The notes under the pieces: model-generated
The model's input: the letters and a program-made list of their open reading frames with translations, nothing else
Databases searched by the model: none
What the model was told of the DNA's origin: nothing
Shown: piece by piece, positions 1 through 64,000 of the stretch
Layout: every line of letters begins with the position of its first letter
Position numbering within the stretch: the stretch's first letter is position 1
Translations under genes and position numbers: made by a program
Virus record (IMG/VR): IMGVR_UViG_3300037141_000243
Location: 8,850-72,849 of that record
Source: a virus
DNA length: 64,000 nucleotides
Direction: 5' to 3' (one strand)

Positions 1-174
1 GCGGACGTCCATGCGTTTTACATAAGCATACAGATCGCCGTCCGACAGGCGGGTCTGCATTTCCCCGCCATAGAGAGTATCGAACGCACCGCTGGCCTGG
101 GTATAGGGCAGGATGATCCGGGGCTCCATATAGTGGGGGCTAACGGTAACGAGGGCTGGTGCAAGACTTGACAT
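1..174 (-). CDS. Major capsid protein, N-terminal part (runs off window)
   Basis: Not in the ORF track. ATG at 174 follows an AAGGAG RBS and reads MSSLAPALVTVSPHYMEPRIILPYTQASGAFDTLYGGEMQTRLSDGDLYAYVKRMDVR, open to the window edge. Its position after protease, scaffold and decoration genes fits a capsid gene. Confidence 0.75.
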   Translation of the reverse strand, partial: MSSLAPALVTVSPHYMEPRIILPYTQASGAFDTLYGGEMQTRLSDGDLYAYVKRMDVR

Positions 175-187
175 GTTTTATGTCTCC

Positions 188-1066
188 TTAGATCAGAATG
201 ATGGCCGCGCAACTATTCCGATTCCACGAGGCATTACCCGTAGTCGCGTTATAGGTGACGGTCATGTTGTTGGACGAAATGACTTCCAGCACTCGGGCAT
301 TCAGGGCATGTGATGCGCCCGAACCCAAAGTCAGCGATCCGCCGGTAATCGTGGAAGCGCCCACACCTGCACCGGCATTGTAAACCACGGTTGATCCCGT
401 AGTGCCGGCCAAAGCGGTAAACGTGCCATCAAGGCCCGCGTACGAACCGGTACCTGTCAGGGCTGACACAATGATCGAATCGCCGGGACCGAAAGCAATC
501 GGGGCCGACATGGTCAAGGTAACAACGCCAGTCGTGTTATTGTAGGTACCGGAGCTGATGGTCAGCGTGCCCACGTAAGGAACAAGGAGCTGATTGACCA
601 GGTCCCAGCTTACATTCGGGTTGATGACGCCGGTTTCGAGATCGACCAGGGTTGGATCGCAAGCCACCGCGATGCGGGCGTTGGAGCCGTAGCGGTAGAA
701 GTTGACCATCCCGCCAGAGCCCACCAGACCCACTTCCGAGGTCGGGGTGGTAATGGCGGAGTAGTTCTGATCGAAGACCGAGAAGCCGGTAATGGCCGCT
801 ACGGTCGTCGCCCGGATGATGGAATTCCCCAGGGCGGTATTGAACGGTCCGCCTGCTGAGACCGGCTGGGAAATGTACTCGGTAATGGCAACGCCGCCCC
901 ACATGGGGAGGGTTTCGGTGCTTGCCAGGATACCGCCGGCAAGCTGATAGCGGACAGCGGGATCGCCGTAAGCCGTGCCCTGAATGACGCCGCCGGTAGA
1001 CGGATTCGGAAATGAACCCGCTGCATTGGTCGTCAGATTGGGCTGAATGTTGATAGTCGCAACCAT
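188..1066 (-). CDS. Head decoration/structural protein with an inserted beta-rich domain
   Basis: 292 aa, Gly/Thr-rich, motifs PMWGGVAITE and VNFYRYGSNARIAV; lies between scaffold and capsid genes; AGAGGA RBS. Confidence 0.65.
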   Translation of the reverse strand: MVATINIQPNLTTNAAGSFPNPSTGGVIQGTAYGDPAVRYQLAGGILASTETLPMWGGVAITEYISQPVSAGGPFNTALGNSIIRATTVAAITGFSVFDQNYSAITTPTSEVGLVGSGGMVNFYRYGSNARIAVACDPTLVDLETGVINPNVSWDLVNQLLVPYVGTLTISSGTYNNTTGVVTLTMSAPIAFGPGDSIIVSALTGTGSYAGLDGTFTALAGTTGSTVVYNAGAGVGASTITGGSLTLGSGASHALNARVLEVISSNNMTVTYNATTGNASWNRNSCAAIILI

Positions 1067-1079
1067 GATTTTGTTCCTC

Positions 1080-1937
1080 TTAGTTCAGGGTGTTGTTGCC
1101 GTTGGGCCGGGCAACAATACGTGCCTTGCGACCCGGACCGGAGAATGAACCCATCCAATCCTTCGAACGACCGTAGAAGGTGCTGATCTCACGACCGGTC
1201 TTGTCGCGATTCTTGATTTCCCGCAGGACACCAACCGGGATGTCCGTGGGATTCAAAGCCACGCCCATGCTGTCGGACATGATCTGGTTTTCCGCGATGT
1301 CAAAAGCTTCGTCGCTCTTGATGGTATCCAGATCGACGCCTTTCCAGACCGCGCTGTGCTTTTTCAGATCGGTCGTGACACGGCGGCGGTACGCAAGTAG
1401 GGCCTCGCCGTCCAGGAAGCGCGGGGCTGCATCGCCAAACGCTGCGTAGACGGTATCAAACTTGGCCTGGCTGGCGATGAGCGAACGGTAATCCGCGTCG
1501 GAGCGGGGAACCATGCGGGCCTTGAGGGAATTGATTTCAGCCATAAGGGCGGCGGAGTCAGCCTTGGCCTCTTCCTTCTTTTCGTCCTCGGCATCGGCTT
1601 TTTTGTCGGCCATCTTTTCCTCTTTGTCGTCTTCAGCGTCAGCCTTTTCTTCCTTGTCGTCCTCGGCATCGGCTTTCTTGCTGTCCTTGCGGGCTTTCTT
1701 GTCCGCAGCAACACGCTTGGGTTCATCCTCTTCCATGTCCTCGTCGGCGTCGGGCTTGGCCTTCTTCATGTCCTCGATGGAGTCCATGCGCCCGTCCATT
1801 GCGTCCATGCGTTTGCTAAGGCTGTCCATCGCAGAGCACGCGCTGTCTACACCTTTCAAGATTTTGTCGAGCATCTGGCCGCCATCCGCGTCCGCCTTCT
1901 CGGCATTCTCTTTGTCGGCATTATTAACGTCTGCCAT
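1080..1937 (-). CDS. Capsid scaffolding protein
   Basis: ATG at 1937 with AAGGAG RBS. Highly charged helical sequence with repeated KADAED units and C-terminal DKTGREISTFYG; downstream of the prohead protease. Confidence 0.7.
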   Translation of the reverse strand: MADVNNADKENAEKADADGGQMLDKILKGVDSACSAMDSLSKRMDAMDGRMDSIEDMKKAKPDADEDMEEDEPKRVAADKKARKDSKKADAEDDKEEKADAEDDKEEKMADKKADAEDEKKEEAKADSAALMAEINSLKARMVPRSDADYRSLIASQAKFDTVYAAFGDAAPRFLDGEALLAYRRRVTTDLKKHSAVWKGVDLDTIKSDEAFDIAENQIMSDSMGVALNPTDIPVGVLREIKNRDKTGREISTFYGRSKDWMGSFSGPGRKARIVARPNGNNTLN

Positions 1938-2032
1938 TGTATTCGTCTCCTTGGTTTGAGTGGTATTCCGCAAATAGTAATGGGTCCGGCCAACAAGTGC
2001 GGGCAGGCTGGTCCGGGTTAGGAAAAGTAGAA

Positions 2033-2866
2033 TTAAATAGCGGCTTGTTTGTTCTTCTTGGCGCGTCTTTTATTAGACGCGATTACCGCTGCGATTGTTC
2101 TGGCACGCGTAACAGGGTCAGACATTCGATCTTTAGCTGCTTTGCGATTAATTTCTGTTTGTTTTGCGCGATAAATTGGATCGGCCCAATTCTTGTTATT
2201 GCGTTTTGTAGTAGCTTCACGCGCTGTAGCCGGCGGGGGTCGCCCATACATCGGACTATTCTTTCCAGACATCGAAGCCCGGTATGCTTCATCCGCCCAA
2301 AGTTTCTTAGCGGCTTCGCTTGGTTTGCTGCTTGCCAAGCGGCCCCGGCTTATACTGTCGCGATGCTCTTGGGTAATTGGTATACCTTTCCTTGGGGAAG
2401 GCTTACCTTTATTCCACGCAGGAATACCTTTCTTCCCCGCACTAATAGCAGCACATTCTTCCAGGGAGCGTTTACGACCTGTTAAGGAAGCTCGTCTTTT
2501 TTCATTGGTTTCTTTTGAAGGAATATGACCGGACATACCCTCACCACCATCAGTGAGATTAGCCAAGCGGCCCGTACCGTTATTAATCCTACCAAATTTA
2601 AGAATTAGTATGGATTCATACGCAAGGGCGTCTCTTTCCAAAAGACGCCCGCGAATAATTTTTCTTGGTACAAACCCCAATTCACGGATACGTTTTCTTA
2701 TTGCATTTCGCTTGCGGATATTGGTGCAATGCTCATCAACATTTTCAGCGGCGGAGAAGTTTATACGACGACGCTGCCCTTTTCCAATATAAAAAGGATC
2801 AAGCATTTTTACATCCCGGTAAAGACCGTAAACGTAATATATTCTTTTTGAAACCTTAACTTTCAT
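2033..2866 (-). mobile_element. Free-standing GIY-YIG (LEM-3-like) homing endonuclease with NUMOD3-type repeats
   Basis: YYVYGL...FYIGKG..RR, E..LI..FGR....G.LANLTDGGEG, and basic repeats (SKETNEKRRASLTG, PAWNKGK); ATGA overlap with the protease stop. Confidence 0.85.
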
Positions 2867-3993
2867 CGTGAGCGGGTTACCACGTTTTTAGAGTGAATAT
2901 GTAAAAGAGTAAAGGCACGACCAAGCTGTCGATCATTATAAAGTGGACGACTTTCCTCTTCAACAGCATCCGCAGCAATCTCTTGGTTAAGAACACCAAC
3001 AGGATCGCCACCTTTATCCCAGACCCCGGCGCGAACGACCGCAATATGATCGTAAAGACTTGGCAAGCCCTCAATCAACAGTTTGCTACCATCTTCCAAT
3101 TCAACGGTATTGTTAACCGTGGGATCGCGGAAGACGACACAGGGTGATGTAGATAATTGTTCATCCCGCATCATGGTGGCGGCTTCGTCATCGTAAATGG
3201 CGATGATGCCCCAAACCTCCTGCTCGACCTCTTTCAGGTAAGGCAGCACGGTTGTCCCGATGATGCGGTCGGCAAATTCCTTGCTATTCAAAAAGCCCTT
3301 CTTAGGGTGCTCCATGATGACTGGCTTACCATTACAGCGGGCCAAGAATTCAGGGGTCATGTAAAGGGCGGGATCGCGCCAGACAAATTCCTTGTGCTTG
3401 TGGCGGTAGGCAACCCCGGTTCCTGTAATACGAATGGCAAAGAGCCACATGTTGTCGTAATGCTGCGGGCTTGTAAGTCGACCATCGGCAATGGCCTGGG
3501 CCACCCCGGTCTCGTTCATGGTAAGACGATCAATCGCAATCTGGCAGCCTGGATGTAAAGGCTGGGGCGGGTTATTCAGTGGTGCCCAGCACCAGCCTAC
3601 ATGTTCCCCGTCCAGCTTTACCATAAACTCATCATCGACCTGCTGTATAAACGTGGTGAAGTCCGTCTGTTCCTGGGGCGGGGTCGCAACGAGCGGGGCT
3701 GTGGTGGGTTGTGGCGGGCTTTCCAGGGCTGCTATGGGGGCAGGGGCCGGAATAGGGCTGGCAAGGGCCTGTGGGGCGCTAATGGAGCGGGTCCAAGGGG
3801 TCAAATCCCCCTTGGGGATAGAACCACATTCCTCTTTGGCTTCGCGGACAGCGCATTCCTCTAGGGTCTCATCGCCTTCCTGCTTGCCGCCGGGGAAGCA
3901 CCAGTAACCCGGCATGTCGCCTTTGTCAGAACGCTTTAATAGTAAGCAGTTGCCGTTGGGCGCGATGAAGAGGATTCCGGCGGCGGTAATCAT
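2863..3993 (-). CDS. NUDIX hydrolase fused to DUF2213 putative prohead protease
   Basis: Intact Nudix box GKQEGDETLEECAVREAKEECG, Pro-rich linker, then RITGTG, PVIMEHP, LSTSP and DHIAVVRAGVWDKGG typical of DUF2213. Confidence 0.85.
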   Translation of the reverse strand: MITAAGILFIAPNGNCLLLKRSDKGDMPGYWCFPGGKQEGDETLEECAVREAKEECGSIPKGDLTPWTRSISAPQALASPIPAPAPIAALESPPQPTTAPLVATPPQEQTDFTTFIQQVDDEFMVKLDGEHVGWCWAPLNNPPQPLHPGCQIAIDRLTMNETGVAQAIADGRLTSPQHYDNMWLFAIRITGTGVAYRHKHKEFVWRDPALYMTPEFLARCNGKPVIMEHPKKGFLNSKEFADRIIGTTVLPYLKEVEQEVWGIIAIYDDEAATMMRDEQLSTSPCVVFRDPTVNNTVELEDGSKLLIEGLPSLYDHIAVVRAGVWDKGGDPVGVLNQEIAADAVEEESRPLYNDRQLGRAFTLLHIHSKNVVTRSR

Positions 3994-5168
3994 TTACCCC
4001 AAGCATCCAAATCTTTACGGCTGAATTTGTCATTCAGAATTTGGCTGATCAAATCGGATTTGGATGACCCTTTAGTATCGTAAATGCGGTGATTGCGCTT
4101 GACCTCGCCTTCAAGGTATTGGCGACTGGCCGCCTTGAGTTGTTTGTATTCTTTGTCAATGTCCGCTGGTTCGGCGTCCGCCCCAATCCGCAGCCCGACG
4201 CGAGCTTTGACCTTGGTATCGGTGCTGTCGCCACGGGCAGCAACATGCCTTACAGAATACACACCCCCAACCTTATCAATTCGATTACCACGATTGGCTT
4301 CCTCCTTAGCTGCCTTTTCAGACGAATACCGTTTTGACCCATTCTTATTGTCGTTGGGCGACTCTTTATTACGGTAATCAATTACCCAGTATTCGGGGTC
4401 AGCAGCATCGGCCCTCGCCTTCAAGCTATCGGTGCGGTCCAGTATCTTACGCAACTTTTCGCCGTCCGGCTTAACCGCATCATTCCGAAAGGAATTAACC
4501 GTTTTCCACTTTCCAGCTTCTTTATCGCCCATCCGTTCGTGAGCGATTCGGACAGCATCTTGTTCGTTTGTGGCCCTGACGCGATGTTCTTTACGGTCAT
4601 CACCCTTTGATAAAGTAACAGTCCAAGAGCGTAGGGCTGCGTCCGGCCTGGGACCGATGCCAGGCTTTTCCGCAATGCCCTTGACCACGCCGGCTGTCGT
4701 CTCGCTGTCGGCTTTACCGCTATTGACAATCTTTTCGTATTCTCTGATACGCTTTTTTATTGTGGTAATACGATCAGGATCTTCTTCGCCTATAAGCTCT
4801 TTCTTTAGGCGAGCAATAGAGGCTGACGGATTTGGTTCCGCATCCGCCCTAGCCGCTACCGCTTGCAGCTTGTCGATCTTGGCGTTGATCTCGCGGATGT
4901 AATCGTCGTAGGTCCATTTTTCAGGGCCTTGGACCTTGCGCTGTTCGGCCCTCACCTTGGTCAGCTCATCGCGGAGCATGGACAAGGATCGCAGGGCGGC
5001 ATCGGTGGCGTCGTCTTTAGTAGAGCCTTTGGCAGACTTCTCAGCCACCTTAGCTTCAGCATCATAGCCCCTTTGCCACTCCCCGTTAGCCTTGGACCCG
5101 GCAGGATGCGGATTGCTTTTGGCCTTGCCAGACTTCCACGCGTCCCGTCCTGAAGCAGTTTCAGACAT
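3990..5168 (-). CDS. Putative internal head (cargo) polyprotein with N-terminal Rmf/CrpP-like module
   Basis: AAGGAG RBS; short charged modules separated by [KR]xD[AS] motifs; head operon position. Confidence 0.6.
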   Translation of the reverse strand: MSETASGRDAWKSGKAKSNPHPAGSKANGEWQRGYDAEAKVAEKSAKGSTKDDATDAALRSLSMLRDELTKVRAEQRKVQGPEKWTYDDYIREINAKIDKLQAVAARADAEPNPSASIARLKKELIGEEDPDRITTIKKRIREYEKIVNSGKADSETTAGVVKGIAEKPGIGPRPDAALRSWTVTLSKGDDRKEHRVRATNEQDAVRIAHERMGDKEAGKWKTVNSFRNDAVKPDGEKLRKILDRTDSLKARADAADPEYWVIDYRNKESPNDNKNGSKRYSSEKAAKEEANRGNRIDKVGGVYSVRHVAARGDSTDTKVKARVGLRIGADAEPADIDKEYKQLKAASRQYLEGEVKRNHRIYDTKGSSKSDLISQILNDKFSRKDLDAWGK

Positions 5169-5174
5169 GTACAA

Positions 5175-5297
5175 TTAACTCCTTATACCGGATACATACT
5201 TCATCAGCTTTTCCCAAAAGGATAACGGGGGCGGGGGCGGTTTCATTGGTACGGGCGCAACGACGGGCTTGCGCTTCTTGGGTTTAGGTTTGGTCAT
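5175..5297 (-). CDS. Small basic Pro-rich protein (40 aa)
   Basis: MTKPKPKKRKPVVAPVPMKPPPPPLSFWEKLMKYVSGIRS; fills the gap between two larger genes. Confidence 0.35.
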   Translation of the reverse strand: MTKPKPKKRKPVVAPVPMKPPPPPLSFWEKLMKYVSGIRS

Positions 5298-5316
5298 GCG
5301 TAAGCCTGCCGCCCGG

Positions 5317-8106
5317 TCACGGCGCTACGTCGTAGGCGTACCGCGCCCCGACGATATAATTGCTTGAGTTGTGGAGCATCGTTGCAACATAACCGGCGTA
5401 GGTCTTGGTGTTTGCGTATCCGAGTTGTGAAGCCCCAGCCAAGACGCCAAACGGGTAGCAGGTATAGTCCACTGACGCAGTCAGTCCGACTCGATACCCA
5501 CCATTAAACTGGTCAATAGCAAGCGCGTCTATCATAGCTTGGGTTAGGGCAGCCGTGTTGTACCCCTGGGCATACATTGTGATCGGACTTCCAGAACTAC
5601 CCACTGTCTGAGAGGTGTCTACGGTGTAAGTCCCGACTTGCCCTAACGGAGAACCCCCCTGCGTAGTAATATGCGTACCGATTGTTACACCCGCCCCAGA
5701 AAGCGGCCCGGGATTGATGCTGCCAAAGAATGGCGCGCTTGCCCCAAACGTAGCACTTGCGGCTGCAAGTTCAGACGCATCAGTAGATATGGCGGTTACA
5801 GTTAACGTCGTCCCACTTATGTATCCTGTGAATACTGAGCGGCACAGCGCGGCTTTATTCCAGTGATAAACTCCCCAGGCTCCAGTAGTCGAAGCATCTC
5901 CGGCAGACTGTAAGTAATAATCTCCCGCAGGCAACAATCCGTTACGCGGGGGCGGTCCGAGGTCTTGATAGAGATAGTCGTTGGCTAGGAAGTAAGGACC
6001 ACAGTATGCCACGGGCCAACCCGATGTTCCGTTCGTTCTCCAAAGCGTGTTGTTTAGCGCAAAGGCGAACAACGTAGTAAGACCTGTCGAGACTCCAGCA
6101 GTCGTCTCAAGAAGCTGCCCGAGCATCATAGAGGTATTGAAATAGTCATTCTGCCAGTTCTCGTTCTGTCCTAGCCGTCCTATGTTTCCAGAGAACGCCG
6201 GGAAAACGTTGGCCCCGGTCACTCCGGGCTGTGTGATGAAGATTTCTGTAAAATACGCACAGTTACTTTTCAATAAGGTTAGAAACACCGAGGACGGAAG
6301 AAGCCACGCAGGAACCGCACCGTATGTCTGCTCGTAGGTATGGGTGACAAACCAGGCGTTGATGAGGGATCGAAAGGCCCAAGCTGCGTCGCGCGTTATT
6401 TGCGGTTGTATGACAGGACTGTTCCCAAAGCCGAAGTGGTTAAAATTTCCATATAGACTATAAAAATTATAATACTGCGTCTCCATGAAGCCGTCATTGC
6501 AATCTTTTTGGGCAGCTTCTATAAAACACGGGTCCCATGTCGCCAAAGCTGCGATACTTGCAGTATTCGGATAGTGACTCTCATCCATAACTACAGGACT
6601 GAGAACTATCGTATCCATGGACTGGCTAGTAATGGGGCTGGGATATCCAAATAGGCCATCTATTGCGTATGTACCGATCCCGCCAGGCGTTCCGCTAAGT
6701 TGGCTTAGTATCGATCTGCTTTGGAGGGCACCGTTAGGAAATTGCTGGTAAGGCCCAACAACACCGGAGGCAACGGCGGTTACATTCATCACGCCTGATT
6801 GTGAGGACATTGTACAACTGGTTAGATTTCCGGGATTGGCCGCGCCAGACATTTGGAACGTCGCTCCAGGAGAGCCGCCAGGGGTTCCTGTTAGCTGGCT
6901 GACGATTGTGACGCCAAAATAAATAGTATTTGTTCCGTCAGACCCGGTTATATAATCCCCCGGCCAGAGTGTGCCAGTAATGCCAGACCCCATTATCATA
7001 GTGGTGCCAGAGGTCGTGCTTCCGCTGAATGCCCCGGCAACCTCGGCAGTAAAGATTGCGGCGGCGGGTGAGTTGCTCGCGAGCCACCCGATGCCCTTAA
7101 CAAAAGGGGTAAGGCCACCTTGACCGTAAGCCCCGTAAGAGTTTGCCCCCGGATAGGTCGTTAAATTTATCAGTGTATCCCCAGATGACGTCTCATCTCG
7201 ATACCAATTCGGGATGGCATTTGACCCTTCAGCCCAGTCAAGAAACGCATTAGCGTAAGTTACGCTTCCGTATGTCGGAGAACCAACACCGCTTGGGTTG
7301 ATGAGCCACTGGCCCTGAGACTCGGAAATAGCCCCGAGGTCATCGCGTTCGCCGGTGGCCCCCATTGCCGGATAAATCCCGGCGAGGCTCATCGGGCCGG
7401 TGTAAACAACAGGACCACCAGGGCCACCTTTACCTGGGTCCCAAGTGGAACCAGAACTGTTGTTCGTGAACGGGTAGGTGATCCCAGTGTAGGGTGTCTG
7501 GCTCATTGGGAGATGCCAGCCGTTACTCATTATCGTAGCCGGGGTGTTGGCTATCGGACGGCGTGCCGACTGATACCGCCAGCGTGTCCACCAATAATGG
7601 ACAGGAACATTCTGAGTCAGAATTGTTGTGCCATTTTTCTTTAAGACAACGCTGTATGCGTAACTGACGCTTGGATCATAAATTAAATTATAGGGGCTAC
7701 CGCTGAAGGCGGTCCCGAACTCGACCATGAGTTCAATTCGACCAGAATATGCTGGGCTTGCTGCGTCCGGATTGAAGTAAAGTCGGAGGGGACACCCGGC
7801 CACCATCAGCCGGTAGTGGTGCATCGTGAAGCTCGGCCCGACGAAATCCCCGAGGTTCGTCGCGCTCGCCATGTCGAAGGTATAGACACCCCCGCCATTT
7901 GCCGGAGCCATCGTAACCGTAGCGACAAGGCCGCCAACAGGAAAGCCGACCGGCGGGATAACACCCATGTTAAGGGCCTTGACCGGCTTAGGCATTGCCG
8001 TGCAGGAGACGGCAAGCGCGAGCCCCACCATAAACCTCCTGCGCGATGGGTTTGTGCCGTCTGCCGCAATGGTAGTGGCCAATAATTTCGCGCGATATTT
8101 AGTCAC
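5317..8106 (-). CDS. Large Tat-signal protein, putative polysaccharide lyase/hydrolase-like domain with inserted Gly/Thr beta repeats
   Basis: SRRRFMVGLALAVSCTAMPKPVKA twin-arginine signal; aromatic-rich core (HYWWTRWRYQS, GERDDLG, DESHYP, RDAAWAFRSL, WQNDYF); repeats such as SQLTGTPGG, GIGTYAID and GQVGTYTVDTSQTV. The enzyme call is tentative. Confidence 0.6.
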   Translation of the reverse strand: MTKYRAKLLATTIAADGTNPSRRRFMVGLALAVSCTAMPKPVKALNMGVIPPVGFPVGGLVATVTMAPANGGGVYTFDMASATNLGDFVGPSFTMHHYRLMVAGCPLRLYFNPDAASPAYSGRIELMVEFGTAFSGSPYNLIYDPSVSYAYSVVLKKNGTTILTQNVPVHYWWTRWRYQSARRPIANTPATIMSNGWHLPMSQTPYTGITYPFTNNSSGSTWDPGKGGPGGPVVYTGPMSLAGIYPAMGATGERDDLGAISESQGQWLINPSGVGSPTYGSVTYANAFLDWAEGSNAIPNWYRDETSSGDTLINLTTYPGANSYGAYGQGGLTPFVKGIGWLASNSPAAAIFTAEVAGAFSGSTTSGTTMIMGSGITGTLWPGDYITGSDGTNTIYFGVTIVSQLTGTPGGSPGATFQMSGAANPGNLTSCTMSSQSGVMNVTAVASGVVGPYQQFPNGALQSRSILSQLSGTPGGIGTYAIDGLFGYPSPITSQSMDTIVLSPVVMDESHYPNTASIAALATWDPCFIEAAQKDCNDGFMETQYYNFYSLYGNFNHFGFGNSPVIQPQITRDAAWAFRSLINAWFVTHTYEQTYGAVPAWLLPSSVFLTLLKSNCAYFTEIFITQPGVTGANVFPAFSGNIGRLGQNENWQNDYFNTSMMLGQLLETTAGVSTGLTTLFAFALNNTLWRTNGTSGWPVAYCGPYFLANDYLYQDLGPPPRNGLLPAGDYYLQSAGDASTTGAWGVYHWNKAALCRSVFTGYISGTTLTVTAISTDASELAAASATFGASAPFFGSINPGPLSGAGVTIGTHITTQGGSPLGQVGTYTVDTSQTVGSSGSPITMYAQGYNTAALTQAMIDALAIDQFNGGYRVGLTASVDYTCYPFGVLAGASQLGYANTKTYAGYVATMLHNSSNYIVGARYAYDVAP

Positions 8107-8109
8107 GGG

Positions 8110-9084
8110 TCAGCAGCCCAATGCGTTTGCTTGCCACGATGCGCAAGACCAATAGCGGAAAGATTGGATATACATATCAATAGCGCTGGGTGGCGAACCA
8201 CAGTTCGGCTGTCCCCCGCCGCATTGTTCGGCCATCCACATATTAACAATGTGAAGCTGGCTTTCTGTGTCTGCGGTAGTTGAGCCACTGGTCACGACAC
8301 TATGATCGTAATACCAGACAATCCCCGGCCCTCCGCCACATGCCCCTGATCCCACAAATGTTCCGCACCATAAAATTCCGATTGTGTGAAACACTGTTGG
8401 GTCGCCGGGCGATACTGAGCCAGACGCACCAGAACTGTTGGTCGTCCCATTGCACTGTGCATCGCCGGGGCCGTTTGTCTGATGCAAGGTCACATGCAAC
8501 GTGCTGTCGGTATTGTAGCTCCACTCGTTGTCTATTTCGCTATACGGTGGCGCTGTTCCAGATACGGGTAATGTGGGAAAGCCTTGTGCCAGACAATTTT
8601 TCCCGGTCGTGAGCCCGAGTAACCATTCTGCACCCCATGCGGCAGTGTTGTTCGGCGTGTATCTTACGACCCACTCATAATAGCCATGACCAAAAGCGCG
8701 GTAGGTCGAAAGCGATCTATCGCCGGACGAAATTGTAGGCAACGGGCAAAGCGTTCCGGGGTTTGTAGTCGGTAGTGGGCATCCAGTTGTTGCAAAGGCT
8801 GTTACCCATTGCAGATGAATATTCCCGCTTGCGTCAACGCTGATGTAAGAAGATGGCACCGAATAAAAGCTCGGCGCTCCTTGCCACAGTCCATTGTGCC
8901 ACATATGGCCGGCGGCTGTTCCGGTTTGGTCAATGTCAAAGCCGGTAGCTGCGTCCTGATTGCTGGCAAGCGTTGAGAATAGATTGGCGCTGGCTTCAAT
9001 CGGCGGGGTTAGGTTTTCAGTCGGAACAACGCCGCCAAAGGCGCAGAGGCTTGCCCATAGGGCGACGACGATAGTTAGTCGCAT
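8110..9084 (-). CDS. Secreted GH16-like glycoside hydrolase
   Basis: Hydrophobic N-terminal signal; GH16 pattern FGHGYYE...AWGAEWLL...EIDNE (E-x-D-x-E catalytic motif)...FHTIGILW...WYYD...MYIQSFRYW; several Cys pairs. Confidence 0.7.
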   Translation of the reverse strand: MRLTIVVALWASLCAFGGVVPTENLTPPIEASANLFSTLASNQDAATGFDIDQTGTAAGHMWHNGLWQGAPSFYSVPSSYISVDASGNIHLQWVTAFATTGCPLPTTNPGTLCPLPTISSGDRSLSTYRAFGHGYYEWVVRYTPNNTAAWGAEWLLGLTTGKNCLAQGFPTLPVSGTAPPYSEIDNEWSYNTDSTLHVTLHQTNGPGDAQCNGTTNSSGASGSVSPGDPTVFHTIGILWCGTFVGSGACGGGPGIVWYYDHSVVTSGSTTADTESQLHIVNMWMAEQCGGGQPNCGSPPSAIDMYIQSFRYWSCASWQANALGC

Positions 9085-11463
9085 TTAATTCCCGCCGCGA
9101 TAATCGTACCAACCAAGCGTATTGAGAGCGACACCTGCCTCCGTTCCATTGGTATTTATGTCAATTTGCGAAGATGTGTTTGTGCCGACTTCTGCAAAAG
9201 CAACTGTGGATGGCACGTACGCATTCGTGTAGCACTGATAATTATTATTCCCATTGGTGGTGCTGCCTGCGGTTGGGTCGAATAAGACAGTGGCTATAGC
9301 AAGTGACGATCCGCAATAGTAATTGAACTTTGCTATGACATTCACGCCAAGAGGAACTGTTAAAGTTGTGGCAGTTGTTCCAGAACTTAATGTCGCGCTG
9401 CTTAAATCTCCAACCGGCGCTGTCCAGATGAAATTTCCGCCTCGTTGCGTGTAGGCAATGATATGCGCAGAGCCGTCCGTCTTGAACGAACCAAGCCGTC
9501 GATATTCTGACCCGGTAATACCGCTTGGCTTGTTGGCGCATGTTGCCGAAGTGTCGAACGAATAATCCGTTGTCCCGGCGTTTTTCCATTCGCAGACGTG
9601 ATACCAAGTCGAATTAGCAATCGTGAGGCCGTTCCCCATGCCATTGCTGCCAGAGCCCGATGCCCAAGCGCCAGCGGTTGATTTGGTGAAGGCTGCCGCC
9701 GTCAGTTCATCGGTATTAGTGCTGTCAGCCGCTTGGCAAGCTGCAATGTCAAGAATGCTGTTAGGTGTGCCGCCATCATTCGAGAGGGTGCAACCGCCGA
9801 TGCTGTTATAGACAACAGATGATCCGCCGCCGCCCGATGAATTTATCGTGCAAGATATGGACGAAGAACTGTTGCAGGTACCGGAAACCGTAACGTTGGT
9901 TCCGGCGATAATGTCAACGCTCGAAACGCCGCTGCCAGCACCTGTGTTGCAATTAATGACCGTGCCGGAAGATGTGTAAGTGCAATAATCGCCATTGGTC
10001 AGCGTGCCAAACGTAACGGTCGCGCCAGGCATCTGGGCGGCGGCAACTGCTCCGCTGATATTGGTGAACGCAGGCTGCGCCGAACTCCACACACCATTGG
10101 CGCTCAATCCAGTAAGGAAATTGTTCGTGACTGGCGTAAAGGCCGGAACGATGTTTGCCGAGATCGCTGACCATGCGCCGGTCCCAACCTTTTTCAGAAT
10201 GTACCAGCCGTAGGTATTGTCTACCTGGATGGAGGCATTGACGCCGTTGATCGTGTCGGTGCCGTTTGGAGCGACTAAAAGATGATAAGTGGCTCCAACC
10301 GCGCCGCAATCGCCAACCACAATCTCCTGCCCGGTCGTGTAGCTGGTCGTAGCCAGCAGCGAGAGAGTGCGATTTGCGGTGAACGTGGTCGAGAAGCAAG
10401 CCGCCTTATCGGTACTCGCCATCGTGTAATTGCTGTCGGCGGCGTGATTGGTAAGCTGTGCTTCGGTGAATGTGGCGCTGCCCGCGCTGCCGCTTACCGT
10501 AAAGCCAAGGCCAGCCGATAGTGTTGCGGTATTGGTAACGCTGTTGCCGAGAAGGTCTTGGGTAGTTAGGGGTGAACCGCTACTGGTCGATGTAATAATA
10601 CCCCCCGTGCAGGTGATCGTAGTCCCGTCGCACTTGACGCCGCCGAAGGCCGCCGTCGTGGCCAACGGAAGGATCGAAGGGGTGAGGAGGCCACCGCTTG
10701 TTGTCTCAACGATGGTGCTGTTGCCGGTCAGGCCGTAAGGAAGCTCCTGGAGAACACCGCTCGTGTCGATTTCCACGCGCCCGCTCGTACCGGAAGTTAT
10801 GGTCGTCGATCCAACCGTTAGGCCGCCGGACCCGGCGGGGGTGGACCACGTATTGTCGCCGCGAAGATACGTTGTGCTGCCGGGCGTACCAGTCGCTGTC
10901 GTTCCGGTCGAAGCTACGAGCCCGCCCGCATTCGTCAGCGTAAGCGAAGACGGAGTTCCACCAGCACCGTTGAATAGAACAGGAGCGCCGGCTGAGCCAA
11001 CGTTTACCCCAAGGGCTGTAAGAATACCGGTCCCGGTTGTAGTAGTCGATGGCGCTGATCCAGCCCCGCCACCAATCACCAAGGCGCTCGTCGCAAGCAC
11101 CCCGCTGGAAAGCCACGTGCTGCTGCTATTGAAATACGGGATACCGCCGCTGGTGCCGGCAACCGTAAACGCCAAGGTACCCGTGCTTGTAATCGGGGAG
11201 CCGGCAATTGAAAGCAGGCCGCCAACAAAAGTCGCGCCAACATGGGTAACTGTTCCGCTACCGGTACCGCCACCGGTACCGCACGCATTACCGTTCGCAT
11301 CCATCGTGCCTTGAAGCAAAGACCCCACCGTATAGGTAGGCGCTCCGCATGACGCGACGACCCGGTATTGCGGGCCAGCACCAGAGCTGATCCCTTGTGA
11401 AACAGCAGGGCCAATAAACGCAAACGCAAATAGCGGTGCGGCAAAGAGTAATTTTCTGATCAT
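9085..11463 (-). CDS. Gly/Ser/Thr-rich fibre-like protein with signal peptide
   Basis: MIRKLLFAAPLFAFAFIGPAVSQ signal; fibre-like segments (TTYLRGDNTW, PNGTDTING, YRRLGSFKTDGS); many closely spaced Cys pairs. Confidence 0.65.
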   Translation of the reverse strand: MIRKLLFAAPLFAFAFIGPAVSQGISSGAGPQYRVVASCGAPTYTVGSLLQGTMDANGNACGTGGGTGSGTVTHVGATFVGGLLSIAGSPITSTGTLAFTVAGTSGGIPYFNSSSTWLSSGVLATSALVIGGGAGSAPSTTTTGTGILTALGVNVGSAGAPVLFNGAGGTPSSLTLTNAGGLVASTGTTATGTPGSTTYLRGDNTWSTPAGSGGLTVGSTTITSGTSGRVEIDTSGVLQELPYGLTGNSTIVETTSGGLLTPSILPLATTAAFGGVKCDGTTITCTGGIITSTSSGSPLTTQDLLGNSVTNTATLSAGLGFTVSGSAGSATFTEAQLTNHAADSNYTMASTDKAACFSTTFTANRTLSLLATTSYTTGQEIVVGDCGAVGATYHLLVAPNGTDTINGVNASIQVDNTYGWYILKKVGTGAWSAISANIVPAFTPVTNNFLTGLSANGVWSSAQPAFTNISGAVAAAQMPGATVTFGTLTNGDYCTYTSSGTVINCNTGAGSGVSSVDIIAGTNVTVSGTCNSSSSISCTINSSGGGGSSVVYNSIGGCTLSNDGGTPNSILDIAACQAADSTNTDELTAAAFTKSTAGAWASGSGSNGMGNGLTIANSTWYHVCEWKNAGTTDYSFDTSATCANKPSGITGSEYRRLGSFKTDGSAHIIAYTQRGGNFIWTAPVGDLSSATLSSGTTATTLTVPLGVNVIAKFNYYCGSSLAIATVLFDPTAGSTTNGNNNYQCYTNAYVPSTVAFAEVGTNTSSQIDINTNGTEAGVALNTLGWYDYRGGN

Positions 11464-11831
11464 TGGAATTGCCCCGTCAAGATTTGCATGTTGGTCATAT
11501 TCGCGGTCGATCCTGTGGTGTTGGCAATGGCAGCTACAAAGGAAAGGTAAGGCACCTTGTCTGTAGTGCCGACAGACCCCGGCGTTGCAATAACCAAAGC
11601 CTGGGTCGATACATCAATCAGGATAGTCCCGGCCAGATCGGCGTAGCGGGTAACCGTAAGAGTTACCGCCTGATCAGATGTTGCGTAGAAAACTATCCCG
11701 CCAAAACCTGCCGGCATAAGATCAGATGACCATGTCCCGGTAGTGGCTACCAAGCTCGCGGGAAATGGAATAGGTGGCACAGCGGGCATCGTCCCACAAT
11801 TTGGGTAAGATTTCAGAGGCGTAAGAGCCAT
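11460..11831 (-). CDS. Hypothetical beta-rich protein
   Basis: 123-aa ORF, AAGGA RBS, ATGA overlap with the next gene. Confidence 0.6.
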   Translation of the reverse strand: MALTPLKSYPNCGTMPAVPPIPFPASLVATTGTWSSDLMPAGFGGIVFYATSDQAVTLTVTRYADLAGTILIDVSTQALVIATPGSVGTTDKVPYLSFVAAIANTTGSTANMTNMQILTGQFQ

Positions 11832-11846
11832 TCGGGTTTGTCCTTT

Positions 11847-11924
11847 TCAGGGGGAAAGGAAATAGGCAAAAGCCAAAGCGGTAATGCCAATCAGGATCAT
11901 CCACGTGATGAAACTGTAAAACAT
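11847..11924 (-). CDS. Possible 25-aa membrane peptide
   Basis: MFYSFITWMILIGITALAFAYFLSP; starts just after the MuF stop. Confidence 0.3.
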   Translation of the reverse strand: MFYSFITWMILIGITALAFAYFLSP

Positions 11925-11925
11925 C

Positions 11926-12762
11926 TTAGGCATTCTGTTGTTCGCGCACAGCCTTGAGGGCGTCGCGACCCTTAGCCGTTATCATGGACGCGGGGAGGTC
12001 CGAGATTGAGTATTGATACTCGTAATGGCAAGAACAGTAAATTAGCTCCCCAGGTTTTTCAATGCTATCCGTGTAACCATTGGGACCTTTGTTCATAAAC
12101 CCCGCCTTCATCGCCCAATTGTTCTTGACGGCGTAAATCTTACCCTCGCGGGCAATATGCTCAGGCCGCGGATCATAGCCGGCGCGTCGTCCTGTGTGAC
12201 GCCAGATGGCAGCAATAGCCCCGCCATCGGTTGCGATGATCTCGTTGATCGCAGACACCAGCTTGGCGTTCTGGTCAATGAGTACCCGGCGCTCTTCAAA
12301 GGGCAGGCCCTTAACCGCTTTCTTGATGCCCTTCTTGGCGTCAACCTTATCGGTCGCCTTGCTGCCGCCCTTGGGTATGGATGTAGCCCAACCCTGGAAG
12401 CGGCGTAAGGTGGCTTCCGTCATCTCCTCGCGATTCAATTTGATCAGGCTGGCGCTCGCCATGATGCGGCGATCCAGCTCGGCGCGAAGGTGGGGTGCGA
12501 TGCGGTCTATTGTAAAGCGTTCCACGCCTTGGTGGAATTGTGCGATGTTGCCTTGCTCGATCATCTTCTTGTAAGTCAGGGTCAGCACCTCACGCAACAT
12601 TTCATCTAATTTGTAGAGTGGCACAAAGCTGGTATCAATTGCGTCACGCAGGCGCTTGGTCCAGTAGGCCACGCGAGCGGGATCGTCGTAGCCATGCTCC
12701 GCCATATTGGCGACTGCCTCATTCAAAATTGAATAGAAGTCGTCCCGTTTATTGGGGGGCAT
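11926..12762 (-). CDS. Head morphogenesis protein (Mu gpF / SPP1 gp7-like)
   Basis: RRVLIDQ, W....RPEH..REG and C-terminal PGELIYCSC motifs; downstream of the portal. Confidence 0.8.
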   Translation of the reverse strand: MPPNKRDDFYSILNEAVANMAEHGYDDPARVAYWTKRLRDAIDTSFVPLYKLDEMLREVLTLTYKKMIEQGNIAQFHQGVERFTIDRIAPHLRAELDRRIMASASLIKLNREEMTEATLRRFQGWATSIPKGGSKATDKVDAKKGIKKAVKGLPFEERRVLIDQNAKLVSAINEIIATDGGAIAAIWRHTGRRAGYDPRPEHIAREGKIYAVKNNWAMKAGFMNKGPNGYTDSIEKPGELIYCSCHYEYQYSISDLPASMITAKGRDALKAVREQQNA

Positions 12763-13235
12763 TATTTCTTCAAACGCCGCGTGCGCTCAGCGTAGTCTAC
12801 TATATCCCCGCTGGGCACCATGCGAAACTTTCCATCACCGAGAGGATCAGAACCGTAATCCCCCGGTCGATTTGTATTTATTGCCCGACGAATTGGGGTA
12901 AGTGTTTTACGATCAAGTTCATAAGCGCCCATAACTGTGGGGCGCTCTTGATCCCGTAATTTATCAGAACCCTTTGCATCGCTACGCAGCTTACCATTCA
13001 GGCTAATTTTTGCTTCTCTATACCCCAGGCCAAGCGGATCGGGGGAGGGCCTAAGACGTTTCAATTGTTTTTCTGCCGCCTCACGTGTGCGCTCAATCGA
13101 ACTAGTACGCCCATCGGAACCAATAACGTGGAAAAACACACCGTTATTATTGTGCTGTTGGATAAAGGGCGTAATCGCGTCAGCCTTTGCCTTTAGGCTA
13201 TCCAGCCGCGCGGCAATGTCCTGAAGCTTTCCCAT
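12762..13235 (-). CDS. Putative internal head protein
   Basis: ATG at 13235 overlaps the upstream TAA; leader MGKLQDIAARLDSLKAKADA and internal RSDA motif. Confidence 0.55.
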   Translation of the reverse strand: MGKLQDIAARLDSLKAKADAITPFIQQHNNNGVFFHVIGSDGRTSSIERTREAAEKQLKRLRPSPDPLGLGYREAKISLNGKLRSDAKGSDKLRDQERPTVMGAYELDRKTLTPIRRAINTNRPGDYGSDPLGDGKFRMVPSGDIVDYAERTRRLKK

Positions 13236-13450
13236 TAGAATCCATTTCCCATCAAGCGATGTACCGATGCATAGCAATCCAGCAAACCCTCCAGAGCGGT
13301 AATGGTCTGGAATCTCTTATCATCAAGAATCTGCCAATCGCAGCGCCTACAGGCATCCTGGTACTCAGACATACCCGTGTTAAAGGCCATGGTGGCCCTT
13401 TCGGTCTGCAAGGAGGCTTGCTTAAGGACCTCGGCAGAGATGGCCGCCAT
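13235..13450 (-). CDS. Hypothetical protein
   Basis: 71 aa, coupled by TAATG overlaps on both sides. Confidence 0.6.
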   Translation of the reverse strand: MAAISAEVLKQASLQTERATMAFNTGMSEYQDACRRCDWQILDDKRFQTITALEGLLDCYASVHRLMGNGF

Positions 13451-14949
13451 TAGCCCGCTGTGCCCGCCTCACGGCGATCCTGGAGCAGGCGCAAGAGCTG
13501 GCGGCTTTCAATCCGGCCCCGCGTGCTGTCCTTGGAGCTGAACGGGGCTTCCGGCTTCTCTTGGCCAAGGGCCGCTTGTTGGGGCGGCTCGTAATCAGCA
13601 ATGGCTTGGTAATCCATAACAAGCGGGGCAGAGAACAGCTTCTTGAGGTCGTTGATATTATCCGCAGCCCACTGAATCAGTACCGCTTTGTTGTCTGGAT
13701 CAATTTCGGGGATCAATACCTCGAGGATCGCGATGATGGCTTTAAGCTGTACATCGTCTTTCTTTACAAGTTCCGATTCAGGCTCGGTAAGCAGCGATGG
13801 CCAGATTGCGCTGAAGCTGTTCTGCCATTTGTAGAACGCTTCTTCGTAGCTGGTCTTACCGTATTCCTTGGGGAAGAGATTCTGGATGGTGGCGTAGAAT
13901 TCTTGATTCCAAGCGCGGTGCATCACAATGCGGTCAAAGAAAGCGTAAAGGGGCTGCATCTGAACGCGGACCTTGTCGATGTACCGGGCCACATATTTGG
14001 CGTCCTCGGTGCCTTCGCCAAAGCCTTCCGCAAAGGTTTCCGCATTCAGTATCTTGGCCGGCATGTCTGCACCGCTGGCAATGTTCTCCAAGATGTTCTT
14101 GCGGCTCTCTGACATGGCAGTATTGACGTTCTGCATGTTGAGCGTCTCGATGTCTTCGTCAGGCGTGATACCGATCACATTGCCGGTTACCGCTTCCTTG
14201 ACAAAATTACGCTTAAGGCCAGCCAGGAACGCCATCGCCTGATCCACCACCGATCCAGGCTGCTTCATCTTGGCAACAATAACGCCGGCCTTAAGGCTTA
14301 CCAAATCGTCCGTCACCATGGTCTGGATAAAAGACTTCAGCGGGTAGAGCGGGCGCTGGTAAACAGAGCGGCCCACATAACCAAAGGCGGATGTGGTATA
14401 CCCGATATAGATTGGCTTTTCGTTCAGGATAGTCACTGTCCGACTGCGGTGGTAAGGCACGCCGCTTACGCTAATGCTCCGCACCTTCTGGAAATCAAGA
14501 TCATTGGGATTTTGATTGAGGACCAAGCTGCCGGATGTGTTCAGCGGATCGTATACATTGAAGCTGATGTCGGCCTTTGCCAGCCCCTTGAAATCCATCG
14601 GCTTAGTCGACACCCAGCCATCAACTAGCATCGCAATGCTGGCAATACCGTAAACCCGTGACCACCCCATCGTATCCGCAATATGACCGTCGGCCCCGAT
14701 CTTGTCCCATTCCCGCTTAAAGGCTTCGACGACCTTTTCCTCAGGGCTATCGGGGCAGGTAATGATGCGGGGTTTGAATTGCGCCATGTCGATAGGCGTG
14801 TCAGCAAGCTTCTTACCCAAAGTGTGGTATTGATAAATTACCTTACACATCTGATAGCTGGGATCAGACCCCGGAAGGATTTGGTCACAGGCCATGATGT
14901 CCCATAACGGATTACCTATATTGGACCCGTTAAACTGGATGGTAGCCAT
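13450..14949 (-). CDS. Portal protein (DUF1073 family)
   Basis: 499 aa downstream of TerL; WSRVYG, YHRSR, GRSVYQR, NIASGADMPAKIL and GEGTED motifs. Confidence 0.85.
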   Translation of the reverse strand: MATIQFNGSNIGNPLWDIMACDQILPGSDPSYQMCKVIYQYHTLGKKLADTPIDMAQFKPRIITCPDSPEEKVVEAFKREWDKIGADGHIADTMGWSRVYGIASIAMLVDGWVSTKPMDFKGLAKADISFNVYDPLNTSGSLVLNQNPNDLDFQKVRSISVSGVPYHRSRTVTILNEKPIYIGYTTSAFGYVGRSVYQRPLYPLKSFIQTMVTDDLVSLKAGVIVAKMKQPGSVVDQAMAFLAGLKRNFVKEAVTGNVIGITPDEDIETLNMQNVNTAMSESRKNILENIASGADMPAKILNAETFAEGFGEGTEDAKYVARYIDKVRVQMQPLYAFFDRIVMHRAWNQEFYATIQNLFPKEYGKTSYEEAFYKWQNSFSAIWPSLLTEPESELVKKDDVQLKAIIAILEVLIPEIDPDNKAVLIQWAADNINDLKKLFSAPLVMDYQAIADYEPPQQAALGQEKPEAPFSSKDSTRGRIESRQLLRLLQDRREAGTAG

Positions 14950-14970
14950 TTGGGGTGTTGGGTATTTCCT

Positions 14971-15441
14971 CTAATGCCTGTTAGCCCGCCCGGACATTAG
15001 TTCCTGGGGCGTTAGCTGGCGGATAAATGTAGACGGTTCATAAGTCGATTTGCTGGCCCGGTCAGCCTTGACGGCCCTGACCATACGCATCTCGTCCTCA
15101 AGGCGGGCGAAATGCTTTTTCAGGGTTTGGGGCACAACATCGTATCGGTTTGCCAGGCTCTCAAGGCTTTCGCCTGATTTGTGCCGGCTGTAGGCGTCAG
15201 TGACCTGCCCCATCGTCATGTGGTATAGGGTAGTCCGATGAATACGTCCTATAGCGTCAACGCGGTGCCCATCGTGGGGCTGGATCAGCTTGCGCCGTAT
15301 CAACAATTGGTAAAGGGCTTGGCGAGTAACAGGGACACCAAATTCCTGGATGATGTCCTCAAGCGGCACCTTGGCGTTGTAGCGGTCAGCCATCTTAACG
15401 GCCAGCTCGTAGCTGCACCATTTCATCCGTGGGCCGCCCAT
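14971..15441 (-). CDS. HTH-like DNA-binding protein
   Basis: Two HTH-like segments (PLEDIIQEFGVPVTRQALYQLL; GESLESLANRYDVVPQTLKKHF); ends LTPQELMSGRANRH. Confidence 0.6.
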   Translation of the reverse strand: MGGPRMKWCSYELAVKMADRYNAKVPLEDIIQEFGVPVTRQALYQLLIRRKLIQPHDGHRVDAIGRIHRTTLYHMTMGQVTDAYSRHKSGESLESLANRYDVVPQTLKKHFARLEDEMRMVRAVKADRASKSTYEPSTFIRQLTPQELMSGRANRH

Positions 15442-15463
15442 TTCAAACTACCAGAATAATGTT

Positions 15464-15583
15464 CTAGATGACCCAAACCACAAAACGCACAACGTATACA
15501 AAACCAAGCCCCATCAAGACAACTGATCCAACAACGAGGTAAACCGCAAAGACGGGGCCGGCAAGATCGGAAAAGGATCGCAT
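15464..15583 (-). CDS. Small membrane protein (39 aa)
   Basis: GGAGG RBS; MRSFSDLAGPVFAVYLVVGSVVLMGLGFVYVVRFVVWVI; below the ORF-track cutoff. Confidence 0.5.
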   Translation of the reverse strand: MRSFSDLAGPVFAVYLVVGSVVLMGLGFVYVVRFVVWVI

Positions 15584-15596
15584 GACAAAGTCCTCC

Positions 15597-16892
15597 CTAA
15601 TATCCATCAGTATTTCCCAAGGCTAACGCGATACCGTAACAAAACACGTCCAAAAGGTCATCCTCGCGCCCTGGCGTTTTATCACCAATCCTAAAGCCAC
15701 AGACTTGTGACAGGAAATGATTACGCGTTGCGCCCTTATAGCTCACAGTCTTGTCATACGCGTGGGCAGATAGCTTTACCTTTTCCTGGAAGAAGTACCC
15801 GGACGCATTGATCGCCCGCTCATCCTTACCCATTGCGGTAAGGTCTGACTCAATTTCATGCACGTTTTGCCCACGCCGCTTGGCCTGTTGCAGGAGAATG
15901 GAGCCGGACGACTTGTCCTCGATGTAGGCCCCAATTGATCCTGACCTTGCGTGGGTAAGCTGGGCTAATTCTTCAAGCCGGCGAAATACGTTTGGTAGCC
16001 AGGTCTCAAGCAAGGCCCCCTCGATCTGCTGGATGTCCCAATCAAGCAATACAAGCGGGTAGCCTTTACCAAACTTGGACCGGCTAAAGTAGCCAACCGC
16101 CGTACCATCGTTATCCTTGCCGGTCTTGACCGCCGTATCGATGACCGCAAAGACTGAATCGCATTGTGCGGGCATAGCGACAGGCTGACCATTGACCAAC
16201 ATCTTGTCCTTGGCAAAGAACGCCACCCCGGACCAATCGACAAAGTCGGCTAATATCTCTTGAGCGTAAACCAGGGGGTGCATGGTCTTGGCCCACGCTT
16301 CCAGGTCCTCGCGCGGCAGCAGCGGGTTCTGCTGGCTTGGGGCGTGGTATTCCTTAAAACCGTGTTCCGGCTCGTTACATATCTTCCAGAAGAATTGATC
16401 CGGGTCAGCGCCGTTGGTATTGGACAGGACCAAAGCTGATCCACGGTAATCAAGTAAAGTCGGCTTGATCGCCTTGGACCAAATGTCCATCATGTTAGGC
16501 TTGGTAAACGCAGCCTCATCGATGATGACTTTGTGGTACTTGCGCGAACGACCGGCGGATAAGTCTTCCAGGGTCCAGAAGTCTAAGCGGCCCCCGGTAA
16601 TGGTCCGGATAATGTCGCGGCCCCCGCTTGGGTATTTCCTTACCGGCTCAATCACTTCCGATATTTCGTTAATGATTTCTGTGAGGCGCTTGTAGTCGGG
16701 GGCGAAGTAACCGACCAGCTCCGACTTGATCAGAGCGTCCTCAGCAATGATGCTCCCGAAGGTGCTCTTGCCCCAGCGCCGGCCACAGCGGACCGCGTAG
16801 TAGCGGGAGCGGTTGTCAAAGCAGCTTACCTGTCCTGAATGCAGGGTCGGGAGGTCTACCTCGATTTCCCGATGCTTTCCAGCGGCACTCAT
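15597..16892 (-). CDS. terL: Terminase large subunit
   Basis: Walker A CGRRWGKST, Walker B VIIDEAAF, nuclease acidic motifs VIDTA and DDLLDVFCYG. Confidence 0.93.
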   Translation of the reverse strand: MSAAGKHREIEVDLPTLHSGQVSCFDNRSRYYAVRCGRRWGKSTFGSIIAEDALIKSELVGYFAPDYKRLTEIINEISEVIEPVRKYPSGGRDIIRTITGGRLDFWTLEDLSAGRSRKYHKVIIDEAAFTKPNMMDIWSKAIKPTLLDYRGSALVLSNTNGADPDQFFWKICNEPEHGFKEYHAPSQQNPLLPREDLEAWAKTMHPLVYAQEILADFVDWSGVAFFAKDKMLVNGQPVAMPAQCDSVFAVIDTAVKTGKDNDGTAVGYFSRSKFGKGYPLVLLDWDIQQIEGALLETWLPNVFRRLEELAQLTHARSGSIGAYIEDKSSGSILLQQAKRRGQNVHEIESDLTAMGKDERAINASGYFFQEKVKLSAHAYDKTVSYKGATRNHFLSQVCGFRIGDKTPGREDDLLDVFCYGIALALGNTDGY

Positions 16893-16894
16893 GG

Positions 16895-17380
16895 TTAGGT
16901 AGTCGGACCAGCGTGGCCTGCCGGGATACCGCTAGACCCCACAAAGCCGTGCCAATGGCAGCCCTCGGTAGGCTTTCGTTTGGCATCAAGCAGGATGGAA
17001 GGCGTCAGGACCAAATTGTCGATCGTGGTGCCGCTGGCGGTCCATCGGGACGGTTTACCATCAGCGTCGTGGCTGCTTGCCTCGTCTGGAACGTTGCGGC
17101 CAGCAAACGTCACCATAACGGCGTGCGTCCCTACAGACCCCCCGTTTTTGGTAAAGCACTTGGGGCACAGGAACATGATGTGGTCCGCTTCGGCAACGGT
17201 CGCAACGTCGTGATGCCCGTACCGGGTAGGCGTCGGGCTCCACATGAACTTGCTGCCGTCGTCCTCCCGGAAGAGGTACATCCCCTTACAGTCGCCCTCC
17301 TCGGTCTCGATCTCGGACGTGGTAACGGCCACGGTCTTTTGCAAGTCCGCTTCAAGCTGCCGCAGGGGTATTGATGTCAT
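16895..17380 (-). CDS. DUF6527-like Zn-binding protein
   Basis: FLCPKC...H, RW..SG.....LTPSIL and CHWHGFV pattern. Confidence 0.5.
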   Translation of the reverse strand: MTSIPLRQLEADLQKTVAVTTSEIETEEGDCKGMYLFREDDGSKFMWSPTPTRYGHHDVATVAEADHIMFLCPKCFTKNGGSVGTHAVMVTFAGRNVPDEASSHDADGKPSRWTASGTTIDNLVLTPSILLDAKRKPTEGCHWHGFVGSSGIPAGHAGPTT

Positions 17381-17952
17381 TTGCCGGTAGGCAATCCGCC
17401 CTTGACGATGATCTTCAACGGCTTGTCAGGATCGAAGCCGGTCTCGCTGCGGTCTTTCCAGTTCTCAGGGTCACGATTGGTAAGCCAGAACTTGATCTGA
17501 TTGTCCGAAGGAGGCACGTGTTCCATTGTGGGCACACGCACGACTCGCTTGCCGACGACCACGATCTTCTCGCTCGGATAGCTGTACCCTGTCGCCTTTG
17601 CATAGCCGGCACGGACGACACGCTCGTCCGCAGCGTCCTTACCTCTACGACACGCATTAAAGAACTCTTGATGTCTTGTACCCCAATTCCAAATGGTAAC
17701 CACTGTTACCCCAAAGAATTCAGCCAGCTCAGCGTCCGTCGCCCCCATTTCGCACAGCTTCTTCGCCATTGTGCAGAAGGCCGGATCATAGGTGCTGGGT
17801 TGGCCCCCGTTCTTTTGGATGTCCTGGGCTACGCGCTGCACGTCTTTGGCGTGTTTGCGGCGCTGCTTCTTCGATCCCTTGACGTTGGCTGGGTAGGTAC
17901 GCTTTTTCTTCCCCTTCTTCGAGGCTTTGCGTACGACCTTGGCTTTCGGCAT
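17377..17952 (-). CDS. terS: Terminase small subunit
   Basis: GQPSTY...GATDAELAEFFGVTVVTIWNW HTH, then PP...IKFWLTNRDPENWKD; upstream of TerL. Confidence 0.8.
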   Translation of the reverse strand: MPKAKVVRKASKKGKKKRTYPANVKGSKKQRRKHAKDVQRVAQDIQKNGGQPSTYDPAFCTMAKKLCEMGATDAELAEFFGVTVVTIWNWGTRHQEFFNACRRGKDAADERVVRAGYAKATGYSYPSEKIVVVGKRVVRVPTMEHVPPSDNQIKFWLTNRDPENWKDRSETGFDPDKPLKIIVKGGLPTGK

Positions 17953-17953
17953 C

Positions 17954-18286
17954 TTATCTGCCGGCCATCAGCTGTTGTTTGGTAAGGCTGGGAATGCAAT
18001 TGGGTGGGGGGCATTGCCTGTGCGGGACAGGGCCGTAGAATGATTCGTCCTGGTATTTAAGCGATTCCCTTGGCTTAGTGTGCTTGACAACGCGCTCAGG
18101 CTTGAATCGGTTATACCCGGCGGTATCGCCGTATTCAGAGCGAAACAAACTGTAATACTTTTGCGCGATCCTTTCGCTGCAATGTACCAAACCTGCGGCA
18201 AAGCTGGGGCGCATACCCTTACGCCACACATCCAGAAGGATGTTCAATTCTTCCTCATTTAGGTGCTGTGCGCGAGTGCGGGTCAT
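17954..18286 (-). CDS. Hypothetical HTH-like protein
   Basis: 110 aa; ends PSLTKQQLMAGR. Confidence 0.55.
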   Translation of the reverse strand: MTRTRAQHLNEEELNILLDVWRKGMRPSFAAGLVHCSERIAQKYYSLFRSEYGDTAGYNRFKPERVVKHTKPRESLKYQDESFYGPVPHRQCPPPNCIPSLTKQQLMAGR

Positions 18287-18747
18287 GCTGCCTTCTGTTG
18301 TCTGTTGTAGATTGTGTTGTCTTTATGCCACTGACACCAGCGGTCGTGGTAATCGCCTGTTGGATGCCCACACATTTGAAATCCCTTCGCAGGATCATCG
18401 TGGGTATATTGACAATGTCCTGGGGCAGGGAAATCATTCTGTGGGCCTACAAAAGTAGGCTCGTGGATGATGGAGATTATGGTGGGGGGTGGGGGTATCG
18501 GGGTGGTTTTGACACGCTGGATACGACAGCTTAAATCGCGGTTGTTGGTTGTTCTTAGCCTAGCCCATTCTTGGCCGGCTGCCCTGGCCCGGCTTACAAT
18601 ACCAACAACAACCTGTCGCGTTATGCTTGGGTAATTGTGTATCATCTTACTCGCAATGACCTGGGCGCTGTCGCCCTTAATCCATAGCTGCTGAATAAAA
18701 CGCTTACCCGCGTCGTCGACACACGATTTTAGCCCGAAGTGTATCAT
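18283..18747 (-). CDS. GcrA-like cell-cycle/transcription regulator
   Basis: LW.KG.SA..IA....TRQVVVGIVSR N-terminal domain and CQY...DP...FQMCGHP....WCQWH C-terminal domain typical of GcrA. Confidence 0.8.
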   Translation of the reverse strand: MIHFGLKSCVDDAGKRFIQQLWIKGDSAQVIASKMIHNYPSITRQVVVGIVSRARAAGQEWARLRTTNNRDLSCRIQRVKTTPIPPPPTIISIIHEPTFVGPQNDFPAPGHCQYTHDDPAKGFQMCGHPTGDYHDRWCQWHKDNTIYNRQQKAA

Positions 18748-18769
18748 TATTTCCCAACCCCTTAAGAAT

Positions 18770-18930
18770 GATGTGCGGGACTCTCCCCGCTTGTCATGGT
18801 TGCGCTACCATTTGCGACTAGGGCGCTACCCTAATATTGCTCGGTCTGTTACGTCTCCAGCCCCCTAATCGGGGCAAGGGTATCAGGCGCTACCGCTGCT
18901 CGGAATACGGAGTATTCCATCCACGCAACT
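18770..18930 (-). ncRNA. Candidate structured RNA with three UAGCG-loop hairpins
   Basis: Intergenic; GGTAGCGC three times plus three further hairpins (see findings). Confidence 0.5.
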
Positions 18931-18975
18931 ACAATCAGATCATGGAAAGCGGGTCAATTCTGACAGCCTTCTGTC

Positions 18976-19076
18976 AAACGTAACAGTGAAAGGATCATTA
19001 CCCCTAGCTCGGGCGATGAAGGGCTTGGGACACACATTCCTTTGATAAAGGTAATGATCCCATCACTGCTGCGTTT
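18976..19076 (-). ncRNA. Candidate ~100-nt small RNA closed by a 27-bp stem
   Basis: Arms 19050-19076 and 18976-19002 pair at 25 of 27 positions on the minus strand; promoter-like TATGTT just upstream. Confidence 0.5.
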
Positions 19077-19522
19077 CAATAATAACATACGGGCCGGGTC
19101 TTCAGCCAATACCCATCCGCCAAGGCCGCCAAGTCTATTTCAGACAATGGCGGAGCTTTACCGTATTTCCTGGCGTGTGCTCGTTGTAGATTCAACAACT
19201 TGGAAATGACTTCCAGGTGCCAAGGCTGAATACAATTTCGTTTGTAACAAAGATGATCAGGTTCGTGATCTTTTTGTATCGGACCATAATGATGGTGGGC
19301 AACCCATCTATGCCCACCCCAAAACTTACGCGTCTTGCGTGGGCCTATGCTCCAAACCACGTAACCATATTGGTCCCTGGCCCCCTGCCAAAGCCAACAG
19401 GGGCCGTCCAGCTTGGGGTCGGGGCTTTCCTCGACCCTGATCTTGGGAAGCCACGAGGCCCGGAAATAGGGCATCAGGGCTAGGTCTGGACCGCCCCAGC
19501 GCCAATCCAAAGCGGGATCCAT
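19076..19522 (-). CDS. HNH endonuclease
   Basis: CWLWQGA...GY, HRW, DHLC..RNCIQPWHLE.....N; probable ATG at 19522 with AGAGG RBS. Confidence 0.85.
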   Translation of the reverse strand: MDPALDWRWGGPDLALMPYFRASWLPKIRVEESPDPKLDGPCWLWQGARDQYGYVVWSIGPRKTRKFWGGHRWVAHHHYGPIQKDHEPDHLCYKRNCIQPWHLEVISKLLNLQRAHARKYGKAPPLSEIDLAALADGYWLKTRPVCYY

Positions 19523-19645
19523 GGTGGCCTCTTTAGCTAAAGGCTTGAAATAAGGGGTGTTTTGGGCGTGGTGGGGGTAACTGAGCAATACGCATAACTA
19601 GCTTTTTATTTCCCCGCAACACCTTTTTATACCCAGGCCAGCTCG

Positions 19646-19969
19646 CTACCCTTTTTGGTCTTTAAGGTAATCTGTAATCATTTGATGCCATTCCCGCTTC
19701 ATCTTAACCTTACGATTTATCCGTTCATCCATGCGGTCGCTGTCAAGGCCAAAGCGTTCAACCACCAATTCCATCATCGCGAGAACATCAGCAAGTTCAT
19801 CCTCCAACCATTCCTTGTTGGACTTTCGAGTGACCGGTTCACTTTCGGCAATGCCCTGAATGATGCAACGCGACACCGCTGCGCCACATTCGTTCAATTC
19901 CTCACCCAGCTTCCCCAGATGGGCAAGGTCGACCAGATTTGTCGTGGGTATCCACAGGCTTGGTTTCAC
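19646..19969 (-). CDS. MazG-like nucleotide pyrophosphohydrolase
   Basis: KLGEELNE...LEDELADV acidic helical motif. Confidence 0.7.
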   Translation of the reverse strand: MKPSLWIPTTNLVDLAHLGKLGEELNECGAAVSRCIIQGIAESEPVTRKSNKEWLEDELADVLAMMELVVERFGLDSDRMDERINRKVKMKREWHQMITDYLKDQKG

Positions 19970-21813
19970 ATCCAGGCCAGCTCGCTACCTTTTTTGGTTT
20001 TTGTAATCAACATGGTCCCGTCAAACGATCCTTTGTCTAACGAATGGTGGTCTACAAAGAAAATTGCCCGGCCTAATTCCAAAGCCCTATCGCGTAAGTG
20101 ATCGAGAAGATCATCAACCCCGACAGCAGACAAACCTCGAGTCGGTTCATCAAGCACCTCCATGCTGGGTGAAACACCGGCCCGCGCCAATAGTACTTCT
20201 GATAAAGCAAACGATGTTGCAAGCTGCCAGCGTTGTGACTCACCACCAGAATAGGACTCAAATCTGATTGGCTCATCCTGTCCCGGTGGGTACAGCATAA
20301 CCGTAAAGCCTGCTGATACTTTCCCGCTTGCTGTTTCCCTTTCGGTTTCGAAGCGAATACCCCAGTCCTCTAACCCCAGCATAGACGCGTGCCGGGATGC
20401 GCTCATTTCCAATTCAACCAAAGTCTCATCAATGATAGACAGGCGCAGCTCTCTAAAGCCGTCTACCCAATACTTAGCTTGTTCCTGCAAGCCTTTTTGT
20501 TCGTCCAGCGCCTTGACCGCCTTGGCCTGTTGTTCCTTTACTTTATCCCGACGTGCGCGCTGGTTGATCAACAACTCGCGGTGATGATTTACCGTGGCCT
20601 TTTCCCGCTTCAGATTGCTCATGGCGGCCTTAAGGGCTTCGCCGGCAATACCTGATTCGCGTATTCCCCTAATCCACACCTCGTGTTCGTTTTCATACGC
20701 CCTCTGCCTTACCTTAAAGGCGTCATCTGCACGCTGTAATGTCTTTTGCAGGGCGTCGATGTCTCCAGCTATCTTAGCCGCTTCGCCCTTTTGCTTGGCA
20801 ATCAGATCGTCCAGCGTCTTCGCCTTGGCCTCAATTCCGTCTGTTTGTTTAGCGGCTTCCTTGCTGCTGATCTCTTGCCCGCATTCCTTACACATCTTCT
20901 TGGGCTTTTTGGCCTGCTCATCAATCCAGTCCAATTCGTCCTGCAAGAGATTACGCTTTTCCTTGTTGGACGAAATATCGCGAGCCAGAACCGCCGCGTT
21001 CCTTTGGCGGGTATTAATATCATTATGGATTTTGTCCGACGCATCGTTGATCGGGGCCACAGGTTTATCGACGGTCAATACACCTCTGACCGCTTTCTCG
21101 GCAGCGGCTAAAGCCTTGGTCAGCTTTTCGACATTGGCTTGTTTGGTCTCGTCAAATTCATCGGCGGCTTTAATTGTATTGCTGATGTCATCACGCAAGG
21201 AATCCAGCAAGGCTGCACTGGCGGCTTGATCCTTTTCGATCTCACGTATCTGGGCTTCGGCGTTGGTGGTCGCTGCCTTGGCCTGATCAACCGCTTTAAG
21301 CCAAACGTCCAACGACAGGGCTTCGGTAAACATCTGCGATTGTTGCTCGGGGCGCAGGTCCAGGAACATGGTGCCGAATTGTCCTAGCACGATTGTCCTG
21401 CGGAACATTTCCTCCGTCATACCAATCAGCTTGGGGATTTCCTCTTGCGCTATTTCCTTGCCATCCGTTGACCCGGCATAAACCACGATACTGTTGGGGT
21501 TGCGGGTTCGATCAATGATATAATTTTCCTCACCACGTTCAAACTCAAGGCTGACTTTCGTCTTGCCTTTACCAACCCAAGGCTTGATCGAATCGGCGGG
21601 ACGGTTGTCACGGCCCGTTTTCCCAAACAATACCCAAATAAGCGCATCAAAGATTGTGCTTTTACCAACACCGTTACTCCCTAATTCAGGCTCGACCAAA
21701 TTACGGCCCTGGATGAAATATAACCCAGGATCACGGTCCAGCTTTACCTCGTGCGATCCTGAAAACGTCTTAAAGTTCTCCAGCGTCAGGGAAAGGAAGC
21801 GTAAGTCACTCAT
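19966..21813 (-). CDS. SbcC/Rad50/T4 gp46-like ATPase
   Basis: Walker A GSNGVGKST, coiled coil with CKEC hook, signature YSGGE, Walker B VLDEP, H-loop VDHH. Confidence 0.92.
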   Translation of the reverse strand: MSDLRFLSLTLENFKTFSGSHEVKLDRDPGLYFIQGRNLVEPELGSNGVGKSTIFDALIWVLFGKTGRDNRPADSIKPWVGKGKTKVSLEFERGEENYIIDRTRNPNSIVVYAGSTDGKEIAQEEIPKLIGMTEEMFRRTIVLGQFGTMFLDLRPEQQSQMFTEALSLDVWLKAVDQAKAATTNAEAQIREIEKDQAASAALLDSLRDDISNTIKAADEFDETKQANVEKLTKALAAAEKAVRGVLTVDKPVAPINDASDKIHNDINTRQRNAAVLARDISSNKEKRNLLQDELDWIDEQAKKPKKMCKECGQEISSKEAAKQTDGIEAKAKTLDDLIAKQKGEAAKIAGDIDALQKTLQRADDAFKVRQRAYENEHEVWIRGIRESGIAGEALKAAMSNLKREKATVNHHRELLINQRARRDKVKEQQAKAVKALDEQKGLQEQAKYWVDGFRELRLSIIDETLVELEMSASRHASMLGLEDWGIRFETERETASGKVSAGFTVMLYPPGQDEPIRFESYSGGESQRWQLATSFALSEVLLARAGVSPSMEVLDEPTRGLSAVGVDDLLDHLRDRALELGRAIFFVDHHSLDKGSFDGTMLITKTKKGSELAWM

Positions 21814-22214
21814 TTCGGTTGCTCTTCTAAAAGCGAACGGACTAAAGCAAGACACAGGGCAAGAGCCGGATTATATGCAACGGCATCCCGTGCTATTTTT
21901 CCATGCGTACCAACAACCGCCTGATAGACACGCACCCGAGTTCTAAATGAATTGTACATTGTAGGAGTTGCCAAAGACCAATAAACACCCGGCAGCAAGC
22001 GATCAACCAAAGCCACGGCAGCATCAAGCGATGACGTCATATGTGGGGCTTCCGTAGACCAAACCTTATCTCCAGTTTTCCAGGCCACCAAATGGGGGTA
22101 TTCATCAATCGGGGTTTTCTCTTTGTAGCCGAGAATTGTTAGCTTTTCGTCCAGAGCACGATTCGGGACAATCTCTTTGGAAAGACGGTATTCTAAATCT
22201 ACAAGGTCAGCCAT
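21810..22214 (-). CDS. Hypothetical phage protein
   Basis: P.MTSSLDAA..LV..LLPG and PALALCLAL motifs seen in phage hypothetical proteins; probable start MADLVD. Confidence 0.55.
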   Translation of the reverse strand: MADLVDLEYRLSKEIVPNRALDEKLTILGYKEKTPIDEYPHLVAWKTGDKVWSTEAPHMTSSLDAAVALVDRLLPGVYWSLATPTMYNSFRTRVRVYQAVVGTHGKIARDAVAYNPALALCLALVRSLLEEQPK

Positions 22215-22410
22215 CAATTGACTCCAGACCTCGAAGCAGCCCGGCGATGAATTCGTCACCCTTCATCTTGGGATCGTTAACAAATTCATAACGCACGATA
22301 GCAATTATCTTTTCCTTTGGATCATTCAGTGGATCATCCAGGGCCACGTCAAAATTAACCTCTTTCAAGTAGACTGTATGGCCGCTCTTTGTGATAACGG
22401 TATAATTCAT
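22207..22410 (-). CDS. Hypothetical protein
   Basis: 67 aa, overlapping both neighbours in operon fashion. Confidence 0.5.
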   Translation of the reverse strand: MNYTVITKSGHTVYLKEVNFDVALDDPLNDPKEKIIAIVRYEFVNDPKMKGDEFIAGLLRGLESIDG

Positions 22411-23423
22411 CGACTGGCCGCCTTGAGGAAGCTTTCCCCGGCCTTTAGGAGCGGCCCGTCCAGGCCCTTTGCCCCGGCGAAGGCCGCTAGGGCATCCATC
22501 GGCCCGGAAGCCCCTGTGACGGCCCCTGTGCGGCCCTTGGCGGGCTTTTTGGGCTCAGGCAGGGCCAATAACTCTGGTCCCGTGAGTTCCAACCCCATTT
22601 CAGCCGCTTCCGCAATAATGTTGCGCTTGATCGCGGGCCACTCGGCATATGCGGTTCTGGGCATATGTACCCGAACCTTGACCTGATCGCCAGCTTTCAG
22701 GATTTCCCACGCAGCCGAATCGGCCAACGGTTCTGTGCCTTGTAAATCCACGGTCAGCTTATTCTTGGTCGGGAAATGTAAATCCTTGGTCGTCCCATCA
22801 TCGCGGATCAGGAGCACGCGGGGGGTGTGGGATTCGCCAAAGCGTACTTTATATGGGCTTCCTACGTATACGATTTGCTTAGTAAGCCGCTGGGCCTTGT
22901 GGATGTCGCCGCTGTAGATTTGAGCCTTGGTCTTACCAAAGACTGACGGCGGGATTCCGGTCAGGGCGTGGTCATTCATCTCGCTGATCGCCCCATCGAA
23001 AGTTTGATGACAAAATATGTATTCCGCTTTATTAAAGTCCAGCCCCTTCCAATCGGTTTGATAGTCGCGGGTGTTGGGAAGCAGCCATGTCCTAATGTCC
23101 TGCAAATAGGTTGGCTCTTTGATAAAAGCCAAATTCTTTTCGCCATCCATGAACCCGAAAAATGGGGTTGCGGGATCGATGTAATCATGATTGCCACGAA
23201 TGATTATTACCTCACAGGCCCTAGCAAGGTCACGCAAACCATCGACCAGCCTGTTGGTGAGGTCCGCACTGTGACAATTTTTCGCATCCGTCAAATCCCC
23301 ACCAAGTATAATCGTAGCGACGTTTTGCTTACGGGCCTGTTCCTTTAGCCACGGCAACAGCGCCCATCGATGCTCGTCCCTGGGTAAATCTGTAAAGTGT
23401 AAGTCCGCCGTAAACAGGATCAC
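22407..23423 (-). CDS. SbcD/Mre11/T4 gp47-like nuclease
   Basis: Phosphoesterase motifs ADLH, GGD, GNHD, HQ, GDIH and YVGSP. Confidence 0.9.
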   Translation of the reverse strand: MILFTADLHFTDLPRDEHRWALLPWLKEQARKQNVATIILGGDLTDAKNCHSADLTNRLVDGLRDLARACEVIIIRGNHDYIDPATPFFGFMDGEKNLAFIKEPTYLQDIRTWLLPNTRDYQTDWKGLDFNKAEYIFCHQTFDGAISEMNDHALTGIPPSVFGKTKAQIYSGDIHKAQRLTKQIVYVGSPYKVRFGESHTPRVLLIRDDGTTKDLHFPTKNKLTVDLQGTEPLADSAAWEILKAGDQVKVRVHMPRTAYAEWPAIKRNIIAEAAEMGLELTGPELLALPEPKKPAKGRTGAVTGASGPMDALAAFAGAKGLDGPLLKAGESFLKAASR

Positions 23424-23746
23424 TTCAGCCCACTCCCCGGCGTGGGCTCGTCCTCGTTTGCCGGCGGCTTTTCGCTGTCCGATTTCATGCTGCGGATATT
23501 GCGCTCGATCACAGACGAGCAGGCCACATTGAGGCTGTATTCGTGGTCGGGGATTTCACCCTTTGCCATTTTCTCAAAGACAAAGGCCCGCCAATCAACA
23601 CAGGCGCGAGCGGATGCTTCCAGGGCGTCGTCCTGGATAAATTGTAGCTTTTCAGCAAGGTAATTTATTTCCTCATCGTCATACCCTTCAGGGCCAATCC
23701 TTTCAAGGATTTCCCTAGCAAAGTCTTCCAGCTTTGGGTTTGTCAT
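23420..23746 (-). CDS. Hypothetical protein
   Basis: 108 aa with 4-nt overlaps on both sides. Confidence 0.55.
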   Translation of the reverse strand: MTNPKLEDFAREILERIGPEGYDDEEINYLAEKLQFIQDDALEASARACVDWRAFVFEKMAKGEIPDHEYSLNVACSSVIERNIRSMKSDSEKPPANEDEPTPGSGLK

Positions 23747-24261
23747 TGGGGCGGGTCCAACTTTAGCAATTCTTCAAACAACATCATACACACCGATTCA
23801 TCATTACTAAAAGCATACAAATCAGCTTGAGGACGCCAACGATCACCCAACCACATTTCCTCGTAATACATAAACACCACGACCGGGCAATTGTTCTGTT
23901 TGGCGATCAGCAGGGGGCGTTTGCCGGCCTTGGCAGCATCACGGCTGACCTGCTTCCAGTATTCCACCAGCGGGCCTTTGCCTTTCATCAAGGCAGCTTG
24001 CAGGTTGAGGTCCTTTACGAATTTGCATTCAATCGAAAAGTAATTGACCAACGCGTGGCCCTCGGGGGCGACGGCAGATATATCACCGGATTGCGATTGG
24101 GTCTTTTTGCCCTTGGCGTGGCGAACCGTGGCCCGGCCCCCCGACATTGCGCTACGCCAGAACGCACAATCACTTTTCCCGTCGGTAACCCACAAGGATA
24201 GCTTTTCACAAACTAGCCTCTCAAACGCAGCGCCTTTTTGCTTCCCTCCGCCGGCGCGCAT
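23743..24261 (-). CDS. Holliday junction resolvase (PD-(D/E)xK, T5 D14-like)
   Basis: KQKGAAFER, GDI and IECK motifs. Confidence 0.8.
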   Translation of the reverse strand: MRAGGGKQKGAAFERLVCEKLSLWVTDGKSDCAFWRSAMSGGRATVRHAKGKKTQSQSGDISAVAPEGHALVNYFSIECKFVKDLNLQAALMKGKGPLVEYWKQVSRDAAKAGKRPLLIAKQNNCPVVVFMYYEEMWLGDRWRPQADLYAFSNDESVCMMLFEELLKLDPPQ

Positions 24262-25286
24262 TATGTATACTTACGGCGACGTGGGAGGAAACTTGTTTCA
24301 ATATCATTCCAGGCTTTCGCCACCACCTGATCCAGCTCGTCACTGCGTTTGCGGTATTCCACGTCATCCCAGTCAACGGAGTCATCAATCAGTTGCTCGG
24401 CAGCAGCAATCGACAGGCCCATATCCTTTGTACGCTTGGCCTCGATCAACCACTCCATGCCGGCAGCAAAGCTATCGACACCAAAGCCAAAGGCCAGCGT
24501 AAACTGACACGACCGCAGCGCCACGCTGATTTTGTTCTTGGTGCATTTGGCCTTGATTAAAATCCCGGTCGTCCGCTTCTGCCCGTTGATGGTCTGGTTG
24601 ATGCTTTTCAAATGGGCCAGCTTTACAACTTGAGAAGCGTAGAAATCCAACGCCCGACCACCCGACCTTGTAGTCTTGTCACCAAACATCGCGCCAATGT
24701 TGTCGCGGATTTGGGAAATGATGATGACCGCCATATCGGTTTTGTTGATCTTGCGGATCAGCCGGCGGAATAGCTGACTCATCTGCTTGGCCTTATTGCC
24801 GCCATAGGACGGGGCATCAATCTTGCGGGCCAGCTCAGCGCGGTCAGAAAGCGCGTCAAGGCTATCCAGGATATACAACCCCGGCTGGCCCGGCTTGGCC
24901 TTGTCGAGGATGGAATCCAGGTCCTCGTAAAAGTCCTCAACCGAATCAAAGTTTACATCATCATCAAGGAAGCTGATTTGGCTGACCGGCATCCCCAGGG
25001 CTTTGGCATAGCTTTTGTCGAACGCGGACTCAGCCTCGCGGTAATAGATTTTGCCCTTGGGGTATTGTTTTAGGAAATTGGCGCACGCTTCAATCGCCAG
25101 CAGCGTCTTACCGGTTGACTTGTCACCGATGATATTGGTCAAGCGGCCAAGCACGTAGCCCCCGTTGCGACGCCCAGATATTACAAGATTCAGGAGCGTG
25201 CAGCCGGTGCTGATAAACTTCAGATCGGAGGGTGGGTCATAGTAAACCCCACCCTCCTTCTTATCCAGCTTTAAGCGGGGAGCCAC
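24261..25286 (-). CDS. RecA/UvsX-like recombinase
   Basis: ISTG, GDKSTGKT, ILDSL, ISQIRDNIG, SGGRALDFYAS and KNK motifs. Confidence 0.92.
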   Translation of the reverse strand: MAPRLKLDKKEGGVYYDPPSDLKFISTGCTLLNLVISGRRNGGYVLGRLTNIIGDKSTGKTLLAIEACANFLKQYPKGKIYYREAESAFDKSYAKALGMPVSQISFLDDDVNFDSVEDFYEDLDSILDKAKPGQPGLYILDSLDALSDRAELARKIDAPSYGGNKAKQMSQLFRRLIRKINKTDMAVIIISQIRDNIGAMFGDKTTRSGGRALDFYASQVVKLAHLKSINQTINGQKRTTGILIKAKCTKNKISVALRSCQFTLAFGFGVDSFAAGMEWLIEAKRTKDMGLSIAAAEQLIDDSVDWDDVEYRKRSDELDQVVAKAWNDIETSFLPRRRKYT

Positions 25287-26525
25287 TTATTTCCGCCTTA
25301 CCTTACGCGGCGGCTCGTCGTCCTCTTCAGCCTTGGGCTTCAAACGCTGGAGTCGGGCTCGGGTGCTGGCGACGGCGTCGTCGGAATCGGGATCGGCGTC
25401 TCGGCTTGCACGGGCTCGACCACGGGGCTTTTCTTCTTCGGGGTCCGGCTCCGGGTCGTCTTCCGGCTCGGGCTCTTCGGACCGGCTGCGGCGGCTACGC
25501 GGCGCTTCTTCTTCAGCCTCTTGGCGGCGTCCCCTGCGCGGGGTTTCGTCTTCGGCTTCTTCGCCGCGGCGCGAACGACGCGGGCTTTCTTCTTTGGTTT
25601 CTTCTTCGGCATTGTCATCCTCATTGTTACGCCCACGCGATCCCCTGGGCTTGGGTTCATCTTCAGGCTCCGGCTCTGAACGGTGATTTCTCGCAGAACG
25701 AGGCGTATTCGCTTCGGTGTCATCTTCGCCTTCCTCAGAAGACCGATTACGACTTGAACGAGTCGGCTTTTCTTCTTCCGCATCTTCTTCACGATCCTTC
25801 TTGGACCCCTTCTTGCCACGGTAAATCTTATCCAAGTAATCGTAATCGTGGATGATCAGCATGTCAGGCAACGGATTCTCAACAATGAAATCCATCCACT
25901 TATCCTGCGTCGATTGCTTTTCGTGCAGGGGCGAAGGGTCGCGGTCGATGTCCTCGTTGATGTAACGAGTATTTAGCATCTTGCCTTCACGGCGGAAGCT
26001 AATGTCGTGGCCGTTGTCAGGATCATCAATCGCCAGCACAGCCCCGGTTTTCTTGTTCTGCATACGAAGCTGCAAGGCTTTCTCAAGCTGCCAGCCAAGC
26101 CGCCAGACTTTGGGGCCTTCCTTTTCGGCGGAGCGGTCGATGATATAGGCCAAGCGTTCCTGCTTGGCTTTGAGGTCCTTGATGGCCTTTTCATCCTCGT
26201 CCTCGTCCATGCCGGCAACCGCCTCGCAGATTGGGCAAGCGGTATCCTGATCGAACAAAGCCCCCATCTTGGCCGGGCAAAGATAGACGCCGTTGTCAGG
26301 GCCGACATTACGGTGGACCCAGGTATCCAGGCACCAATTATTACCCCAATCGGATTTGAGATCCCAGGTCGGCGGCAGGATACGGTAATTGTTTTCGCCT
26401 TCCTCGACCTTCACAAACTGGACCAGATCATTAAGATAGCTATCGTAGGTGCTACCGGATTGCGTAGCCCGTTTCTTGACATCCTCCGGGCTGCGTTCTT
26501 GGTATTTGAATTTACTTGCTGCCAT
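25287..26525 (-). CDS. Single-stranded DNA-binding protein (T4 gp32-like) with long charged tail
   Basis: RILPP, H...CP...CPIC Zn site, DPDNGHDI; Glu/Arg-rich low-complexity C-terminus; AAGGAG RBS. Confidence 0.75.
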   Translation of the reverse strand: MAASKFKYQERSPEDVKKRATQSGSTYDSYLNDLVQFVKVEEGENNYRILPPTWDLKSDWGNNWCLDTWVHRNVGPDNGVYLCPAKMGALFDQDTACPICEAVAGMDEDEDEKAIKDLKAKQERLAYIIDRSAEKEGPKVWRLGWQLEKALQLRMQNKKTGAVLAIDDPDNGHDISFRREGKMLNTRYINEDIDRDPSPLHEKQSTQDKWMDFIVENPLPDMLIIHDYDYLDKIYRGKKGSKKDREEDAEEEKPTRSSRNRSSEEGEDDTEANTPRSARNHRSEPEPEDEPKPRGSRGRNNEDDNAEEETKEESPRRSRRGEEAEDETPRRGRRQEAEEEAPRSRRSRSEEPEPEDDPEPDPEEEKPRGRARASRDADPDSDDAVASTRARLQRLKPKAEEDDEPPRKVRRK

Positions 26526-26667
26526 TAGTCTCGTCTCCTTCTGCGATTTTAATCACTCGTTTTAGATGGGATTCCTTTTCACTGAAATACAGGCGCATGA
26601 AACCCCACACGAATACACCTACGGCCAGCAACACGCAGCCAACAATAATTACGTCCCTCGATGTCAT
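26512..26667 (-). CDS. Small membrane protein (51 aa)
   Basis: MTSRDVIIVGCVLLAVGVFVWGFMRLYF...; fills the gap between UvsY and SSB. Confidence 0.45.
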   Translation of the reverse strand: MTSRDVIIVGCVLLAVGVFVWGFMRLYFSEKESHLKRVIKIAEGDETNGSK

Positions 26668-26670
26668 CGA

Positions 26671-27195
26671 CTACCTCTTGTTGCGTGCTTCGCGCTGCTT
26701 ACCGGCAATCTCGCGGATGTCGGCTACCTTGCGGTCGCCCGCCTCATCCCGCGCTCGGCTACCCGTGGAAACTGTAAAGTAATTACTGGCGAATAGCTGG
26801 GCCAACTCGCGCAAAGCTCCGGAACGGTCACGATAGGATTCCTTCATCCCCGCCAACAGATCGGCTTGCAGACAGGCGCGTGCATACTTCTTGCGGTAGT
26901 CGATGATCTTGGGCGACAGGTCGATCTGGCTCTGCAACGACTTCTCGGTCAGCTTGTCCCCGGCCTTTTCCGCTTCCTGGCGGAATTGCCTGTCCAGCTC
27001 GGCCATTGCCTGATCACGCTCCATCTTGATCTCATCGCGGCGGGAGCAAGCCATGACATAGGCTTCACTGACCCGCCAATAGGCGTCCGGTTGCTCCATC
27101 AAAGCGGTATCCAGATCGTTGCGGTCGATCTTTAGGCCATCCCGCAGATCGTCGAGCAAGCTGTTGGTTTCGTCTTCGTCACGTGTTTTTGGCAT
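26671..27195 (-). CDS. UvsY-like recombination mediator
   Basis: LKIDRNDLDTALMEQP N-terminus, all-helical, near SSB and RecA. Confidence 0.6.
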   Translation of the reverse strand: MPKTRDEDETNSLLDDLRDGLKIDRNDLDTALMEQPDAYWRVSEAYVMACSRRDEIKMERDQAMAELDRQFRQEAEKAGDKLTEKSLQSQIDLSPKIIDYRKKYARACLQADLLAGMKESYRDRSGALRELAQLFASNYFTVSTGSRARDEAGDRKVADIREIAGKQREARNKR

Positions 27196-27204
27196 TTCAA
27201 TTCC

Positions 27205-27459
27205 TCACTTAGACCAATGTTTATTCGGATGCGGGCAAACGTTCCGCGCGGGGCAATCGTCGCAATACCATTCCCGGTCCAATGTCAGGATGCACTCCCA
27301 CACCTTGCCTTTGTACCAGCCCTTAGCGACCGGCACGGTGTTGGCGATCATCGTGCAGAACTCTTGCAGCTTCGCCGTTGTCGGAAGATAACGAAACGTA
27401 TCCAGCTTTTGCCGGTTTGCGTCCATTTCCTCTTGGCTGAGAATGTATTGCACAGGCAC
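27205..27459 (-). CDS. Hypothetical Cys-rich protein
   Basis: WEC...WYCDDCP...CP motif. Confidence 0.55.
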   Translation of the reverse strand: MPVQYILSQEEMDANRQKLDTFRYLPTTAKLQEFCTMIANTVPVAKGWYKGKVWECILTLDREWYCDDCPARNVCPHPNKHWSK

Positions 27460-27493
27460 CCCTAGTGATGAATCATGTTAATAACATACGGCC

Positions 27494-29491
27494 CTACCCA
27501 CCCAGCACTAAAGTACCGCAGGCCAGCACGAGAGGGCTGATCCCATCGCCTTGCGCGAAAGGCTGCGCGAAGGCTTCCAGCACGGCGAACAGGCTACCTT
27601 TGGGCTCGCCCTTGGTGCCCATAATGACCGAAGTCACATAGCCGCGTACAACGTGGCGAATTGATTCCGGATTGACATCCTTTTCCTTCAGACCAACCAG
27701 GATATCCCTGATTTCACCCCAGGGCCGTCCCGCTACCAAGGCACGGGCCAAATCGACCGCCTCGGTGCTTTCCTCGGCGCTACGGAGCAGATCACGGGCT
27801 TCCTCGATGGTCTTGGCCCCGGCACACGCACCCAGCGCAACAAGGCCAGCACGCGGGCTGCCGTGCGCCTCCTTGGCGCAGAGCGATACGATTTGACGGC
27901 CCGCACCCGTCTGAAGGATTTTCTCGGCAACGGCTACGCTTTCTAACAGGTCGATGATCAGGTTGGTTGGTACATCTTTTAAGTTGTAAGCCGTGCAGCG
28001 GGTTTTGATATTGGTGGGGATTTTCCCCAGCTCGGTCGTGCAGAGGCACCACCACGTATCTGGCGGCGGCTCTTCCAATGATTTAAGCAGGGACGCCCAT
28101 GCCGGCGCTCCGAGGCGATGGCAATTATGCACCAATACATTATTTACAAAATATGACGGATGCTTTTCAATCTCTAAATCGTAGAACGTGACATAGCCAT
28201 CACACAACGCTTGATCTCGGTTACAACTTGCGGGCAAAATTTCAATACCTGCTCGTTGGTAACTCGTAACACTGTCCACCCTAAAGATTCCAGTTTCTTT
28301 TCCTTTTTGCGATCCTTCGCTTGATTTCGTTCCGAATTGTGCCCTTTCCCATCTACTTCTATTGCTAATTTTATATGCGGAAAAGCCAAATCCACTTTGT
28401 AATTTGTAGGGTATCCGGGTAACCTTTTCCCCAAAGAAACAGCAAACTCTACCGCACAGTTCAAACGCTTTAGTAACATAACCTGGGGCTTCGTTAGTTT
28501 TCCATTCCCACCCCGATTTTCCGGAAGAATTAAGTTCGTCCCATTTTTTATTCTGGTAGCTATAATTTTGTCGATTACATCCCGTCGTTTTGTGGGGTTG
28601 TTTTTCTGCATCCGTTTGGAAGACAAACGGTCCAGCTTTTTGTAATACTCCGGGGAACGAATACGAGATTCCAAAACCCCACGAGAAACAGCTTCTTTCC
28701 AATAATCTGGACGCGGCCCAGTTCTTTTTGATGCCCCCAACTCGTCTCCACAAACTTTCGAACAAGTCTGAATTCCCAAACCATTTGAACGCACATAAAA
28801 AGGCTCCCCACAAACCGGGCACTGCCTTCGCAGGCAAGTGGTGCAAGTTATTTTGTTTGGCGCTCTGGCTTGAAAACTTATCCCACATGAGGAGCAAGTT
28901 TTGGTCCAACGTCTTTTTGCTCTGTAATTCATCACCAATTTGTAGATCGCACGCGGCAACCCACCCCCTAGCTGTAAAAAACAAATGCTCTTTAGAGCAA
29001 CAAATAGAGGATGATCCTATGCTTATTTGCATAACCCTTGCAAGAGGAATCTTGGACCGAAAAACAGAACTAACCCGCGACAACCCAAGCCCGCACACAA
29101 TTTCTTGCCCCACACCAATCTGCTCAATTGGCAAAAACCCATTACCAACATCAATCAACGTTCCTGGAGCAAAACATTCATCTACAATAATCACGCGGGC
29201 CTGGCTGCGACCGTGCATTTTGTAGCCCAAGGTTTCGGTAATCCGCCTCATGTCATCGATGCTGGTAAAAGTCGCAGCGTCGATCTCCTGAATGGCGTGG
29301 TCCTTGGCCCCCACTTCGGTAGCAAGGATGCGGGCCAACGTGGTCTTGCCCGTACCCGATGGACCGGAGAACAAAAAGGTGTGGTTGCTCTTGGATTTGA
29401 GGACACGCCGCAAGGATGTAACCACGGCGTCCTGACCGATCACATCTTCAAAGGTCTTGGGACGGTATTTAAGGTAGAGGGATTCGGTCAT
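27494..29491 (-). CDS. DnaX (Pol III gamma/tau)-like clamp loader containing an intein
   Basis: LYLKYRPKTFEDVIGQ, Walker A GPSGTGKTT, Walker B IVDE|CH split by the intein, LLKSLEEPP, TRC; spliced product about 314 aa. Confidence 0.92.
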   Translation of the reverse strand: MTESLYLKYRPKTFEDVIGQDAVVTSLRRVLKSKSNHTFLFSGPSGTGKTTLARILATEVGAKDHAIQEIDAATFTSIDDMRRITETLGYKMHGRSQARVIIVDECFAPGTLIDVGNGFLPIEQIGVGQEIVCGLGLSRVSSVFRSKIPLARVMQISIGSSSICCSKEHLFFTARGWVAACDLQIGDELQSKKTLDQNLLLMWDKFSSQSAKQNNLHHLPAKAVPGLWGAFLCAFKWFGNSDLFESLWRRVGGIKKNWAASRLLERSCFSWGFGISYSFPGVLQKAGPFVFQTDAEKQPHKTTGCNRQNYSYQNKKWDELNSSGKSGWEWKTNEAPGYVTKAFELCGRVCCFFGEKVTRIPYKLQSGFGFSAYKISNRSRWERAQFGTKSSEGSQKGKETGIFRVDSVTSYQRAGIEILPASCNRDQALCDGYVTFYDLEIEKHPSYFVNNVLVHNCHRLGAPAWASLLKSLEEPPPDTWWCLCTTELGKIPTNIKTRCTAYNLKDVPTNLIIDLLESVAVAEKILQTGAGRQIVSLCAKEAHGSPRAGLVALGACAGAKTIEEARDLLRSAEESTEAVDLARALVAGRPWGEIRDILVGLKEKDVNPESIRHVVRGYVTSVIMGTKGEPKGSLFAVLEAFAQPFAQGDGISPLVLACGTLVLGG
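28124..29176 (-). mobile_element. Intein (351 aa) in the clamp loader Walker B motif
   Basis: Block A CFAPGTLI, block B CSKEHLFFT..GW....L..GD, blocks F/G FYDLEIEKHPSYFVNNVLVHN followed by Cys; removal restores IIVDECHRL. Confidence 0.95.
28174..28932 (-). CDS. Zn-finger + Vsr/DUF559-type endonuclease in the +1 frame inside the intein
   Basis: CSSC, CTTC, CPVC, CSKVC; YKVDLAF...LAIEVDGKGH...DRKKEKKLESLGWTVLRVTNEQV; start ATG 28932 or TTG 28959. Confidence 0.85.
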   Translation of the reverse strand: MNYRAKRRWTKTCSSCGISFQARAPNKITCTTCLRRQCPVCGEPFYVRSNGLGIQTCSKVCGDELGASKRTGPRPDYWKEAVSRGVLESRIRSPEYYKKLDRLSSKRMQKNNPTKRRDVIDKIIATRIKNGTNLILPENRGGNGKLTKPQVMLLKRLNCAVEFAVSLGKRLPGYPTNYKVDLAFPHIKLAIEVDGKGHNSERNQAKDRKKEKKLESLGWTVLRVTNEQVLKFCPQVVTEIKRCVMAMSRSTI

Positions 29492-29811
29492 GTATGCCTC
29501 AAGGTCCTGTATTCAATGGGACGCCCCGCAACTTTTGCAGCAGCTATTCCGTACTCCATACCCCGCGATATTCCACGATCCGTATAAACTACCGTAGCAG
29601 CGGCAACAGCGCCCCAAGCCAAACCGGCATCAATACCCCATTGGCGCTCTTCAATTACTTCATCGCGCAGGATACCTGGCTGGGTGTAAAGCAAATGAGA
29701 TGCGAACGGAGCTTCGCCCTTTAACAAGCAATCACACAGGGCCGACCGCGCATATTTTAGATTAGCCTCAACATCTCCGGCGTATGGGCTTTCCACAATC
29801 ACCAATCTCAT
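29488..29811 (-). CDS. Nucleoside deoxyribosyltransferase-like small protein
   Basis: VESPYAGD..N, GEAPFASHLLY and GISRGM motifs. Confidence 0.55.
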   Translation of the reverse strand: MRLVIVESPYAGDVEANLKYARSALCDCLLKGEAPFASHLLYTQPGILRDEVIEERQWGIDAGLAWGAVAAATVVYTDRGISRGMEYGIAAAKVAGRPIEYRTLRHT

Positions 29812-29812
29812 A

Positions 29813-30850
29813 TCAATTACCGCTTTCCTTTATTGCCGCGACAGCTTTATCAGCGGACCCTTTAAGAAATATGAGTACGTGCTGATGAGTTCGACCTAGC
29901 TTGCGCGTGGCGTTAAAAGGACGACCGGCCCGGATACTAAGGCTGCCCAACATCGTCAAACGGATTGCATCGTTGTAAAGATGCAGCCCGGCGCGTTGGA
30001 AAGCATTTATCGTCCCAGGAACAAACCCCACACAATTACCATCCTTGCCCCTGACTTCCCCAACTACAAAAATAGCAAAGCGGTTTAGTTTCAATCGAGT
30101 AACGACACTTTCTATGATGCCAGAATACTCGGGCTCAAACTTGTCCCATTTCAACGTGGAGATATCTTGTGGATCATTACTATATTGTTCGAGATCAACG
30201 TACGGAGGACAACTGTAAATACAGTCCAATGATTCAGGCTTTACAACCTTTGCTGAACTTCGCGCATCGCAAACCACGTATTTGGGAGTATTGGTTTTAC
30301 AAATCCTTTGAGCCTGTTCGTTGTTTGCCTCGACCTGCTCGGGTCGGATATCCGTTCCCAAGTATTTGTAACCCAACTTAGATGCCACAATACCGGCACA
30401 GCAACCACCCACAAACGGGTCAAAAACAAACCCACCCTTCGGCACAAACCATTTATACATCAGCTCGCAAAGCACGGGGTCAAACGACGACGTGCCTGTT
30501 TGGCCAGAAGTGTTTATCTTTCGGGATACCGGATCATCCCTAAGGGTAGCGCCTTCGGCGCTACCCTTAGCCTTCCCGTTCCCACCTCGCGCCTTATCGC
30601 GATTTTGCTGATCCACCTTTTCCTTGAAATAACGAGGGTCTTTGGCAGCGGCACTGAATCGTAAAAGATTCTCCGCCCGACCCAGCACCCGATCCATCCC
30701 CAAGGATAACCACGCAGCCTTCCGATCTTGCCATTCACCCTGCCGCGCATCCAGCACTGAAAACGGCGGTATCCCAAATTTATCGACGAGTCCACCCCCG
30801 TGGGTTTCAAACACGGCGTCCTTCTCGAAGAGACTTTTGTATTTTGCCAT
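29813..30850 (-). CDS. DNA amino-methyltransferase
   Basis: Motif I FDPFVGG and motif IV SCPPY; N-terminal PPFSVLDARQGEWQ.RK..W; probable start MAKYK at 30850. Confidence 0.85.
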   Translation of the reverse strand: MAKYKSLFEKDAVFETHGGGLVDKFGIPPFSVLDARQGEWQDRKAAWLSLGMDRVLGRAENLLRFSAAAKDPRYFKEKVDQQNRDKARGGNGKAKGSAEGATLRDDPVSRKINTSGQTGTSSFDPVLCELMYKWFVPKGGFVFDPFVGGCCAGIVASKLGYKYLGTDIRPEQVEANNEQAQRICKTNTPKYVVCDARSSAKVVKPESLDCIYSCPPYVDLEQYSNDPQDISTLKWDKFEPEYSGIIESVVTRLKLNRFAIFVVGEVRGKDGNCVGFVPGTINAFQRAGLHLYNDAIRLTMLGSLSIRAGRPFNATRKLGRTHQHVLIFLKGSADKAVAAIKESGN

Positions 30851-30851
30851 C

Positions 30852-33416
30852 TTATTTTTTCCACGTGTTAGATGCGTACTTACCAATCTCGTCCATATCA
30901 CAGAGATTAGGACCGATGGACATTTCCACCACCAGCGGCACATTCAGGAACGGGTAGGTCTTAGTCAGCAAGGTATCAATCTTTTCCTCGGCATAATCAT
31001 CAAAACCCTTAACTGGAAAGATACTGGTAAGATCATCATGGATATTACAAATGGGCTGGAAATACCAGTCTTCCTTTTCCGAAAGTGCGTTCATTCCGTC
31101 GATCACAATTTCACTCGCTAGATTTTGGATAGGGGCATTGATAAGCTGGTTCGGTGAGATTGGGGCGCGGCGTCGTATTCCCATTGCATTCTCAACATAC
31201 CCCTGCTCCTTGAAGTCAGCGATGATGCGTTCCTGCCATTCCTTGACCCCTGAAAAGGTCTTCCAAAATTCCTTGTAAAGCCTACCCAGAGATCCCTCAG
31301 GCAAACCCACTTGTCTTTCGGCGGTCGATTGCTGCGCGCCAAAGAACAGGGCGAAAACCCACCCACCCTTAACCGTCTGGCGAAAACCCTTCATGACGCC
31401 TTTGTCTTTTATGTATTTCTTACCCCCAACAACAACAGGAAATTCGTAAGCAATCTGCTCGGCCCAATCCATGTGCACGTCATAATCTTCCCAGAGCATT
31501 TTAGCGTAAACTTTGTCCTGTGACTCCATCGCTATACAACGACCCTCAATCTGCCCGTAATCCACGGAGCAAAGCAGATGGCCCTCAGGGGCGGCGATCT
31601 GACGACGGATTTCTTTTCCATCATCAGTTCTCTTGGGCAGATTTTGTGAATTTGGGTCCTCTGAACTCGACCGACCTGTAACCGTACTGAATCCATTCAA
31701 TATCGGATGCAGCTTTCCATCAGGGTAAACGTATTTGTGACCCTTGGGCCATACATAAGTTGACGCCAGCTTGGACGGCGCGCGCCAGTCCAACACCTTT
31801 TTGGCAATCGGGGCGTCGATCTTTTCCAGCACGGATTTGGTTACGGAATAGCTGGCCTCGCCGCCGTTGTAGCCTTCGCTCTTGCCAGCATCCGACCCCA
31901 CAATATCGCGGAACATCTTGACACAGTCGGTATCCGATCCGGGCTTAAAGTCCTTTTTGTATTTCTTACGGAAGGCTGCCACATCCGGATCGGTCGCGAT
32001 GGCCTTTGTCGCCTTGGCAATGGCCGTGCTCAATTTGTCATCGAGGCGGTCGGCCTGCTCAAAGTCGACCGGCATCCCCTTGATTTGTGTTAGGACAAGC
32101 GTAGGAATACGACGAATGCGGCGCTGGTATAGTTTAGTCAGTCCATCCAGCTCCAATTCCTCGGCCTGGTTCCAAAACAGCTCGAGACAGTATTTGGCGT
32201 CCACCGCGTTGTAGGGTAGGATCGCTTCCAGCGGTTCGCTTTCCATGTTTTTAGTATCGACATTAGACAGCGTCTTGATGTTAATACCAAAGCGGTTGAG
32301 TGTGATGAAACCCAACCCAAGGCAACTCGTATCCTTTGATGCCTGCTCTTGATCCGGCTTACCACCCACCCTTTCGTCCAGGGTATAGGCTTGGACCATC
32401 GAGTCACCCCATTGGGTACCGCGCAACAATTCCTTACCAAATTTGACCGCCGTCCATTCCATCTCGAATGCCAAATTGTGGGCTATCTTGCGGACAGGGG
32501 CTTTCAGGTACGCGAGGAAAGCCTGCCGGATCATTTCCTTGGCCGGCTTACTCCATTTGGCTTCTGGGTGGTCGTAGGGGAAGGCAATCGCCTTACCTTT
32601 GATTGCAATCCCAATGGACAGGATTTTGGTTTCGGGGCGGTAAGGGCGCAAATGACTGGTTTCATAGTCAAGCCCGGATTCAGGCTCGCTGGCGGCCTTT
32701 TCCAGAAAGCGGACAATGTCCCCTGCCGCCCGTGGATCGCACCAGTCGACGCTTGTGAGGCCCGTGAACGCCTTTTCCCGGCTATGGAAAGGGGGCGGGG
32801 GCAGATCGTTGATCTCAGCAAAGGCCCGGCGCAGGTCAAGGCGGAAAACATGCTCCTCCTTGGATTCCCCGCTGCGGCGGGCTGAGCGGGCCACAAAGGT
32901 GGGGTCCAGCATGGGGAAATACCAGCAGACGTGGTTACCTATCTTGACGGGTATTTTCCTGCCACGCCATTTGACAATACCATTCTGTTGGAGCGCCCAA
33001 TGTAGGGGCACATTCCCCATACCGAAGATCGCTAGGGGCTGAGCAACAATGATGTCTTTTTCAACACGCGGTCTGCAACACTCTCTCTCGATAGGTTCAG
33101 GATCACGTCCGGCTGGCGTTCTACAATTGATGACATTGTTAAAGCGTATTCGGTCGCGCCACTTCTTAGGAATCTGTTTGAGCAAAAGCTGGCCCGATGT
33201 GCCGGCAAAATGCTCGCCCTGTTTATCATCCTCGGCGGTAGGGGCTTCCCCCAATATGTAGATGTCAGGCTGCTTATCGCCCGACGCTTTCATCTTGGGG
33301 TGGTCAAGGTCGGCTGTATTCAGCGGGCATCCACGGCAACCCAACCTGCGATACAAATCAACAGACCCAGAATCACCGCTGGCTTTTGCTAACGTCTGTG
33401 CCCCAAAAAACCCCAA
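30852..33416 (-). CDS. Family A DNA polymerase with N-terminal uracil-DNA-glycosylase-like domain and 3'-5' exonuclease
   Basis: UDG-like C..CPL, LGEAP, F.G.SG, NVINC; exonuclease LDYET, HNLAFE, YNAVDA; TGRSSS.DPN.QN, motif A DYGQIEGR, motif C IHDDL; TTG start. Confidence 0.93.
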   Translation of the reverse strand: MGFFGAQTLAKASGDSGSVDLYRRLGCRGCPLNTADLDHPKMKASGDKQPDIYILGEAPTAEDDKQGEHFAGTSGQLLLKQIPKKWRDRIRFNNVINCRTPAGRDPEPIERECCRPRVEKDIIVAQPLAIFGMGNVPLHWALQQNGIVKWRGRKIPVKIGNHVCWYFPMLDPTFVARSARRSGESKEEHVFRLDLRRAFAEINDLPPPPFHSREKAFTGLTSVDWCDPRAAGDIVRFLEKAASEPESGLDYETSHLRPYRPETKILSIGIAIKGKAIAFPYDHPEAKWSKPAKEMIRQAFLAYLKAPVRKIAHNLAFEMEWTAVKFGKELLRGTQWGDSMVQAYTLDERVGGKPDQEQASKDTSCLGLGFITLNRFGINIKTLSNVDTKNMESEPLEAILPYNAVDAKYCLELFWNQAEELELDGLTKLYQRRIRRIPTLVLTQIKGMPVDFEQADRLDDKLSTAIAKATKAIATDPDVAAFRKKYKKDFKPGSDTDCVKMFRDIVGSDAGKSEGYNGGEASYSVTKSVLEKIDAPIAKKVLDWRAPSKLASTYVWPKGHKYVYPDGKLHPILNGFSTVTGRSSSEDPNSQNLPKRTDDGKEIRRQIAAPEGHLLCSVDYGQIEGRCIAMESQDKVYAKMLWEDYDVHMDWAEQIAYEFPVVVGGKKYIKDKGVMKGFRQTVKGGWVFALFFGAQQSTAERQVGLPEGSLGRLYKEFWKTFSGVKEWQERIIADFKEQGYVENAMGIRRRAPISPNQLINAPIQNLASEIVIDGMNALSEKEDWYFQPICNIHDDLTSIFPVKGFDDYAEEKIDTLLTKTYPFLNVPLVVEMSIGPNLCDMDEIGKYASNTWKK

Positions 33417-33418
33417 AC

Positions 33419-34138
33419 CTATTTACCCCTACAAACATGCTTCCACGTCTGACCAGAACAGATAAGGCTTATGGTTGCTTTACCAACCCCAAACCTTTTT
33501 GCTAACGCTCCCCCGCCAAATTCTTGATGATACGGTTTATAGTTCTCAATAATAAAACGAACATCATCTTCAGTAAGTTTTGACGAACTACTTTTACTAC
33601 CCCTAAGTGAATCACCGACTTTTCGATTATGCTCGGCAGTGTGGGGTTTGCCGCGCAAAGCTATAGATATTTTTTTCTTATGCACTTTAGACAATGGTTT
33701 TCCACCTACCCATATTTTTCTACCATTTCTATGTGCATCACGAATATTGTCTCCTTTTGTTCCCCACGCAAGATTTTCCAAATAATTATTTGTACAATCA
33801 TCATCCAAATGACGAGCAAGACTGCATCCTTTTCCTGATCCATATTTAGTTGGTGGTGGTCCCCTAAACGCCAGCAAAACAACAGCAGCCACAGCAATCT
33901 GTTTATCTTTGCCAATCTTTGCATAAGCTCTAACTTTTCCTGAATGTTCTACTATAGATTCAGCCCACACGCGCCCATCAGAAGACATAAACGATGCCCG
34001 TTTTGTACGTCCATTATTACTCGCACATAGCCCATCAGACCCAGGAACGGGCTTCCATATTTCAGGGCGATGATAAAGGTCATTTGATCCGGCCTCGCCT
34101 TGTGCCTTGGCGAGAGTCTGCGCCCCAAAGAATCCCAT
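33419..34138 (-). mobile_element. HNH homing endonuclease (NUMOD4-HNH-NUMOD3-like) carrying a copy of the polymerase N-terminus
   Basis: EIWKPVPG...SNNGR, V...VLLAF.G, RHLDDD.TNN..ENLAWGT..DN, SKLTEDDV...LAKRFGV; AT-richer than its flanks. Confidence 0.88.
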
Positions 34139-34144
34139 GTGATG

Positions 34145-34487
34145 TTATTTTACTTCTTCAGGTTGAAACACCCAATACTCGCTACACAAATCACACAGCA
34201 TTCCCCACGAAGGCCACCCGTGAATATAAGAGCTATCGGGGGCGGCCATCCACGCCTTCTCAAAAAACGAATGCAAGGTTTCGTGATCCTTTTCTGCCTT
34301 GGCGTCCTCAAGAGTGCGGATCATTGTCTTTTCGTGAATTACAGGCTCTAATCCAATACCATCAGACCACCACAAGCCTTCAGGACCTCGACTCATTGGG
34401 GCGCCACATCGATCAAAAATATCAAGGATATTAGACCAATGCGAATCAACAGCCGCCCACCAATCCCCCTGTGTTCTAATTTCCACG
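34145..34487 (-). CDS. Hypothetical protein
   Basis: Trp-rich ORF ending WGMLCDLCSEYWVF; start uncertain. Confidence 0.55.
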
Positions 34488-35507
34488 CTACACCATTCCG
34501 CTGACAACAAACCCCGAATGGTTACCCATCGTCATGATGACGCAGTTATCGGTAAACAAAATCTTGTCCATTTTGGAAAGACCCTTCTTGACCAGCGCCA
34601 CATCAAACGCTGATTCGGCTTTATAGCTCGCGCCTTCCAGCGGCACCTTTTCTCGCAACTCGCCGGCATTGGTATCCAGCTCAAGAGAAAGCATCGCATC
34701 AGCCACGGTATGCTTAACCCCTATCGGCAAAACGCCACAAAGCACCAGCACACGGTCATACGCCAAGGCCAAGCGTCCGGGGATTTCGGTGACCTTTTTA
34801 TGGTAATTTTCCGGCAGGACATTTGCTAAGGCACTATCATAATCAAGCGGCTTTTCGCTATGGATCAGGCGGGAAAATATGGCGGTGCCGTTCTCGGCTA
34901 CGGCCATGACCGCATCTTCCTCAAGGTACAACTTACCGCCAGCAGCGCAAAGCTCAAGCACCTGTTGGCAAAAGGCGGGCGGCACTTCCATCCGCACCTT
35001 CGGCAGATCGGTGCCGTTAACCACCGACCAGGCCAAGCTGCGGTCGTTGGTGGAGTACAATCGCAAGCGGTCCTTTTCACTAATGAAGCTGACCCCGGTT
35101 TCATCCGTGGCGCTGATCAGGACATGTTGGATCGCATCCAACAGCTTTTGATCCAACTTGATGTGTTTTTTGGGTAGCTGTGGGAATTCCCAGACCGCAC
35201 TATCGGGTGGCAGAGACGGAAACTTGGCTTTCGATCCACCCAGCTTCAAAAGGAAGTCGTTACCATCCAAAGTGATCTCAGCCTGCTTGGCGAGGGAATT
35301 GCTGACCATGCCGTAAAGCAACGCGCCCTGGACGCCACCCTTAAAGTCAGTCTCCAGCGGCACGTCTATTCCGATGATATTATTGTAGGCGAAGAGCGAT
35401 TCCCCTGTGAAGTAGTAACACAACAGTTGCGTTAAGGGGTTTTTGTCCGCGAGAGCGGGTTTGCAGTTTTTAAGAGCGGTGAATAATTCACGGCGGTCAA
35501 ATTTCAT
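34488..35507 (-). CDS. DNA polymerase III beta-clamp-like protein
   Basis: About 339 aa; MKFDRRELFTAL, STND..LA, FSRLI...DY and terminal VVSGM pattern of DnaN; lies in the replication cluster. Confidence 0.7.
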   Translation of the reverse strand: MKFDRRELFTALKNCKPALADKNPLTQLLCYYFTGESLFAYNNIIGIDVPLETDFKGGVQGALLYGMVSNSLAKQAEITLDGNDFLLKLGGSKAKFPSLPPDSAVWEFPQLPKKHIKLDQKLLDAIQHVLISATDETGVSFISEKDRLRLYSTNDRSLAWSVVNGTDLPKVRMEVPPAFCQQVLELCAAGGKLYLEEDAVMAVAENGTAIFSRLIHSEKPLDYDSALANVLPENYHKKVTEIPGRLALAYDRVLVLCGVLPIGVKHTVADAMLSLELDTNAGELREKVPLEGASYKAESAFDVALVKKGLSKMDKILFTDNCVIMTMGNHSGFVVSGMV

Positions 35508-35518
35508 AGGTACCCTCA

Positions 35519-35558
35519 AAAAGAAAAGGCTCGCTAGATAAGACATACCCAGCGAGCC
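35519..35558 (-). terminator. Intrinsic terminator
   Basis: Minus strand GGCTCGCTGG-loop-CTAGCGAGCC followed by TTTTCTTTTT. Confidence 0.7.
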
Positions 35559-35579
35559 CAAGGTAGAGGAGTAATAGGT

Positions 35580-36281
35580 TTAGATGTCGGCGGCTTTTTT
35601 CCCGGACGCCGTGATCTTGTAATGACCGCGCTCGGCCCGCGCCAGATAACCAGCCCGGCAAAAGCGCGCGTAATGCAGCTTGACATCATTCTTTTCGCAC
35701 TCGGCAGCAATGCCGGCGACCGGCATCCCGGCATCGCCCTTCTTGGCAATGGCCTTGAAGATCGCCTTCCAAGGGGCCGACACCGATTTAGTCCCAGTCT
35801 CGTAGCTGGCCGACTTCCCGTTGGATGCTTTCTTCGCAGCACCATTAGTTTTGGGCTTAGCGACCTTGGCGACCTTGGCGGCCTTGACAACTGGTACCTT
35901 GGCTTTCTTGGGGGCGGCGACTTTCTTCACCGCAGCCTTCTTGGCGGTTTTCTTGGCAGGCATTTCAGGTTCGCTTTCTTCACCAAAGACAACATCTTCA
36001 GTAATAACATTCGGTTTCTCAGTATCGACCGGGTCTTGCCAATCGAAGTCAGGGTAATCCTGATCCTTCTTCATGGCTGCGTTAGCGGCATTGATCCAGT
36101 CCTGCGCTAGGCCGGTCAGACCGTCGTAGGTCTTGTCCTTGTCCTCATCGGACATGTCATTGACCTTGGCCGCCAGCTTCTTCAGAAAGGCTTGACGCTT
36201 TTCCTTTGCGCCGGGCTTTAGACCCGTGACCTCGCGCAATTCCGTCTCGATTGCAGATATTGTACTCTTTTTAATTGCCAT
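35580..36281 (-). CDS. Lys/Ala-rich histone-H1-like DNA-binding protein with C-terminal winged-helix-like segment
   Basis: PAKKTAKKAAVKKVAAPKKAK repeats; strong AGGAGG RBS; flanked by its own promoter and terminator. Confidence 0.6.
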   Translation of the reverse strand: MAIKKSTISAIETELREVTGLKPGAKEKRQAFLKKLAAKVNDMSDEDKDKTYDGLTGLAQDWINAANAAMKKDQDYPDFDWQDPVDTEKPNVITEDVVFGEESEPEMPAKKTAKKAAVKKVAAPKKAKVPVVKAAKVAKVAKPKTNGAAKKASNGKSASYETGTKSVSAPWKAIFKAIAKKGDAGMPVAGIAAECEKNDVKLHYARFCRAGYLARAERGHYKITASGKKAADI

Positions 36282-36309
36282 TTGGGGTGGACCTCCTGTG
36301 TAGGCAATA

Positions 36310-36338
36310 CTTATACGTACGGAATGTAATACGTCTAA
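36310..36338 (-). promoter_or_regulatory. Sigma70-like promoter
   Basis: TTAGAC-N17-TATAAG in an AT-rich gap. Confidence 0.4.
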
Positions 36339-36342
36339 TATG

Positions 36343-37056
36343 TCAAGTGCTTACCATAGTGAAACGGAAAGCATAACGCTCGGTTTGGTAGACCTTGCGC
36401 TTACCGTACTTCTTAGGCTCGGGGGCGGCATAAACGCGGGGCGCGCGTTTGCACTCTTCAAGGTCACCCCCATAAGTAAACCCGGTTGTATATTTAGGCT
36501 GGCCCGGGTCAAGACCCAGCAAGCTGCGGAGCTGGCCTTCAAAGTCGTGGCCGCATGTACCCAAGAGGGCGTTCAGTTTCTCGTTCGTAGTAAGCCTTAG
36601 CCCGGCGGTGATCACCTTGGGGGCGGTCGGCTCTTCCGTGATGACCCGCATCAAGGTCCGGATTTCCTCTGACGCTGATTTCAGAGTCGCGATCATTTCG
36701 GCGTCCCCACATTCAGACCCGCCGACCATTTCCAGCAAATCCGCATCTGATGTAGCGGGGTTCTTGCGGGCAAATTGAGAGATGGGGGTTTCCTTGGGGG
36801 CTTTGGTTCGCGCGTTTGCAAGGTCAGTGATGTGGTTGCTGAACACTCGCTGGCAAAGGCTCATAAAATGTTTTTGATTCTCGACCTTGTAGCCGTAGCG
36901 TTCCCGACATATTGCATAGGCCAAAAATCCATCTTGAATGAGGTCGCTGAGTTCGTAGAAGGCGGCTACCCGCCACAGGTTCTTTCTGGCCTGTTTGTAA
37001 ATGTATTGTTTGAGTCCGCGATCTAGATATTTCGGCGGCGGTCGTCTCTGTGCCAT
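36343..37056 (-). CDS. RNA polymerase sigma-factor-like protein
   Basis: Region-2-like pattern YELSDLIQDGFLAY..C..RY......F.......F.N.I.DL. Confidence 0.65.
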   Translation of the reverse strand: MAQRRPPPKYLDRGLKQYIYKQARKNLWRVAAFYELSDLIQDGFLAYAICRERYGYKVENQKHFMSLCQRVFSNHITDLANARTKAPKETPISQFARKNPATSDADLLEMVGGSECGDAEMIATLKSASEEIRTLMRVITEEPTAPKVITAGLRLTTNEKLNALLGTCGHDFEGQLRSLLGLDPGQPKYTTGFTYGGDLEECKRAPRVYAAPEPKKYGKRKVYQTERYAFRFTMVST

Positions 37057-37191
37057 TGGTTCCCAGCCCTTTCGATTGCCCTGATAAAAGTCCGTGGTTG
37101 CAAACGGGACGCCACGGTCGCCCGGAAACGAAACACGAGTCTGCGAGGGTACACAGAGCCGGTTTCCGTCGGTCTGCTCGACGATTAGACG

Positions 37192-37449
37192 CTAGGGGGC
37201 TTTCCCCTCTTTTGCAAGGCTCATGCTGCCCCAATCAAGAGCTAATTCAGGAAACTGATCACTTTTCTTTCCTGATATATAACCATTCGGTCGCCACTGA
37301 CCCTCAGTCCGCGCGCCAGTACAATCTAAATAAAATCCGCAAATACGATAATTATAAGTGTGGGCATACTCAAACTTTGCACCATTCCGTAAGCGTGTTA
37401 CTTTACTAGGATCACGCCCCAGCGATTGCATAGTTTCCCACGCATTCAT
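37192..37449 (-). CDS. Hypothetical protein
   Basis: 85 aa, ATGA overlap with the primase stop. Confidence 0.5.
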   Translation of the reverse strand: MNAWETMQSLGRDPSKVTRLRNGAKFEYAHTYNYRICGFYLDCTGARTEGQWRPNGYISGKKSDQFPELALDWGSMSLAKEGKAP

Positions 37450-38447
37450 GACGCCCTCATCTCCTTCAGCATTTGCTTAATTGCTGACCCCGACATTTCC
37501 CCAGGATCGCAATCGCCGTCCGTAGTCCAAGTTTTAATCCCCAAGGCGGTAAGCGATCTAGATACCGCCAGAGAGTCAATCGAGGCATCGGGGTCGAGCA
37601 GCAAGAATACCTTTTCGTAGCTGTGGCGAAGGTCAGCCAACAAATCAATCTGGGCCGCGCTCACCGCCTTGCCAAAAATACATGTGGCGCGCGACCCCGT
37701 TGCGCTGGCGTGCAGCGACAGGTTCATGGCATCGAGCGGACCTTCTGCGATGACGAGTATTTCCCCACCCTCCGACAACGCGGGGTAGCCCAACAGCGTG
37801 TCGGTAATTGGACCCAGCGCCAAAGGGCCGTCGCCCGCTTTTTCAGAGTGGCGGGTCAGGGTTTTGTATTTCGGTTTGGCGTCGTCTGCGATTGACCGCG
37901 CGGTCCATGTAAACAACGCCCCAGCTTCGTCCCTTACCGGAATTACGATTCGATAGGTATAATCGCCCCTCATGGCAAAACGCAGATCGTAGTCCTCGAT
38001 CAAGCGGTCGATCTGGCGCGCGGTAAAGCCCCGGCTAGCTAGGTAGATAAGGAAAAGGTGGGCACTCTTGCTTCCCCAAGCCCGACAGAATTCAGGGGGC
38101 ATTTTCAGGGGGGCGCGGGCCTGGGCGCTATCTATCCCCTTCAGGGCCTCTAAAACCCCATCCAGGCCGCTTGTGGGGGCCGCTGACGGGCCTTTAGCCC
38201 CCTCGCCGCATAGGCGGGCGGCCTCGGCATAGGAACAGCCCACAAGGGCCTGAATCAAACGGATCGGAGACCGACCCCTATGATTACTCGACCGCCAACA
38301 ACCCCAGCCTTTTCCACGCAGGGAAACGCCAAGATGCTTACCAGAATCGGATGAACCGCATAGGGGGCAGTGAAGATACAAATCATAACCCTTACGGTCA
38401 AATTCAATTCCCCTTTGCACCAAAAACGATTCCCACGAAAAGCTCAT
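37446..38447 (-). CDS. DNA primase (Zn finger + TOPRIM)
   Basis: HCPLC..., WGCWR, RIVIPV, TARSI, PKY, AEGPLDA and DPD motifs. Confidence 0.88.
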   Translation of the reverse strand: MSFSWESFLVQRGIEFDRKGYDLYLHCPLCGSSDSGKHLGVSLRGKGWGCWRSSNHRGRSPIRLIQALVGCSYAEAARLCGEGAKGPSAAPTSGLDGVLEALKGIDSAQARAPLKMPPEFCRAWGSKSAHLFLIYLASRGFTARQIDRLIEDYDLRFAMRGDYTYRIVIPVRDEAGALFTWTARSIADDAKPKYKTLTRHSEKAGDGPLALGPITDTLLGYPALSEGGEILVIAEGPLDAMNLSLHASATGSRATCIFGKAVSAAQIDLLADLRHSYEKVFLLLDPDASIDSLAVSRSLTALGIKTWTTDGDCDPGEMSGSAIKQMLKEMRAS

Positions 38448-40153
38448 TTCTTTTTCTGCACGCAAATTGGAACAGGGCCAAACCAATCGAATGCCCCGAT
38501 AGGCGTCAGTCCTTTACCCATCTGCCGTTTAACTTGATGCGAACCTGTTACCCAAACAGGGTGGATATTTGCCCACGGCGTATCTTTCCATTGAGCGTAA
38601 TACCACCCGCTATCAATCGGCGGATTAGTCTGCAATCGACGAACTACATCAACCATTATCCTTTACCACACACAGACCCATGTTCCTGCACAAATTGAAA
38701 CAGGCTTTTCCTGACCACCGTGCATTTCTTCCGACCCAGCTTGGTTACCATACCCTTAACCGATTTGGCCTCTTCGCCAGCGTAATGCTCATGGCAACGC
38801 AAAGTATCATCGAGGCCGTGGGCGCTGACCTCAACCTCGTCCTGAGTCCGGTTCATTGCGACAAGTAATTCCTGCCATGACTCATCGCTGCATTTGATCA
38901 GTTTCAGGCGCGGGCTCATTTTACAATTTCATCCTCTCGTAAATTGAGGATGTCTTTCCGGGGGGCAAACCGATGCCATTTCCCCACAGCGAAAAGCACT
39001 ATAAACAAAATCACCAACCCAATATTATTCATGATCCAGGCCAAAGCCGCCACAATCCCCAGGCCGGCAAACAGTATGCCTAACCAACCGAACATCATGA
39101 ATAGTAGGATCAGGGCAAGTAGCGTTCTCATGGCAAAACGAGCGCGACGAACGCCCCCAACACCGCACCCACGAAACAAGCGGCAATTAAAATATGCCAG
39201 AACGGGGCCGGGCGTTTGCGATGGCCAAAAAGCACATCATGCGGATCAATGTAATTTTTCATCTACACCACCATCAACAAAAGTTCTTCGGCCCCGTATA
39301 CGCACCTGCGTCCACAACATTCGCATTCGTAGCCGCGTGCATCGGGCTCGCAGCCGTCAGCGTCTTCCCCGCAAGCAATACAAAATCCCGGATTGTCCAT
39401 GACTGTATCGCGGCGCTCGCACGCTTCCATGATCCGATCAGCGGTAATTGATGGGTGAATCTTCATGGCGTTTCTCCTCTAGCGATTAACAGGCGCTCGT
39501 AATCCTTGGGGCTGATCATGACGCTTCTTCCCGCTTTGTGTACAGCATACACCAGCGGCTTGGCTTTGCCCTTGGCCGCGTCAATCGCTTGGCGCAGGGA
39601 AGGGTATTCCTCACGGATGCTTTTGCCCCGCGTGCGGTAGTCAATCACGGAAAAGTAATCAGCGGCGAGGACAATTTCATCTTCCCACTGTTCGCGGGTT
39701 ATGGGGGCGCTGGGCAGGCCGCAGGGGCCGAGGGTGGGGGTCATTGCTTTGCCTGCCTTTCCCGCAAACGGCGAATAAATTCAGGATAAGGGATCATTTC
39801 CTTTGGCGGATTTGCTTTCGCGCGCCTTTCTAATTCGTCGGCGCGATCCAAAATCTTGCCAATATCGGCTAAGATTCCATCGTCATTGTTTTGGGGGGCG
39901 CAGGTCATATATTGCGTCCGTGATAATCGCCCATCAAATCGGCTTTATTGTAACCATCATTCCAAGCCGCCCGCCGAATTTTAGCGTGCTCGGGATATGG
40001 ATTGGTATAAAGGCGCTTCGGAAGGGCTGATTTAGCACAAGCGTATTGCGCGGCGGTCTGCCCAAGCTCGTAGGCTTCATAAGTCGCATAATTCATCGGG
40101 CCATGACGCCACATCTGGTCAAAGCCCCTCTTTTCCCGGCGATAATTGGTCAT
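38444..40153 (-). other. Cluster of small hypothetical genes, including a membrane protein (38916-39131), a Zn-ribbon protein (39263-39466) and an Rmf/CrpP-like protein (39905-40153)
   Basis: Tightly packed minus-strand ORFs; GFCIACG...CEPDA..YECECCG; AYELG...NPY...AWNDGY. Confidence 0.6.
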
Positions 40154-40212
40154 CTGATTTCCCTTTCTATTGCAGCGCCCGAGCCGTTTCCGGCGGCCTG
40201 GGTCGCAGGGGA

Positions 40213-40241
40213 ATAATGGGCTTTTCCGGGGGCCTTTGCAA
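40213..40241 (-). promoter_or_regulatory. Sigma70-like promoter
   Basis: TTGCAA-N17-CATTAT upstream of the small-gene cluster. Confidence 0.5.
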
Positions 40242-40282
40242 GCCCCCAAAGGGCAAGTTGTAAGCCCTTGTACATATTAGTA

Positions 40283-41149
40283 CTATTTGGGCTTAGGGGG
40301 TTTACCATGCTTTTCCCGCCATTTGACCCAGCCAGCACTCATGGCAGCACAAGTCTTTTTACGAAAATCTAAGTCATTCTCCCAGCGGGCAGAATACCTA
40401 ATACCGGCGGCTTTTAATTTTGCCACTACATCTGACCGCCCCATAGCCTGTTTAACAGCGACCTTTCTCCGTTCCTTCACACCAGGTTTTGCATTAGCCG
40501 CTTTAAGAATTTTACCTAAATTAGCACGCCACTTTGGATCGGCCCTTGTCGCTTTGTGTTTAGCTTTCACTTCCGGACGACTATACGCTTCCTTTGCTTT
40601 GGTGCTTTGTCCTTTACGCCAAACTACATCCGCGTGGGCTACCCTACATCTTTCCTTCACATCAGGCCGAAGATGAGCCGCTTTAAGAATTTTATTTCTT
40701 CTCTCTAAGAAACCCGGTTTCCGTAAAGTTGCCAAAGCAGCTTCTCTTTTCTTTGCTTTTACCTCCGGTTTTGCCAACGTCTCTTTAAGTACCATCGCCC
40801 TTCTCTTTCTGGCATCATCAGAAAGGGCTACTAAACCATCACCCCCGCACGTCATATTTGCTAAAGTACCAGTACCAAGATCAAGTCTACCATATCTAGT
40901 AATTAATCTTATTTCTAAAGCAACCGCCTCTGATTTAGTCAGACCCCCGGCAAAAACTTCATACAAAAGATTTTCAGCACCGTATTTACGAATGATGTTT
41001 CTAAAAATATTCTTTCGCTTTGCGGGTCGCTTTGCTGCTCTCAAATGTTCTTCTTTACGCTGTTTTCTTTTGCTTACCCCAATATAACACAGCACGCCAT
41101 TAGGACGGCGGAATTGGTAAACGTAATATATGCCTAAACGTTTCATCAA
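40283..41149 (-). mobile_element. Free-standing GIY-YIG homing endonuclease with basic helical repeats
   Basis: YYVYQF...YIG, E..LI..YGR.DLGTGTLANMTCGGDG; repeats PEVKAKKR, PDVKERCR, PEVKAKHK and PGVKERRK; AT-rich. Confidence 0.85.
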
Positions 41150-41238
41150 AACCTCCCGGTTCGATCTATCCTGGGAAAAAGCGCGGCAGCCAGTTGGATG
41201 GACTGGTTTTCGGGGATCAACCTAGCCGCAAACAGACC

Positions 41239-42795
41239 TTATATTACTTTGCCGGGATCACGCAAGAGCGCCCTGAAAACATCCTCACCCTGCTTGTGGA
41301 AATCGAGAATGCGTTGGTCAACAGTACCCTTACATACCAAATCTATCAGAAAACCAGGAAGCGTTTGTCCTTCCCTAAACGTCCTACGCTCAGATTGTTC
41401 TCTATCAACCACACCCACGGGACTCTCGTAATATATACAATAGTTAGCGACCTGAAGGTTAAGGGCCATGCCGCCAACCCGCCAGTTAGTCACCAGAACC
41501 GTCATTCGCGGATCATCATCAAATTGCTTTTGCAGGGCGCGACTATCTTTGGTCCCGCCATATAACCACCCAGCTTTAATCTTGGCCTTTTCCAGCGCCT
41601 TGCAAATTTCCCTACCGCTGTGAACAAATTCGTGAAATACAACAGCCTTCCGGTTAACGGGCAATTCCATCAGTAATTCAACCAAGCGGTCCAATTTTGG
41701 ATTTGAAGGAAATACCAACTCAGCCTTTTCCCCCGTCTCATCGTTTTTCCATCCTAAGAAACCCCCACTAATTTGTCTCATGCGAAGAAACATATTTCGT
41801 ATTTGTATACTGTCGCCTCTTGCAACGCGGAGAGCAAACAGGGCCTTGTCATAATAAGCCCGCGCGTCTTCTGGCAACGATACCTTTTCTATAATACGGG
41901 TAACTGATGGGAGATTTTGACATTCGGCAGAGGAATAGGTAATTGATCTATTCTCTAAAATTTCCCTCAACACATTCTCTTTATCTTTACAAAAAACATA
42001 TTCATAACCGCCCCAGTAATTCTTCTTCTCTGTAAAGAACGCGGCGCGGAAGAGCCCTAGCGTGTCCCCGAGGGTTTCACCCCGGTCAACTAAATACATT
42101 TGCGACCACAACATCGTTGGGTCACGCCCAAACGGTCTGCCGGCCAGGGCGTAGCGATACTTAGCCTTCTTGGATATGGCGCGGCAAATGCGAAAAGTCA
42201 GCGACCCCATATTCCCAAGTTTTGTCGATTCATCGTAAACCACAGCCGTTATATTGGCAGCAAAGCGATCAACCGCTTTCTGATTCAGGGCCAGCTTGAT
42301 CTTGCCCTTTTTGTTGACGGTCTTCTTGGACAGCAACGAGGCAATCCCTGGGTATGTCAGAACGAGGAATCCGAAATCTAATTCAGCAAAGGTAAGCCAT
42401 TTTTGGTCGCTGGAGGAATTGCCAATCACATCGTAAGGAAGAGTCATCTTCCATTTCTTGATCTGATCTTCCCAATTGTAGACAGCAGATTCAGACGGCA
42501 CCAGAATCAGGATCGTGGGGTTGGCTTTGGTCTTGCTGAAAAGGTGGTGCATCACCTCCAGCATAATCCGCGTCTTGCCTAATCCCATATCAAGCCACAG
42601 GGCGAGCTGAGGGTAGGCCAGGCACAACAGGATGCAGGCTTTTTGATGTTTGCGTAAAGGCTTGGATCGATCCGCCGGCCTGAACCCAATTGCCTTTAAT
42701 TCATCGTCAAGGGTCTGTTCGGATAATTGCTTTACCCAGGCCAACGATGTACGGGGTTGGCGGAAAAATTCCTTGACGGCATCAGGGTGGAGCAT
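41239..42795 (-). CDS. SNF2-like SF2 helicase
   Basis: LRKHQ, DMGLGKT, YDEST, LAGRP, LNLQ.A and QSERR..R.GQ motifs. Confidence 0.88.
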   Translation of the reverse strand: MLHPDAVKEFFRQPRTSLAWVKQLSEQTLDDELKAIGFRPADRSKPLRKHQKACILLCLAYPQLALWLDMGLGKTRIMLEVMHHLFSKTKANPTILILVPSESAVYNWEDQIKKWKMTLPYDVIGNSSSDQKWLTFAELDFGFLVLTYPGIASLLSKKTVNKKGKIKLALNQKAVDRFAANITAVVYDESTKLGNMGSLTFRICRAISKKAKYRYALAGRPFGRDPTMLWSQMYLVDRGETLGDTLGLFRAAFFTEKKNYWGGYEYVFCKDKENVLREILENRSITYSSAECQNLPSVTRIIEKVSLPEDARAYYDKALFALRVARGDSIQIRNMFLRMRQISGGFLGWKNDETGEKAELVFPSNPKLDRLVELLMELPVNRKAVVFHEFVHSGREICKALEKAKIKAGWLYGGTKDSRALQKQFDDDPRMTVLVTNWRVGGMALNLQVANYCIYYESPVGVVDREQSERRTFREGQTLPGFLIDLVCKGTVDQRILDFHKQGEDVFRALLRDPGKVI

Positions 42796-42809
42796 GATTT
42801 AAGACATAC

Positions 42810-45450
42810 CCCGACCACACCCCTTACTTTGCGTTAGATAATCATCAGGACTAAAAACATCGCAGCGCCGGATACGCATACGACAACCCATGCCAGCAAA
42901 AGCCAGAGTGCCCATTTAGGAAGTTGGGACAACCCACGCAATCGCTTTCCGGTGATCGGGATAATCATGCCGTGTCTCCCTTAATTATGTGTAGCGCTGT
43001 GCGCCAAAGCTTCGTATCGATTTTGCGCTGCCCGACTTTGGTTGTGTTCTCTTCGAGAAGAAAGATTAGGCCGGACGGCAACAACCTCAACCCCCATTGC
43101 TACCGAGCGAAGCGAGGACGCGAGAGCCATTTGGAGCATCATAACGCTGGAGAATATCAACCTCGTTGAGCATATAGGCATCAACAGGGTATTTCTCAGC
43201 GCGAAGTTGACCGAGCGCAGTGCGCAGAGCTTCTGCCAATTCATCTGCTGTCGGCTTTTCTGCCATATCTCGACTCATTATTTGTTGCCGATCGCCAACC
43301 GCCCGGCGTCAGTGATCTTGGCAAAATACTGTTTTCCGGTAGATCGCGTTATCACAAATCCGCGCCTGCAAAGTGCAAGGGCAGATTGCCAGTAATGGGA
43401 ACTAATCTGGCGTTCTTTCCCATCGCGCAAGCGTTCCAGAACATTGAACATCATTGGCGTCAAAAGAAACTCCTCTATTTCTTCTCTAGTGCTGGCGTAA
43501 TATTTTCCCAGACTTGGAGCGCAGCCTTCACACCGCGCGGAAAGCCCTTGCAGTTGCATGTTGGGTAGGAACATACCAAGTGAATTTCGGCAGCATCGCA
43601 TCCAGCACGGACCGCAACGGCGACACGATTAGGATATTCTGTAATGTCCATCCCTGCTCCTATTGTGGGGTGAGAAGTTCTGGAATCTTGGAGATGCGCG
43701 CGCCAATCTCCATCAGCTCCTGATAATCTTTTGCGCGTTCAAGTTGACGAAGCAACGTCACCGCAGCATCGAACACCACGGCCTCGAACCCATCACGGCG
43801 CTGTTCGTAGGTTATATTGTCAGACATTCCGGCTCTTATGTTTCACGGCGCGAAAACGCGCCCATTAAGTTAAGCCCGGCAAGAATAAAAAGAATGCCGA
43901 GGAAAATTAGAACCACGTCTGTTTCCCAGTCCATCAATCCGATGCTCCTATCTTTCAATCTTCACGAATAGACTTTTGCCGCCCGGCGCGATTTTCACAT
44001 CTACAATTCGGTAGTCTGTACGATAGCCACGGTACAACTCCCATAATTTGCCGCCACCTTCACCGACTTCTTCCCAGCCTTTTCCAAGAAGATCGCGCGC
44101 CATCTTGCGATAGGCATGTGCGCGGCGGGTTAGGTCAGTGACAAGCATCTCGGCGTCTCCTTAATTGTTGGTTCTGTAGAATGGACAGGCCGCCCCACCA
44201 GTCGGTTCAACGCGCGTCCGCGATGGCGGCCATGAAAATCCATAAGCCTTTGTAATGCAGTCAGGGAGCAAAACACTCGGCACCTCGACATTGCAGCAAT
44301 ACGTATTTCCCTTGCGAGGAACGCGCTTGCCAGCGGCGTTCGGCATCACCGCTAAAAATCTGCATGTCCGGCACGAACGCATCTTCGCTCCTATGTTTCA
44401 GCGCCAGCGCGCGGAAGGTTTCCATAAAATTCCTGTCGGCCTTTGTCGGTCAAGCCGTAGATCACAAGCGATGAACCATCACGGGCGATAAATGGCTGCT
44501 TCCCAATCGCAGAAACAAAACCATCAATCTCAGCTTCGTGCAGCGCATCCATTGAACAAAGCCATACTGGAATGTTGGTGGCTTTACCGGGGTGCTCGCG
44601 CTCGCAATGCTCGATCCATCCCAGAAGCTGTTGGCGCGTCGTGGTCACAGATGCTCCTTCGTTAGAATAGTGTTTCGCCGGAAGGCATCGCATTCTTGTC
44701 CGATACCTTCCGCAGCTCGTAAGTGCCGGGGTTGAACCGAACACCGTCAAAGAAAAACTCTGTGCCCCGAAAGAAGCGAACAACATGGCCCGCATCGGCT
44801 CCACTGGCGAAGCCAAGCTGATCGCTGATGCTATCAAAGTCTTTCGGCACGGATCGCTCCTAAAATGTTGATGACAATTCTGGATTGATTGCGAACAGCC
44901 TGTCAATTTGTTCCCATATTTGAACTGAGGTTCGGCGAGACCCAATCCACTTTTTACCAACGTACCCGTCCCACAAAACAACATCGCCGTCTTTATCTAG
45001 CACGGGGATAATTTTAACCAACATAGCCGCGCGCCCTTTCTATAGGTGGTGAAGTTTGCCAGCGCGGCCATCACGGAAGACGCGTTGGGCGAATTTATAT
45101 TGAAGATATTCTTGCTTCTGCTGCTTTGTCATTTTGGTAGTGGGGTCGGCGTCGGCGTGACATGGGGTACACCACAAATTCCAGTTATTGTATTTGCTGC
45201 CCGGCTCGATCCGGTTGTGGCAACCTGTGGTGTAGCATTTGACCGTCGCCATTGTCCCGGCTTCTATTCTTTAGGTTCAATTTTCTGGATGATTCCAGAC
45301 TGTAGCTGTGAGACGTATGGATTGTGGCTCGACACCACGAACGGACATTGCGGGTGCATGTGGTCCCACCTTTCGGTAATCAGGTAGTTTCCATCGTTCA
45401 TATCAACAACCGTGCGAGAGATCAGTGCTGGATTACCCATGCCAAGCCCC
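42810..45450 (-). other. Cluster of small early hypothetical genes
   Basis: Chain of 50-90 aa ORFs, several with GGAG RBSs (e.g. 43087-43278, 43948-44148, 44161-44382, 44662-44850, 45040-45252); individual starts uncertain. Confidence 0.55.
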
Positions 45451-45762
45451 CTAATCCACGCCGCTGCCGCAGAACATTGTTGCCGGGGGCACCGCAAAGA
45501 AGTGTGGCCCATGCGTTAGATCGACAGATTCACTGTCCCCGAAATAGACCTGCTTGCCATCGCGCTCTTCAAACATCTGGTAAAGCGGAGTGGCGTCCGC
45601 TAGCCTCTTTACTTCCATAGCCCGCATTGACGGTTCCATCGTGATGTATTTCCGCATGTCGAACCAGAAGGTATGCGGTCCAAGATGGTTTACCCGCAAA
45701 TGATCCTGCTCGTAACCCTGCGGCACTTCCCGCTTACAGACGATGCACATTCTCATTCCCAT
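45451..45762 (-). CDS. C2H2 Zn finger + multi-ubiquitin-like (beta-grasp) domain protein
   Basis: CIVC...H...H, then F.FD..KY....SM...EVKRLA....YQMFEE....D.ESVDL...HFFAVPPAT. Confidence 0.55.
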   Translation of the reverse strand: MGMRMCIVCKREVPQGYEQDHLRVNHLGPHTFWFDMRKYITMEPSMRAMEVKRLADATPLYQMFEERDGKQVYFGDSESVDLTHGPHFFAVPPATMFCGSGVD

Positions 45763-45772
45763 GACCGGCTCC

Positions 45773-45973
45773 TCAGTTTGCCCGAAGGCGTTTGAACAGA
45801 TTGCGGAAAAATCTTATCGGGCTGTAAGTGGACCAGACCATATCTGCGCCAAGAAGGTTTCCGTCAGCGTCACGATATTCTTTGACCACGGCGAGCAGCG
45901 GCAGTTGGTGCTTACCCTTGAAGCCGATGATGAGGCTTTCGGTGAAGTCGTCGTTGTTGAAAACAATCTGCAT
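45773..45973 (-). CDS. Hypothetical protein
   Basis: GGGAG RBS before MQIVFNND. Confidence 0.5.
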   Translation of the reverse strand: MQIVFNNDDFTESLIIGFKGKHQLPLLAVVKEYRDADGNLLGADMVWSTYSPIRFFRNLFKRLRAN

Positions 45974-45986
45974 GGCTTCGCTCCCC

Positions 45987-46346
45987 TTATAGTGAACGGT
46001 TGAATAGAACATTCTCGTAGCCGATCTTGGCAGAAGTGATATTGAACTTCTCGATCACGGCGTCTTCCAAGCTGAACCCCGCGCGCTGCGCCAACAGGTC
46101 GAGATAGACAAACGTATCCGCGACCTCACGCCGAAGGGCGGTCTGCAATTCTTCCGGTGTCTCTTTGTTGCCGGGAATGCCGTCGCGCACGCGGTTCAAC
46201 TTCTTGGCGATGTTCGCCGCTTCGCCAAGCTCGCCCAGCGTAGCCGTGAACCAGTCGGACAGCGACCAGCTTTCCAACTTGTGATTGAACCCGTTGACCG
46301 CTTCGCAGCGGCGGCGGTTGAAAACACTGAAATCTTGAAACTGCAT
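45987..46346 (-). CDS. MazG-like nucleotide pyrophosphohydrolase
   Basis: GELGEAANIAKK...EVADTFVYLDLLA...L..AV..KFN; GAGGA RBS. Confidence 0.8.
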   Translation of the reverse strand: MQFQDFSVFNRRRCEAVNGFNHKLESWSLSDWFTATLGELGEAANIAKKLNRVRDGIPGNKETPEELQTALRREVADTFVYLDLLAQRAGFSLEDAVIEKFNITSAKIGYENVLFNRSL

Positions 46347-46350
46347 TGGG

Positions 46351-46581
46351 CTATTCCTCGTCAGCGTAAAGGTTGGAAAGCGTCTTCTCGAACACATGGG
46401 CGGCGGCATAGCGCCGGGCTTCACCCAAGGTTGTGGCCTCGATGCCAACCCAACGCTTGCCCCAGTCATCTTTCAATCCGCCCTGATCGCGGAAGAAATT
46501 GCCCTCTTTGACAAATACGGTGGCAGCATTGTCCACGCAGTAGAATGGCGCGGCGTCTCTGTTCTTTGCTATGGCGGGCAT
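46351..46581 (-). CDS. Hypothetical protein
   Basis: 76 aa, GGGAG RBS. Confidence 0.5.
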   Translation of the reverse strand: MPAIAKNRDAAPFYCVDNAATVFVKEGNFFRDQGGLKDDWGKRWVGIEATTLGEARRYAAAHVFEKTLSNLYADEE

Positions 46582-46590
46582 GGTCGCTCC

Positions 46591-47097
46591 CTAATTATAT
46601 CGTTCCACGGTGCAGAGAGTATCATTTCGGTTGCCGCCGTGGCTGACAATCAAAATCTCCACAATCTCAAAACCGCGCTTCTTGCCGATACCGACCGTGT
46701 TCCAGCCGAACGAAATTACATGGCCGCCCATCTTGATTGTGCGCGCAACTTCATCCCTGACTTTCGGGAACCCGCCCGTCGGGTTTTCTTTCCCTTTGAA
46801 CTTGTAGCCCATGTCCTCGTAGGAGCGGCTCACTTGGGTCAGAGAATACGGCGGGTCAAAAATCACGCCGTTCAAAGACGCGCCAGGAAGGTCAAGCATG
46901 AACTCGTAGGCTTCCTTTTGCGAAGGCTGGCCGTTCCCTGGGTTCAAGTCATTCCGAAATTCCGCGAAGGTGCTTTGCCCCGCGAACGGGTCAGCCCAGC
47001 CGACACCGTTCCCGGCATACTTCACCAGTAGGTCTTTGATGGCCGGTATCCCGAACGTCCACTTGTTCGGCATGGCCCATGTGCGCGTTATCAACAA
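46591..47097 (-). CDS. Small adenine-specific methyltransferase
   Basis: ADPFAG (motif I) and FDPPYS (motif IV); no obvious target-recognition domain. Confidence 0.8.
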   Translation of the reverse strand: MLITRTWAMPNKWTFGIPAIKDLLVKYAGNGVGWADPFAGQSTFAEFRNDLNPGNGQPSQKEAYEFMLDLPGASLNGVIFDPPYSLTQVSRSYEDMGYKFKGKENPTGGFPKVRDEVARTIKMGGHVISFGWNTVGIGKKRGFEIVEILIVSHGGNRNDTLCTVERYN

Positions 47098-47107
47098 AAT
47101 CGCCCCC

Positions 47108-47293
47108 CTATTCTTGAGTGGTTACATCAACGCGGCGAACGTCTTGATATTTCTCGCGCGCCGCTTTGCGGGTAGCAAAGATTGCGGGCATGAGAGTGAG
47201 TTCGCCATTGCCGTAGCCGCCCCAGCCAGTATCAACCGCCAGCTTGTCCAGATTGCCTTCGACAAAGCCGCCCCAAAATGTTTTTGCGTACAT
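47108..47293 (-). CDS. Hypothetical protein
   Basis: 61 aa, GGGGAG RBS. Confidence 0.5.
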   Translation of the reverse strand: MYAKTFWGGFVEGNLDKLAVDTGWGGYGNGELTLMPAIFATRKAAREKYQDVRRVDVTTQE

Positions 47294-47304
47294 ATCTGGC
47301 TCCC

Positions 47305-47757
47305 CTACTGACTTTTGTATGCGATAGACGTAATCGCGCTGATGATTTTGCGGATAAGGTCGGCAGCGTGTTCTGGCTCAATCCAAAATCGCCCTTTCTT
47401 TTTGTCGAGCATCCCGCCGCATTCTTTCCATAGCTCGCGGATGCGCCCGGCGCTCACTTCCTCGCCAAGGCTGGGAACGCCTTCGAGCATGTAACGAACC
47501 ATCGCCTCGGCTTGCGTGGCGCTCAATAGATTCGTACCCACGGGTTCGTGCCGCTGCGGCGGCTTGCCTTGCTTCGCGTTCCATTCCTTGTTGAACTCCG
47601 GCTCAAAGGAAACGCCCGCGTCAGGATGAAAGTCTTGCGGCAGTTTCCAACCGAGGAAGCGGTTCACCATAAATTCGATTTGCTCACTCGCCATCGTCTT
47701 GGCCTTTCCAGTTTTATCCTGAAACATTCCGCTCAGGTCGTTGAAGTCATCTTCCAC
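47305..47757 (-). CDS. Hypothetical phage protein
   Basis: MVNRFLGWKLPQDF.PD.G and P.GTNLL...QAEAM motifs; AAGGAG RBS. Confidence 0.6.
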   Translation of the reverse strand: MEDDFNDLSGMFQDKTGKAKTMASEQIEFMVNRFLGWKLPQDFHPDAGVSFEPEFNKEWNAKQGKPPQRHEPVGTNLLSATQAEAMVRYMLEGVPSLGEEVSAGRIRELWKECGGMLDKKKGRFWIEPEHAADLIRKIISAITSIAYKSQ

Positions 47758-47769
47758 GAAATCGCTCCT

Positions 47770-48309
47770 TCAGTCTGCTAAGTGTTTCGGTGGACGCCCG
47801 ACGCCAACGCCGCGCGGCTTCAAAAGCTGATATGCCAAGCTGCGGGTCAGGCCGATCAGGGCCAACACTTCCGCCAGCTTCAATTTTGGATTGCGCCAGT
47901 GAACCATCATTTCGCGCTCGGACATTTTGGCGCGGTCCACTATCTCTTGGCGGCGCTTCTCTGCCAGATATGCCGCCGAAGGCTTCTCAGGCTCCAGTGC
48001 AGCATCGCGCATTGTGACGCCGTGGGTTTTGCTGTCCTGGCCGGTCACAATGTCCACGATGGTCACGCCCTGACCGTGGAAGCGTTCCAGCGCCTTGCGG
48101 ATCGCCACCTTGCCGCCGAAGCTGCGAAGGCCGTCCACGGTGCCAAGGCGCTCGCCGCTCTTGAGCGTGATCTTCGACCAATGCTCGGACGGCTCCCAGC
48201 CTTCGTAAATATCCTTGCCGCGAATGCCCATGTCCACCATGCGGGCGAAAACCTTCTTGGTCCCGGCGTAGTATCTAATTGGTTTCGGGGCTGGTTTTTG
48301 TGATTTCAT
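47770..48309 (-). CDS. Putative regulator: degenerate resolvase-like fold + HTH + AT-hook
   Basis: LKSGERLGTVDGLRSFG...GVTIVDI resembles a resolvase core but lacks YxRVS; C-terminal GLTRSLAYQLL and GRPPK. Confidence 0.4.
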   Translation of the reverse strand: MKSQKPAPKPIRYYAGTKKVFARMVDMGIRGKDIYEGWEPSEHWSKITLKSGERLGTVDGLRSFGGKVAIRKALERFHGQGVTIVDIVTGQDSKTHGVTMRDAALEPEKPSAAYLAEKRRQEIVDRAKMSEREMMVHWRNPKLKLAEVLALIGLTRSLAYQLLKPRGVGVGRPPKHLAD

Positions 48310-48317
48310 GGAAACAT

Positions 48318-48357
48318 TCCATAAGCTATGGACAATTACCCGTCAAGGGGCTATAAG
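48318..48357. promoter_or_regulatory. Overlapping divergent promoters with a palindromic operator candidate
   Basis: Minus TTGACG-N17-TATGGA; plus TGGACA-N17-TATAAG; palindrome CCATA-AGC-TATGG at 48319-48331. Confidence 0.6.
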
Positions 48358-48448
48358 CTGGTTTTGCTGGTGCGTGGGCATTGTGAGCCAACCGGGCGGG
48401 AGTACCCCACAATTCCCCGTCCACCTGAATAACGAGGGCCGCAGGACA

Positions 48449-48646
48449 GTGAGCGAGCTGGACGATTTTGAAAACTGCGGTTTTGGAGATGAAAACTCTG
48501 GGAAGCGTACGCGCCGAAGGGTGCCGTTCCGGTGCCAAGGAGTAAAGAAGAATGGCGAGCCATGCACTGTCCGAAGCGGCCGCCTAATCTTTGTTGATCG
48601 CGTTCCTTATTGTGGCAAGCATGTGCCTAACACTGAAAACCTATAA
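48449..48646 (+). CDS. Small Zn-binding protein
   Basis: GTG after AGGA; CQGVKKNGEPC...YCGKH. Confidence 0.55.
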   Translation: MSELDDFENCGFGDENSGKRTRRRVPFRCQGVKKNGEPCTVRSGRLIFVDRVPYCGKHVPNTENL

Positions 48647-48656
48647 GAAAGGCCGG

Positions 48657-50090
48657 TCAATCTTCCTGCTCTTCAACCCCTGACGCATTCTTGACCATCT
48701 TCCAATAAGTTTGATGGGGCATAAATGCACTCTGAACGCAGAATTGTCCGGTCTTGTAATTCTGTGAAATCAGAACAGAGAATTTGTCCTCATCGCCTCG
48801 CGCCTTATCGACGAAAATCCGGGCCAGCCCAAGGTCGCGCTCAAGCGCAGTCTGGTTATAGGTCAGCACCACATCCGCCGTCTGCGACTTGCTGTAATCC
48901 TCACCAATCAATTCCGACGTAACCAAGCGGGCACTCTCCCCCTTGCGGTTAGTTTGTATAGGCACGATACCGGCCACATTCCTGGCACCAAAAATTCCGC
49001 GCAGCTCGACGTATAACCGACCAAGGGCGATGCGATGATCTTGCCGGTCGTCAATGCTCATCAAATCTGGATAATCAATAATCAAAACATCAGGGGTGAA
49101 CTTATGCGAAGCTTCCAGGCCATCCAGATACGCCTCAAGCTGGCCCACGGTCAGCATCCCGGATGGAAACGATTTGACCACAAGCCGGCCAAAACGCTCA
49201 CCCCACTCGTCCATCTTGCGGGCCAGCTTCTTGTCAATACGCGGGTCAGCAAAATACAATTCAGGCTTCTGCGTTTCACGGGCAAAATCCGTGATGGTAT
49301 TTTTCTTATCCAGCACAAACTTGGTAATCTCAAATTCCTCATTGCGCTTTGCCACCGCAAACAGACGTTGCAGATAGCGCGGCATAATACGATCCTCCGA
49401 CATCTCCAGGGTGATGTGGACTACTTTCTTACCCTGGAGCAGCGCCATCACCCCGGCATGGATGCAAAAAAAGGTTTTTCCACGCCCTTTAGCTGCCATG
49501 AACGCCATCATCTCACCGGGAACAGGTCCTATACCACGTCGATCCAATTCAGGGATACCCAAGGCAATGCTGGTAACCTGATGATTGAGAAAACCCAAGA
49601 TACGCTTTTTATCTAAAAGAAATACCCCGCTATCCAACGGCTCCTGTTTCAGCTTCAGAGCCTTGTGCAAGATCAGCTCGACGTCTGTGATTAGCGTGGG
49701 GCCGCCCTGTTGGTAACGCTCGCCAGCTTGTATAACCGCAGCCTTCAAATGTTGTTCTCGTGTAAAGGCGTTCAGGCGGGAAAGAATATAGGGGGCGTTA
49801 ATGCTTTTGCTGTGCTCAACGACACCGCCGAGAATCTGTTGGTATAAATGTAAGCGTTTGTGTTTTGGATCACTGAGAATATGGTCAAAGAGATCATCAA
49901 CATGGGCGATTCCGGGCGGCTTACCATATTGCTTTCGGTAGGCTATCGCACGGTCGGCAAGATCGTCAAAAGGTGGCTCCAGTAAACTTGTGTCTAGAAT
50001 TCCCGCCGCGATCTTGCCCTGCTCCTCGTTGAAGCAAAGCAACGTGACGAGTCCTTCCTGGATATTAGTCGTCAGCTTTCCGGCGGTCAC
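48657..50090 (-). CDS. Replicative DnaB/T4 gp41-like helicase
   Basis: AAKGRGKT, HITLEMS, IIDYPDLM, QTNR, TADVV and KAR motifs. Confidence 0.9.
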   Translation of the reverse strand: MTAGKLTTNIQEGLVTLLCFNEEQGKIAAGILDTSLLEPPFDDLADRAIAYRKQYGKPPGIAHVDDLFDHILSDPKHKRLHLYQQILGGVVEHSKSINAPYILSRLNAFTREQHLKAAVIQAGERYQQGGPTLITDVELILHKALKLKQEPLDSGVFLLDKKRILGFLNHQVTSIALGIPELDRRGIGPVPGEMMAFMAAKGRGKTFFCIHAGVMALLQGKKVVHITLEMSEDRIMPRYLQRLFAVAKRNEEFEITKFVLDKKNTITDFARETQKPELYFADPRIDKKLARKMDEWGERFGRLVVKSFPSGMLTVGQLEAYLDGLEASHKFTPDVLIIDYPDLMSIDDRQDHRIALGRLYVELRGIFGARNVAGIVPIQTNRKGESARLVTSELIGEDYSKSQTADVVLTYNQTALERDLGLARIFVDKARGDEDKFSVLISQNYKTGQFCVQSAFMPHQTYWKMVKNASGVEEQED

Positions 50091-50287
50091 TGGCTGGGTT
50101 CACCCTTGGACCCGCACCAGAATGCTTCGTTCAGTTCGTCACAAACAGCGTCGGCCTGATCGCGCGTCAAATTCATTTTAAGGAAAAGCTGTTGCCCGGT
50201 CGCGGCATTCAAAATTACATAAAACCGGCGCACCCCGTCATGGTCAGACAACGGGGCTTCCATTAAAACTGTGTATCGATCACGCAT
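50087..50287 (-). CDS. Hypothetical protein
   Basis: 66 aa, GGGAG RBS. Confidence 0.5.
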   Translation of the reverse strand: MRDRYTVLMEAPLSDHDGVRRFYVILNAATGQQLFLKMNLTRDQADAVCDELNEAFWCGSKGEPSQ

Positions 50288-50316
50288 GGTTTCTCCCTCA
50301 GCCTAACATACGCACC

Positions 50317-50808
50317 CTATTGATCGACCTTCGCTACAATAAACCCAAACAGACCAGCCGATACATATCCTGGGTATTGTGAATCGAGCGCTTCTGGTAT
50401 CCGATCAATCTGTGACAGCATGGTCGACACCCCAAAGATACCCATCGCCTTCAGATGCGTTTCCAGCGCCTTGGCGCAGAGGAAAGAAAGCTGCGGCTCA
50501 TGGCGCTTACCCATCTTGGACTTGTTCTTGAGATCGGTCAGAAAACACATCAGGCCCGGCAGTTTGGAAAGGTACGCATCCTTGTAGGCGTTGCGCCTTT
50601 TGATATCAAAGTACGCCCCCTTGGCCGCCAACACGTTTTCACGGATCAACAGGGTTACAATTCCTGACAGCACCCAATCGGACGGTATCAGATCAGGCTG
50701 AGACGCTTTGGTTGGTAAGGACCGTGCGCCCTTTATCCATTTGGCGACCTCGTCCAGATCGGCGGACGACAACTTTGGCAGAGCAGCGATGATGTCGTTG
50801 CGGTTCAT
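50317..50808 (-). CDS. Hypothetical protein
   Basis: 163-aa ORF upstream of the helicase; ends ALDSQYPGY..AGL. Confidence 0.6.
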   Translation of the reverse strand: MNRNDIIAALPKLSSADLDEVAKWIKGARSLPTKASQPDLIPSDWVLSGIVTLLIRENVLAAKGAYFDIKRRNAYKDAYLSKLPGLMCFLTDLKNKSKMGKRHEPQLSFLCAKALETHLKAMGIFGVSTMLSQIDRIPEALDSQYPGYVSAGLFGFIVAKVDQ

Positions 50809-50815
50809 GGCGTTG

Positions 50816-51271
50816 TCATACGCGCCAATCGGTTTGGTCCCAAGTTCCTTTACCTAAGTTACAATCTCTGCACAAAACCTGTAAATTGTTTATATCCAGC
50901 GCCAACTTTGGGAATTTACTACGCGGCTTGATGTGGTCAATGTGGAGCGGCCCCAGCGACCCACAGCATTGACACTTACGCCCGTGCAAAAGAATTGCCT
51001 CGTAACGTAATTCCAACCAAGCCTTAGAAAAGAAAAACCCATTGTTCTTACAATGCTTAACATAAAACTCTTTCATGGCGATCAAAGCCCCAGCAGGTCC
51101 CATAGGCTGCCCGGTTAAAGCTGTCCCTAATCGGGCGTAACCCCAATTCAAACTCGCCGGTAACCCACGAGTCCTCAATGTTTCAACGGTAAACCTAGCC
51201 CACTGATATTGTAGGTTTACTTTAGCTCTGATCTCTCTCTTCTTCATTGTCATCAGTACTTTCTCTACCAT
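50816..51271 (-). CDS. HNH endonuclease (McrA-like)
   Basis: W.ELRY, CQCCG, HIDHIKPRSK.P.LALD.NNLQVLC.DCN.GK. Confidence 0.88.
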   Translation of the reverse strand: MVEKVLMTMKKREIRAKVNLQYQWARFTVETLRTRGLPASLNWGYARLGTALTGQPMGPAGALIAMKEFYVKHCKNNGFFFSKAWLELRYEAILLHGRKCQCCGSLGPLHIDHIKPRSKFPKLALDINNLQVLCRDCNLGKGTWDQTDWRV

Positions 51272-51931
51272 CTCTGGTACCTCTCTGGTATTTGTATCCC
51301 ATCACCCACAACCCCGTCCCCGTCTCCCTGCCTGCCCCGTTTTGGGCGCGCGGACGAACCTGGGGGCTGCCTTGAGAACGTTTACCAGAACCACCCAGTA
51401 TCGTTGGGCCAGACGCCTGCCTGCTAAAGTAACCGTAGCAGCGGTATTTAATTAGGCACGAAGGTCCTGTATATCCTAAGCACGACAGCAAACTTTAGTA
51501 GGAGCGGGGCACTCCCGTTCTATCCCTTTGAAAACGGTCAAAGGATTCCGATCCTGAAAATCGCAGGATACCGGGCTGACGCTCGCACTTTTCTCTGAGG
51601 GTGATGTTTGCGGGATGCGGGTGCTTATGCTATAAGCCGCCTCGCATGTGCCGGGAACTACACCTTCCCATCCCCAAGTGTGCCGCGTCAAACGGCCCTT
51701 GGGGAATTGCCTTTAGCAAATTACTTAACTCAATCGGTTTTTATTCCGGGTATTGTAATAGCTTAATCGGCAACTTCTTCATTTGTCGGGGGTTAAATGC
51801 GAGCGGCGGCGGTGCAATACCAAATGCCTAATGCGATCCCGGACACGACTCCCATAGCATACCGCCCCTTTGCCCGCAAAGCATTTTTATGGCCCGTATG
51901 CTAAGGTCAGGGAAACCAAGGTTAGGGCTGG

Positions 51932-52802
51932 GATGACCATACAAGACAAACCCACTACCGAGAAAAAGCTTCACAAGGTGACCAGCAAATTCGCGGCTCT
52001 GGAAGCTGAGCTTCAGCTTATTGTGCCCCCCAAGGTCTTCGATGCGCTCACCCAGCTATGCCGCCTCTATCTTGCCGCTGCCGGCGATAGTGATGCGGCC
52101 CGCGACTACATCGCCAAGCTGGCCTTTATTTTCCGTCAGGAGGCTTACCAACGCTTTGGACACGAATCGCTCGAGACCTTCGCCTTAGCAAAGCTGATGC
52201 GTCAGACCGAATCCAAGTGGACGCCCAAGCTACCGCGCCTGGATTCAATTTCGTGGATACGTGCTTACCGCAACAAGGACGCGCGGTTGGATTCATCGCA
52301 AGAAGAGGCGGCGGAATGTATCAAAAGGGTCTGGACGGCGTTTGGGAGATTTATGGGGATTGCGGGGCGCGGCTTTGAGGGTGGTGGGGGATCGCGCGGG
52401 CGGGTTTTAAGTCCGCTGGATGTCATGGATCAATCACAGTGGGAAGATTATAACAAGATTTACATTCCATGGTACGAACGGGCCAAGATTACCCAGGTCG
52501 ACCGGCGCAGGGGCAACAGCCACATTTCCCTGGCTGCCATCGTATTCAAGATTCTTGTAGACGACCTTTACCCAGAGGAATTGGACTCATCCTATTGCCT
52601 GGTTCGTGGATCATCCCTGAAGGCCCTGAAAGCGGCTTTGAGTTGTTATTGGTCGCCTGAGGCCCTGGCGACCTTTGGAGCCCCCCAAACCCCGGCCCCG
52701 GTCTTTGATTCTAGGGGCCACAGGCTTGCCGTGGCGGGCGATCCGGCCCCTGCCCCTATCCTAGCCCCATCCGACCCCAAACCCGGCCTGGCAAGGGCCT
52801 AA
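51932..52802 (+). CDS. Hypothetical protein, possible late transcription regulator
   Basis: Largest plus-strand ORF; L...Q..AA..I...W pattern and C-terminal HTH-like segment; start and function uncertain. Confidence 0.5.
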
Positions 52803-52819
52803 CCATTAAAGGAACTTTA

Positions 52820-53940
52820 ATGAAACAGAAATACTGTAGGCACCTAATCCGCGAAGAGCGGCCCAGCTTGGACTCGCGCTCGAACGAAATAGTTTGCCGG
52901 AATTGTGGTACGCCCCTTGGCCTGATCGCAAAGGCGGATGCTGACCCAATTGTTGAGGACGATGATGAAAGTTTTGCAGATCGTGCAATCGAGGCCAAAA
53001 TTGATCGGACTTGTGGAATTTACAATCCTGATTCCGAGTGGTTGTTTTGAGAGGGGATACCAAATGCTCCTGATCTGGCTCTGGGTTTTACCTGGGATGG
53101 TTGCCGGCGCAATGCTGGACGCATCCGAGGGTGGTAATCTCGGTGTGTTGGTAGGGGCAATTCTGGGTCCGCTGATGGTCTTTGTATGGGTTTGCAACGG
53201 GTTCAATCGAAACGTAAGGTGAGCTGATGTGTGATCATCCTACCACTTACCAAGAATCCACTCCCAGCCCGAATGTAGACCAAGTCGTATGTTATGAGTG
53301 TGGAGAAATTGTACGCTTGGTAAATAGGGAGATAAAAGATGTTAATGAGCGACGCACAGAAGATTGATCTGTTAAAATCCATCAATCTACAGGGCTGGGG
53401 TCCGGCTTTCGTTTGCGGGCGTATTTTGGAGTGTGCCCGATCTGCCTCTTATTATCGAAGTCTGGAGCGAATCTCCGCTATTGCAACTGCCGATCTTCAT
53501 CAGGAGGAAGCCATTTGGTATTATAAATACTTGGTGGAAAAATCTCGCAATGACCTGAAGTCTGATAAGTCTTGGGGCAGGCCGTGGACGTTGGCGTATA
53601 CAAAGATGCTGACCCTGCTTTCCCCGGAAGAAATGGAATTGCTCGATACCGCTTTACGTCATATTGGTGTGCATACATGAGCCGGATTTTTACTCGCGTG
53701 CTTACGGACATGGGGCCGCGTACAACGGTCTTTTCAGTTCATGAGGGTATGGCTCGTCTGCTTTCAGAAGCGCAAGTCTATGATGCCATCGTGATTTTAC
53801 CCGATGTGGGGCCTTACCAAACCGTTGATCAATTGGCAAAAGCGCGGGGGCGCACCCTGGATCGGGAAATATCTCGCAGGCGGAAGCGTAGGCCAGTGTT
53901 GGTTCAGCCGGCGCGGCTTCGGATTACCAAAAAGCCATAG
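52820..53940 (+). other. Plus-strand operon of small hypothetical genes (52820-53050, 53063-53222, 53339-53680, 53677-53940)
   Basis: RBSs (AAGGA, GAGGGG, GGGAG) and an ATGA overlap; includes a Zn-ribbon protein and a membrane peptide. Confidence 0.55.
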
Positions 53941-53945
53941 ACATG

Positions 53946-53982
53946 AAAAAGGCCCGCCAGCCTTTTGAGGGGCCAGCGGGTC
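53946..53982 (-). terminator. Intrinsic terminator at the convergence point
   Basis: Minus strand GACCCGCTGGCC-loop-GGCTGGCGGGCC followed by TTTTT. Confidence 0.7.
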
Positions 53983-54022
53983 AAGTTACTCAGGGGACCG
54001 AGGGAGAGTAATCCCCGGAGGT

Positions 54023-54274
54023 TTACAGAAAAAATCGCTTACCTAACGAGCACATCAGTACCATCGCGCTATCGGTCAGATGAAGGGGGCTGTTTCGGAC
54101 ACCTAAATCTGAGCCCACCAACTCGGTATACGCGCGCCGAAGATAGACCCCCCACATAGTATCAACTTTAATCTGTAGTGTTGTTAGCTTTACGCCGACA
54201 AAATACACCACCCCCAAGATGGAAATCGTCGATAAGGTCATGCTCATGATAATCGCAAGACTGTTGATGGTCAT
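54023..54274 (-). CDS. Membrane-anchored hypothetical protein
   Basis: N-terminal hydrophobic helix, then KVDTMW. Confidence 0.5.
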   Translation of the reverse strand: MTINSLAIIMSMTLSTISILGVVYFVGVKLTTLQIKVDTMWGVYLRRAYTELVGSDLGVRNSPLHLTDSAMVLMCSLGKRFFL

Positions 54275-54350
54275 TTATTTTCCCAGGTTTGTTTAACATC
54301 AATAGCGCGGCTTCGACCCCGAGCTGTCAGTCGCCTTTTTTCCTCAAGCC

Positions 54351-54626
54351 TTAAGCGGCCTGCGTACCTGAAAAGCTCTTGTTGAAGAACCACCCGTACT
54401 TTAGCGCGCCAGTAATATCGTTCCCTGCTACCGTCGCGCTGAAGTCGGCGTCATAACCGTCGAGACTTACATTCCCCGAGAGTGCCGGGCCGTTTGCCTT
54501 CCCGTTCGCAATCTCGCCGGTCCCGTAGTCGGCGCTGACGACGGTTCCCGAGAAGCCGCCCTTTGCGTCCATCTCGATGTTGACCTCGGCCTGATGGCCA
54601 CCTTCGACCGTGATGTTGTATTTCAT
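54351..54626 (-). CDS. Hypothetical beta-rich protein
   Basis: 91 aa, GGAG RBS, ATGA overlap. Confidence 0.6.
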   Translation of the reverse strand: MKYNITVEGGHQAEVNIEMDAKGGFSGTVVSADYGTGEIANGKANGPALSGNVSLDGYDADFSATVAGNDITGALKYGWFFNKSFSGTQAA

Positions 54627-55078
54627 GGATTAGGTTTCTCCGTGTGAACGTTGATGTCTGTGGCAGGCTGCGACTGGGATGGGAGTGCTGAGACGGACCG
54701 TGCTGTAACCATCCGAACGACTGCCTGCTGCCCTTCCTCAGTCGTGACGTCGAACCCGAGCTTCTTAAAGAGATCCGGCGACTGCATAATTGCGTAATTC
54801 GCTGCCTTGGCCACAGTTGGATCGGAGACGTTTATCGTCAGCTTATTGATACCGTCGTCCGCCGCTGTCGTCGCGTACTTCTGGCCGTTCACGATAGTCG
54901 CGTTGACGCGGTCTACGATGACCGACATCGCAGCCTGCGACGCGGCGATCCCGTGGTTCCGGAGCCAGACGACGACGTAGTAGGCGATGACGGGCGTCGA
55001 GGCCGTTATGATGCCCGCGACCGCGACGATCATCCCGTTTATGGCTGGGATGAGCGGCGCGAAATCTATTCCAATCAT
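54623..55078 (-). CDS. Putative holin
   Basis: N-terminal TM segment followed by amphipathic helices; lies in the lysis cluster. Confidence 0.5.
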   Translation of the reverse strand: MIGIDFAPLIPAINGMIVAVAGIITASTPVIAYYVVVWLRNHGIAASQAAMSVIVDRVNATIVNGQKYATTAADDGINKLTINVSDPTVAKAANYAIMQSPDLFKKLGFDVTTEEGQQAVVRMVTARSVSALPSQSQPATDINVHTEKPNP

Positions 55079-55087
55079 TCATGTCTC

Positions 55088-55480
55088 CTATTCGTGTGGA
55101 TCAGCGATGACGGCAGAACCGTCCTCGGCGGTTTCTTTAGCAAGGCATCGAACAAGGATTTTTATGGAATCCTGCCCGGTAAGATCGTAAGCGGATATGA
55201 CAGCCCCTGCCGCTCCGCCAGCAGCACCCGCCAAAGGCACTAGCGGGTTGATAACAGCAGTTGCCGTATTGTTTGTGGCCCCGGAAAATGTTTGCTGGGC
55301 AATTGTCCCAACATCTGTACCGGGTAAATAATTATCTGCGGTCCAGTGGCATTCTTCGAGGTCGGCTTGATATTGTTTCATATTGACGTAGCGGGCAACG
55401 ACTGGGGTATAATTCTTGGAGCTGGGAAATACTGCACAACCAGCTAACAGCAGCGGGAGAAGACAAAGCATCTTTCGCAT
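55088..55480 (-). CDS. Lipoprotein with glycine zipper (spanin candidate)
   Basis: MRKMLCLLPLLLAGC lipobox; AGAAGGAAGAVI; GGGAG RBS. Confidence 0.65.
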   Translation of the reverse strand: MRKMLCLLPLLLAGCAVFPSSKNYTPVVARYVNMKQYQADLEECHWTADNYLPGTDVGTIAQQTFSGATNNTATAVINPLVPLAGAAGGAAGAVISAYDLTGQDSIKILVRCLAKETAEDGSAVIADPHE

Positions 55481-55502
55481 CGAATTCTCCCGCGCTATTT
55501 GG

Positions 55503-55862
55503 TTAGGACTTCGCTGGGGTCGCGGTCGTAAGGCCAACAACGGCGGTCACAACGTCGCTCTTTACCTGCGTCAAGACAGCCGTCCCATCGCGGGCCAAGA
55601 TGTTAAGCGTGTCTGTCACGACGCTCCCGGTCGAGCCGGTCGCAATTGCTTCCGTTGCGGCGGTGGCAACGGCAGTTTTCAGATCGGCAAGGACTGCCGG
55701 CTCAAGAGCCGCCAACTCATTTTTAACCCATACCCAAGCCGCTTCCATAACGGTGGTGAGATCGGCTTCGGCGCTTTGGATAAAAGCTTCGCCATCGGCG
55801 GCTATTTCTGCACCGATTGAAGTCGCGGCTGCGGCGGGTGTGGGTGTACCTGTAGAACTCAT
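55503..55862 (-). CDS. Ala-rich helical protein in the lysis cluster
   Basis: AGGAGG RBS; 119 aa. Confidence 0.6.
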   Translation of the reverse strand: MSSTGTPTPAAAATSIGAEIAADGEAFIQSAEADLTTVMEAAWVWVKNELAALEPAVLADLKTAVATAATEAIATGSTGSVVTDTLNILARDGTAVLTQVKSDVVTAVVGLTTATPAKS

Positions 55863-55994
55863 TTGAACCTCCTGTATTCCTGGAAAAGCATTATCGCTCC
55901 AGGGGTGGTAGCACTAGCCCCGGTATTAATCGACGCCAGGAGGTCCGCCCCCACGCCGATACCGGAAACCAATGCTACCGCCTCTAAAGCGTAT

Positions 55995-56426
55995 CTAAAT
56001 CGCTTCGGCCATTGTGACGCCAGCCTGTAAATCAATGTCTTGGAAAACCCAACCGCCGCTTTCGTGTATGGCAATGCCTTTGCAGGCTTGGCTGAGAACT
56101 GTTGGGTTAGTTAAGTCAAGGGGTGCGTCAGGGCCAACCTGCATGTAGTTTGCTACGGCCAAAATGTAGGCTGTGGTGTTGTTCTCGCTGTTGGGTGCCC
56201 AGCGAGAAATACACTGGCCAATGGATTTGAGGCCATGGATTTTCTGGTAGTTGAGTAGGATGATTGCCAAGGCACGGAAGCCGTATTGTGGCGACGCAAA
56301 GACGGCAAAGCGGGTCTCGGCTTTTTGCTCTGGCGTCATTTGATCAACAGGGCACAAACCCCGCCAGTGATCACCAGCGTCTATGTTGCCCGGATTGTTG
56401 TTTCGTAAGGCGCGGTCAGCGGGCAT
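55995..56426 (-). CDS. Lysozyme-like protein (probable endolysin)
   Basis: RNNNPGNI, FAVF.SP..GFRA, RWAP..ENNT.AY and HESG motifs; heads the lysis cluster after the tail genes. Confidence 0.7.
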   Translation of the reverse strand: MPADRALRNNNPGNIDAGDHWRGLCPVDQMTPEQKAETRFAVFASPQYGFRALAIILLNYQKIHGLKSIGQCISRWAPNSENNTTAYILAVANYMQVGPDAPLDLTNPTVLSQACKGIAIHESGGWVFQDIDLQAGVTMAEAI

Positions 56427-56439
56427 TGAAATTACCTAA

Positions 56440-57480
56440 TCAGTTGCGAACGTCAAAGTTCAAGCCAACATTAAAGCCTACGGTATTGCCGCCGTTTGAC
56501 GCACCAAATGGTGAGAAGAGGTGGTGACCATCCGCAAGATTCGCGGAATAATTTGCCCCCACCCCAATTTGAGTGACGGTCGCCGTTACCTGAGAGGATT
56601 CGCCATAACCGATTCCGGAGCCGTCAATTCCCACCACGGCAATCGCAACATCAGCTATGGTGCTGAAAATAGCCGCTCCAAAAAGAATCGGGGTTACGGC
56701 GTCGGTCAACCAAGTCAACGCCTCGACCCGCGCGGCCGTATTTATTTCAATAAAAGCCCCGCTCGTTATAGTTGTCACCCCAGTCGTCGGTCCCTGAACG
56801 CTCTTATTCGTCCGGTTGAAATATGACGCCACATTTCGCTTCGTTACGCTGTCGTTGAAGTGTGTCGATCCGTCCGGGTAAGCCATACCGACGAGCGTCC
56901 GAGTCGCGTCGCCGGTTTTCTGCGGGATGCCATTTGATGCAAGCGTATAACCAGTTGCCGATGCCTCAAGCGTCATCGTGCTTCCGCTCATGTAGGCGTA
57001 GACATAGCCAAGCGTGGTCGCAGAAAAGGCGGAAGACGCAAGATTGCAGCTTGCAGGAACAGCGTAGTTAATACCGTTAATCCAAAGCTGCCCGCCTGCT
57101 GCCGGCGCAAGCAATAATGACGTTGTGCTGACGTATTGAAGTTGCGCGCCAGTTCCAGGAATGAGAGATCCAAAAAGGGATTGCATCGTGCCGGCTGTGC
57201 AGAGATTGTCGAACAAATCTCCTGCCAGCCACGCAAGGGCTGTGGTGCTTTCCTGGGCGCGAACAATAGTTGCAACATCACCTGTAATGTTAGTGACGTG
57301 CACGATCTCGTTTAGCAAACCGGTCAAGGCATCGGTAAAAGTTGCTACAAAATACTGCCCCGCTCCGGGCGCAGGAAAAAGTACTCCGGTTCCAACTGCA
57401 AGATTAACGGTGGTTGCCACATTGGTAATGCCGCCAGCCAAGGTGCTTTTACCAAGATTTGCAAAAAGAATTGTCGACAT
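56440..57480 (-). CDS. Tail fibre protein
   Basis: FAN...STLAGGI, G..FP, EIV.VT...GD..TIVRAQE.T.A..W..GD N-terminal module; follows the baseplate genes. Confidence 0.7.
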   Translation of the reverse strand: MSTILFANLGKSTLAGGITNVATTVNLAVGTGVLFPAPGAGQYFVATFTDALTGLLNEIVHVTNITGDVATIVRAQESTTALAWLAGDLFDNLCTAGTMQSLFGSLIPGTGAQLQYVSTTSLLLAPAAGGQLWINGINYAVPASCNLASSAFSATTLGYVYAYMSGSTMTLEASATGYTLASNGIPQKTGDATRTLVGMAYPDGSTHFNDSVTKRNVASYFNRTNKSVQGPTTGVTTITSGAFIEINTAARVEALTWLTDAVTPILFGAAIFSTIADVAIAVVGIDGSGIGYGESSQVTATVTQIGVGANYSANLADGHHLFSPFGASNGGNTVGFNVGLNFDVRN

Positions 57481-57500
57481 TGATTTCTCCTAGACAGCCT

Positions 57501-58235
57501 CTAAGGCGTGTTTACAGTGTATGAAAACTGAAACGGCAGCTCTACGGCCCCAGACAGAATTGCTTCTTTTAGGATCGCTGCTGTGGGAATTCCGGGTGCG
57601 GGGGTGTAGAATGAATTTAGCTGGTTATAAGCCGTTTGATTGTAAGCAAAGGCGTTATATAACGCCCCGCCAGTAACAGTTCGTGTTCCAAGTCCGATAT
57701 TGATATTGACCTGATTGGCCGGACCAAACGTCACACTGATTGGATAGGTTGTCACAACCGGCGGATCGGTGCCGTTGGCTCCGAAAAGGAACCGCATGAT
57801 CCGGCGTTTCAGCCAGCGAATGTTGAAGACTTTGCCGTCGCCTTTATAGAGCTGCCAAGTCAAAATACGCTTGAAGATATCGTCTGAGGTAGCGACATAG
57901 TCTTGGTTGCCAATAACCTTGAGTTGATTGTAGGCAATCTGGTTATACAACCAGGTATTATAAGGTCCGATGTTTCGATTGGTACCGGATGGGAGTGCGG
58001 GGCGGGTCATCCCGTAAATGCCAAAAGCAACTAAATCCAGCAACGGTCCAGCTATAGATGGACTGGTATAAACAGGAAGATTGATATTAACAAACCAATC
58101 GACATCGCCCTGGGTGATTTCATTCTGCGAATCAACGAAGGCTTGCAGATCATCGTCATCATTGTATTCTTGATACAAATATGACGGGATAACCTTTAGA
58201 AGCGTGGTTGGCCCTGCCGGGGGGAAATCTGCCAT
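57501..58235 (-). CDS. Baseplate wedge protein (gpI/DUF2612-like)
   Basis: YLYQEY.DD, G.LLD....IYG..R and SDD.FKRILTW motifs; follows gpJ. Confidence 0.75.
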   Translation of the reverse strand: MADFPPAGPTTLLKVIPSYLYQEYNDDDDLQAFVDSQNEITQGDVDWFVNINLPVYTSPSIAGPLLDLVAFGIYGMTRPALPSGTNRNIGPYNTWLYNQIAYNQLKVIGNQDYVATSDDIFKRILTWQLYKGDGKVFNIRWLKRRIMRFLFGANGTDPPVVTTYPISVTFGPANQVNINIGLGTRTVTGGALYNAFAYNQTAYNQLNSFYTPAPGIPTAAILKEAILSGAVELPFQFSYTVNTP

Positions 58236-58236
58236 A

Positions 58237-59679
58237 CTAACCTTGAGAGATCACAATGCCCGCAACGGTAGCGGTCAAATAGCTTTGGGTATCGCCTTGA
58301 ATGATCCCGGTTCCTGAAGTGGGGCTAACACCCACTCCGTCAATACTGACAGCAAATACCATGCGGGTTAAAAGCACGGGATTAAGGATCGACGCAATCG
58401 CAAGCTGGAAGGTTTCCTGTAATTCAAACAGATTGATTGGCATCCCCACCGCAATGGAATTGACATAAGCCGCGAGAGCGGGGGCACCAAATTGGGCTAC
58501 CGCCGCTGCTGATACAAAATTCAATGATGTGGTGTTCCATGTGACTGTCATGGTCACGGTTTGAACCAAAGGCACCACGAATGGGATGACATAGGTGTTG
58601 GGGTAGTCAGGAATGGCGGGCGAGACGTTGCGTGAGTTGGGGGTGACAACCCCACCGCTGGTCCAGGCCCCACTGCTGGTAGTATCCTGCCCGATAGTAA
58701 ATTGATAATCGTTTGTTTTGGTTATGGTATACGGACCACCAGATGACGGCATGGTAATCCCCGCCGTACCCAATACGTGAACATTGGCTTGCCCAGTAGC
58801 CAGGCCGTGGGCAATGTCTGTTGTAACCTTACCGGGGCTGGCGTTGGAAACCGCTGTCACGCGAATGGTCGACCCCACCAATGTGGAAACATCAAACAAT
58901 GATTGAAAGATGGCGTTCGCTACTTCGTAAGGATCACCGCCGCCTACCATGATCAGCCAGCCGCCACCGGGTTGGGAAATGGCCGAAATTAATCTTTGCT
59001 GCACGCCTGAGACTTGTCCAAGCAAGGTCTTTAGATAACGGGTCATGCCCTGCGAGGCAGCGAGGTTGCCTTGAAAGACCCGTGCTTGATAGCTGGCTTG
59101 GGTTTCCCCTGATGCTACCCCCGGTATCCCCGCGTTGGGGTTGGTAACGGTAAAAGTAATCCCAGGAGGGGGCGATGTTACGATTTGGGTTACTGTCCCC
59201 GGCGGTACAGCCCATGACCCCTGGACAGTCGCGACGCAATAAAGCGGGGGGCTATTACCCGATGAATCCAGGATACCGCCATCTTGCACGGTGTATTGAT
59301 AGGTCCCGTCACTTACAAGAAAGCCTTGAGCAACGGGTTGACCGGGGGCAGAGGCATCAGAAAATACACAATAGACCGATGTGTTGGTTTGGGTACCGAT
59401 AGGAATACCCAGCATTTGACCAAGCTGGGCCAATAGAAAGGCGTTCGATCCGAGGGCGGTCAAGGAATTCAGCAACTCCACACGTGCCTGATCGCAAACA
59501 ATCAAGGCCCCCACATCGGTGCTGGAGATATCCTCGATCAACGATCCGGGCAGATTGGCGGTATACCCCGGATTGGTAGCGGTCACCAATAAGATCAATT
59601 GTGCCAGCAGAACAGCCGGGGGCGTGGGCTGCACGCCTGCGGTTGTTATATTCAGCGGGAAAAATCCGGGGCTGCTCAT
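58237..59679 (-). CDS. Baseplate J-like protein
   Basis: LPGSLIED, L..LG...G, G...ET..Y.ARV, VSGV and VGGGD motifs; contains an AHGL-type beta insertion. Confidence 0.85.
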   Translation of the reverse strand: MSSPGFFPLNITTAGVQPTPPAVLLAQLILLVTATNPGYTANLPGSLIEDISSTDVGALIVCDQARVELLNSLTALGSNAFLLAQLGQMLGIPIGTQTNTSVYCVFSDASAPGQPVAQGFLVSDGTYQYTVQDGGILDSSGNSPPLYCVATVQGSWAVPPGTVTQIVTSPPPGITFTVTNPNAGIPGVASGETQASYQARVFQGNLAASQGMTRYLKTLLGQVSGVQQRLISAISQPGGGWLIMVGGGDPYEVANAIFQSLFDVSTLVGSTIRVTAVSNASPGKVTTDIAHGLATGQANVHVLGTAGITMPSSGGPYTITKTNDYQFTIGQDTTSSGAWTSGGVVTPNSRNVSPAIPDYPNTYVIPFVVPLVQTVTMTVTWNTTSLNFVSAAAVAQFGAPALAAYVNSIAVGMPINLFELQETFQLAIASILNPVLLTRMVFAVSIDGVGVSPTSGTGIIQGDTQSYLTATVAGIVISQG

Positions 59680-60020
59680 ATTGGCACACTAAGGCCCAGT
59701 TTTGTACCCGAATGTGTGGTCACGGCAACCTCGTAGGTAGGTGTGGGCAGTGGATCTTTGGAGATGATGATACTGGCAAAGCGGCCAGAGAATTGCTGCT
59801 GGGTTCGAGTCACATAAAAATCCGGGAAGACCTGTTGTACCACAGCGGGGTGTGCTGGTATTCCATAATTGGCGTAGAATGGGCTTTCGTTCAAATTAAG
59901 CAGCAAGACTTGTGCGAGGGTGGTTAAATATACCGCATCGTTATTACCGTCTGCTTGGGTATCAACTTCGACCCATTGGTAGGTATGGTTGGGGAAAAAG
60001 ATGCGCCCATAGGTTCTCAC
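59676..60020 (-). CDS. Baseplate wedge protein (gp25/gpW-like)
   Basis: L.LN..ESPFYANYGIP; lies between spike and gpJ. Confidence 0.7.
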   Translation of the reverse strand: MRTYGRIFFPNHTYQWVEVDTQADGNNDAVYLTTLAQVLLLNLNESPFYANYGIPAHPAVVQQVFPDFYVTRTQQQFSGRFASIIISKDPLPTPTYEVAVTTHSGTKLGLSVPI

Positions 60021-60655
60021 GTACCGGCATCCGGAGCGGTGGTAGTCCCGCTTCCAACCGATCCGCCACTGTGGGTATGATTTTGCAAAGTCACGGAATC
60101 GCCCCCGCCAAAGCCAGCAGTAATATCTCCGGTCACTGTTAGGTCTCCCGTTATGGCTACAGCATCACCGTTTTGCAGCACAATGGTTATTCCATCGGGT
60201 GTTAAAGTGATCACAGATTTCTTCCCTATGTCCTGAATAACAACACCGTTTGGACCTTGGATCAGTCTAGAATTGGGATCAGCGGGAACAGGGAAACTGC
60301 TGTTGCCGTTCGGCACAAACAAGAGGGCGCTGAGATTAGGCACAAGGCCAAATCGGGCTGTGCCGCCCCCCAGGCCGCTGATGCCCCCAAGGTAAGCGTC
60401 AGCGGGCACTAAAAGCCCCGTGTCGCCTACCTGCAAGGGCAGATAGTCGTATTCCGATGAGGCTACAGGAACCATCAATTGGGGGATGGTAAATTTGCTG
60501 GTTACCGCTACGTTGACCACTACGATCCAACCTAGCACAGAAACCACGGTTGCCGGCAGCGCCTTGCCTTCAAGCTGAAGCTGATTGAGGTATTTTCTTT
60601 TGGCAAAGCTGTTCAGTGATGTGGTAAGGGCGGTTTTCTGACTATTGTCTGCCAT
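60017..60655 (-). CDS. Baseplate central spike
   Basis: OB-fold-like N-terminus (LPLQVGDTG), beta repeats ITGDLTVTGDI and HTHSG metal-binding tip. Confidence 0.85.
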   Translation of the reverse strand: MADNSQKTALTTSLNSFAKRKYLNQLQLEGKALPATVVSVLGWIVVVNVAVTSKFTIPQLMVPVASSEYDYLPLQVGDTGLLVPADAYLGGISGLGGGTARFGLVPNLSALLFVPNGNSSFPVPADPNSRLIQGPNGVVIQDIGKKSVITLTPDGITIVLQNGDAVAITGDLTVTGDITAGFGGGDSVTLQNHTHSGGSVGSGTTTAPDAGT

Positions 60656-61698
60656 TAGCTATTCTCATCAACCGGGGCTAGAGAACTCGTGTCTCCTGCT
60701 GCAACTGGTTTTGTAATGGCGTTGAAAACCGTGACCCAAGATGCTGCGTCGGGCTGGCGGGAATTTCCCACATGCCGAATGACAGTAATCTGAAACGTTC
60801 CCTGAAATTGAATTGACTGGTCTTGTGTGAATGAATTTGACGCCTGCGTCGTGGTATAGATACCCTTCGGCATTGTAATGAGGCTGCCAACTACCAAATC
60901 ATAACGCATGACGCACTTAAATTGCAGGGTGACGGAATCAATCCATGCCGGCTGCCCAATTAAATCCTTGAAAGCAATTGCAGTGGGTGCAGGGGAAGGC
61001 TGCGTAAAATCATCAACATAAAAGGTCTTGTTAGTAAACCAAATTTTGACCCCTTGGTAATCGGGGCCGTAGATTTCCTGTCCTTGCGCTAAAGTGATCT
61101 CTTGGATCATATCGGCAAATTGCACAACATTCTCGTAATAGCCGGGTGTGTCGTAATTCAGTATTTGCTTGCATCCGGTCACGTTGACTTCGTAATTAGG
61201 GAAGGCGACCTTCAATGTATTTTGTATGGCGGTCCCAAGTGGCGTGCCCTTCTTCCAATTAAAAGAAAGATTAACCGGGGCGCGGCCTAGCGCACTGGTG
61301 TTGGCTGCTATGATGTAAAAATCCAGGGTCTGATCAAGCTCAATCCAATTACCAAGAGCCTGCTGAACAGTTCCATTAAATAGTAGCCCGGCTTGCGAGG
61401 GATCAGCTAAGGGCAAGCCCTTCTGCATTCCACCGTAAACTGAAATACCGTAACCTAGGGTGTTTCCTTTAGGGTTGTATTTACCGGCTGAATAAATAGT
61501 GCCGAGCGGAATACCCCAAATGCGGAGATAAGGGTTTGTGCTACCGTCGGGGGCACCAAACGCCACTACCGTCACATCCATTTCAACAGTCAGAGCGTTG
61601 GGGTCGATCTTTCCGTTTGGAAAGCTGGTATAGGTTTCATCTGGTGTTGTTCCGGTATTGCTTGGGGCAAAGAGGTCAATTTTATAGTATCGGCTCAC
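60655..61698 (-). CDS. Baseplate hub protein
   Basis: LRIWG, L..GTV.Q, DLIGQP, G.FQI..IRH.G.SR...W.T; upstream of the spike. Confidence 0.75.
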   Translation of the reverse strand: MSRYYKIDLFAPSNTGTTPDETYTSFPNGKIDPNALTVEMDVTVVAFGAPDGSTNPYLRIWGIPLGTIYSAGKYNPKGNTLGYGISVYGGMQKGLPLADPSQAGLLFNGTVQQALGNWIELDQTLDFYIIAANTSALGRAPVNLSFNWKKGTPLGTAIQNTLKVAFPNYEVNVTGCKQILNYDTPGYYENVVQFADMIQEITLAQGQEIYGPDYQGVKIWFTNKTFYVDDFTQPSPAPTAIAFKDLIGQPAWIDSVTLQFKCVMRYDLVVGSLITMPKGIYTTTQASNSFTQDQSIQFQGTFQITVIRHVGNSRQPDAASWVTVFNAITKPVAAGDTSSLAPVDENS

Positions 61699-62183
61699 GG
61701 TACAACCTCAAAGGTTTGTGAGGCGTCCCGGAAGACCAGAGTCGTGGTCTGAAAGTAATCCCAGACTAGATTGATGTCGCTGCTGACCGCGCCCAAAGCT
61801 GACGACTGTCCTGGGTAGGCCGGCAGGGGGTAAGTAAAAGTTGTTGGACCAGTAATCAGACACATCCAGATGCCGTTGTAAGCAATGGGGTTCACACCGG
61901 ATACCGTTAGCTGCAAGGTAGTACCCAGTTTATAACCGTGAGGATTAATCACAGTTGCGGCCACCACCCCCATTGCCCACGATAGAGATTGAAGATTCAG
62001 GGCGGAAGGCGATCCCACCAAAGCCTTTGACACGATAAAATTACCGGAGCTGTCTACCAGATTCAGGTACCAGCCTTGCCGAAATAGATTCCAGGTCACG
62101 CTTGCGCTGTAAACTTGATTGTCCAAGGTTGGTTGAAATTGGAAGATGTTGGGACCAGAAACAAACGGAAAATAAGTGGTCAT
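61695..62183 (-). CDS. Baseplate plug-like protein
   Basis: FQPTLD...Y...V.WN....WYLNL.D with an inserted PHG-type domain. Confidence 0.65.
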   Translation of the reverse strand: MTTYFPFVSGPNIFQFQPTLDNQVYSASVTWNLFRQGWYLNLVDSSGNFIVSKALVGSPSALNLQSLSWAMGVVAATVINPHGYKLGTTLQLTVSGVNPIAYNGIWMCLITGPTTFTYPLPAYPGQSSALGAVSSDINLVWDYFQTTTLVFRDASQTFEVVP

Positions 62184-62878
62184 ACAAACACTGGTGAATT
62201 TATGGGGGTTTCCGTGGGTGTTGTGATTAGTGATTTGTTTGAATCGGAGGCCGCCGGGGTAGTGCCTGATTGTGAAATGTTCCCCGTACTATCTGGGGTA
62301 ACTTGATTTCCATTGCTTACCTTCTGCATCAAATTATTCTGTGCTTGATCCGCTTGCTGTTGCTGAAGCAATGGTTGAATAAAGTCCCATTGCCATTCGG
62401 TTTGTGGCTGAGCCGAAGAGTTGGCGCTAATATCACGCAAGCTCTTCATTACCAGATTTTCCCACACCCCAGCAAGGGTAACAACAGTATAGGTTCCGCC
62501 AGATACGTTATGCTGTGCAATAGACGCTTGCAGGGCTGTCATGATTGATGACTTGCCGGAATACCCATCGCTAGTTCGAGCGGGGCAGATCATCTTGAGT
62601 GAAATGGTTAGCGGTTGGGTAATAACCGCGTTGGCAGCAACCGCCTGATTGGCAAAAGGGTAAGTACCGATTACCTGATCAATCAAAGTTGATCCAGGCA
62701 ACGGTACAAAATGAGCGAAGAAGCTGTCTAGATCGGATTGGTCTGCGCCGGAACCAGAAGGCTCTGTGAGGGATACAATAGGTAAGATTTGTCCGTTAGG
62801 AACAATCCCAGCCCCCGTTAAAAGAATGGGCGAGATTTCATATCCAAGGGTAAACTGAGATGCAATACCGTTTGCCAT
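62180..62878 (-). CDS. Baseplate/tail tube initiator-like protein
   Basis: YPFANQ.VAANA.I.QP, V.T......N..M..L and WDF.QP motifs; follows the tape measure gene. Confidence 0.65.
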   Translation of the reverse strand: MANGIASQFTLGYEISPILLTGAGIVPNGQILPIVSLTEPSGSGADQSDLDSFFAHFVPLPGSTLIDQVIGTYPFANQAVAANAVITQPLTISLKMICPARTSDGYSGKSSIMTALQASIAQHNVSGGTYTVVTLAGVWENLVMKSLRDISANSSAQPQTEWQWDFIQPLLQQQQADQAQNNLMQKVSNGNQVTPDSTGNISQSGTTPAASDSNKSLITTPTETPINSPVFV

Positions 62879-64000
62879 TAGCGGGCCAATTGTCCGGCGG
62901 AGACGATGGCGTTGCCGCCTGTATTGTTGTAAATGTTAATACTAACCGCTCCCGCACTTGCCATCAATTTGTGGGCGTGCTGTAAATACTTTTGTGTTTC
63001 CGGCATTAAGACAGACGGGTCATCGTGGCTGGCAATGAATTTCTTCAAGAATTTGGGCGATGAGTTGTACCCAACCAAAATCTCATCAAGGGTTTTGGCC
63101 CCTTGCTTTATGATATCCTGCACGGCTGCTTTTGCTACCTGGAGCGCGTAGGCCGGGTCAGTAAGCTGAGCGGGGTCAAACCCTAGCTCCTTTGCTGTGC
63201 CCGGCATGATCTGATAACGGCCAATTGCGCCGCCGTGCCCCGCACCGAATGCTTTGGAAATAGCGTTGTCCCCGCTACCCTCGAGCTTCCTAATAAGCCC
63301 CATAAGATCGAATCCACTACTGGGCTTTTCTCCTGGCGGGGTTATGTCAATTTGGGCTGAGGGGCCAGCACCGCCACCAAGGCGAAGAAAATTCTTTACC
63401 CCGCTCATATCCACGGTTGGAAACCATTGATCCTTGTAAGGGTTATCAGGCAATGACTCGGGATGGGCACCTGTATATTCTTTTAGCTCCCCTGCCGTGC
63501 CGCCTAGTAACGCCCCAGCCACGGCCCCGGCAGGACCGGCGATCTTTGCACCAGCGTAAGCCCCAATCAAAGCTCCCGCTGCTGGTTTGAATCCTAATAG
63601 CTTAAGGGCACTCGCTACCGCACCAGCAAGTGTATGTAAATCTTCGCCAAAGTTTTTGATGTCTGTACGAAATTGTTTACTGCTGAGATAATTACCAAAT
63701 TCATCAATGTATTTACCGAGCTTGTCAATATCGGCTGGTTTGATGGACGCCATGAATCTGGTCAGGGCATCGGTAACATGAACAGACAATCCGGTAAGGC
63801 TGGGAATAAGCGGATCGAGGCCTCGGATAAAAGCGGCCTCAATGTTATTTGAAGCACCACGCAGCCGATTATCAAGTTCTTGAAAATCCCGCATGACCTT
63901 GTCAGTCTGCGTGGCAGTAATTGCATCAGCGGCGGTTTGCTTTTTGATGTCAGAGTATTCTTTAGTGGACAACGACTTCAGGCGCACAAAATCTTCAAGG
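62878..64000 (-). CDS. Tape measure protein, C-terminal part with lytic transglycosylase domain (partial)
   Basis: Helical region, Gly zipper, then LEGSG, GAIGRYQIMPGTA, GYN and PETQKY lysozyme-like motifs; appears to continue beyond the window end. Confidence 0.8.
   Translation of the reverse strand, partial: LEDFVRLKSLSTKEYSDIKKQTAADAITATQTDKVMRDFQELDNRLRGASNNIEAAFIRGLDPLIPSLTGLSVHVTDALTRFMASIKPADIDKLGKYIDEFGNYLSSKQFRTDIKNFGEDLHTLAGAVASALKLLGFKPAAGALIGAYAGAKIAGPAGAVAGALLGGTAGELKEYTGAHPESLPDNPYKDQWFPTVDMSGVKNFLRLGGGAGPSAQIDITPPGEKPSSGFDLMGLIRKLEGSGDNAISKAFGAGHGGAIGRYQIMPGTAKELGFDPAQLTDPAYALQVAKAAVQDIIKQGAKTLDEILVGYNSSPKFLKKFIASHDDPSVLMPETQKYLQHAHKLMASAGAVSINIYNNTGGNAIVSAGQLAR

Follow-up and report, generated by a model that had tools for sequence, protein, structure and literature searches.

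The 64,000-nucleotide window analyzed here (positions 8,850 to 72,849 of the IMG/VR virus record IMGVR_UViG_3300037141_000243) contains a clamp-loader gene interrupted by an intein, within which lies, in the +1 reading frame of the same strand, a second complete gene predicted to code for a homing endonuclease (Table 1). The clamp-loader ORF matches the Pfam model DNA_pol3_delta2 (E 3.4e-13), and also AAA and RuvB_N, and shows 44% and 43% identity, respectively, to the clamp loaders annotated in Pseudanabaena phage Pan1 and Edwardsiella phage vB_EpM_ZHS. These homologues, obtained by tblastn against cultured phages, lack an intein and feature a continuous IIDE-CHRLS; in their alignment with the window protein the sole long gap comprises the 351 intein residues, with an exact match at the boundaries. 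The intein extends from the C of CFAPGT to VHN, followed by CH, and is lodged between ...IIVDE and CHRL, such that its removal restores the conserved, uninterrupted host motif. The first-pass annotation of this DNA had placed a 351-residue intein at the same coordinates, in the Walker B motif at DE/CH, and the gap against the intein-less homologues agrees with it. A scan of viral contigs with the C-extein produced 46 pattern matches, none of which was confirmed.

Table 1. Features of the intein-bearing clamp-loader gene and the gene overlapping it (coordinates are those of the window)
Feature	Position	Strand	Remarks
Clamp-loader (DnaX/gp44-like AAA+) gene with intein	27494..29491	-	665 aa + stop
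N-extein	29177..29491	-	105 aa; last residues are the Walker-B ...IIVDE
Frame-0 intein	28124..29176	-	351 aa; C1, SKEH (block B), YDLEIEKHPSYFVNNVLVHN (blocks F/G), then +1 Cys
Hint N-lobe, intein residues 1-95	28892..29176	-	AlphaFold2 pLDDT 90-96 in blocks 1-90
Frame-0 linker, intein residues 96-297	28286..28891	-	without predicted fold
Hint C-lobe, intein residues 298-351	28124..28285	-	block-mean pLDDT 63-95
C-extein	27494..28123	-	209 aa + stop; first residues CHRL
+1-frame predicted homing-endonuclease gene	28174..28959	-	261 aa from TTG 28959; 252 aa from ATG 28932
AGGGGGTGGG, G-rich Shine-Dalgarno-like run	28960..28969	-	candidate; immediately 5' of TTG 28959
Two zinc-ribbon-like modules, nuclease residues 22-70	28750..28896	-	four Cys pairs
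Vsr-like / EDxHD catalytic domain, nuclease residues ~150-261	28177..28512	-	
Nuclease stop codon TAG	28174-28176	-	

In frame 0, the intein displays class-1 features at both termini, namely the Cys nucleophile C1 and the block-B SKEH at the N-terminus, and the His-Asn followed by the Cys +1 nucleophile at the C-terminus. C1, F2, H64 and T68 are invariant across 19 aligned inteins, and in the terminal ...VLVHN/C the N351 is likewise invariant and H350 nearly so. AlphaFold2 places the strands of the C-lobe at residues 298-305, 328-336, 341-344 and 347-350. With this model, Foldseek recovered the gp41-1 intein (6qaz) as the best match (E 3.2e-7, 29% identity over 89 columns) and assigned a probability of 1.00 to the gp41-1, DnaB and RecA inteins; the link to gp41-1 is one of fold search alone, because a sequence search of PDB chains with the frame-0 intein gave no match at E <=0.01. 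The Pfam matches of the intein in frame 0 are restricted to Hint and intein-splicing models and confined to the two ends of the intein, with Intein_splicing scoring 28.1 bits, under its cut-off of 35.8. The stretch between these ends had been described as stop-free but devoid of a recognizable motif, and indeed it has no stops, finds no match in Pfam or PHROG, and is modeled at pLDDT <50 over most of residues 111-295. Hence, frame 0 is best modeled as a class-1-type Hint domain split by a stretch of about 200 residues without a predicted fold. As for an intron alternative, an Rfam scan at E <=1 recovered no group I or group II intron, its one match being a chance hit to TarB (E 0.16).

The +1 ORF begins within the frame-0 codons GGT GAT GAA and its TAG falls within GAT TTA GAG. 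Its product matches the Pfam DUF559 model (E 4e-12; 46.4 bits, the cut-off being 20.6), attains a mean AlphaFold2 pLDDT of 86.7, and retrieves as top Foldseek matches the homing endonuclease I-Bth0305I (3r3p, TM 0.74 on target), the DUF559 structure 3hrl and the E. coli Vsr protein (1vsr). The catalytic residues D190, E201, D203, H207 and D216 show no variation among 23 sequences, and in a profile of these nucleases the D, E, D, H and D columns fall on the same residues in 3hrl (E 7e-14); the corresponding sequence link to 3r3p is weak (E 0.006). The N-terminal part comprises two zinc-ribbon-like Cys4 modules (Cys pairs C22/25, C40/43, C47/50 and C66/70) and a helical linker. C47, C50, C66 and C70 are invariant or almost so in the family alignment, beta hairpins are predicted at residues 18-31 and 43-56, and there are weak profile matches to the L24e and YacG zinc ribbons; judging from these sequence features, the modules presumably bind DNA. 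The window nuclease carries all 21 family-invariant residues, as it must because invariance was scored with this copy included. The +1 frame thus codes for a confidently modeled Vsr-like/EDxHD nuclease with the full set of family-invariant residues. HMM and structure searches of both frames, recovering a nuclease in +1 and Hint ends only in frame 0, bear out the first-pass reading of this ORF, which had given its coordinates, the placement of its start and stop, its four Cys pairs and its Vsr/DUF559 affinity.

The arrangement recurs widely. In 27 of the first 32 loci collected, the nuclease ORF lies inside an ORF two to four times longer, always in the identical relative frame, and in two others the ORF is cut by contig ends; among 35 additional non-redundant metagenome loci, 34 have no host-frame stop. 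Overall, the host frame is stop-free across 60 of 64 non-redundant nuclease ORFs. The remainder are one copy with a single host-frame stop (L007), which may be an intermediate or an error, and three with 10-14 stops each, of which two are free-standing (L029 and L055) and the third (L026) is a relic that couples an intact nuclease to a still recognizable intein frame with 14 stops. In a tree built by a quick method from 60 rows, L026 nests beside the embedded copy L022; given that the supports are modest and the window branch is long, we used this tree only for host-type clustering and the placement of L026. The hosts are clamp loaders, SF2 helicases, SF1 helicases and one terminase, and the insertion is invariably at Walker B. 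The composite of intein and nuclease is one family residing at the Walker-B DE of these NTPase genes. The three GenBank phage records examined all annotate only a helicase CDS across the nuclease, which supports the earlier suspicion that standard annotation would miss it.

Scans of viral and metagenome contigs produced no relative of the window nuclease above about 41% identity over most of its length; selection was therefore gauged from codon-position statistics of the family. Across the three nuclease codon positions, nucleotide identity is 0.49, 0.53 and 0.36; at the amino-acid level, identity is 0.353 when read in the nuclease frame versus 0.194 in the host frame, with the former higher in 276 of 276 pairs, albeit in an alignment guided by, and so favoring, the nuclease frame. 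This shows that purifying selection acts in the nuclease frame, which is where the first-pass annotation had expected conservation to lie. When the window's +1 ORF was subjected to 2000 synonymous-codon shuffles, an average of 19.1 stops appeared in the host frame, which came out stop-free in 0/2000, so that the observed zero contrasts with about 19 expected and bears out the earlier suspicion that this openness exceeds chance; the third frame, as an internal control, has 22 stops against 20.7 expected. Likewise, shuffling 29 ORFs gave means of 4.8-21.6 host-frame stops each, with P(0) <=0.0015 for every one and third-frame stops as expected. In the +1 layout a host-frame stop needs a T-ending nuclease codon followed by one starting with AA, AG or GA, and therefore synonymous choice alone can keep the essential gene open. 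In the embedded copies T-ending codons occupy 0/4492 of the positions preceding such codons as against 27.7% of 10495 preceding others, in contrast to 17% of 223 preceding AA, AG or GA in the free-standing copies; the window itself has 0/73 versus 83/206. The host frame is, accordingly, shown to be stop-free purely through avoidance of these codon pairs; what holds it open is selection at the synonymous sites of the nuclease codons. With coding capacity established in both frames and the layout repeated across the relatives, the dual-coding element originally proposed stands. The accompanying idea that frame 0 only avoids stops needs correction: some 20 codons at the start of the nuclease ORF (5') and some 37 at its 3' end, where the nuclease C-terminus overlaps the first 37 codons of the Hint C-lobe, double as confidently modeled Hint strands, so that both frames may constrain these stretches.

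The start signals of the nuclease gene in the window are weak. The G-rich run ahead of TTG 28959 is formed by frame-0 codons for R-G-W and offers a one-mismatch motif at a short spacing of 3-4 nt, which an exact-match scan does not score; ATG 28932 aligns with the starts of the relatives, and a Shine-Dalgarno scan upstream of it found no match. Scans for sigma-70-like promoters (0 against 2.1 expected) and terminator-like sites (4 against 3.3 expected) were uninformative.

Based on the above, we propose that the locus is very probably a mobile intein, its homing endonuclease being encoded by a gene of its own that is overprinted in the +1 frame. Translation of the clamp-loader frame would yield a precursor in which the two Hint lobes (residues 1-95 and 298-351) are joined by an unstructured tether of about 200 residues, the frame-0 reading of the nuclease gene. 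To splice itself out, the Hint domain would draw on Cys1, its (S/T)xxH block, the His-Asn at its end and the +1 Cys, and the Walker-B IIVDE-CHRL would thereby be restored. A separate ribosome start within the intein, at TTG 28959 or ATG 28932, would produce the 252-261-aa nuclease, with its two zinc ribbons, helical linker and EDxHD/Vsr-like domain. By analogy with I-Bth0305I, in a mixed infection this enzyme would cut an intein-less allele near the DE/CH codons, and repair would copy the whole element into it.

The best-surviving alternative, though an improbable one, is that the +1 gene is a silent or decaying passenger in this lineage, with the intein being inherited vertically and the nuclease no longer made or cutting. 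The weak start signals and the lack of a promoter-like site are compatible with this, as is the terminal branch of the window nuclease, the fourth-longest of the 60 tree rows (1.75 versus a median of 0.93). Moreover, in contigs of four other peat-metagenome runs covering the locus, one (X3) has a GAG to TAG change at position 28218, a premature stop at nuclease codon 248, which suggests that selection on the nuclease of this lineage may be relaxing. Against this, three other runs have the reference base at 28218, and the window ORF is of full length, confidently modeled, and retains 21/21 of the family-invariant residues, with itself in the scored alignment. As for an intein-less allele in the population, none of the four runs provides an extein joint skipping the intein, although contigs cannot show absence. 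Separately, X3, X6 and X7 share a divergent extein patch at 27692-27881 with 23 differences (21 in X7, where the last two are uncovered), while the X3 contig differs at just one position over the whole intein; we considered and rejected the patch as a homing co-conversion tract, as the sequence on both its flanks is identical.

It is also conceivable, but quite unlikely, that a programmed +1 ribosomal frameshift out of the clamp-loader frame generates the nuclease fused to the N-extein and the Hint N-lobe. The window would allow it, in that 19 codons of open +1 frame precede TTG 28959 and the signals for initiation there are weak. The relatives argue otherwise: 20 of 27 loci have a start codon 0-6 codons past a nuclease-frame stop, the two being adjacent in L011, which leaves scant or no space for a shift site. 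By descriptive counts, Shine-Dalgarno-like motifs stand at normal spacing in most relatives, many of these loci showing an AGGAG- or GAGGT-like motif 6-9 nt 5' of the start. The family pattern thus favors internal initiation as the probable route of nuclease translation, the weak signal in the window notwithstanding. Slightly less plausible still is the notion that the frame-0 middle is a functional folded domain, with both frames structured throughout. A few conserved residues (L259, Q260 and R273) and short predicted helices speak for it, but the low model confidence and the lack of profile matches noted above do not, and frame-0 identity is only about half that of frame +1. Further, the conserved frame-0 residues lie exactly beneath the most conserved +1 motifs, with LQS mirroring the +1-frame GYPTNYKVD; hence, going by the models, the frame-0 linker is most readily seen as a translated by-product of the +1 gene. 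Finally, beyond the a-priori oddity of the layout nothing favors an in-frame endonuclease displaced by two compensating assembly errors, a reading already contradicted by the identical relative frame in 60/64 independent loci (three of them in finished GenBank phage genomes), by the absence of insertions or deletions across the region in the contigs of the four other runs, and by the 0/4492 codon pattern, which sequencing error cannot yield.

Overprinted mobile endonucleases have precedents, and our preferred reading, an intein with a separate +1-frame homing endonuclease, is to be seen against them. An out-of-frame intein endonuclease was reportedly described by Gorbalenya in 1998. The layout as such has thus been published, with other combinations of nuclease and frame. 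In the portions available to us, the account by Gosselin, Arsenault and Gogarten (bioRxiv 10.1101/2025.01.02.630785) presents non-canonical inteins whose endonuclease is a separate overlapping ORF, including a VSR-like one of about 267 aa matching 3R3P (EDxHD), and proposes that they arose from a free-standing endonuclease gene invading an intein. Common to both is a contiguous, presumably splicing intein with an overlapping endonuclease ORF; like others of this type, the window element has the endonuclease ORF in another frame, an unbroken intein frame and selection in the endonuclease frame. The VSR-like gene in that account is described as antisense, the only same-strand case being endonuclease VII-like and in frame 3, and the hosts named for the non-canonical types are actinophage DNA polymerase, minor capsid, terminase and thymidylate synthase genes; our family instead has a sense-strand VSR-like gene read in +1, which sits at the Walker-B DE in clamp loaders and helicases from environmental phages. 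The cyanobacterial dnaX intein with an out-of-frame endonuclease of Phillips, DeSimone and Gogarten (bioRxiv 10.64898/2026.09.14.751524, as far as accessible) shares the clamp-loader-subunit host, the disordered in-frame middle, the well-folded overlapping ORF, Shine-Dalgarno-like motifs and frame-dependent selection; it differs in being LAGLIDADG-like, in a "+2 ORF", and in cellular genomes, as opposed to EDxHD/Vsr-like, +1 and in a phage.

Parallels are also seen in three further systems, each compared from the accessible part of its description. In the fractured genes of Dassa et al. 2009 (PMC2677866), the halves of a split intein flank a Vsr-like endonuclease gene that is free-standing; these genes share with our family the type of nuclease, the phage DNA-replication hosts and a nuclease 3' end overlapping the coding region of the C-terminal intein part, and gp41-1, the closest fold to the window's Hint domain, is among their split inteins. 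There, the host gene is in two ORFs and splices in trans, whereas in the window and in 60/64 relatives it is continuous, its frame unbroken and kept open by codon choice. I-Bth0305I, the prototype of the EDxHD homing endonucleases (Taylor et al. 2011, PMC3239194), likewise combines conserved E, D, H and D residues with a Vsr-like catalytic fold and is akin to the window nuclease in its length of about 260 aa; its N-terminal DNA-binding modules may have a counterpart in the two Cys4 modules and helical linker of the window protein. However, it is encoded by a group I intron in a phage recA gene and not overprinted on a protein-coding frame. The ShiLan-type insertion in phage methylases (Arsenault et al. 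2025, PMC11855218) also hides an out-of-frame endonuclease gene in an insert that is stop-free in the host frame; however, its nuclease is of the HNH type, and the insert has no splicing domain and is retained in the host protein.

We tentatively suggest, while regarding it as less likely than not, that overprinting in this family is a design for persistence and not a tolerated accident, serving as a shield against decay, as a basis for composite mobility and as the parent state of fractured and free-standing forms. If so, a frameshifting indel in the nuclease would also kill the clamp loader or helicase, and the nuclease gene would thereby be shielded from the commonest route of decay; intein and nuclease would travel as one unit among Walker-B NTPase genes; and the family would be the contiguous parent both of Dassa-type fractured genes, toward which L007 with its one stop would point, and of free-standing Vsr-like endonuclease genes, as in L026 with its intein relic. 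The natural series from 60 contiguous overprinted loci, through L007 with one stop and L026 with an intein relic and a live nuclease, to the free-standing L029 and L055, offers material with which to test how fractured genes arise, as well as the model in which inteins originate by "splicing first, endonuclease invades later". In practical terms, gene callers that give one long helicase or clamp-loader ORF overlook a complete nuclease gene. As tools, the short Hint domains are, going by the models, presumably tolerant of a 200-residue unstructured insert, and they come paired with a long-site nuclease family with only one characterized member in those parts of the literature compared here. More generally, the family shows how low the cost of two genes sharing the same DNA can be.

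The source IMG/VR virus record comprises 72,849 bases, with an estimated completeness of 98%, and the intein lies in a block of replication genes (see table) within a 665-aa ORF that matches the DNA_pol3_delta2 and AAA models. Annotated clamp loaders in Pseudanabaena phage Pan1 and Edwardsiella phage vB_EpM_ZHS share 44% and 43% identity with this ORF, respectively. Aligned to these two, the ORF displays a single insertion, of 351 residues, between IIVDE and CHRL, where the intein-less homologs have an uninterrupted IIDE-CHRLS; this gap bears out the first-pass annotation of an intein with CFAPGT and SKEH motifs that splits Walker B as DE|CH. The insertion has a G+C content of 42–48% versus 54–61% in the flanking exteins. 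In the family-A DNA polymerase of the same block, we also observed a UDG-superfamily domain (residues 46–184, E 2.2e-13) preceding the 3′-5′ exonuclease and polymerase domains. A 412-aa ORF adjoining the replication genes (25287-26525, minus strand) is without a Pfam match and features a long, highly charged C-terminal half rich in Arg, Glu, Asp and Pro.

Features of the replication block and of the intein in its clamp-loader gene (window positions)
Feature	Position	Strand	Remarks
Family-A DNA polymerase with N-terminal UDG-superfamily domain	30852-33416	-	replication block
N6/N4 DNA methylase	29813-30943	-	replication block
DUF7768 protein	29488-29811	-	replication block
Clamp-loader ORF, 665 aa	27494-29491	-	replication block
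Intein, 351 aa	28124-29176	-	starts CFAPGT; block B SKEH; ends YDLEIEKHPSYFVNNVLVHN, then Cys
+1 nuclease ORF, 261 aa	28174-28959	-	TTG start at 28959; ATG at 28932; four Cys pairs

Profile and structure searches on the two reading frames of this DNA recovered Hint lobes in frame 0, that of the clamp loader and the intein, and a nuclease fold in the overlapping frame +1. In frame 0, the only Pfam matches are to the Hint and intein-splicing models at the two ends of the intein, and a comparison against PHROG returned no match. An AlphaFold2 model computed from 19 aligned inteins has a pLDDT above 90 over residues 1–90, below 50 over most of residues 111–295, and block means of 63–95 over residues 298–351, which form four strands of the C-terminal lobe; a Foldseek search with this model ranked the gp41-1 intein (6qaz) highest, at E 3.2e-7 and 29% identity across 89 columns. 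The middle of frame 0, which had been described as lacking any recognizable motif, thus matched no family in Pfam or PHROG. The +1 protein, suspected of combining four Cys pairs with a Vsr/DUF559-type nuclease, proved to match Pfam DUF559 over the curated cut-off (E 4e-12). Its AlphaFold2 model (alignment of 23 relatives, mean pLDDT 86.7) retrieved in Foldseek the catalytic domain of the homing endonuclease I-Bth0305I first (3r3p, TM 0.74 on the target), followed by the DUF559 protein 3hrl and the E. coli Vsr. The profile of the nuclease family likewise matches both 3hrl (E 7e-14) and 3r3p (E 0.006), the alignment to 3hrl pairing up the D, E, D, H and D residues. The residues D190, E201, D203, H207 and D216 are invariant across the family and all present in the window copy.

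We collected relatives by tblastn with the nuclease from 29 viral contigs, 51 metagenome contigs and 42 cultured-phage records (three of the 42 being retrieved); these loci are designated by L-numbers. In 27 of the 32 loci of a first set, the nuclease ORF lies wholly within an ORF of 672–1123 aa, the relative frame being identical in every case, and two further loci are stop-free but interrupted by contig ends. In a second set, from which 16 loci with nuclease DNA identical to a counted one were removed, 34 of 35 are without a host-frame stop. Altogether, 60 of the 64 non-redundant nuclease ORFs (window included) lack such a stop; the exceptions are L007, with one, and L026, L029 and L055, with 14, 14 and 10, respectively. 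The CF at the intein start directly follows the Walker-B DE in all 27 first-set loci with pattern-resolved boundaries (window included), and all 27 end in (H/S)N with Cys or Ser next; L002 falls outside the pattern, its intein apparently lying two residues further on (DEAH|C). C-extein clustering and Pfam assign 24 of the hosts to clamp loaders and 30 to SF2 helicases (SNF2, DEAD/ResIII and a helicase-methylase fusion). Further hosts are a terminase large subunit (L016, L017) and an SF1 UvrD/AAA_30 helicase (L056), and a few have no assignment. In a quick maximum-likelihood reconstruction from 60 nucleases, these host types cluster, with 12 label changes versus 25.9 in shuffles (0/200 shuffles as low) and a few host-type switches; the window nuclease sits on a long branch within the clamp-loader group (22 of 23 clamp-loader rows, SH-aLRT 92). 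In Vibrio phage CP-T1, Pseudomonas phage MR14 and Corynebacterium phage phi673 (L030, L031 and L032), a helicase CDS holds such an intein, whose +1 frame carries a nuclease ORF of 215–250 codons; their finished GenBank records carry no gene for it, just as the first-pass annotation had anticipated of standard annotation. A 1331-aa SNF2-type helicase ORF (L049:532-4524) has an in-frame Pfam LAGLIDADG_3 match (residues 354–414) about 160 residues N-terminal to the Intein_splicing match (575–877) that contains the +1 Vsr-like gene; this LAGLIDADG_3 region may be a second, canonical intein.

The stop-free host frame in the window exceeds chance, as had been argued from a simple codon estimate: permuting synonymous codons of the +1 ORF yielded a mean of 19.1 host-frame stops, with zero in 0 of 2000 trials, versus none observed, while by the same permutation the third frame has 22 stops versus 20.7 expected. 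Synonymous shuffles of 29 ORFs similarly gave means of 4.8–21.6 host-frame stops per ORF, with P(none) ≤0.0015 for each. Given the +1 position of the nuclease, a stop can arise in the host frame only where a nuclease codon ends in T and the next one begins with AA, AG or GA. T-ending codons occur at 0 of 73 positions preceding such codons versus 83 of 206 elsewhere in the window, and at 0 of 4492 versus 27.7% of 10495 across the embedded family copies; in three free-standing copies they make up 17% of 223 such positions.

The exceptions provide natural controls. L026 (L026:2560-3820) retains an intact nuclease ORF of 280 codons and has its 14 stops in an intein frame that is still recognizable (FFGVESFEVLEQGH...TLYFFNFEIKRHTNYTIN versus FFRVESFEVLEQGH...TLYFYDLEIKQHPSFTINGGLVHN in L022, its embedded sister on the nuclease tree); the N-lobe and the terminal HN are gone, and no host gene surrounds this frame. 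L026 is a decayed intein relic, which indicates that the nuclease gene outlives the intein and that stops build up once the host frame ceases to matter. L029 and L055 are free-standing nuclease copies adjoining other genes. L007 (L007:2220-4361; nuclease DNA the same as in L041) is a clamp-loader intein with a lone host-frame stop in the linker (3180-3182) and all else intact, including ...VAVHN|CHRL; this stop could be a sequencing error, a pseudogene or the first step to a fractured gene.

The earlier proposal further asked whether conservation follows the +1 frame and whether frame 0 only avoids stops. The first part found support: amino-acid identity reaches 0.353 in the nuclease frame versus 0.194 in the host frame (nuclease frame higher in 276/276 pairs), and nucleotide identity at the first, second and third nuclease codon positions is 0.49, 0.53 and 0.36, making the nuclease wobble position (host position 1) the most variable, though we take these comparisons as supporting evidence rather than proof because the guide alignment was built on the nuclease and favors its frame. 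The second part did not, for the overlap involves more than stop avoidance, with Hint strands at both of its ends. The nuclease ORF spans intein residues 73–334, such that roughly its first 20 codons overlie confidently modeled N-lobe strands and its last 37 overlie the C-lobe as far as the YDLE of block F. One and the same DNA encodes the nuclease motif LGWTVLRV and the frame-0 strand FRVDSVTS (E298-305), and the conserved frame-0 LQS sits under the nuclease GYPTNYKVD. Among the relatives, the distance from the nuclease stop to the downstream intein end is 8, 11, 20, 44, 50, 65 or 68 nt; the nuclease tail therefore spans blocks F and G in many of these.

As for translation, a start codon is found 0–6 codons past the stop opening the nuclease frame in 20 of 27 non-redundant loci, and many of these loci, by descriptive, unshuffled counts, have AGGAG-, AAGGAG- or GAGGT-like motifs 6–9 nt upstream of it. 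Internal initiation fits this arrangement, which offers little space for a site of frameshifting, and from these sequence signals we infer that the nuclease would be made by internal initiation. The window is among the weaker cases: TTG 28959 directly follows AGGGGGTGGG, while ATG 28932, which lines up with the Met in several relatives, is without a Shine-Dalgarno-like motif. A scan for sigma-70-like promoters found none, and the clamp-loader mRNA is thus probably the template for translation of the nuclease. Roughly 27 nt ahead of the TTG, the codons of block B contain a hairpin resembling a terminator (TGCTCTAAAGAGCA plus a following T run; 28986-28999, minus strand); it may be a chance occurrence, the scan yielding 4 such sites versus 3.3 expected. 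Hairpins upstream of free-standing endonuclease genes are noted by Dassa et al. 2009 (PMC2677866).

The window stretch also occurs in peat-metagenome runs (X-numbers); the runs listed for it included no RNA run. Contigs from four runs of three studies cover most of it without insertions or deletions, and none of them displayed a joint skipping the intein. The X3 contig shows 24 differences: one in the intein (28218), the only one in ~970 nt of it, and 23 in a 190-nt C-extein patch (27692-27881). The patch recurs in X6 and X7 (21 differences in X7, which is without cover at the last two), with 16 of the 23 differences at third codon positions and three amino-acid changes; bounded by identical flanks, it looks like a recombination mosaic. 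The plus-strand C>A at 28218 (depth ~6) converts nuclease codon 248 from GAG to TAG, which would delete the last 14 residues; in the host frame, it replaces an Arg by Leu. The remaining three runs have the reference base.

The general idea of an out-of-frame intein endonuclease is not new, the first such proposal reportedly being that of Gorbalenya in 1998, as credited by Gosselin, Arsenault and Gogarten. These latter authors (10.1101/2025.01.02.630785) describe actinophage inteins with LAGLIDADG or VSR-like genes on the antisense strand, or with endonuclease VII-like genes on the same strand in frame 3; the VSR-like gene of the window family is instead in the sense-strand +1 frame. Likewise, the cyanobacterial dnaX intein of Phillips, DeSimone and Gogarten (10.64898/2026.09.14.751524) is reported to have a LAGLIDADG-like gene in a “+2 ORF” under frame-dependent selection, unlike the EDxHD/Vsr-like +1 gene of the window. 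Other accounts report Vsr-like family members as genes standing on their own between the two halves of split inteins (Dassa et al. 2009), characterize I-Bth0305I (Taylor et al. 2011, PMC3239194) and present a methylase insert with an out-of-frame HNH gene (Arsenault et al. 2025, PMC11855218). A literature search of article full texts recovered no description of a contiguous Walker-B intein with an EDxHD/DUF559 gene in the sense-strand +1 frame; the supplementary tables of 10.1101/2025.01.02.630785 may include examples.

These observations support the interpretation of the window intein as a dual-coding selfish element. It belongs to a widespread and mostly unannotated family, in which an intein predicted to splice and a homing endonuclease predicted to be expressed from frame +1 and to cleave its target share the same DNA in two frames.

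Follow-up and report, generated by a model that had tools for sequence, protein, structure and literature searches.

Organization of the locus

The window analyzed here is a 64,000-nt stretch of the virus record IMGVR_UViG_3300037141_000243 (record positions 8,850 to 72,849), to which all coordinates refer. It carries, on the minus strand, a gene for an HNH protein immediately upstream of a gene for a DNA polymerase, with a sliding-clamp-like gene and a short ORF further upstream, and the first 24 codons of the HNH gene and of the polymerase gene encode closely similar peptides (Table 1). A TAA codon is located two codons upstream of the TTG in the polymerase frame, and from this TTG the second copy is open into the rest of the polymerase, with no stop or gap that would need bypass. 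The same arrangement was found in contigs of three other public sequencing runs from two studies: X3 record 3 (33293-34274) and X5 record 14 (33037-34050) bridge the junctions with zero differences, and X4 record 9 (33278-33449) also bridges without differences. Because contigs of other runs span the junctions unchanged, an assembly artefact is ruled out. The 121-aa ORF upstream of the HNH gene has no match in Pfam or PHROG, and a tblastn search (E<=1e-3) found no match to it in any of the 29 loci searched, including that of L023, a relative that lacks the HNH gene (see below).

Table 1. Features of the HNH-polymerase locus (coordinates of the 64,000-nt window)
Feature	Coordinates	Strand	Remarks
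HNH ORF	33419-34138	-	239 aa; ATG start, TAG stop
Polymerase ORF	30852-33416	-	854 aa; TTG start
First copy of polymerase codons 1-24; HNH start and N-terminal tag; probably the native polymerase 5′ end	34067-34138	-	ATG
HNH body, predicted I-HmuI type: NUMOD4, HNH_3, NUMOD3 and a C-terminal helix-turn-helix-like part	33419-34066	-	TAG at 33419-33421
Spacer of 2 nt separating the HNH stop from the TTG start	33417-33418	-	
AGGGG, Shine-Dalgarno-like, in the last HNH codons, 9 nt before the polymerase start	33426-33430	-	Sequence reading; putative function
Second, diverged copy of polymerase codons 1-24; putative replacement 5′ end	33345-33416	-	TTG; in frame with the rest
Rest of the UDG(family 4)-3′-5′ exonuclease-PolA polymerase, codon 25 onward, with C27 and C30	30852-33344	-	Pfam, PDB
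Upstream 121-aa ORF (context, outside the cassette)	34145-34510	-	Stop 6 nt before the HNH/polymerase ATG
Sliding-clamp-like processivity factor gene (context)	34488-35507	-	phrog_947, E 6.1e-21

Two diverged copies of the polymerase start

The preliminary description of this locus, which placed both peptides correctly, had claimed that the two ORFs share a recoded N-terminus with few codons in common, and both claims hold: 19 of the 24 residues match, the start included, and only 4 codons (TTT, GGG, CAG and TAT) are identical. The two copies agree at 44 of 72 bases, and the longest exact run that they share is 8 nt. When all pairs of the 1084 start-anchored 24-mers in the window were compared, the runner-up pair, a Lys-rich low-complexity one, had 12 identities and all others had 10 or fewer; nowhere else in the window do two ORF starts resemble each other to this degree, and the 24-residue match is thus beyond chance. 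A search across the whole virus record returned the same peptide pair as its second match (79%, E 9.5e-6).

The synonymous sites of the two copies are fully randomized. Among the 18 non-start positions with identical amino acids, 4 have identical codons, compared with 6.05 expected for independent draws from the phage codon usage (P(X<=4) = 0.21). Identical codons being at the random level, no nucleotide likeness is left beyond that required by the peptide, and since the difference is not significant, active recoding and old divergence are not distinguished. The HNH-side copy had also been described as GC-richer and the polymerase-side copy as AT-richer; the direction of this contrast stands, but its size does not (GC 0.56 vs 0.50; GC3 13/24 vs 11/24), and it is too weak to carry polarity.

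The polymerase and its N-terminus

The polymerase matches the Pfam domains DNA_pol_A (1.6e-46), UDG (2.2e-13) and exo (1.3e-5), and it matches PDB 1ui0 (2.3e-15), with 1vk2 matched as well. These features place it in the class of single-chain proteins of 800-900 residues that combine an N-terminal UDG4-like domain, a 3′-5′ exonuclease and PolA. The structural model has a mean pLDDT of 91.5, with values below 50 for residues 1-16, and the insertion point splits a helix formed by residues 19-29. Judging from the alignments and the model, the 24 residues are the conserved N-terminus of the UDG-exonuclease-PolA family and consist of a predicted disordered MGFF tail and half of the first helix. A start of the form M-[GSA]-[FLWY]-x is present in 90 of 116 polymerase relatives, C27 and C30 are invariant among 40 aligned sequences, and the position of H23 is occupied by H in 76 relatives and by R in 14.

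The TTG aligns with Met1 of the polymerase family, 5 of 33 relatives of which start with TTG or GTG, and an upstream stop is located within 14 nt in 11 of 33; both features are thus ordinary for this family. Alternative in-frame starts are TTG at codons 21 and 25 and ATG at codon 42. The public gene call (P0034) begins at Met42 and accordingly lacks the invariant Cys pair, an example of how gene callers miss what is probably the true polymerase start.

An HNH nuclease of foreign composition

Residues 25-235 of the HNH protein match phrog_59 (E 2.9e-26), and the HNH-family profile matches I-HmuI (PDB 1u3e, E 2.1e-15) from chain residue 2. Relatives number 16,652 at E<=1e-3, and H110, N118, N122, N131 and D134 are invariant in alignment A4. 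By these similarities, the ORF encodes a homing endonuclease of the I-HmuI type, for which nicking activity is predicted. The Pfam match of the single sequence is weak, with scores below the curated cut-offs (NUMOD3 17.3 against 20.4, HNH_3 16.9 against 24.8, NUMOD4 16.8 against 23.4), and the profile and PHROG matches are strong.

The first 24 residues are extra to the HNH family: among the 149 non-self proteins listed of the 16,652, only the aligned stretch of P0003 (see below) begins before residue 17, and 30 of 30 tblastn matches listed begin at HNH residues 21-27. The HNH frame has no ATG, GTG or TTG between codons 1 and 51, and the lack of a start of its own before codon 51 already explains why the nuclease has retained the polymerase tag.

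The HNH body is foreign by composition, with a GC3 of 0.27 compared with 0.57 for 29 long ORFs and 0.60 for the polymerase; in 150-nt windows, its GC content is 0.36-0.44 and that of the flanks about 0.47-0.63. The GC3 of the polymerase-side copy, 0.46, is between the nuclease and phage values and decides nothing. This composition bears on a scenario in which the first 72 bases were copied in place in this genome and then diverged under selection on the peptide, with no donor allele. Although both copies are open and their peptides are 79% identical, the synonymous sites are saturated while the nuclease between them stays unadapted, which indicates a recent arrival, and such saturation would demand long selection on both copies; we consider in-place duplication highly improbable.

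A self-splicing intron would be a familiar setting for such a nuclease. I-HmuI itself lies in the SPO1 polymerase gene. If the HNH gene of the window lay in such an intron, splicing would bring codon 25 directly behind the first 24 codons, and the second copy would be an intron remnant. In keeping with this, the ORF continues the reading frame of the upstream exon, a feature shared by many organelle introns, and group I introns of Bacillus phages encode relatives of I-HmuI (PMC2988022). However, the earlier suggestion that splicing is not involved is supported by the Rfam search, in which no intron family matched at E<=10 on either strand of positions 32000-35600. Furthermore, the ORF fills the insert but for the 2 non-coding bases between the HNH stop and the polymerase start, too little to accommodate a ribozyme core. 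The second copy, in turn, is open, begins exactly at the family Met1 and has kept the peptide. An intron is extremely improbable given these observations.

Related loci and the polarity of the copies

An HNH gene at the polymerase 5′ end was found in 0 of 98 related polymerase loci and a duplicated polymerase N-terminus in 0 of 86 evaluable ones. The HNH element is thus optional at this site. The usual upstream neighbor of this polymerase family is a sliding-clamp-like gene, a homologue of which precedes the polymerase in 67 of the 98 loci. In the closest HNH-less relative found (L023 and L032, which are one contig), with a polymerase 60% identical to that of the window, the clamp gene is followed, after 137 nt, by a polymerase gene starting with ATG. 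The rank order of relatives is constant along the polymerase, so that no longer donor tract is visible.

Two other HNH proteins are informative with respect to the origin of the tag. A profile of the N-termini of 101 polymerases detects the HNH-side copy (E 1.2e-4), P0003 (E 7e-10) and, marginally, P0155 (E 0.13). The body of P0003 is only 27% identical to the HNH protein of the window, yet this protein opens with 30 polymerase residues, joined at codon 30, the first 24 of which are identical to the HNH-side copy at 23 positions. Conversely, P0155 is 50% identical in its body over 113 residues, yet only MGFF is common to the tags. Likeness of the tags is thus independent of likeness of the HNH bodies, which implies that the tags follow the resident polymerase rather than the nuclease. 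The HNH tags seem to be taken from the resident polymerase, and P0003, by its sequence, represents a second, independent polymerase-HNH fusion.

Alignment with HNH-less relatives had been proposed as a way to tell the ancestral copy. L032 resembles the HNH-side copy slightly more than the polymerase-side copy (48 vs 43 of 72 nt; 18 vs 16 of 24 aa), although the gap is small and L032 is not close. Given that no close HNH-less relative was found, the support for polarity is indirect; the sequence comparisons suggest that the HNH-side copy is probably the native polymerase 5′ end. Under the reverse polarity, the polymerase-side TTG copy would be resident, and the tag and the HNH gene would have arrived as a unit, the tag coming from the polymerase of an earlier host; this unit would have inserted into the short stretch that separated the upstream gene from the polymerase. 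Several observations are compatible with this course of events: TTG and GTG starts are native in some relatives, as noted above, the polymerase-side peptide is not aberrant (it has the R seen at the H23 position in a minority of relatives), its GC3 is not foreign-like, and free-standing endonuclease genes are usually intergenic (PMC2988022). Nevertheless, we consider the reverse polarity unlikely. The distant body of P0003 carries a near-identical tag and the closer body of P0155 a different one, the HNH-less relative has more in common with the HNH-side copy, and the ATG of that copy, 6 nt past the upstream stop, shows the usual native arrangement.

The tag could also have been kept for a function of its own, an alternative raised in the preliminary description, with the disordered MGFF tail docking the nuclease on the clamp or replisome and bringing a nicking enzyme to replication forks. 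Such a role, which would be compatible with a cassette, appears quite doubtful to us. It agrees with the conservation of the MGFF-type start in the polymerases, the predicted disorder of residues 1-16, the clamp-like gene as usual neighbor and the notion that nicks made by HNH homing enzymes turn into breaks at passing forks (PMC2988022). Furthermore, two HNH proteins (that of the window and P0003), and perhaps P0155 as a third, start in this way, and it is conceivable, if rather improbable, that the MGFF tail is a docking peptide captured repeatedly by HNH nickases, the stranded 5′ end serving as a targeting module. On the other hand, the absence of another start codon accounts for the tag already, and the two fusions lie at different points (codons 24 and 30) that cut the helix and the Cys motif and look like break positions rather than the boundary of a motif.

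A proposed route of invasion

We consider it likely that an essential gene of this phage, that for its DNA polymerase, harbors in its 5′ end a homing-endonuclease cassette that has no intron and that keeps the polymerase whole through a replacement copy. An HNH gene of the I-HmuI type would have been fused in frame to the first 24 codons of the resident gene, so that the nuclease would be translated from the polymerase start and carry its first 24 residues. Polymerase codons 1-24 would have been restored by the nucleotide-diverged copy right after the nuclease stop, which leads from the TTG into codon 25. Full-length polymerase would then be made from the TTG, where initiation is probably coupled to the end of nuclease translation. 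As for the replacement copy, its most likely source is another polymerase allele, from which it would have been carried in with the nuclease as a co-converted donor flank. This course of events, namely insertion after codon 24, takeover of the start and supply of a divergent replacement, was anticipated in the preliminary description and is now supported by the foreign composition of the HNH body, the absence of the element from the 98 related loci, the lack of an HNH start codon between codons 1 and 51, and the lack of an intron signal together with the 2-base non-coding part.

The presumed recognition site is the uninterrupted sequence across codons 24 and 25. With so few bases shared between the copies, this sequence is gone from the invaded gene, and repeats of such low identity are also unlikely to recombine and delete the insert. 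Homing, and immunity of the occupied site to cutting, may be expected on these grounds.

Diverged duplication of a gene end would constitute a third route, besides introns and inteins, by which a homing endonuclease can reside inside an essential gene, and such duplications also serve as markers of the boundaries of exchange between phages. Were the MGFF tail a replisome-docking motif, this would be a naturally occurring instance in which a selfish nuclease has gained a host targeting peptide: the nuclease would be delivered to the forks of a co-infecting, uninvaded phage, where a nick would become the double-strand break that drives homing.

Comparison with known systems

The closest parallels are the mORF gene hybrids of fungal mitochondria, described for atp6 of Allomyces macrogynus (Paquin et al., 1994, as cited in PMC3630166) and for atp6, atp9, cox2 and nad3 of Glomus (Beaudet et al., 2013, PMC3630166). 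In these hybrids, an endonuclease ORF is located within the coding region, and there are two copies of the displaced gene end. The inserted one is in frame with the gene core; its protein sequence has changed little, whereas its nucleotides have diverged (64-81% identity in the hybrids, 61% in the window). The mORFs of atp6 and nad3 are also in phase with the host gene (PMC3630166). In the window too, the endonuclease ORF is flanked by gene-end copies with similar protein but dissimilar DNA sequences. However, the mORF hybrids duplicate the C-terminus whereas the N-terminus is duplicated here, their enzymes are of the LAGLIDADG or GIY-YIG rather than the HNH type, and the host is an organelle genome rather than a phage. 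Moreover, the native end in the hybrids is stranded downstream, untranscribed in two cases (PMC3630166), whereas in the window the probable native end now provides the endonuclease with its start codon and N-terminus.

MobA, which is associated with the gene 60 bypass of T4-like phages (bioRxiv 10.1101/2022.08.31.505936; Bonocora et al., 2011, as cited there), is likewise an HNH homing element that occupies an essential replication gene of its phage. The element encodes a stretch, homR, with homology to the host sequence where it is inserted (67-81% DNA identity), and its inserted sequences guard against further nicking, a protection that may be presumed for the window (10.1101/2022.08.31.505936). 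MobA splits its host gene into two tailed polypeptides and needs ribosomal bypass, in contrast to the window polymerase, which is one polypeptide with no bypass signal. As described there, the parental stretch is deleted, whereas in the window it appears to have become part of the nuclease; and MobA has an ORF of its own that overlaps its neighbors out of frame, unlike the HNH gene of the window.

The I-HmuI group is related to the HNH protein of the window by nuclease family, as shown by the 1u3e match. The target of I-HmuI is a phage family-A DNA polymerase gene. The same type of target is cut by I-BasI, which together with I-HmuI and I-HmuII belongs to the HNH nicking endonucleases of group I introns in Bacillus phages (PMC2988022), and SPO1-type polymerases are UDG-PolA fusions too (PMC10201439). 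These enzymes are encoded in self-splicing introns and start at E-W-K, whereas the window has no intron signal and a putatively host-derived extension of 24 residues precedes E-W-K. MobE, in nrdA of Aeromonas phage Aeh1, a gene left in pieces by a free-standing endonuclease, resembles the window in that an HNH gene has entered an essential phage gene with neither intron nor intein; its host protein is made as separate parts that come together via added tails (PMC3045599), whereas the window polymerase is whole thanks to its duplicated 5′ end. Compared with known gene-end-duplicating cassettes, the novelty of the window locus is the reuse of the stranded, probably native start as the translation start and N-terminus of the nuclease, which ties the expression of nuclease and polymerase to one initiation site.

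Organization of the polymerase locus

The source virus record, of which the window is a part, comprises 72,849 bases and is rated 98% complete. The clamp-like processivity factor, a 121-residue ORF, the HNH ORF and the DNA polymerase are consecutive minus-strand ORFs without terminator-like sites between them (see the table of features), and the regulatory signal scan detected no promoter-like or terminator-like sites beyond the shuffled expectation. The RNA structure at the stop/start junction is not unusual (z = -0.88). The 121-residue ORF has no match in Pfam or PHROG and no tblastn match in the 29 loci searched, including that of the closest relative (L023), and resembles an accessory insertion into the clamp/polymerase junction.

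Two further features flank this gene array. A 14-pair hairpin with a T-run, located immediately upstream of the clamp ATG (at 35507), could be a terminator or attenuator that separates a gene for a 233-aa Lys/Ala-rich protein from the replication genes. The polymerase is followed by a gene that combines the N-terminal part of a ParB-like nuclease with a DNA methyltransferase (phrog_498, phrog_15396). The longest ORF of this gene would reach 92 bases into the 3' end of the polymerase; the MAKYKS start of the gene, which is conserved with L023, where this neighbour is also kept, lies 2 nt past the polymerase stop.

Features of the polymerase locus in window coordinates
Feature	Coordinates	Strand	Remarks
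Hairpin with T-run	35527-35559	-	14 pairs
Clamp-like processivity factor	34488-35507	-	phrog_947, E 6.1e-21
121-residue ORF	34145-34510	-	Trp-rich; between clamp and polymerase
HNH ORF	33419-34138	-	239 residues; ATG; starts 6 nt past the preceding stop
HNH-side copy	34067-34138	-	codons 1-24 of the HNH ORF
Polymerase ORF	30852-33416	-	854 residues; TTG; starts 2 nt past the HNH TAG
Polymerase-side copy	33345-33416	-	codons 1-24 of the polymerase ORF
Polymerase residues 1-16	33369-33416	-	conserved tail
Start region absent from public gene call P0034	33291-33416	-	
ParB-like/methyltransferase gene, longest ORF	29813-30943	-	phrog_498, phrog_15396

The duplicated start

The peptides that open the HNH ORF and the polymerase agree at 19 of 24 positions. 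Among all pairs of the 1084 start-anchored 24-mers of the window, the next-best pair has 12 identities and consists of Lys-rich low-complexity sequence. At the DNA level, the two copies have 4 identical codons, 44 of 72 identical bases and a longest common exact run of 8 nt, with 13 of 24 bases common to both copies in the last eight codons. The preliminary description had reported the 19-residue match with only four identical codons, which is confirmed, the pair being without near equal in the window, and had assigned GC-richer codons to the HNH-side copy and AT-richer ones to the polymerase-side copy; here the direction holds but the difference is slight (GC3 13/24 versus 11/24). At the 18 amino acid-identical positions other than the start, the same codon is used 4 times, against 6.05 expected under independent draws from the phage codon usage (P(X<=4) = 0.21). 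The copies are as different in DNA as the common peptide permits, yet not significantly beyond two unrelated encodings.

The junctions are bridged without difference by contigs of three other public sequencing runs from two studies, and the arrangement is therefore real. The sequence occurs in 14 public runs, peat and permafrost samples among them, and none of these is listed as RNA. The four of these runs that were compared yielded only contigs that are at least 99% identical, and none of these contigs joins across without the HNH ORF. Run X6 has no coverage of 33247-34074, at a depth too low for such a gap to mean anything.

Other arrangements that could place a nuclease at the start of a polymerase were considered. 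An intein was rejected because a stop codon is present and splicing motifs are not, and a nuclease-polymerase fusion through frameshifting or read-through because read-through of the TAG reaches a further stop after 10 codons. Nothing points to an intron, in keeping with the proposed invasion without splicing: positions 32000-35600 match no Rfam intron family at E<=10, and the insert is coding except for 2 bases.

The nuclease and its N-terminal tag

The HNH ORF matches phrog_59 (HNH endonuclease; E 2.9e-26) over residues 25-235, and its matches to the Pfam domains NUMOD4, HNH_3 and NUMOD3 are weak, each under the cut-off. A profile built from this protein and 12 relatives matches the I-HmuI structure 1u3e (E 2.1e-15) from chain residue 2, at the E-W-K motif, and the catalytic-motif residues are invariant in the underlying alignment. 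The composition of the gene is foreign, with a GC3 of 0.27 where 29 long ORFs have 0.57.

HMMER, run in full against 1.84 billion representatives, retrieved 16,652 relatives. Of the 149 non-self matches listed, P0003, an HNH protein of 209 residues encoded on a 3,047-bp Logan contig, is the only one whose best stretch begins before query residue 17; because the best stretches of the other listed relatives begin at residue 17 or later, residues 1-24 are an addition to the nuclease family. There is no ATG, GTG or TTG in the HNH frame between codon 1 and codon 51, and, as judged from the sequence, the nuclease can be made only from the polymerase-type start.

The body of P0003 is 27% identical to that of the window nuclease. 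This protein opens with 30 polymerase residues, the first 24 of which are identical to the HNH-side copy at 23 of 24 positions, and the polymerase-like stretch includes the Cys pair, which precedes the E-x-W-K motif. With a profile built from 101 polymerase N-termini, P0003 gives E 7e-10 and the window nuclease E 1.2e-4. The HNH protein P0155, encoded on an 11,017-bp Logan contig, which has the second closest nuclease body among the matches listed (50% over 113 residues), starts with MGFFATKP and matches the same profile marginally (E 0.13). Given the near-identical tag on the 27% body and the weaker tag on the 50% body, tag similarity does not track nuclease similarity, as would be expected if each nuclease had joined the 5' end of the polymerase that it invaded. 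The start of the protein P0270 (MPFFDIPKEP) resembles a polymerase tag but was rejected as one, since it fails to match the profile (E 41). Neither P0270 nor P0155 has a relative in the viral contigs.

Which copy is native?

An HNH gene of this family at the polymerase 5' end was found in none of 98 related loci from viral contigs, the sole HNH match (L074) being located ~3 kb upstream of the polymerase. A second copy of the N-terminus is present in none of the 86 evaluable loci, with a best real score of 0.48 of positions versus 0.78 in the window. In the closest relative found, a single HNH-less contig (L023, L027 and L032; polymerase 60% identical), the clamp is followed after 137 nt by an ATG-initiated polymerase and the same methyltransferase neighbour. 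Compared with this contig (L032), the HNH-side copy is identical at 48 of 72 nt and 18 of 24 residues, and the polymerase-side copy at 43 of 72 nt and 16 of 24 residues. Together with the tag of P0003, this comparison favours, short of proof, the polarity suggested previously, with the HNH-side copy as the native one. At residue 23 the copies differ by histidine versus arginine, which is not telling, as 14 relatives have R and 76 have H.

No close HNH-less relative was detected in the phage collection (which has no DNA match), viral contigs, JGI metagenomes, GTDB genomes or four public runs. Scanning with a degenerate pattern of the tag peptide produced 3 stretches in viral contigs, 7 in metagenome contigs and 4 in genome contigs, of which only the contig encoding P0037, the same that carries L023, is real; a protein search with polymerase residues 1-40 among shorter proteins returned nothing. 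The sliding identity of the polymerase against 8 relatives revealed no donor-tract breakpoint.

The polymerase and its N-terminal peptide

The polymerase joins a UDG-like domain of family 4 to a 3'-5' exonuclease and PolA (Pfam; PDB 1ui0, E 2.3e-15), an architecture known from N4-like and SPO1-type phage polymerases (PMC10201439). The 24-residue peptide corresponds to the usual family N-terminus: of 116 relatives, 90 start with M-[GSA]-[FLWY]-x (47 with MGFF), C27 and C30 are invariant in 40 aligned sequences, and in the alignment the TTG falls exactly on the family's Met1. GTG or TTG starts occur in 5 of 33 relatives, and in 11 of 33 the start is located at most 14 nt from the upstream stop. 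The public gene call P0034 (813 aa) begins at Met42 and accordingly contains neither the TTG start nor the MGFF tail nor C27/C30; P0038, P0041 and P0081 are probably among the relatives shortened by the same kind of gene call.

In the AlphaFold2 model of the polymerase (mean pLDDT 91.5), pLDDT is <50 for residues 1-16, and residues 19-29 form the first helix. The insertion point past codon 24 falls within this helix of the UDG-like domain, three residues ahead of the first invariant Cys. A polymerase without codons 1-24 would lose the conserved tail and half a helix, hence the need for a replacement.

In the family alignment (A3), the M-[GS]-[FL]-[FL] start is conserved and followed by a variable basic linker. 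This conserved, predicted-disordered tail looks like a short linear interaction motif; the predicted complex of the clamp (alignment A2) with the polymerase N-terminus (A3) scored 0.45, with one control at 0.56, and offers no discrimination. A function of the captured MGFF tail on the nuclease, if any, could raise the interest of the locus.

Several relatives of the polymerase are 1053-1293 aa long and contain intein splicing domains (P0035, P0056, P0080, P0089, P0115 and P0122); in P0080, an HNH_3 domain adjoins the intein domain inside PolA. At six loci (L014, L072, L088, L090, L092 and L108), the polymerase matches are 700-1100 nt longer than usual. The family is often targeted by other mobile elements.

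A possible route of invasion

These comparisons support the main reading of the preliminary description, namely that the HNH gene was inserted about 24 codons into polA, took over the original start and supplied a divergent 5' end. The nuclease, whose relatives are described as nicking enzymes targeting phage genes (PMC2988022), would make its cut near codons 24-30 of a polymerase gene not yet invaded. Repair would then copy in the nuclease gene along with the neighbouring 5' end of the donor polymerase, and the left end of the break, with the resident codons 1-24, would be joined in frame to the nuclease. In the resulting arrangement, one initiation site would serve the nuclease, and translation of the polymerase would restart at the TTG; AGGGG is present 9 nt upstream of this TTG, and the HNH stop is 2 nt from it. 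The uninterrupted sequence across codons 24/25 would now be absent, and the copies agree at 13 of 24 bases in the last eight codons, which should confer immunity and hinder deletion by recombination.

Comparison with known systems

In fungal mitochondria, mobile endonuclease ORFs are reported to bring a foreign C-terminus while the native one remains, with 64-81% DNA and 94-100% protein identity between the two (PMC3630166; Paquin et al., 1994, cited therein). The window has the same design, except that the duplicated gene end is the 5' one instead of the 3' one and the gene encodes a phage polymerase. The MobA HNH element of T4-like phages bears a homR stretch with 67-81% identity to the host sequence that was deleted (bioRxiv 10.1101/2022.08.31.505936). 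Unlike in these known cases, as far as they are described in the sources compared, the host protein in the window stays in one piece without bypass, and the stranded native end provides the nuclease with its start and N-terminus. In the part of the literature covered, we found no published phage case in which an endonuclease takes over the stranded 5' end of the gene it targets and starts from it.
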